From Candidatus Omnitrophota bacterium (GTDB taxonomy: Bacteria > Ratteibacteria > UBA8468 > MWAK01): a stretch of DNA of 15,176 bases. Position 1 is the stretch's first letter. Every line of letters starts with the position of its first letter. The notes under the pieces were generated by a model that did no database searches, was not told where the DNA came from, and worked only from the letters and a program-made list of their open reading frames with translations. Both the position numbers and the translations under genes were made by a program. Shown in pieces: positions 1-15,176 of this stretch. The DNA lies in NCBI GenBank assembly GCA_043797665.1, contig JAZDPL010000005.1, forward strand, positions 1-15,176. Reading direction: 5' to 3'.

Positions 1-48
1 AAATCAAGCCCCTACACCCCAAATGTAGGGGTTCAATTTATTGAACCC
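1..48. repeat. GTAG-type REP pair inside the open reading frame
   Basis: 1-16 AAATCAAGCCCCTACA is identical to 10748-10763. 25-48 = GTAG+GGGTTCAAT-TT-ATTGAACCC (9-bp stem). Confidence 0.85.
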
Positions 49-1542
49 GAAGGTAGGGTGAGAAACCTCCTGGCGTTATTTGGTGGTCTGCTCTTTGTCT
101 GCCACCCCATCCAGACCCAGGCGGTAACCTATATCATTCAACGCGCCGCCTCCTTTGCCACCTTCTGGTATCTCCTTACTCTTTGCCTCTACGCCAAAGC
201 CAGACTCTCTTCAGCCTCACGACCATATTACTTATGTTCTATCATCTCAGCCAGCTTAGCGCTATTTACCAAGGAGACTGCGGTCACCCTGCCTTTTATA
301 CTTATAGTCTGGGAGATTTGCTTTTTCCGGAAATTCACCAAAAGAACCGCAAAATGGATTGTACCGTTCTTTCTACCGTTGCTGGCCACGTTAGTAATTA
401 TCCGGATAACCGATATGGATAAAGAATTATACGGTTCTGCCTTGATTTCCTCTAAAGACTATCTTTTGACCCAGTTTCGGGTTATCGTTACCTATCTCAG
501 ACTCCTTCTGATTCCGATAAATCAGAACCTTGACTACGACTACCCCATTGTTAGAAGCCTTTTTAACCTGCCTGTCTTTGCCAGTCTTATTCTGCTTTTG
601 AGCATTTTGGCAACCGGATTTATTCTTTTCCGCAAATACCGGCTCTTATCCTTTGGCGTCTTCTGGTTCTTCCTTACCCTGGCACCAGAATCCAGTATCA
701 TACCTATTAAAGACGTCATCTTTGAACACCGGCTCTACCTGCCTATGGTTGGCTACTGTATCTTTCTGCCCTCTCTCTGCTATTATTTCTTTCCGAGAAG
801 ATTTCTGCGTTTTCTTCCGGTACTTCTGATCGTAGTGGTTACCATCTATGGAATCAGTACCTATCATAGAAATAGTATCTGGAAAGACGAAATTGCCCTC
901 TGGAACGACACAGTGAGTAAGTCTCCTAACAAGGCCCGGCCGTATAATAATCGCGGAATTCTGTATCTTTCCAGGGGTAAATACGACCAGGCTCTCGCAG
1001 ATTTCAATAGAGCAGTCATGATTGCCCCAGATTGTGCAGATGCTTACCTTAATCGGGGAGAAATTTATCATGAGAAAGGAGATTATGACAAAGCGTTGGC
1101 CGATTTTACCCAGGTACTAAAGATCGCTCCAGGTTATGCAAAAGCTTTTTGTAACCGCGGGGTTCTATATGAAAACAGAGGAGAATATGAGAAGGCAATC
1201 ACTGAGTATACTCAGGCGATAAAACTCGACAGGAATTATGTTCAGGTTCACTTCAATCGGGGGAATGCGTATCTAAACAAAAAAGAATTTGATAAGGCTA
1301 TTGCTGATTACACCCGGGCAATAGCGCTTACCCCAACTAATGCGGCCGCCTATAATAACCGGGGCTTCGCATATTTTTTAAAGAATGATTACACCAGTGC
1401 CTGGCAAGACCTTACTCAGGCAAAGACCTTAGGATACCAAGTACCTCCGGAATTGTTCAAAATTCTAAATCAAAATGCAAAATACGGGTCCCTTTTCCAT
1501 AGGATTGGAAAGGGCAAACTGACTTATGGTTCAGGAAATTAA
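1..1542 (+). CDS. Multi-TM membrane protein with C-terminal TPRs (TMTC/DUF1736-like putative glycosyltransferase), 5'-truncated by the window edge
   Basis: Frame +1 is open from base 1 (KSSPYTPNVGVQFIEPEGRVRNLLALF...), so GTG 58 is probably not the true start. Motifs HPIQTQAVTYI, ALFTKETAV, NLDYDYP, FEHRLYLP and RNSIWKDEIALW are typical of bacterial TMTC-like proteins, followed by 5 TPRs. Confidence 0.85.
   Translation, partial: KSSPYTPNVGVQFIEPEGRVRNLLALFGGLLFVCHPIQTQAVTYIIQRAASFATFWYLLTLCLYAKARLSSASRPYYLCSIISASLALFTKETAVTLPFILIVWEICFFRKFTKRTAKWIVPFFLPLLATLVIIRITDMDKELYGSALISSKDYLLTQFRVIVTYLRLLLIPINQNLDYDYPIVRSLFNLPVFASLILLLSILATGFILFRKYRLLSFGVFWFFLTLAPESSIIPIKDVIFEHRLYLPMVGYCIFLPSLCYYFFPRRFLRFLPVLLIVVVTIYGISTYHRNSIWKDEIALWNDTVSKSPNKARPYNNRGILYLSRGKYDQALADFNRAVMIAPDCADAYLNRGEIYHEKGDYDKALADFTQVLKIAPGYAKAFCNRGVLYENRGEYEKAITEYTQAIKLDRNYVQVHFNRGNAYLNKKEFDKAIADYTRAIALTPTNAAAYNNRGFAYFLKNDYTSAWQDLTQAKTLGYQVPPELFKILNQNAKYGSLFHRIGKGKLTYGSGN
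934..1443 (+). repeat. Five tandem 34-aa TPR motifs (protein-level repeat)
   Basis: Repeats begin ARPYNNRG, ADAYLNRG, AKAFCNRG, VQVHFNRG, AAAYNNRG at 34-aa spacing. Confidence 0.9.
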
Positions 1543-3892
1543 AATTTTAGGGAAGAGCGGACCGGAACTGAATGAAATCAGCCGGCAATACCTTCTGGCT
1601 TTAAACCAGAAAGAGATGGAAACGGTCCAGGATTACTTTAGCCGGCTGGGTCGCAATCCAAAAGATATTGAACTGGAAACGATTGCCCAAACCTGGTCGG
1701 AACATTGTATCCATAAGACCTTCCGCGGAGTAATTGAATACGAAGAAGACGGGAAAAAAGAAATAATTGACAATCTATTAAAATCAACCATTATCCGCGA
1801 AACAAAAGAACTTAATAAAGATTATTGCCTTTCGGTATTTGAAGACAACGCCGGCATCGTAGAATTTACGGAAGGACTGGGCATCGCCTTCAAGGTGGAG
1901 ACCCATAACCATCCCTCGGCTCTGGAACCTTACGGCGGTGCGGAGACCGGAATCGGAGGAGTTATCCGGGACATCTTAGGCGTGGGTCTGGGTGCCAAAC
2001 CTATCCTCAATACCGACATCTTCTGTTTTGGTTCCCTTGACTACCCTTATGAAAAATTGCCCCCGGGGGTCCTCCATCCTCGCAGGGTTTACAAAGGTGT
2101 GGTAAGCGGTGTCCGGGACTACGGGAACCGGATGGGAATTCCTACCGCTAACGGTGCCATCCTTTTTGATGAGGGTTACCTTGCCAATCCGTTGGTCTAC
2201 TGCGGAACCTTAGGATTGATTCCAAAGAACAAAATCAAGAAAAGCGTAAAACCGGGTGATTTAATTCTGGTAATCGGCGGACGGACCGGCCGGGACGGAA
2301 TCCACGGCGCCACCTTCTCTTCCCTCAGCCTTAAAAAAGGGATATCCGCCAGTGTGGTTCAGATTGGCGCACCCATTACCGAAAAGAAGTTCTTAGACGT
2401 ACTCCTGGTGGCTCGTGACCGTAACCTCTTTCGGAGCATTACCGACTGCGGTGCGGGTGGTCTTTCTTCCGCGGTCGGCGAGTTGGGACAAAAGACCGGT
2501 GCGGACGTCTACCTGGACAAAGTACCGCTGAAATACGCCGGACTTGCTTGTTGGGAGACCTGGGTCTCGGAAGCCCAGGAACGTATGGTCCTGGTGGTAC
2601 CGCCGGGAAATAAAAAAACTATCGCAGACCTTTTTGCCTCCGAAGGGGTTGAGGCTACTTTTATCGGAAAGTTTACCGGAAACGGCCGTCTGAGATTATT
2701 TGATAAAAAGAAAAAGGTCGGTGACTTAGAAACCTCGTTTCTCCATAAAGGCATACCCAGAGTTTACTGGAAAGCGGTTTATCATACCTCGAAAGTATCT
2801 GAACCCGATTTGCCGAACAACGTCGATTACGAAGGTGTTCTGAAAGCCCTTTTAAGTCATTATAATATTGCCAGCAAAGAGAAGGTTATCCGGCAGTATG
2901 ACCACGAAGTACAGGGACAGACAGTCCTTAAGCCGTTTGCCGGTTTTGACGGCCCGTCCGATGCGGTGATTCTGAAACCGCTCCTCACCAAAGGGAACAC
3001 CGGAATTGTGGTTTCCAACGGTATCAACTTATACGGAGAGATTGACCCATACCTCTCGGCCGGCAACGCCGTTGATGAAGCCTTGCGGAATCTGGTTGCG
3101 GTTGGAGGCAATCCGGAAAGAGCCAGTCTTTTAGACAACTTCTGCTGGGGAGACGTTAAGGACCCGGAAATTCTGGGTTCTCTGGTCCGGGCATCCCGCG
3201 CCTGTTATGACATCGGTAAAGGGTTCGGAGTTCCCTTTATCTCCGGGAAGGACAGCCTGAATAATTACTTTGTGACCGAAGAAGGAGAACGGATGTCCAT
3301 CCCCCCGACCCTGCTTATCTCCGGTCTTTCGGTGATTGAAGATATCCGGTACGCGGTATCTATGGATTTGAAAGAAAGCGGGAACCTGATTTATCTCTTA
3401 GGTGTGACCGAGGGAAGCGAAACCGGCGGTTCCCACTATTTAAAAATATTGAAGAAAAATGGGGGGGAAGTCCCCAATATTGACGTAGAGTCAGCCAAAA
3501 AACGAATGATTACCCTGCACCGGGCAATGATTTCCGGTCTGGTCCTTTCCTGCCACGACCTTTCGGAAGGAGGACTTGGTGTTGCGGTTGCGGAGATGGC
3601 GTTCAGCGGACGGATAGGTATAGAGATAGATTTAAGGAAATCTGTTTATAATGATGGTAAAAGACGTTCCGACAGGGTCCTCTTCTCAGAATCTGCCAGC
3701 AGATTTCTGGTTGAGGTAACACCGGAAAACCAATCTGCTTTTGAAACACTATTTACCGGTCAGCCAATCAGCCTGATCGGCAAAACAATAAAAGAACCTC
3801 TCCTGAAAATCTCCGGTTTAGATGGCGAGAACATCCTTGCCGGTGATATTATTGCCCTGGGAGAAATCTGGCGGAATAGCCTACCGTGGTAA
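1526..3892 (+). CDS. purL: Phosphoribosylformylglycinamidine synthase subunit PurL (small-type, FGAM synthase II)
   Basis: Motifs QTWSEHCIHKTF, KVETHNHPSALEPYGGAETGIGGVIRD, GRDGIHGATFSS, DCGAGGLSSA, SEAQERM, QYDHEVQ, ISGKDSLNN, HDLSEGGL; 788 aa with no glutaminase domain. Confidence 0.97.
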   Translation: MVQEIKILGKSGPELNEISRQYLLALNQKEMETVQDYFSRLGRNPKDIELETIAQTWSEHCIHKTFRGVIEYEEDGKKEIIDNLLKSTIIRETKELNKDYCLSVFEDNAGIVEFTEGLGIAFKVETHNHPSALEPYGGAETGIGGVIRDILGVGLGAKPILNTDIFCFGSLDYPYEKLPPGVLHPRRVYKGVVSGVRDYGNRMGIPTANGAILFDEGYLANPLVYCGTLGLIPKNKIKKSVKPGDLILVIGGRTGRDGIHGATFSSLSLKKGISASVVQIGAPITEKKFLDVLLVARDRNLFRSITDCGAGGLSSAVGELGQKTGADVYLDKVPLKYAGLACWETWVSEAQERMVLVVPPGNKKTIADLFASEGVEATFIGKFTGNGRLRLFDKKKKVGDLETSFLHKGIPRVYWKAVYHTSKVSEPDLPNNVDYEGVLKALLSHYNIASKEKVIRQYDHEVQGQTVLKPFAGFDGPSDAVILKPLLTKGNTGIVVSNGINLYGEIDPYLSAGNAVDEALRNLVAVGGNPERASLLDNFCWGDVKDPEILGSLVRASRACYDIGKGFGVPFISGKDSLNNYFVTEEGERMSIPPTLLISGLSVIEDIRYAVSMDLKESGNLIYLLGVTEGSETGGSHYLKILKKNGGEVPNIDVESAKKRMITLHRAMISGLVLSCHDLSEGGLGVAVAEMAFSGRIGIEIDLRKSVYNDGKRRSDRVLFSESASRFLVEVTPENQSAFETLFTGQPISLIGKTIKEPLLKISGLDGENILAGDIIALGEIWRNSLPW

Positions 3893-4879
3893 CAGTTCGG
3901 GGAATCCTTTAGTGGTATGAAAAATCTGGCCGGGCATAATGATTAATGCTTCCACACCAGGTGTATCTTCCGCAAGTTTTATCCCCTTCTCCGGTCCTAA
4001 GACCGTAAACGCAGTAGACAAGCCATCTGCTAAGAGAGCGGTTGAAGCAATTACCGTCACACCCTCCGGATAATTTCCTTCCAGGGAGCCGGTCTTTGGA
4101 TTAAGAATATGGCTGTAACGCTTTCCTTTAATTTCAAAATAGCGCTGGTAATTACCGCTGGTAGAAACGCCCCGGTCCTTAATCAAAACAGCGCCGATAA
4201 CACCTTCTCCGCGTGGGTTCTGGATGCCAACCTTCCACTTGCCCTGATGGGGACCGGTTCCAAAGGCATACAGGTTTCCGCCTAAATTGACGATACCGGA
4301 CTTCACACCGTAAGATTTCAGAAGAAAAACCGCCTCGTCCACCGCGGCGCCTTTTCCGATACCGCCCAAATCTACGGCCATCCTTTTTTTGGTAAACCAC
4401 ACCGTTCCATCTTCTTCTATCTTAAGATTCTGATAACCAACCAGAGGAAGGAGAGGTTTCAAATCGGAAGATTTCCCTGATTTCTCGGCTTCTCTCCAGG
4501 CTGACATCAGCGGTGCCACGGTAATATCAAAGGCACCGTCTGAGATACGGGAAATCTCCTGGGATTTTTTCAAAAGAGACCGGGTCTCCGGGGAAGATTT
4601 TATTTTGCCTTTCCGGTTCAGACGGGAAATTTCGCTCTCCGGCCGATAGAAAGACCAGAGGCTTTCCAAATACCGCATCCGGCTAAAGACCGCGTTGGCG
4701 ATATTCTCAGGATTGGTCCCCGGTACCGGTATAAAGGTAAGGTCGCAGAAAGTTCCCATAACCAGACTGGAATAATGCACCTGCTGCTCTTCCCTGCTGC
4801 ACGAAACAAAAAGCAGACCAAAGAGAACCAGCAGGATGGGTTGCCAGGATATTTTTTTCCTTTTCTCCCGGTGTTTCAT
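3881..4879 (-). CDS. apbE: FAD:protein FMN transferase lipoprotein (ApbE family)
   Basis: Signal peptide with lipobox FVSC; motifs MGT, SEISRLN, GAFDITVAPL, DLGGIGKG, STSGNY, HILNPKTG, ADGLSTA. Overlaps the purL 3' end by 12 nt, convergently. Confidence 0.93.
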   Translation of the reverse strand: MKHREKRKKISWQPILLVLFGLLFVSCSREEQQVHYSSLVMGTFCDLTFIPVPGTNPENIANAVFSRMRYLESLWSFYRPESEISRLNRKGKIKSSPETRSLLKKSQEISRISDGAFDITVAPLMSAWREAEKSGKSSDLKPLLPLVGYQNLKIEEDGTVWFTKKRMAVDLGGIGKGAAVDEAVFLLKSYGVKSGIVNLGGNLYAFGTGPHQGKWKVGIQNPRGEGVIGAVLIKDRGVSTSGNYQRYFEIKGKRYSHILNPKTGSLEGNYPEGVTVIASTALLADGLSTAFTVLGPEKGIKLAEDTPGVEALIIMPGQIFHTTKGFPELLPR

Positions 4880-4887
4880 ACCACGAT

Positions 4888-4893
4888 ATTATA
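4888..4893 (-). promoter_or_regulatory. Possible -10 box (TATAAT) for apbE
   Basis: ATTATA on + reads TATAAT on -, 8 nt before the ATG at 4879; no recognisable -35 or SD. Confidence 0.35.
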
Positions 4894-4916
4894 CTACACA
4901 AATGTCCTGGTCCACC

Positions 4917-5020
4917 TGTCATTCCCGCAAGCCTGCCCCTGAATGCAGTAAACAGGGGTGTTTAGCGGGAATCGGTTAGCCCACAATATAGATTCCTGCT
5001 TACTATCCGCAGGAATGACA
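4917..5020. repeat. TGTC/CGTC-type REP doublet (ATTCCYGC..GCRGGAAT arms) with a nested hairpin
   Basis: Starts TGTCATTCCCGC and ends GCAGGAATGACA. Right arm 4991-5020 matches the reverse complement of 7362-7391 at 29/30. Nested CCCCTG..CAGGGG at 4936-4958. Confidence 0.9.
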
Positions 5021-5057
5021 ATGCCGAAACCGACGGCGTTACTTCTGCAGACGTCAC

Positions 5058-5086
5058 TTGACATTCGGGAAAAATCAGGGTATAAT
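5058..5086 (+). promoter_or_regulatory. Consensus sigma70 promoter for the gntR-GRE operon
   Basis: TTGACA (5058-5063), 17-nt spacer, TATAAT (5081-5086): exact consensus. Confidence 0.9.
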
Positions 5087-5109
5087 AGTGGTAAAGTTAT
5101 ATTACCACT
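5087..5109. promoter_or_regulatory. Palindromic operator, likely the GntR/FadR binding site
   Basis: AGTGGTAA-N7-TTACCACT directly after the -10 box and over the expected TSS; TGGT...ACCA cores are typical of FadR-subfamily sites. Confidence 0.7.
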
Positions 5110-5122
5110 TTTTAGCCAGATT

Positions 5123-5875
5123 ATGGCCGAGAAAAGACTTCCCGGGTTGAAGCGGATGGAAAGGGTGACTTTTGCGGATAATATTGCCCGGGACCTTTTA
5201 CAGTATATCGTTTCCCATAATCTCCAATCCGGCAGCCGGCTCCCCTCCGAACGTAAATTAAGCGAAATTCTGGGGGTGAGCCGTTTACCCTTACGGGAAG
5301 CCTTTGCCCGTTTACGCGGAGTAGGTATTCTGGAATCCCGCCAGGGAAGCGGTACCCGCATAAGTAAGGTAATACCTCACGCCATCTTTCGGACCATCTC
5401 CCCCTTTTTCTGCCAGCAACACCGCTTAGGTATTCAGGAAATGCTGGAAGCCAGAAAGACGATTGAAATACCAATCGTAAAATTAGCGGCGTTTAACAGG
5501 ACCCGGGAGGAAATTTTCCGCCTGAAAGCAGACCTCAAAAAGATGGAAAAAACGTTAGACAAAAACCGGGAATCGTTTATCGAAGCGGATATGGATTTCC
5601 ATTACACCCTGGCGCTGGCAAGTCGGAACTGCATCCTGCGCACGTTTATGGAACTGATGCATGCCCTGATGATTGAAGTCCAGCACTTATTTCCGGATAA
5701 AACAACCAATCGCCGACAGTCCCTCAATTTCCATCGCAAGATGCTGGAGGCCGTGGAGAAAAAAGACCGGTCAAAAGCAGCAAAAGAGATGGAACAACAT
5801 TTAAATAATATTGGAGATAGAATTAAAGGGGCAACCCCTAAAGAGAAAATAGGAGGTAGGGATGCTGCTACATAA
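5123..5875 (+). CDS. GntR family, FadR subfamily transcriptional regulator (wHTH + FCD domain)
   Basis: GSRLPSERKLSEILGVSRLPLREA...GSGT wHTH; FCD motifs EARKTIE, ADMDFHYTLALASRN, FHRKMLEA, MEQHL. Start moved to ATG 5123 because the 4958 start lies in a repeat upstream of the promoter. Confidence 0.92.
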   Translation: MAEKRLPGLKRMERVTFADNIARDLLQYIVSHNLQSGSRLPSERKLSEILGVSRLPLREAFARLRGVGILESRQGSGTRISKVIPHAIFRTISPFFCQQHRLGIQEMLEARKTIEIPIVKLAAFNRTREEIFRLKADLKKMEKTLDKNRESFIEADMDFHYTLALASRNCILRTFMELMHALMIEVQHLFPDKTTNRRQSLNFHRKMLEAVEKKDRSKAAKEMEQHLNNIGDRIKGATPKEKIGGRDAAT

Positions 5876-7337
5876 TAATCTGTTTATTGACCATAAGTGG
5901 ATTGAGTCAAAAGGAGGTAAGAAAGGTAAGGTTTTGAACCCGGCTACCAACGAAGTGCTGGGTGAAATTACCCTGGCAGACGCTCCGGATGTAACCCTGG
6001 CCGTGGAGACCGCCAGCCAGGCGTTTGAAAAAGGGCTCTGGCACAAAAAACCCCTGCTGGAACGGAGCGCTATCCTGAACCGGGTCGGTGACCTCATCAC
6101 AAAGAATGCGGAAGAATTATCACAGATTGAGACCGCGGATGTGGGAAAGCCGATTACGGAAAGCAGGAATATTGACATTCCTTCCTCGGCGGATACGTTT
6201 CATTACTTTGCCAACCTGATGTCTGACATCGGCGGCGAGGTTATCCCCTCCGCTATCCCGGACATTATGGACTATACCGTCCACGAACCCTTGGGTGTGG
6301 TGGCGGCAATCACTCCCTGGAACTTCCCCTTCTTAATTGCCAGCCGTAAATTAGCCAGCGCCCTGGCTGCCGGTAACAGCGTGGTAATAAAACCATCCAG
6401 CCTGGCTCCGTTCAGTACCCTCCGGTTAATGGATCTGCTGACAGATGCCGGGGTGCCGGAAGGGGTAGTCAATGCCATTACCGGAAGCGGTGGAATCATC
6501 GGAGAAGCCCTGACCACTCTGCCTCAGGTTCAGGATATAAGTTTTACCGGTTCCACGGAAGTAGGTAAAACCCTGATGAGTTGTTGTTCTGAAAATTTAA
6601 AGGGTGTAGGGTTGGAATTGGGTGGTAAAAGCCCGGCTCTGGTTCTGCCGGACGCTAATCTTCAGGAGACGCTGGACGGCATTCTTTTCGGGATATTCCT
6701 CAACCAGGGCGAGTGCTGCTGTGCGGCAACCAGAATTCTGGTTCATAAAGATATTTATGACCGTTTTGTACCGGAACTTGTCTCCGCGACAAAAGCGCTC
6801 CGGGTTGGCTTACCCCGGGAAGAAAAGACCCAGATGGGCCCGCTCGTCAGTCAGGAACATCTGGAAACAGTCCTGAACTATATTGAGGATGGGAAAAAAG
6901 CCGGAGCCAGACTTCTCTGCGGAGGAAACCGGTTAAAAAAAGGGGTACTGAATAAAGGAAATTTTGTTTCCCCGGCCATTTTTGCAGAGGTAAGCCGGGA
7001 TATGCGCATCTTCCAGGAAGAGATATTCGGACCGGTGGCAGTGGTTACAAAATGTTCCGGCATTGAAGAGATGGTTGCCCTGGCGAATGACAGCATCTAC
7101 GGCTTGGCTGCCAGCATCTGGACCAATAACCTCAAAGAAGGACACCGAATCGCCAGCCGTCTGAAATCAGGAACGGTCTGGATGAATTTACATAATTTCG
7201 TTATGCCGATGGGTCCGTACGGCGGATATAAGATGAGCGGATTGGGCCGGGAGTTGGGACGGGAAGGTGTTCTGGCTCTAATGCAGACTAAAAACGTGAT
7301 GGTTAACTTAATGGAAAAACCATTTAAATGGTACTAA
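5862..7337 (+). CDS. NAD(P)+-dependent aldehyde dehydrogenase (non-acylating type)
   Basis: PWNFP, KPS, FTGSTEVG, LELGGKSP, NQGECCCA, EEIFGPV, YGL, PYGGYKMSGLGRE; SD AGGAGGT at 5851-5857; overlaps the regulator by 14 nt. Confidence 0.95.
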   Translation: MLLHNNLFIDHKWIESKGGKKGKVLNPATNEVLGEITLADAPDVTLAVETASQAFEKGLWHKKPLLERSAILNRVGDLITKNAEELSQIETADVGKPITESRNIDIPSSADTFHYFANLMSDIGGEVIPSAIPDIMDYTVHEPLGVVAAITPWNFPFLIASRKLASALAAGNSVVIKPSSLAPFSTLRLMDLLTDAGVPEGVVNAITGSGGIIGEALTTLPQVQDISFTGSTEVGKTLMSCCSENLKGVGLELGGKSPALVLPDANLQETLDGILFGIFLNQGECCCAATRILVHKDIYDRFVPELVSATKALRVGLPREEKTQMGPLVSQEHLETVLNYIEDGKKAGARLLCGGNRLKKGVLNKGNFVSPAIFAEVSRDMRIFQEEIFGPVAVVTKCSGIEEMVALANDSIYGLAASIWTNNLKEGHRIASRLKSGTVWMNLHNFVMPMGPYGGYKMSGLGRELGREGVLALMQTKNVMVNLMEKPFKWY

Positions 7338-7361
7338 TATAACAAACGACATAAATAATTC

Positions 7362-7453
7362 TGTCATTCCTGCGGATAGTTAGCAGGAATCCCTGCTTAC
7401 TGCATGCAGGGACGACGTCTATGGATTCCCGCTTAAATCATGCGGGAATGACA
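7362..7453. repeat. TGTC/CGTC-type REP doublet with a central nested hairpin
   Basis: TGTCATTCCTGC..GCAGGAATC / CCCTGC..GCAGGG / GATTCCCGC..GCGGGAATGACA; same family as 4917-5020, in inverted orientation. Confidence 0.9.
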
Positions 7454-7463
7454 AAGGACTCGT

Positions 7464-8459
7464 ATGAAAAAGTTTAAGGTGGCGGTAAGTGATTATGTTT
7501 TTCCTGATTTGAAGCCGGAGGAAGAGATACTTTCACCGTTAGGGGTGGAGATTCTTTCCGGGCAAAGCCGGAGCGTGGAAGAGTTAATAGCATTGACAAA
7601 AGAGGCAGATGCTCTTCTGAACTGTTACTTTAAGCCGGTCGGTGAAGAGGTTTTCCGGGCAAGTCCGAGATTAAAGACGGTGGTACGCTACGGCATCGGC
7701 GTGGATACGATTGACATTCCCGCAGCCACCCGGTACGGAATTATGGTTGCCAACATTCCGGACTACTGCCTGGAAGAAGTATCCGACCATACCATCAGCC
7801 TTATTTTTGCCTTGTCCCGCAAGATTGTCCTATCCGATAAAAAGGTCAAAGAAGGCGATTACAGCCTCAGTTATCTGAAACCAATCTTCAAACTGCAGGG
7901 AAAGACCATCGGGTTCCTGGGGTTTGGCAGAATTGCACAAATGGTGGCAAAAAAATTGGCAAACTTCGGTTTGAAATTTATCTTTTATGACCCCTATCTG
8001 AAAGAAGACGCGGTCGAAAAGACGCAAAAGGTTTCCCTCCAGGAAATCTTAAGTTCCAGCGATTATCTCCTGGTCCATACACCGGAGACAAAAGAAACTG
8101 CACATCTCTTGAACCGGGAGACTCTTTCGCTGATGAAACCGACCGCCTGCCTTATCAATACCGCCCGGGGCGGAATTATTGATACTCCGGCGCTCATTGA
8201 AATGTTACAATCCGGTAAATTAGCCGGTGCAGGGTTAGACGTGATGGAAGGCATACCTCCGATTAACCCGGACCACCTTCTCTGTAAAATGGATAATGTA
8301 ATACTGACGCCCCACTCCGCCTGGTACTCTGAAGATGCGTTAAGAGAACTCCAGACGAAGGCAGCCCAGGAAGTTGCCCGGGTCCTTTCCGGGGAAAAAC
8401 CCAGGTCGTTACTAAATCCGGAAGTACTTAAAACAGAAAACTTTAAATTGTCACTCTGA
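7464..8459 (+). CDS. D-isomer-specific 2-hydroxyacid dehydrogenase family protein (CtBP/SerA-like, no ACT domain)
   Basis: RYGIGVDTID, NIPDYCLEEVSDH, GFGRIA, YDPY, HTPET, INTARGG, LDV, TPHSAWYS. Confidence 0.92.
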   Translation: MKKFKVAVSDYVFPDLKPEEEILSPLGVEILSGQSRSVEELIALTKEADALLNCYFKPVGEEVFRASPRLKTVVRYGIGVDTIDIPAATRYGIMVANIPDYCLEEVSDHTISLIFALSRKIVLSDKKVKEGDYSLSYLKPIFKLQGKTIGFLGFGRIAQMVAKKLANFGLKFIFYDPYLKEDAVEKTQKVSLQEILSSSDYLLVHTPETKETAHLLNRETLSLMKPTACLINTARGGIIDTPALIEMLQSGKLAGAGLDVMEGIPPINPDHLLCKMDNVILTPHSAWYSEDALRELQTKAAQEVARVLSGEKPRSLLNPEVLKTENFKLSL

Positions 8460-8536
8460 ACGAAGTGAAGAGTCTTAGATTCTTCGATCGCTTCCACCCC
8501 TTACCAAGGGTAAGGGGACCCGTCCTCAGAATGACA
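8449..8536. repeat. Second TGTC-type REP doublet (CTCAGAATGACA family) with a nested perfect hairpin
   Basis: TGTCACTCTGAACGAAGTGAAGAGTC...AGATTCTTCG...CTCAGAATGACA; nested CCCCTTACC-AAG-GGTAAGGGG at 8497-8517; related to 12964-13033. Confidence 0.85.
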
Positions 8537-8544
8537 GGAGAACA

Positions 8545-10689
8545 ATGAATAAAATTGCAAAGTTTTTGATGGAAAAAGGCGAGTGGTTGGGCGCCGGCTT
8601 CCTTGAAGAACCAGAGGCTTCACCGATGATAAAGACCAGCCGGGCAATCAGACGCCAGTTAGAAAATGTTCCCCTGCCTCCCTATGAAGGTACCCTCCTC
8701 TACCCTTCCGGATTGAACACTCTATGGCATACAAAAAATCAAGTGTTTTCTTTTCATTATTCTTTTTCCTTATGCTTTGACCGGATTCACGCCACCAAAA
8801 TTATCGAGAACGCAACCGGTTCAGAAAAAAAGCGGCAATGGCAGGAGATAACAAACATCTTTACCAAGCATAATCTTTTTGACCCTACCGGTACTGTTGG
8901 TTCCAAATTCTGTGTCGGTGGTAATGGGTATACCCACAGTATACCCAATTACGGCCGGGTTCTGAAAGAAGGTCTGGTTTCTTACCGGGAAAGAGTTATC
9001 CGATACAAAGATGAAGCCAGCCTGACCAGAAATAAACAAAAAATGGAATTCTATCAAGGACTGGAAGATGTCCTGGCTGGAATTAAATCTTTACACCAAC
9101 GCATCATTACCACCATCAAAAAAAGCCCATCTGACGGTGCAAATAAAAAGTTACTTTTGAAAGCATACCGGTCGGTACCTTTCTTACCCGCAAGTAATTT
9201 TTATGAGGCGTTGGCTGCCACCAATTTCATCTTCTATTTAGATGGCTGTGATAGTTTAGGCCGGATTGACTATGAATTAGGTGCATTTTATCTCAGCGAC
9301 CTGAAGTCCGGGAAAATCACCCACCAAAAAGCAATAGAACTGATGCGGACGTTCTGGCAGAACTTTGACAATAACAACGGCTGGAACGTTGCCATCGGCG
9401 GCAGTAAGACGGACGGAACACCTGCCTATAACGAACTCACCCTGGTCTGTTTAGAAGCAGCCCGGAAGATGCGACGTCCCAGTTTGGCGCTGCGAATCAG
9501 AAAAGACATGCCGGACCAATACTTTGAATCCGCACTGGATACGATTAAAACCGGTTGCGGTCTCCCGGCTCTCTACAATGAAGAACTTTATCTTGATGCG
9601 CTGTGGAATAACCATCTCAACATTCAATACCGGGACATCTCTGACTATGCCTTTGGCGGCTGTACCGAGACAATGATTCACGGAAAATCCAACGTGGGTT
9701 CTCTGGATGGCGGTATTAACTTGTTGGGAATTCTGGAAGAAACATTAACAAAATTTTCTTTAAACGCGTCTGATTTCCGGGAAGTTATGGAAGTCTATAA
9801 AAAAGACTTAGGCAATGCCATTAGCGACATGACCAGCCAGATTAATCGGGACCAGGAAAGAAAAGCAAAATACCGCCCCCAGCCGATGCGGACTCTGTTC
9901 ATTGACGATTGCCTTGACGCCGGGAAGGAATACAATTCCGGTGGAGCCAGATATAACTGGAGTGTGGTCAACGTAGGTGGTCTGGCTAACGTGGCGGATT
10001 CGTTGATTGTAATAAATGACCTCGTCTATGACCGGAAGAAGGTTTCCGCTAAAAATTACCGGCAGGCACTCCGGAAGAACTTCGCAGGTTTTCCGGAATT
10101 ATTAAAAGAAATTAAGCGCTGTCCCAAATATGGGAATGACGAAGAAGAGGTTGACGCGATTGCCAAAGAGGTGGCAGATTTTGTCTTTGCTGAGTTCCGG
10201 CGTTATGCCTGCTGGCGGGGTGGACACTTCCTGCCCGGTTGCCTGATGTTCGTTACTTATGCCTCCGAAGGCACCAAGGTTATGGCAACACCGGATGGCA
10301 GAAAAGCCAGGGAACCGATTGCCGATTCTATCGGTCCTTACCAGGGCCGGGACAAAAACGGTCCAACCGCAATGCTCAAATCGGTAGCAAAACTAAATCA
10401 ACCTGCTGGAATCGGTACCCTTATCCTGAATATGCGGTTTTCCCGTTCTTTTTTTGACGACGCTAACAGCCGTAAAGCAATAAAAGACATGATTCGTACC
10501 TACTTTGGGTTGGGTGGAATGCAGATACAAATTACGGTGGTGGACCAGAAGATATTGAAGGATGCCATCCTCCATCCGGAAAAGTACGAGGACCTGATTA
10601 TCCGGATTGGTGGTTATTCCGAATATTTTAACCGCCTCACTCCGGAGTTAAAAGAGACCGTTTTAGCCCGTACCGAGTATAACCCATAA
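8545..10689 (+). CDS. Glycyl radical enzyme (PFL-like superfamily), uncharacterised type; GRE1
   Basis: SLGRID, Cys loop FGGCTE (Cys373), GGARYN, PKYGND, ATPDGRKAREPIADS, Gly finger RIGGYS (Gly690); SD AGGAG at 8536-8540. Confidence 0.92.
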   Translation: MNKIAKFLMEKGEWLGAGFLEEPEASPMIKTSRAIRRQLENVPLPPYEGTLLYPSGLNTLWHTKNQVFSFHYSFSLCFDRIHATKIIENATGSEKKRQWQEITNIFTKHNLFDPTGTVGSKFCVGGNGYTHSIPNYGRVLKEGLVSYRERVIRYKDEASLTRNKQKMEFYQGLEDVLAGIKSLHQRIITTIKKSPSDGANKKLLLKAYRSVPFLPASNFYEALAATNFIFYLDGCDSLGRIDYELGAFYLSDLKSGKITHQKAIELMRTFWQNFDNNNGWNVAIGGSKTDGTPAYNELTLVCLEAARKMRRPSLALRIRKDMPDQYFESALDTIKTGCGLPALYNEELYLDALWNNHLNIQYRDISDYAFGGCTETMIHGKSNVGSLDGGINLLGILEETLTKFSLNASDFREVMEVYKKDLGNAISDMTSQINRDQERKAKYRPQPMRTLFIDDCLDAGKEYNSGGARYNWSVVNVGGLANVADSLIVINDLVYDRKKVSAKNYRQALRKNFAGFPELLKEIKRCPKYGNDEEEVDAIAKEVADFVFAEFRRYACWRGGHFLPGCLMFVTYASEGTKVMATPDGRKAREPIADSIGPYQGRDKNGPTAMLKSVAKLNQPAGIGTLILNMRFSRSFFDDANSRKAIKDMIRTYFGLGGMQIQITVVDQKILKDAILHPEKYEDLIIRIGGYSEYFNRLTPELKETVLARTEYNP

Positions 10690-10712
10690 TGAAACAAACG
10701 TAAGAATGTAAC

Positions 10713-10762
10713 GTAGGGGCGCCATTCATGGCGCCCGCGGGCTTGATAAATCAAGCCCCTAC
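10713..10762. repeat. GTAG-type REP inverted doublet
   Basis: GTAG+GGGCGCCAT-TC-ATGGCGCCC, a GC spacer, then inverted GTAG+GGGCTTGAT-TT-ATCAAGCCC. Confidence 0.9.
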
Positions 10763-10777
10763 AGTTATTGGGAATAC

Positions 10778-12961
10778 ATGGACAGATTAGTGGAAAGGGT
10801 AAAGGAGCGATATAATTACCGGACCGGCGAGTCTTTTGCCGGTTCGTACATTTCGCTGCTGAAATGGAGAGGTCTGGCGGAAACGCACAGTTCTGATTCT
10901 TTTTGCTATAAAAAGGCTTTGGCGTTTAAGACGGTCTGCCATGACATTGAAAAAAAAGTCTTTCCGGAAGAACTGATTGTCGGATGGCTGCCGGACATTG
11001 ATGCGAAAAAATATCAAAAGGTACTGTCAGAATATCAGAAAAAATTTGGCGTTTTTGCGGAAGAGATAAAGGGAGGCGGTCAGGCTGGTCACTTCGCACC
11101 CAATTACCGCCGGCTTCTAAAGACTGGCCTGAAGACAGTTCATGAAGAAGTCTGTGCGAAATTGGCCTCTCTTGACCCGGCAATACCGGAGAATATCAGC
11201 AAGATTGAGTTTCTGAATGCGGCCAAAATAACTTTAGAAGAGTTCAAAACTTTTTGTCAGGCTTACGCAGAATTAACCAAAAATATGGCAAGAAAATCTG
11301 ACATAGATTCCCGCTTTAAACATGCGGGAATGACAGAACAAAGGCGGAAGAAGGAACTGTTAGAGATTTCCCGTATCTGTGCTAAAGTTCCCTGGGAACC
11401 AGCGGAATCATTCCAGGAGGCGCTCCAGGCAATCTTCTTTATTTACCTGGGTCTTCTCTTTGATATCCCCACGCTTACCTCTTTTGGAAGATTAGACCGA
11501 TATTTAGAACCATATCTGAAAAAAGACTTAGCTAAAGGTAAAATAGACTGGGAATTTGCGCTCCGGCTGATGCGTAATTTCTGCGCTAAAGTGAATGAAT
11601 TTTCAATTCTTCCGCAATCGGTTATGGTTGGCGGCAGAACCGCAGACGGCAAACCATATTTCTCTTCCGCAACTAAATTGGTCATGGAAGCGATTGACCG
11701 AAACCGCCTCCTCAACCCGGCGTTAGGTGTGGCTTGTTGTAAAAATATGGCCGAATACCTGTGGGAAAAATCAGTTGCGATGCTTGCGGACGGTTTTGGA
11801 CACCCGGCGCTCTTCGGAGACGAAACGATTACCGGAGGATTGATTGATGTTGGGGTTTCAATAGAGGATGCCTGCGAGTTCGTCCATTGCACCTGTACGG
11901 AAATAACCATACCGGGCCGGGGTTACATCTGGGTTACCGCTGACTATATCAACTTTCCGAAAGTTTTTGAGTATATCTGGTACCAGGGTAAGGACAGGAA
12001 CAAGAAAGAAGATGGAGTAGATACCGGCGGGTTATCCAAATTGAACAGTTTCAACAAGATGGTTTCGGCAGTAAAGAAACAATTGGCAAACCAGGTCTAC
12101 CGGAATACGGTTACCCAGAACCGTCTGGTCTGGCGCCGGATGCAGTTTGACCCTAATCCTTTCGCTTCCTGTCTGGTTGATGACTGCATCAAAAGAGAAG
12201 AGGATATTACCCGGGGTGGCGCAATCTATAACTTTCTCTACCCCCAACTGGTCGGACTGGCTAACGTCACGGATGGTCTGTTAGCGATTAAAAATTTGGT
12301 TTATGAAAATAAACGTTTATCCCTTTCTGAACTAAAGACTGTTTTGGAAAAGAACTTTATCGGGTTTGAACCGTTACGCCAGGGAATCATCAATAAAATG
12401 CCCAAGTACGGCACAGACGACGATGAAGCAGATAAATTAGCGAGTGAATTGGCAGGATTCTATTGTTCAGAAGTACTTAAGTACCGTACTCCGCTTTCCC
12501 GGTACTACCCGGGTTTTCTGGTCTGGCGTCTCCACCTGCCTTTTGGTCAGGACTGTATGGCGACACCGGACGGCCGCCGGGAAGGTACACCCCTGGCTGA
12601 CAGCCTGGCGGCGATGCAGGGGCAGGCAAAGAAAGGTATCACCGCCATCCTCAACAGCGCAATAAAACTGAACCTCTCCCGGGCAATTGGTGCCGCGGTG
12701 GTCAACCTGCACGTTCAGCCTTCATTACTGGAAACTCCAGAGGACCGCAAAAAGTTCGCCGACTTGCTTAAAGCCCATTTTCAAAACGATGGTTTTGAGG
12801 TCCAGGTAACCGTGGTCAGTGCTGAAGAACTGGAAAAGGCGATAACAGAACCCGAGAAGTACCGGGACCTCATCGTTCGGGTAGGCGGCTACAACGACTA
12901 CTTTACCCGCCTGGATCCGGAACTCCAGAGAACTATTATTGAACGGGCGCGGAGAGCGTAG
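10778..12961 (+). CDS. Glycyl radical enzyme (PFL-like superfamily), uncharacterised type; GRE2
   Basis: ELIVG, GHFAPNY, SFGRLD, Cys loop HCTCTE (Cys371/Cys373), [21 protein letters not shown], Gly finger RVGGYN (Gly704). Confidence 0.92.
11303..11335. repeat. Single REP arm in frame within GRE2 (encodes [11 protein letters not shown])
   Basis: ATAGATTCCCGCTTTAAACATGCGGGAATGACA matches intergenic 7421-7453 at 30/33. Confidence 0.9.
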
Positions 12962-12963
12962 TA

Positions 12964-13033
12964 TATCATCCTGAGGGGATAGCCGAAGGATCTCAGCAAA
13001 AAACGAGATTCTTCGCTAACGCTCAGAATGACA
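12964..13033. repeat. TGTC-type REP doublet (CTCAGAATGACA family)
   Basis: TATCATCCTGAG..GAAGGATCTC..GAGATTCTTCGCTAACGCTCAGAATGACA; shares AGATTCTTCG and CTCAGAATGACA with 8449-8536. Confidence 0.85.
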
Positions 13034-13041
13034 TCCAAATA

Positions 13042-13944
13042 ATGAAGGCTTTAATATTCAATATTCAGCGGTTCTGCATCCACGATGGACCGGGTATCCG
13101 CACGGTGATATTTTTCAAGGGGTGTAGACACCGGTGCGGGTGGTGTCACAATCCGGAGTCAAAAAAGCCTTATTCCCAAATACTCTTCTACCCGGACAAA
13201 TGTTTAGCCTGCCGAATCTGCGTTGCGGTCTGTCCGAACCAGGCGCTAACCTTGGATGATTCACAAAAAAAAGTGGTTTACCGCCCGGAACGATGCAAGA
13301 AATGTTTTGCCTGTGCTGAAGCTTGTCCGGCAGAAGCCATTGTCCGTTGCGGTAAGGAAATGACCGTTGAAGAGATATTTAACGAGGCGATAAAGGACAA
13401 GGCTTTTTACGAAACCTCCGGCGGCGGGGTAACCGCCTCCGGCGGTGAACCGCTTCTCCAGGCAGGATTTGTGGCTAGACTCTTCACTAAACTTCAAAAA
13501 TCGTCCATTCCTACCGCAGTGGAGACCGCGGGTGGAATTGACTGGCGATATTTTGCCAAAGTCTTACCCGTTACCGACCTTTTCCTTTTTGACCTGAAAT
13601 CCGGTGACGCCAGGCGTCTGAAAACCGCTACCAATGCTGAATTCCAGATGATAATTTCCAACTTAAAAAAACTCCTGTCCACCGGCAAGCCGGTTATCAT
13701 CCGCATTCCGGTCGTTCCCGGGTTCAACAGTACGCCCAAAGAATTGGAAAAGATAGCCGGAATCCTGCACAAATTACCCGGGAATTTTTCCGTTGAACCG
13801 CTCAAATATCACACTCTGGCAATCAACAAGTATTGGAGTTTGGGAGAAAACCCACCAAGAAAACAGTTCACCCCGGAAAAGATAGACAAGGCGTTTCAGA
13901 CCACCCAAGAGTTCTTTCGTAAAGCCAGCTTTAAAGTACTCTAA
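13042..13944 (+). CDS. Glycyl radical enzyme activating enzyme (radical SAM) with 2x[4Fe-4S] ferredoxin-like insert
   Basis: [28 protein letters not shown] (CxxxCxxC), [12 protein letters not shown] and [45 protein letters not shown]. Confidence 0.95.
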
Positions 13945-13973
13945 TTGCGGTATTTTAAAAAATGCGGTAAAAT
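13945..13973 (+). promoter_or_regulatory. Putative sigma70 promoter for amrS
   Basis: TTGCGG (13945-13950), 17 nt, TAAAAT (13968-13973). Confidence 0.5.
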
Positions 13974-14003
13974 ATTTGTGCCCATTGTATTAGATGTTTT
14001 CAG

Positions 14004-15014
14004 ATGAAGGAAGCGGGGTTTTATCAAAAAATAGCAGGAAACAGGGTACAATGTACCCTTTGTCCGCACCACTGCGTAATCAGTGACGGGAAAAAAGGAA
14101 AGTGCGGCGTACGGAAGAACCAAGAAGGGATTCTTTATTCCCTGGTTTACGAAAAAGCCTGTGCCTGTAACATCGACCCGATTGAAAAGAAACCTTTCTT
14201 CCACTTTTTCCCGGGTTCCACATCCCTTTCCGTATCAACGGTCGGTTGTAACCTCTCCTGCCTCTTCTGCCAGAACAGTGACATCTCCCAGGAGGTAAAG
14301 GAATCCGGTGAGGTATACGGTTTCAGCCTGCCGACTTCAGAGATTGTCCGGCAGGCGAAAACCCATCACTGTCAGTCAATATCCTATACCTATACCGAAC
14401 CCACGGTTTTTTTTGAATACGCGTTTGATACTGCGGTCTTAGCCAAAAAAGAAGGGGTGTATAATAACTTTGTTACCAACGGTTATACGGAAGCAGAACC
14501 GATTAAGGCGATTGCGCCGTACCTTGACGCCGCCAACGTAGATTTAAAAAGTTTCCGGGAGGAATATTACCATAAATTATGCGGAGGGAAACTGAAACCG
14601 GTACTGGATACCCTGATTCTGATGAAGAGTTCGGGCATCTGGCTGGAGGTTACCACTCTGGTCCTGCCGGACCAGAACGACAGCGACGAAGAACTTAAGG
14701 ATATGGCGCGTTTTATCAAAGAAAATTTAGGCGCAGAGACTCCCTGGCACATCAGCCGGTTCTTTCCGCGCTACCGGACAGGGAACCTTCCTCCGACACC
14801 GCCGGAAACCTTAATCCGGGCCCGGGAAATCGGATTGGAATCCGGTTTAAAGTTCGTCTACTCCGGCAATGTGCCTGGTGACTCAGGTGAAAACACCTAC
14901 TGCCCGGGATGCGGAAAATTAGTCATCGGACGTTACGGCTTCACCATCACCGAAAAACACCTCAAAGATAACGCCTGCCTTTCTTGTGGTCAATCCTTAT
15001 CCGGTATATTCTGA
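14004..15014 (+). CDS. amrS: AmmeMemoRadiSam system radical SAM enzyme
   Basis: N-terminal VQCTLCPHHC..GKCGVRKN, IDPIEKKPFFHFFPG, GCNLSCLFCQNSDISQ, SYTYTEP, DAANVDLK, PWHISRFFP, C-terminal TYCPGCG..CLSCG. Confidence 0.88.
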   Translation: MKEAGFYQKIAGNRVQCTLCPHHCVISDGKKGKCGVRKNQEGILYSLVYEKACACNIDPIEKKPFFHFFPGSTSLSVSTVGCNLSCLFCQNSDISQEVKESGEVYGFSLPTSEIVRQAKTHHCQSISYTYTEPTVFFEYAFDTAVLAKKEGVYNNFVTNGYTEAEPIKAIAPYLDAANVDLKSFREEYYHKLCGGKLKPVLDTLILMKSSGIWLEVTTLVLPDQNDSDEELKDMARFIKENLGAETPWHISRFFPRYRTGNLPPTPPETLIRAREIGLESGLKFVYSGNVPGDSGENTYCPGCGKLVIGRYGFTITEKHLKDNACLSCGQSLSGIF

Positions 15015-15048
15015 TTTTTATAGCCTGACAAGGTGCCCAATAATTTCT

Positions 15049-15069
15049 GATTAAGCCGAAAGGCTAATC
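15049..15069. other. Short GAAA-tetraloop hairpin downstream of amrS
   Basis: GATTA(A)GCC-GAAA-GGCTAATC; no clear U-tract, so a terminator role is uncertain. Confidence 0.35.
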
Positions 15070-15104
15070 CCTGTCTTATATTATATCGCATCCTCCCTCC
15101 AAAC

Positions 15105-15133
15105 TTGACACAGGTTTTTATTTATGTTAAAAT
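15105..15133 (+). promoter_or_regulatory. Strong sigma70 promoter for a gene beyond the right edge
   Basis: TTGACA (15105-15110), 17 nt, TAAAAT (15128-15133) with extended -10 TG at 15125-15126. Confidence 0.8.
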
Positions 15134-15176
15134 CCTAATAGTAAATAAAATAGTATACAAGCGGAATATATGGAGT

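What the first reader, a model, noticed from the sequence alone, without database searches (positions are those of the whole stretch)
5058..13944. Candidate undescribed anaerobic radical pathway: FadR regulator + ALDH + 2-hydroxyacid dehydrogenase + two divergent GREs + one activase
Seen: six co-oriented genes behind one consensus promoter/operator, with two complete GREs (both retain a Cys loop and Gly finger) and one ferredoxin-insert activase. Known: characterised GRE loci (PFL, GD, PD, CutC, HypD, IslA, HpsG, HPAD, BSS) usually have one catalytic GRE and diagnostic partners such as BMC shells, CoA-acylating ALDH, P5C reductase or small subunits. None of these partners is in this window. 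FadR-subfamily regulators commonly sense carboxylates or sugar acids. Inference: radical elimination or cleavage of a hydroxylated or sugar-acid substrate, producing an aldehyde and/or 2-oxo/hydroxy acid that the two dehydrogenases process. The substrate cannot be read from the sequence.
Basis: partly seen in the sequence, partly recalled or inferred. Interest (0 to 1): 0.85.

Follow-up and report, generated by a model that had tools for sequence, protein, structure and literature searches.

The report
Conserved multi-enzyme glycyl-radical catabolic operon
A real six-gene operon encodes two oxygen-sensitive radical enzymes from unstudied branches of their family, one activating enzyme for both and two dehydrogenases; the same set recurs in distant bacteria and most likely marks an undescribed oxygen-free route for breaking small sugar acids down to pyruvate, but the substrate is still unproven.

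Summary
Observation confirmed. The window holds six co-oriented genes: FadR regulator, aldehyde dehydrogenase (ALDH), D-2-hydroxyacid dehydrogenase (HADH), two intact glycyl radical enzymes (GREs) and one activase. Both GREs are short (714 and 727 aa), 33% identical, keep CxE and the Gly loop, score far below every NCBIfam cut-off and form sister clades apart from six reference GREs. The module recurs in another phylum: four Phycisphaerae-class loci carry the regulator, ALDH and an FAH-family C–C hydrolase/decarboxylase (HADH in three) beside these GRE clades; here FAH lies on another contig. The GREs are interchangeable (A alone, B′ alone, A+B, C+A+B), which points to parallel entry enzymes converging on one product. 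Best guess (0.4): radical 3,4-dehydration of short sugar acids (C4 tetronates fit best), then ALDH, HADH and FAH to pyruvate. Against: no conserved active-site Arg/Lys, most clade-A genes lack these partners, no substrate or expression data. New variant of a known kind.

The parts
5058..5086 (+). sigma-70-type promoter, 12 of 12 consensus
   Evidence: function not tested
5087..5109 (.). operator-like inverted repeat (8-bp arms, 7-nt spacer) over the predicted start site
   Evidence: a TGGT(A/C)A-type half-site sits just after the -10 box in L044, L162 and L192 too, but the full palindrome is not conserved
5123..5875 (+). FadR-subfamily regulator (GntR + FCD) with R111, D156, H160, S200, H204, H226, R233
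   Evidence: DgoR pocket residues from PMC7674646
5862..7337 (+). non-acylating NAD(P) aldehyde dehydrogenase; orthologous group marked by NQGECCC, H444-N445 and a C-terminal WY
7359..7453 (.). cluster of palindromic repeats filling the ALDH-HADH gap
7464..8459 (+). D-2-hydroxyacid dehydrogenase (CtBP/PGDH-like) with intact NTARG, DVME and TPHSAW motifs
8545..10689 (+). GRE1, compact clade A (GGCTE[T/L]M); H131, C373, E375, Gly loop RIGGYSE
10713..10762 (.). palindromic repeat in the GRE1-GRE2 gap
10778..12961 (+). GRE2, compact clade B ([S/C]TCTEI); His at the GD H164 position, C373, E375, Gly loop RVGGYND
11303..11335 (.). 33-nt palindromic repeat inserted in frame in GRE2 (11 extra residues from codon 176)
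   Evidence: absent from 7 of 7 full-length homologues; 41 copies within 4 substitutions in the genome; low-confidence loop between helices in the model
13042..13944 (+). GRE activating enzyme with ferredoxin-like insert; the only one over cut-off in the genome

Best explanation
A FadR-repressed anaerobic catabolic operon. One activase installs the glycyl radical on both GREs (inferred: only activase found, near-identical R[I/V]GGY loops). GRE-A and GRE-B are parallel 1,2-eliminases for related substrates, probably stereoisomers, that give the same product (inferred from interchangeable gene sets). The most economical chemistry is radical dehydration of the 3,4-diol of a short sugar acid: H taken from C4, OH lost from C3, giving a 2-hydroxy-4-oxo acid. 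With C4 acids such as D-erythronate and L-threonate (both 2R; own knowledge) this is (R)-malate 4-semialdehyde; ALDH makes D-malate, the D-specific HADH makes oxaloacetate, and the FAH enzyme (on contig C27 here, in the operon elsewhere) makes pyruvate + CO2. With C5/C6 acids the product is a 4-ketone that HADH and FAH turn into pyruvate + a hydroxy acid. Shown: genes, motifs, clades, co-occurrence. Inferred: direction, substrate class, every reaction. The tetronate version alone is about 0.2.
For: Module conserved in another phylum: L044 FadR-HADH-FAH-ALDH-AE-A; L162 FadR-HADH-FAH-ALDH-B'-AE; L136 FadR-C-AE-HADH-ALDH-A-AE-B-FAH and L137 the same without HADH (that genome has a 42% HADH elsewhere); G130 has FadR-ALDH on one short contig and HADH-AE-B-SDR-epimerase-FAH on another. 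In the window's phylum FAH is next to the GRE in 6 of 8 genomes with clade A or B, one with an extra FAH copy there. All 13 FAH proteins checked keep NYxxHxxE, the His/Glu pair of C-C-cleaving FAH members (PMC6336799); top PDB hits include L-2,4-diketo-3-deoxyrhamnonate hydrolase (8gsr) and 4dbf/8sky, whose sister entries 4DBH and 8SKY are the oxaloacetate decarboxylases Cg1458 and YisK. Both GREs keep CxE and the GD H164 equivalent, the catalytic set of C-O eliminases (PMC13450708). The regulator keeps DgoR R102, D146, H150, H195 and R224 equivalents. Related HADHs sit beside FAH, an IPMS-like synthase, a PDH-E1-like protein or KDG kinase/aldolase genes. No DUF1537 tetronate-kinase domain was found in the genome.
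Against: No conserved Arg or Lys at the aligned active-site positions, and the HypD carboxylate-binding position (T645, recalled) is Phe/Trp. Only 5 of 104 loci carry at least 3 of FadR/ALDH/HADH/FAH, and only 16 of 85 clade-A loci have an activase within the DNA held. No close HADH in 301 genomes of G067's phylum or in 5 genomes with these GREs (best 35-36%). L165 pairs B'+A with PfkB kinase, class II aldolase and Fe-ADH instead. L192 has FadR-HADH with no compact GRE found in its genome. The FAH is near-universal in the phylum (57 of 65) and has no copy of the operator upstream, so it may be a housekeeping enzyme. The ALDH has only one of the two Arg of malic/succinic semialdehyde dehydrogenases (R162 in 5 of 6; L280 at the second site; equivalence judged from recalled motif positions). 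No transporter or substrate-supply gene lies in the operon. The route would yield less ATP than kinase-based tetronate routes (own estimate).
Confidence: 0.4

Rival explanations
1. The GREs act on neutral substrates (tetritols or other polyols, anhydro-sugars or O-methyl sugars from glycan breakdown), as GD/PD or YbiW/PflD do; the aldehyde or ketone is oxidised (ALDH) or reduced (Fe-ADH) or phosphorylated and cleaved, depending on the host.
For: No conserved basic residue in the aligned pocket; closest folds are PD and GD; Fe-ADH beside these GREs in L139 and L165, kinase + class II aldolase in L165; glucuronoyl-esterase-like and glycosidase neighbours.
Against: Does not by itself explain the repeated pairing with a 2-hydroxyacid dehydrogenase, an FAH enzyme and a carboxylate-type FadR pocket.
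Confidence: 0.25
2. The GREs replace the ordinary aldonate 2,3-dehydratase: they make 2-keto-3-deoxy acids that an SDR oxidises at C4 and FAH cleaves (Route III), while HADH and ALDH handle the lactate/glycolate or aldehyde halves.
For: Clade-B loci with FAH + SDR + NAD-epimerase-like protein (L002, L047, L101, L103, L156) resemble Route III clusters (PMC6336799); a fucose-isomerase-like gene follows in L001/L002.
Against: That step is activated by the carboxylate and is done by non-radical enzymes (own knowledge); the SDR and epimerase have no close copy in this genome (best 35% and 29%) and no specific match to known sugar-acid enzymes.
Confidence: 0.15
3. The two GREs act one after the other on one substrate (two eliminations), or work as a heterodimer.
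For: A and B/B' are neighbours in 12 of 104 loci over several phyla (10 full-length, 2 cut by a contig end).
Against: The same downstream set occurs with A alone (L044) or B' alone (L162); single paralogues are broken in some loci (TAG stop in A of L047, C cut to 251 aa in L005).
Confidence: 0.1
4. C-N eliminases for an amino or ammonium substrate (CutC/HplG-like chemistry).
For: ALDH's best family scores are betaine aldehyde dehydrogenases (505 bits, below cut-off 668.6); clade A keeps acidic residues D233/D236 near the pocket.
Against: CutC model scores 256 and 330 against cut-off 1050; no amine-processing gene is a regular neighbour.
Confidence: 0.07
5. A chance assembly of unrelated catabolic genes.
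For: Most clade-A genes stand without these partners; the ALDH has no orthologue over 38% in 64 other genomes of the phylum.
Against: Orthologous regulator, ALDH, HADH and GRE clades recur together in four loci of another phylum.
Confidence: 0.03

Closest known systems
B12-independent glycerol dehydratase (GD, PDB 1r8w) and 1,2-propanediol dehydratase (PD, 5i2a/5i2g, 9rco): GRE C-O 1,2-eliminases
   Same: Best sequence and fold matches; Gly loop, CxE Cys loop, His at the H164 position, ferredoxin-insert activase; aldehyde-handling enzyme alongside.
   Different: About 29-32% identity; 60-130 residues shorter with loop deletions; H281, S282, Y339, D447 and Y640 not kept; no BMC shell, no CoA-acylating ALDH; two GREs share one activase; partners are a non-acylating ALDH, HADH and FAH.
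YbiW/PflD GRE isomerases (anhydroglycolysis)
   Same: Two GREs for two stereoisomers that give one product (PMC13450708); CxE motif; sugar context; L165 even has a kinase and an aldolase.
   Different: 26-31% identity; separate clades; each E. coli enzyme has its own activase; no PTS or FSA gene in the window.
Non-phosphorylative 'Route III' sugar-acid pathway (2,4-dioxo acid hydrolase, FAH family)
   Same: FAH enzyme with the His/Glu pair giving pyruvate; dehydrogenases and a FadR-type regulator (PMC6336799).
   Different: No radical enzyme in the passages read; it uses metal dehydratases and an SDR 4-dehydrogenase, whereas here a GRE, an ALDH and a D-2-hydroxyacid dehydrogenase are clustered.
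Acinetobacter carnitine route (malic semialdehyde, D-malate, pyruvate)
   Same: Precedent for an aldehyde to D-malate to pyruvate + CO2 tail (PMC11353897).
   Different: Starts with an oxygenase, uses 3-hydroxy-4-oxobutanoate and a beta-decarboxylating dehydrogenase; other enzyme families.

Membership tests
PFL-like glycyl radical enzyme superfamily | PFL-like barrel with C-terminal Gly loop and Cys loop | tested here: met
   PF02901 and PF01228 over cut-off for both; GRE1 model pLDDT 89.8, TM 0.85-0.87 to PD/GD; GRE2 model pLDDT 70.7, TM 0.70
PFL-like glycyl radical enzyme superfamily | Cognate radical-SAM activase | tested here: met
   TIGR02494 316.7 against 174.35; motifs
PFL-like glycyl radical enzyme superfamily | Glycyl radical formed (EPR) | not testable with these tools
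   needs anaerobic reconstitution
GRE 1,2-eliminases / isomerases | [quoted passage not shown] | tested here: met
   C373/E375 invariant in 44 clade-A and 9 clade-B rows; motif defined in PMC13450708
GRE 1,2-eliminases / isomerases | C-O, C-N or C-S cleavage activity | not testable with these tools
   no assay possible
Glycerol / propanediol dehydratase (GD, PD) | Substrate-pocket residues H281, S282, Y339, D447, Y640 (role recalled; identity checked in fetched GD) | tested here: not met
   only H164, C433, E435 and G763 equivalents kept; 29-32% identity; TIGR01774 341 and 433 against 678.2
HypD, CutC, HpsG, HpfG, PflD, IAD, HPAD, PFL | Score over the NCBIfam cut-off | tested here: not met
   best equivalog scores 287 (GRE1) and 366 (GRE2) against cut-offs of 994-1150
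C-S lyases (IslA/IseG/HpsG) | Arg/Gln/Arg sulfonate anchor (R189, Q193, R678) | tested here: not met
   Leu at the GD Y640 column, taken as the R678 equivalent (mapping recalled; IslA was not in the alignment), His at the H164 column; residues
Pyruvate formate-lyase | Adjacent Cys-Cys pair | tested here: not met
   GCTE and CTCTE; TIGR01255 93 and 89 against 994.2
GRE microcompartment (GRM) loci | BMC shell genes | tested here: not met
   PF00936 0 matches in the genome, 86% complete
X-succinate synthases / HPAD | Small-subunit genes beside the GRE | tested here: not met
   gaps of 80-126 nt filled with repeats; ORFs under 60 aa were not listed
Route III (diketo-hydrolase) sugar-acid pathway | FAH hydrolase with His/Glu pair | tested here: met
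   13 of 13 FAH proteins; in this genome on another contig
Route III (diketo-hydrolase) sugar-acid pathway | 2-keto-3-deoxy acid 4-dehydrogenase (SDR) and aldonate dehydratase in the cluster | tested here: inconclusive
   no SDR or conventional dehydratase in the window; SDRs of related loci match only generic families
Sugar-acid-sensing FadR regulators (DgoR type) | Metal/carboxylate pocket residues | tested here: inconclusive
   R102, D146, H150, H195, R224 equivalents kept, T191 is Ser, S221 is Ile; the pocket is shared with regulators of other carboxylates (own knowledge)

The most novel reading that the evidence does not exclude
A previously undescribed radical sugar-acid pathway: a battery of compact GREs, switched on by one tolerant activase, dehydrates the 3,4-diol of stereoisomeric tetronates (or longer aldonates), and ALDH, a D-2-hydroxyacid dehydrogenase and an FAH decarboxylase/hydrolase carry the common product to pyruvate without any kinase. 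It would add a new GRE reaction type and give a first function to a clade pair spread over many uncultured phyla.
Probability: 0.25. Interest if true: 0.88.

Novelty: new variant of a known kind. Interest (0 to 1): 0.72.

Why it matters
A June 2026 review lists the characterised GRE classes and says whole clades lack any function; it also states that activase specificity has hardly been studied and that cross-activation is known mainly between very similar GREs (PMC13450708). This locus offers both problems in testable form: two GREs only 33% identical with one activase, and three oxygen-tolerant partner enzymes plus a regulator from which the substrate can be worked out backwards. Clade A alone gave 266 confirmed matches in GTDB genomes, mostly uncultured Poribacteria, Latescibacterota, Anaerolineae, PVC and Armatimonadota, where it is labelled pyruvate formate-lyase or hypothetical protein.

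Tried and rejected
Assignment to any characterised GRE: rejected. Regulon search with the operator: only the window's own site. Idea that SDR + epimerase strictly replace ALDH + HADH: rejected, G130 holds all four. Naming the SDR and epimerase-like neighbours: only generic matches. KDP-dehydratase type for the FAH: disfavoured because the His/Glu pair is kept. Module search in 301 genomes of G067's phylum: 0 HADH matches at E 1e-80. GRE1-GRE2 complex prediction was not run, so there is no verdict on a heterodimer. Look-alike stretches among earlier findings by place: none; word search with FAH terms: none. Literature searches for a GRE acting on sugar acids or paired with an FAH enzyme (term search in the review) showed none; only 15 of 63 papers were listed and 15 of 805, and subscription journals, where many GRE papers appear, are not in the library. 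Term search in PMC12176266 gave no passage.
Full report
Observation. The six genes are real, intact and co-oriented. The regulator most likely starts near 5123, not at the mechanical start 4958. A 12-of-12 sigma-70 promoter at 5058-5086 is followed by an inverted repeat at 5087-5109 that has no second copy in the genome. The gaps between genes (-14, 126, 85, 88, 80 nt) are filled with palindromic repeats of families with dozens of copies in the genome. One 33-nt copy sits in frame in GRE2 and adds 11 residues that 7 of 7 full-length homologues lack. The genome (2.69 Mb, 86% complete) gave no other GRE, one activase over cut-off and no BMC shell gene. Its GTDB phylum holds 65 genomes in one class; the closest GRE1 relative is named 'Candidatus Omnitrophica bacterium' by its source (P0002).

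The two GREs. They are 33% identical to each other and 26-35% to GD, a PD-like protein, HypD, CutC, YbiW and PflD (HypD and CutC stand-ins labelled by NCBIfam, the PD-like stand-in chosen by length and similarity only). All NCBIfam GRE models score far below cut-off. The GRE1 model is confident (pLDDT 89.8) and closest to PD and GD (TM 0.85-0.87, 26% identity); the GRE2 model is weaker (pLDDT 70.7, TM 0.70). GRE1 belongs to a large clade (A): the best 120 of 1317 hits are 47-57% identical and mostly about 715 aa, and 266 of 284 pattern matches in GTDB genomes were confirmed, of which 80 were fetched. GRE2 belongs to a rare clade (B): 8 relatives at 58-64%, then a drop to 36%, within a wider group with [S/C]TCxE loops (B'). 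In a FastTree tree of 145 GREs, A and B/B' are sister groups (support 1.0) apart from the six references; IslA, HpsG, BSS and the decarboxylases were not in the tree. Both keep CxE and the His that protonates the leaving group in GD (PMC13450708 section 5.6), but not GD's H281, S282, Y339, D447 or Y640, and two pocket loops are shortened. No Arg or Lys is conserved at these columns.

Conservation of the module. Over 104 loci (window, L001-L083, 20 genome regions; L102, L105, L106 and L111 dropped as repeats; L001/L103 and L002/L101 are near-identical pairs left in), 5 carry at least three of regulator, ALDH, HADH and FAH beside a clade A, B or B' GRE: the window, L044, L136, L137 and L162. L044 (Phycisphaerae by its title) reads FadR-HADH-FAH-ALDH-AE-A with 36, 51, 52, 42 and 45% identity to the window proteins. 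L162 has the same genes with B' in place of A. L136 reads FadR-C-AE-HADH-ALDH-A-AE-B-FAH and L137 the same without HADH; their B proteins share the window's HCTCTE loop. These three came from samples of 301-401 genomes of L044's class. G130 has the set split over two short contigs, with an SDR and an epimerase-like gene added. The ALDHs, HADHs and regulators form recognisable orthologous sets. A and B/B' are neighbours in 12 of 104 loci. In the window's phylum 8 of 65 genomes have clade A or B, and in 6 of these (three genera) the FAH gene is adjacent; here it lies at C27:11053-11856, 53-69% identical to the adjacent ones. Against generality: only 16 of 85 clade-A loci have an activase in the DNA held; the HADH was not found in 301 genomes of G067's phylum nor as a close match in five genomes with these GREs; L165 uses a kinase, a class II aldolase and an Fe-ADH; L192 has regulator and HADH without a compact GRE in its genome; G152 keeps HADH-FAH-ALDH as a separate operon and has 13 PFL-like matches elsewhere. 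The FAH is found in 57 of 65 genomes of the phylum, so it also has a role without GREs.

One activase, several GREs. The review says specificity follows the Gly-loop 7-mer and that known cross-activation is between very similar GREs. Here the loops are RIGGYSE and RVGGYND. In a tree of 29 activases, those of L044 (A) and L162 (B') are sisters (0.99), and one clade (0.999) serves A+B, B alone and A+C in the window's phylum, while the RVAG-loop clade C has its own activase in L136 and L137. Shared activation is therefore likely but not shown.

Mechanism. Interchangeable GRE sets in front of a constant downstream set, and broken single paralogues, argue for parallel entry enzymes, as YbiW and PflD are for two stereoisomers. 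The FAH proteins keep the His/Glu pair (13 of 13) of members that cleave 2,4-dioxo acids or oxaloacetate to pyruvate (PMC6336799; bioRxiv 10.1101/2023.06.26.546597; PDB neighbours). Reading backwards, HADH would supply the 2-oxo group and a GRE the 3-deoxy-4-oxo unit from a 3,4-diol, a position that needs radical chemistry (inference). A C4 acid gives an aldehyde and so explains the ALDH: D-erythronate and L-threonate share 2R and would both give (R)-malate semialdehyde, then D-malate, oxaloacetate and pyruvate (stereochemistry from own knowledge; a malic semialdehyde-D-malate-pyruvate tail with other enzymes is known, PMC11353897). The passages read on known tetronate routes describe oxidation, kinase and decarboxylase steps (PMC12994016), and the DUF1537 domain was not found here. 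The regulator keeps five of the DgoR pocket residues and the three-His metal site (PMC7674646), which points to a carboxylate effector without naming it. I put 0.4 on radical 3,4-dehydration of sugar acids (0.2 on tetronates), 0.25 on neutral polyols or modified sugars, 0.15 on 2,3-dehydration, 0.1 on sequential or heterodimeric action, 0.07 on an amine and 0.03 on chance.

Comparison and novelty. The proteins work like GRE 1,2-eliminases and are members of the PFL-like superfamily, but fail membership of every named enzyme tested. The review's classes (sections read; term search: 'aldonate', 'threonate', 'fumarylacetoacetate', 'heterodimer' 0 times each) hold no sugar-acid GRE, and six library searches showed no paper on this pairing; the library lacks most subscription papers, and no supplements were read. 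What I saw of each paper: PMC13450708 outline, six sections or parts and a term search; PMC11353897 abstract and section 3.8; PMC6336799, PMC7674646, PMC12994016 and the YisK preprint passages only; PMC12176266 a listing and an empty term search. An earlier scan note (e1-3356662) describes tandem compact GREs with one activase; it agrees, is unchecked and is not counted as support. Verdict: a new variant of a known kind, with a conserved and testable pathway context; interest 0.72.

Noticed in passing
window 11303-11335: A 33-nt palindromic repeat (41 near copies in the genome) is inserted in frame in GRE2; 12 of 127 pattern matches of this family lie inside long ORFs by a crude count, recalling coding palindromic elements of Rickettsia (recalled).
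   Followed up: partly
window 4937-5020, 7359-7453, 8460-8537, 10713-10762, 12962-13033: At least three families of REP-like palindromes fill the gaps between genes; about 127, 129 and 14 pattern matches genome-wide.
   Followed up: partly
G000 C27:11053-11856: Single FAH gene of the genome, orthologous to the GRE-adjacent FAHs, with a palindromic repeat just before its start; near-universal in the phylum (57 of 65).
   Followed up: partly
L136:928-3219, L137:1302-3638, L004, L006, L057: A third uncharacterised GRE clade (PIGC[I/V]ELT loop, RVAGYSQ) travels with clades A and B and has its own activase in L136 and L137.
   Followed up: partly
L047:986-3121; L005:10353-11105; L104:1313-3571: Decaying paralogues: clade A gene with an internal TAG stop, clade C gene cut to 251 aa, clade B gene with a possible internal duplication.
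   Followed up: no
L165:3845-13060: IclR and Fe-ADH genes, then B', activase, A, PfkB kinase and class II aldolase: a different downstream route for the same GRE pair.
   Followed up: partly
L192:2089-5055: Orthologous FadR and HADH followed by an IPMS/homocitrate-synthase-like gene, near PEP carboxykinase, with no compact GRE found in that genome.
   Followed up: partly
L196-L205: A recurring GRE-free cluster in the same class: Gfo/Idh/MocA oxidoreductases, related HADH, class III aminotransferase, ArgE-like deacylase, Zn-ADH, sometimes FAH or KDG kinase/aldolase.
   Followed up: no
G152 (L159, L160, L191, L209): Genome with 13 PFL-like matches and a stand-alone HADH-FAH-ALDH operon.
   Followed up: partly
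window 14004-15014: AmmeMemoRadiSam radical SAM gene follows the activase by 59 nt; a relative also lies within 10 kb of clade A in L035 and L044; probably unrelated.
   Followed up: no
window 1-4879: TPR membrane protein, PurL and a divergent ApbE flavin transferase precede the operon; ordinary and not part of it.
   Followed up: no
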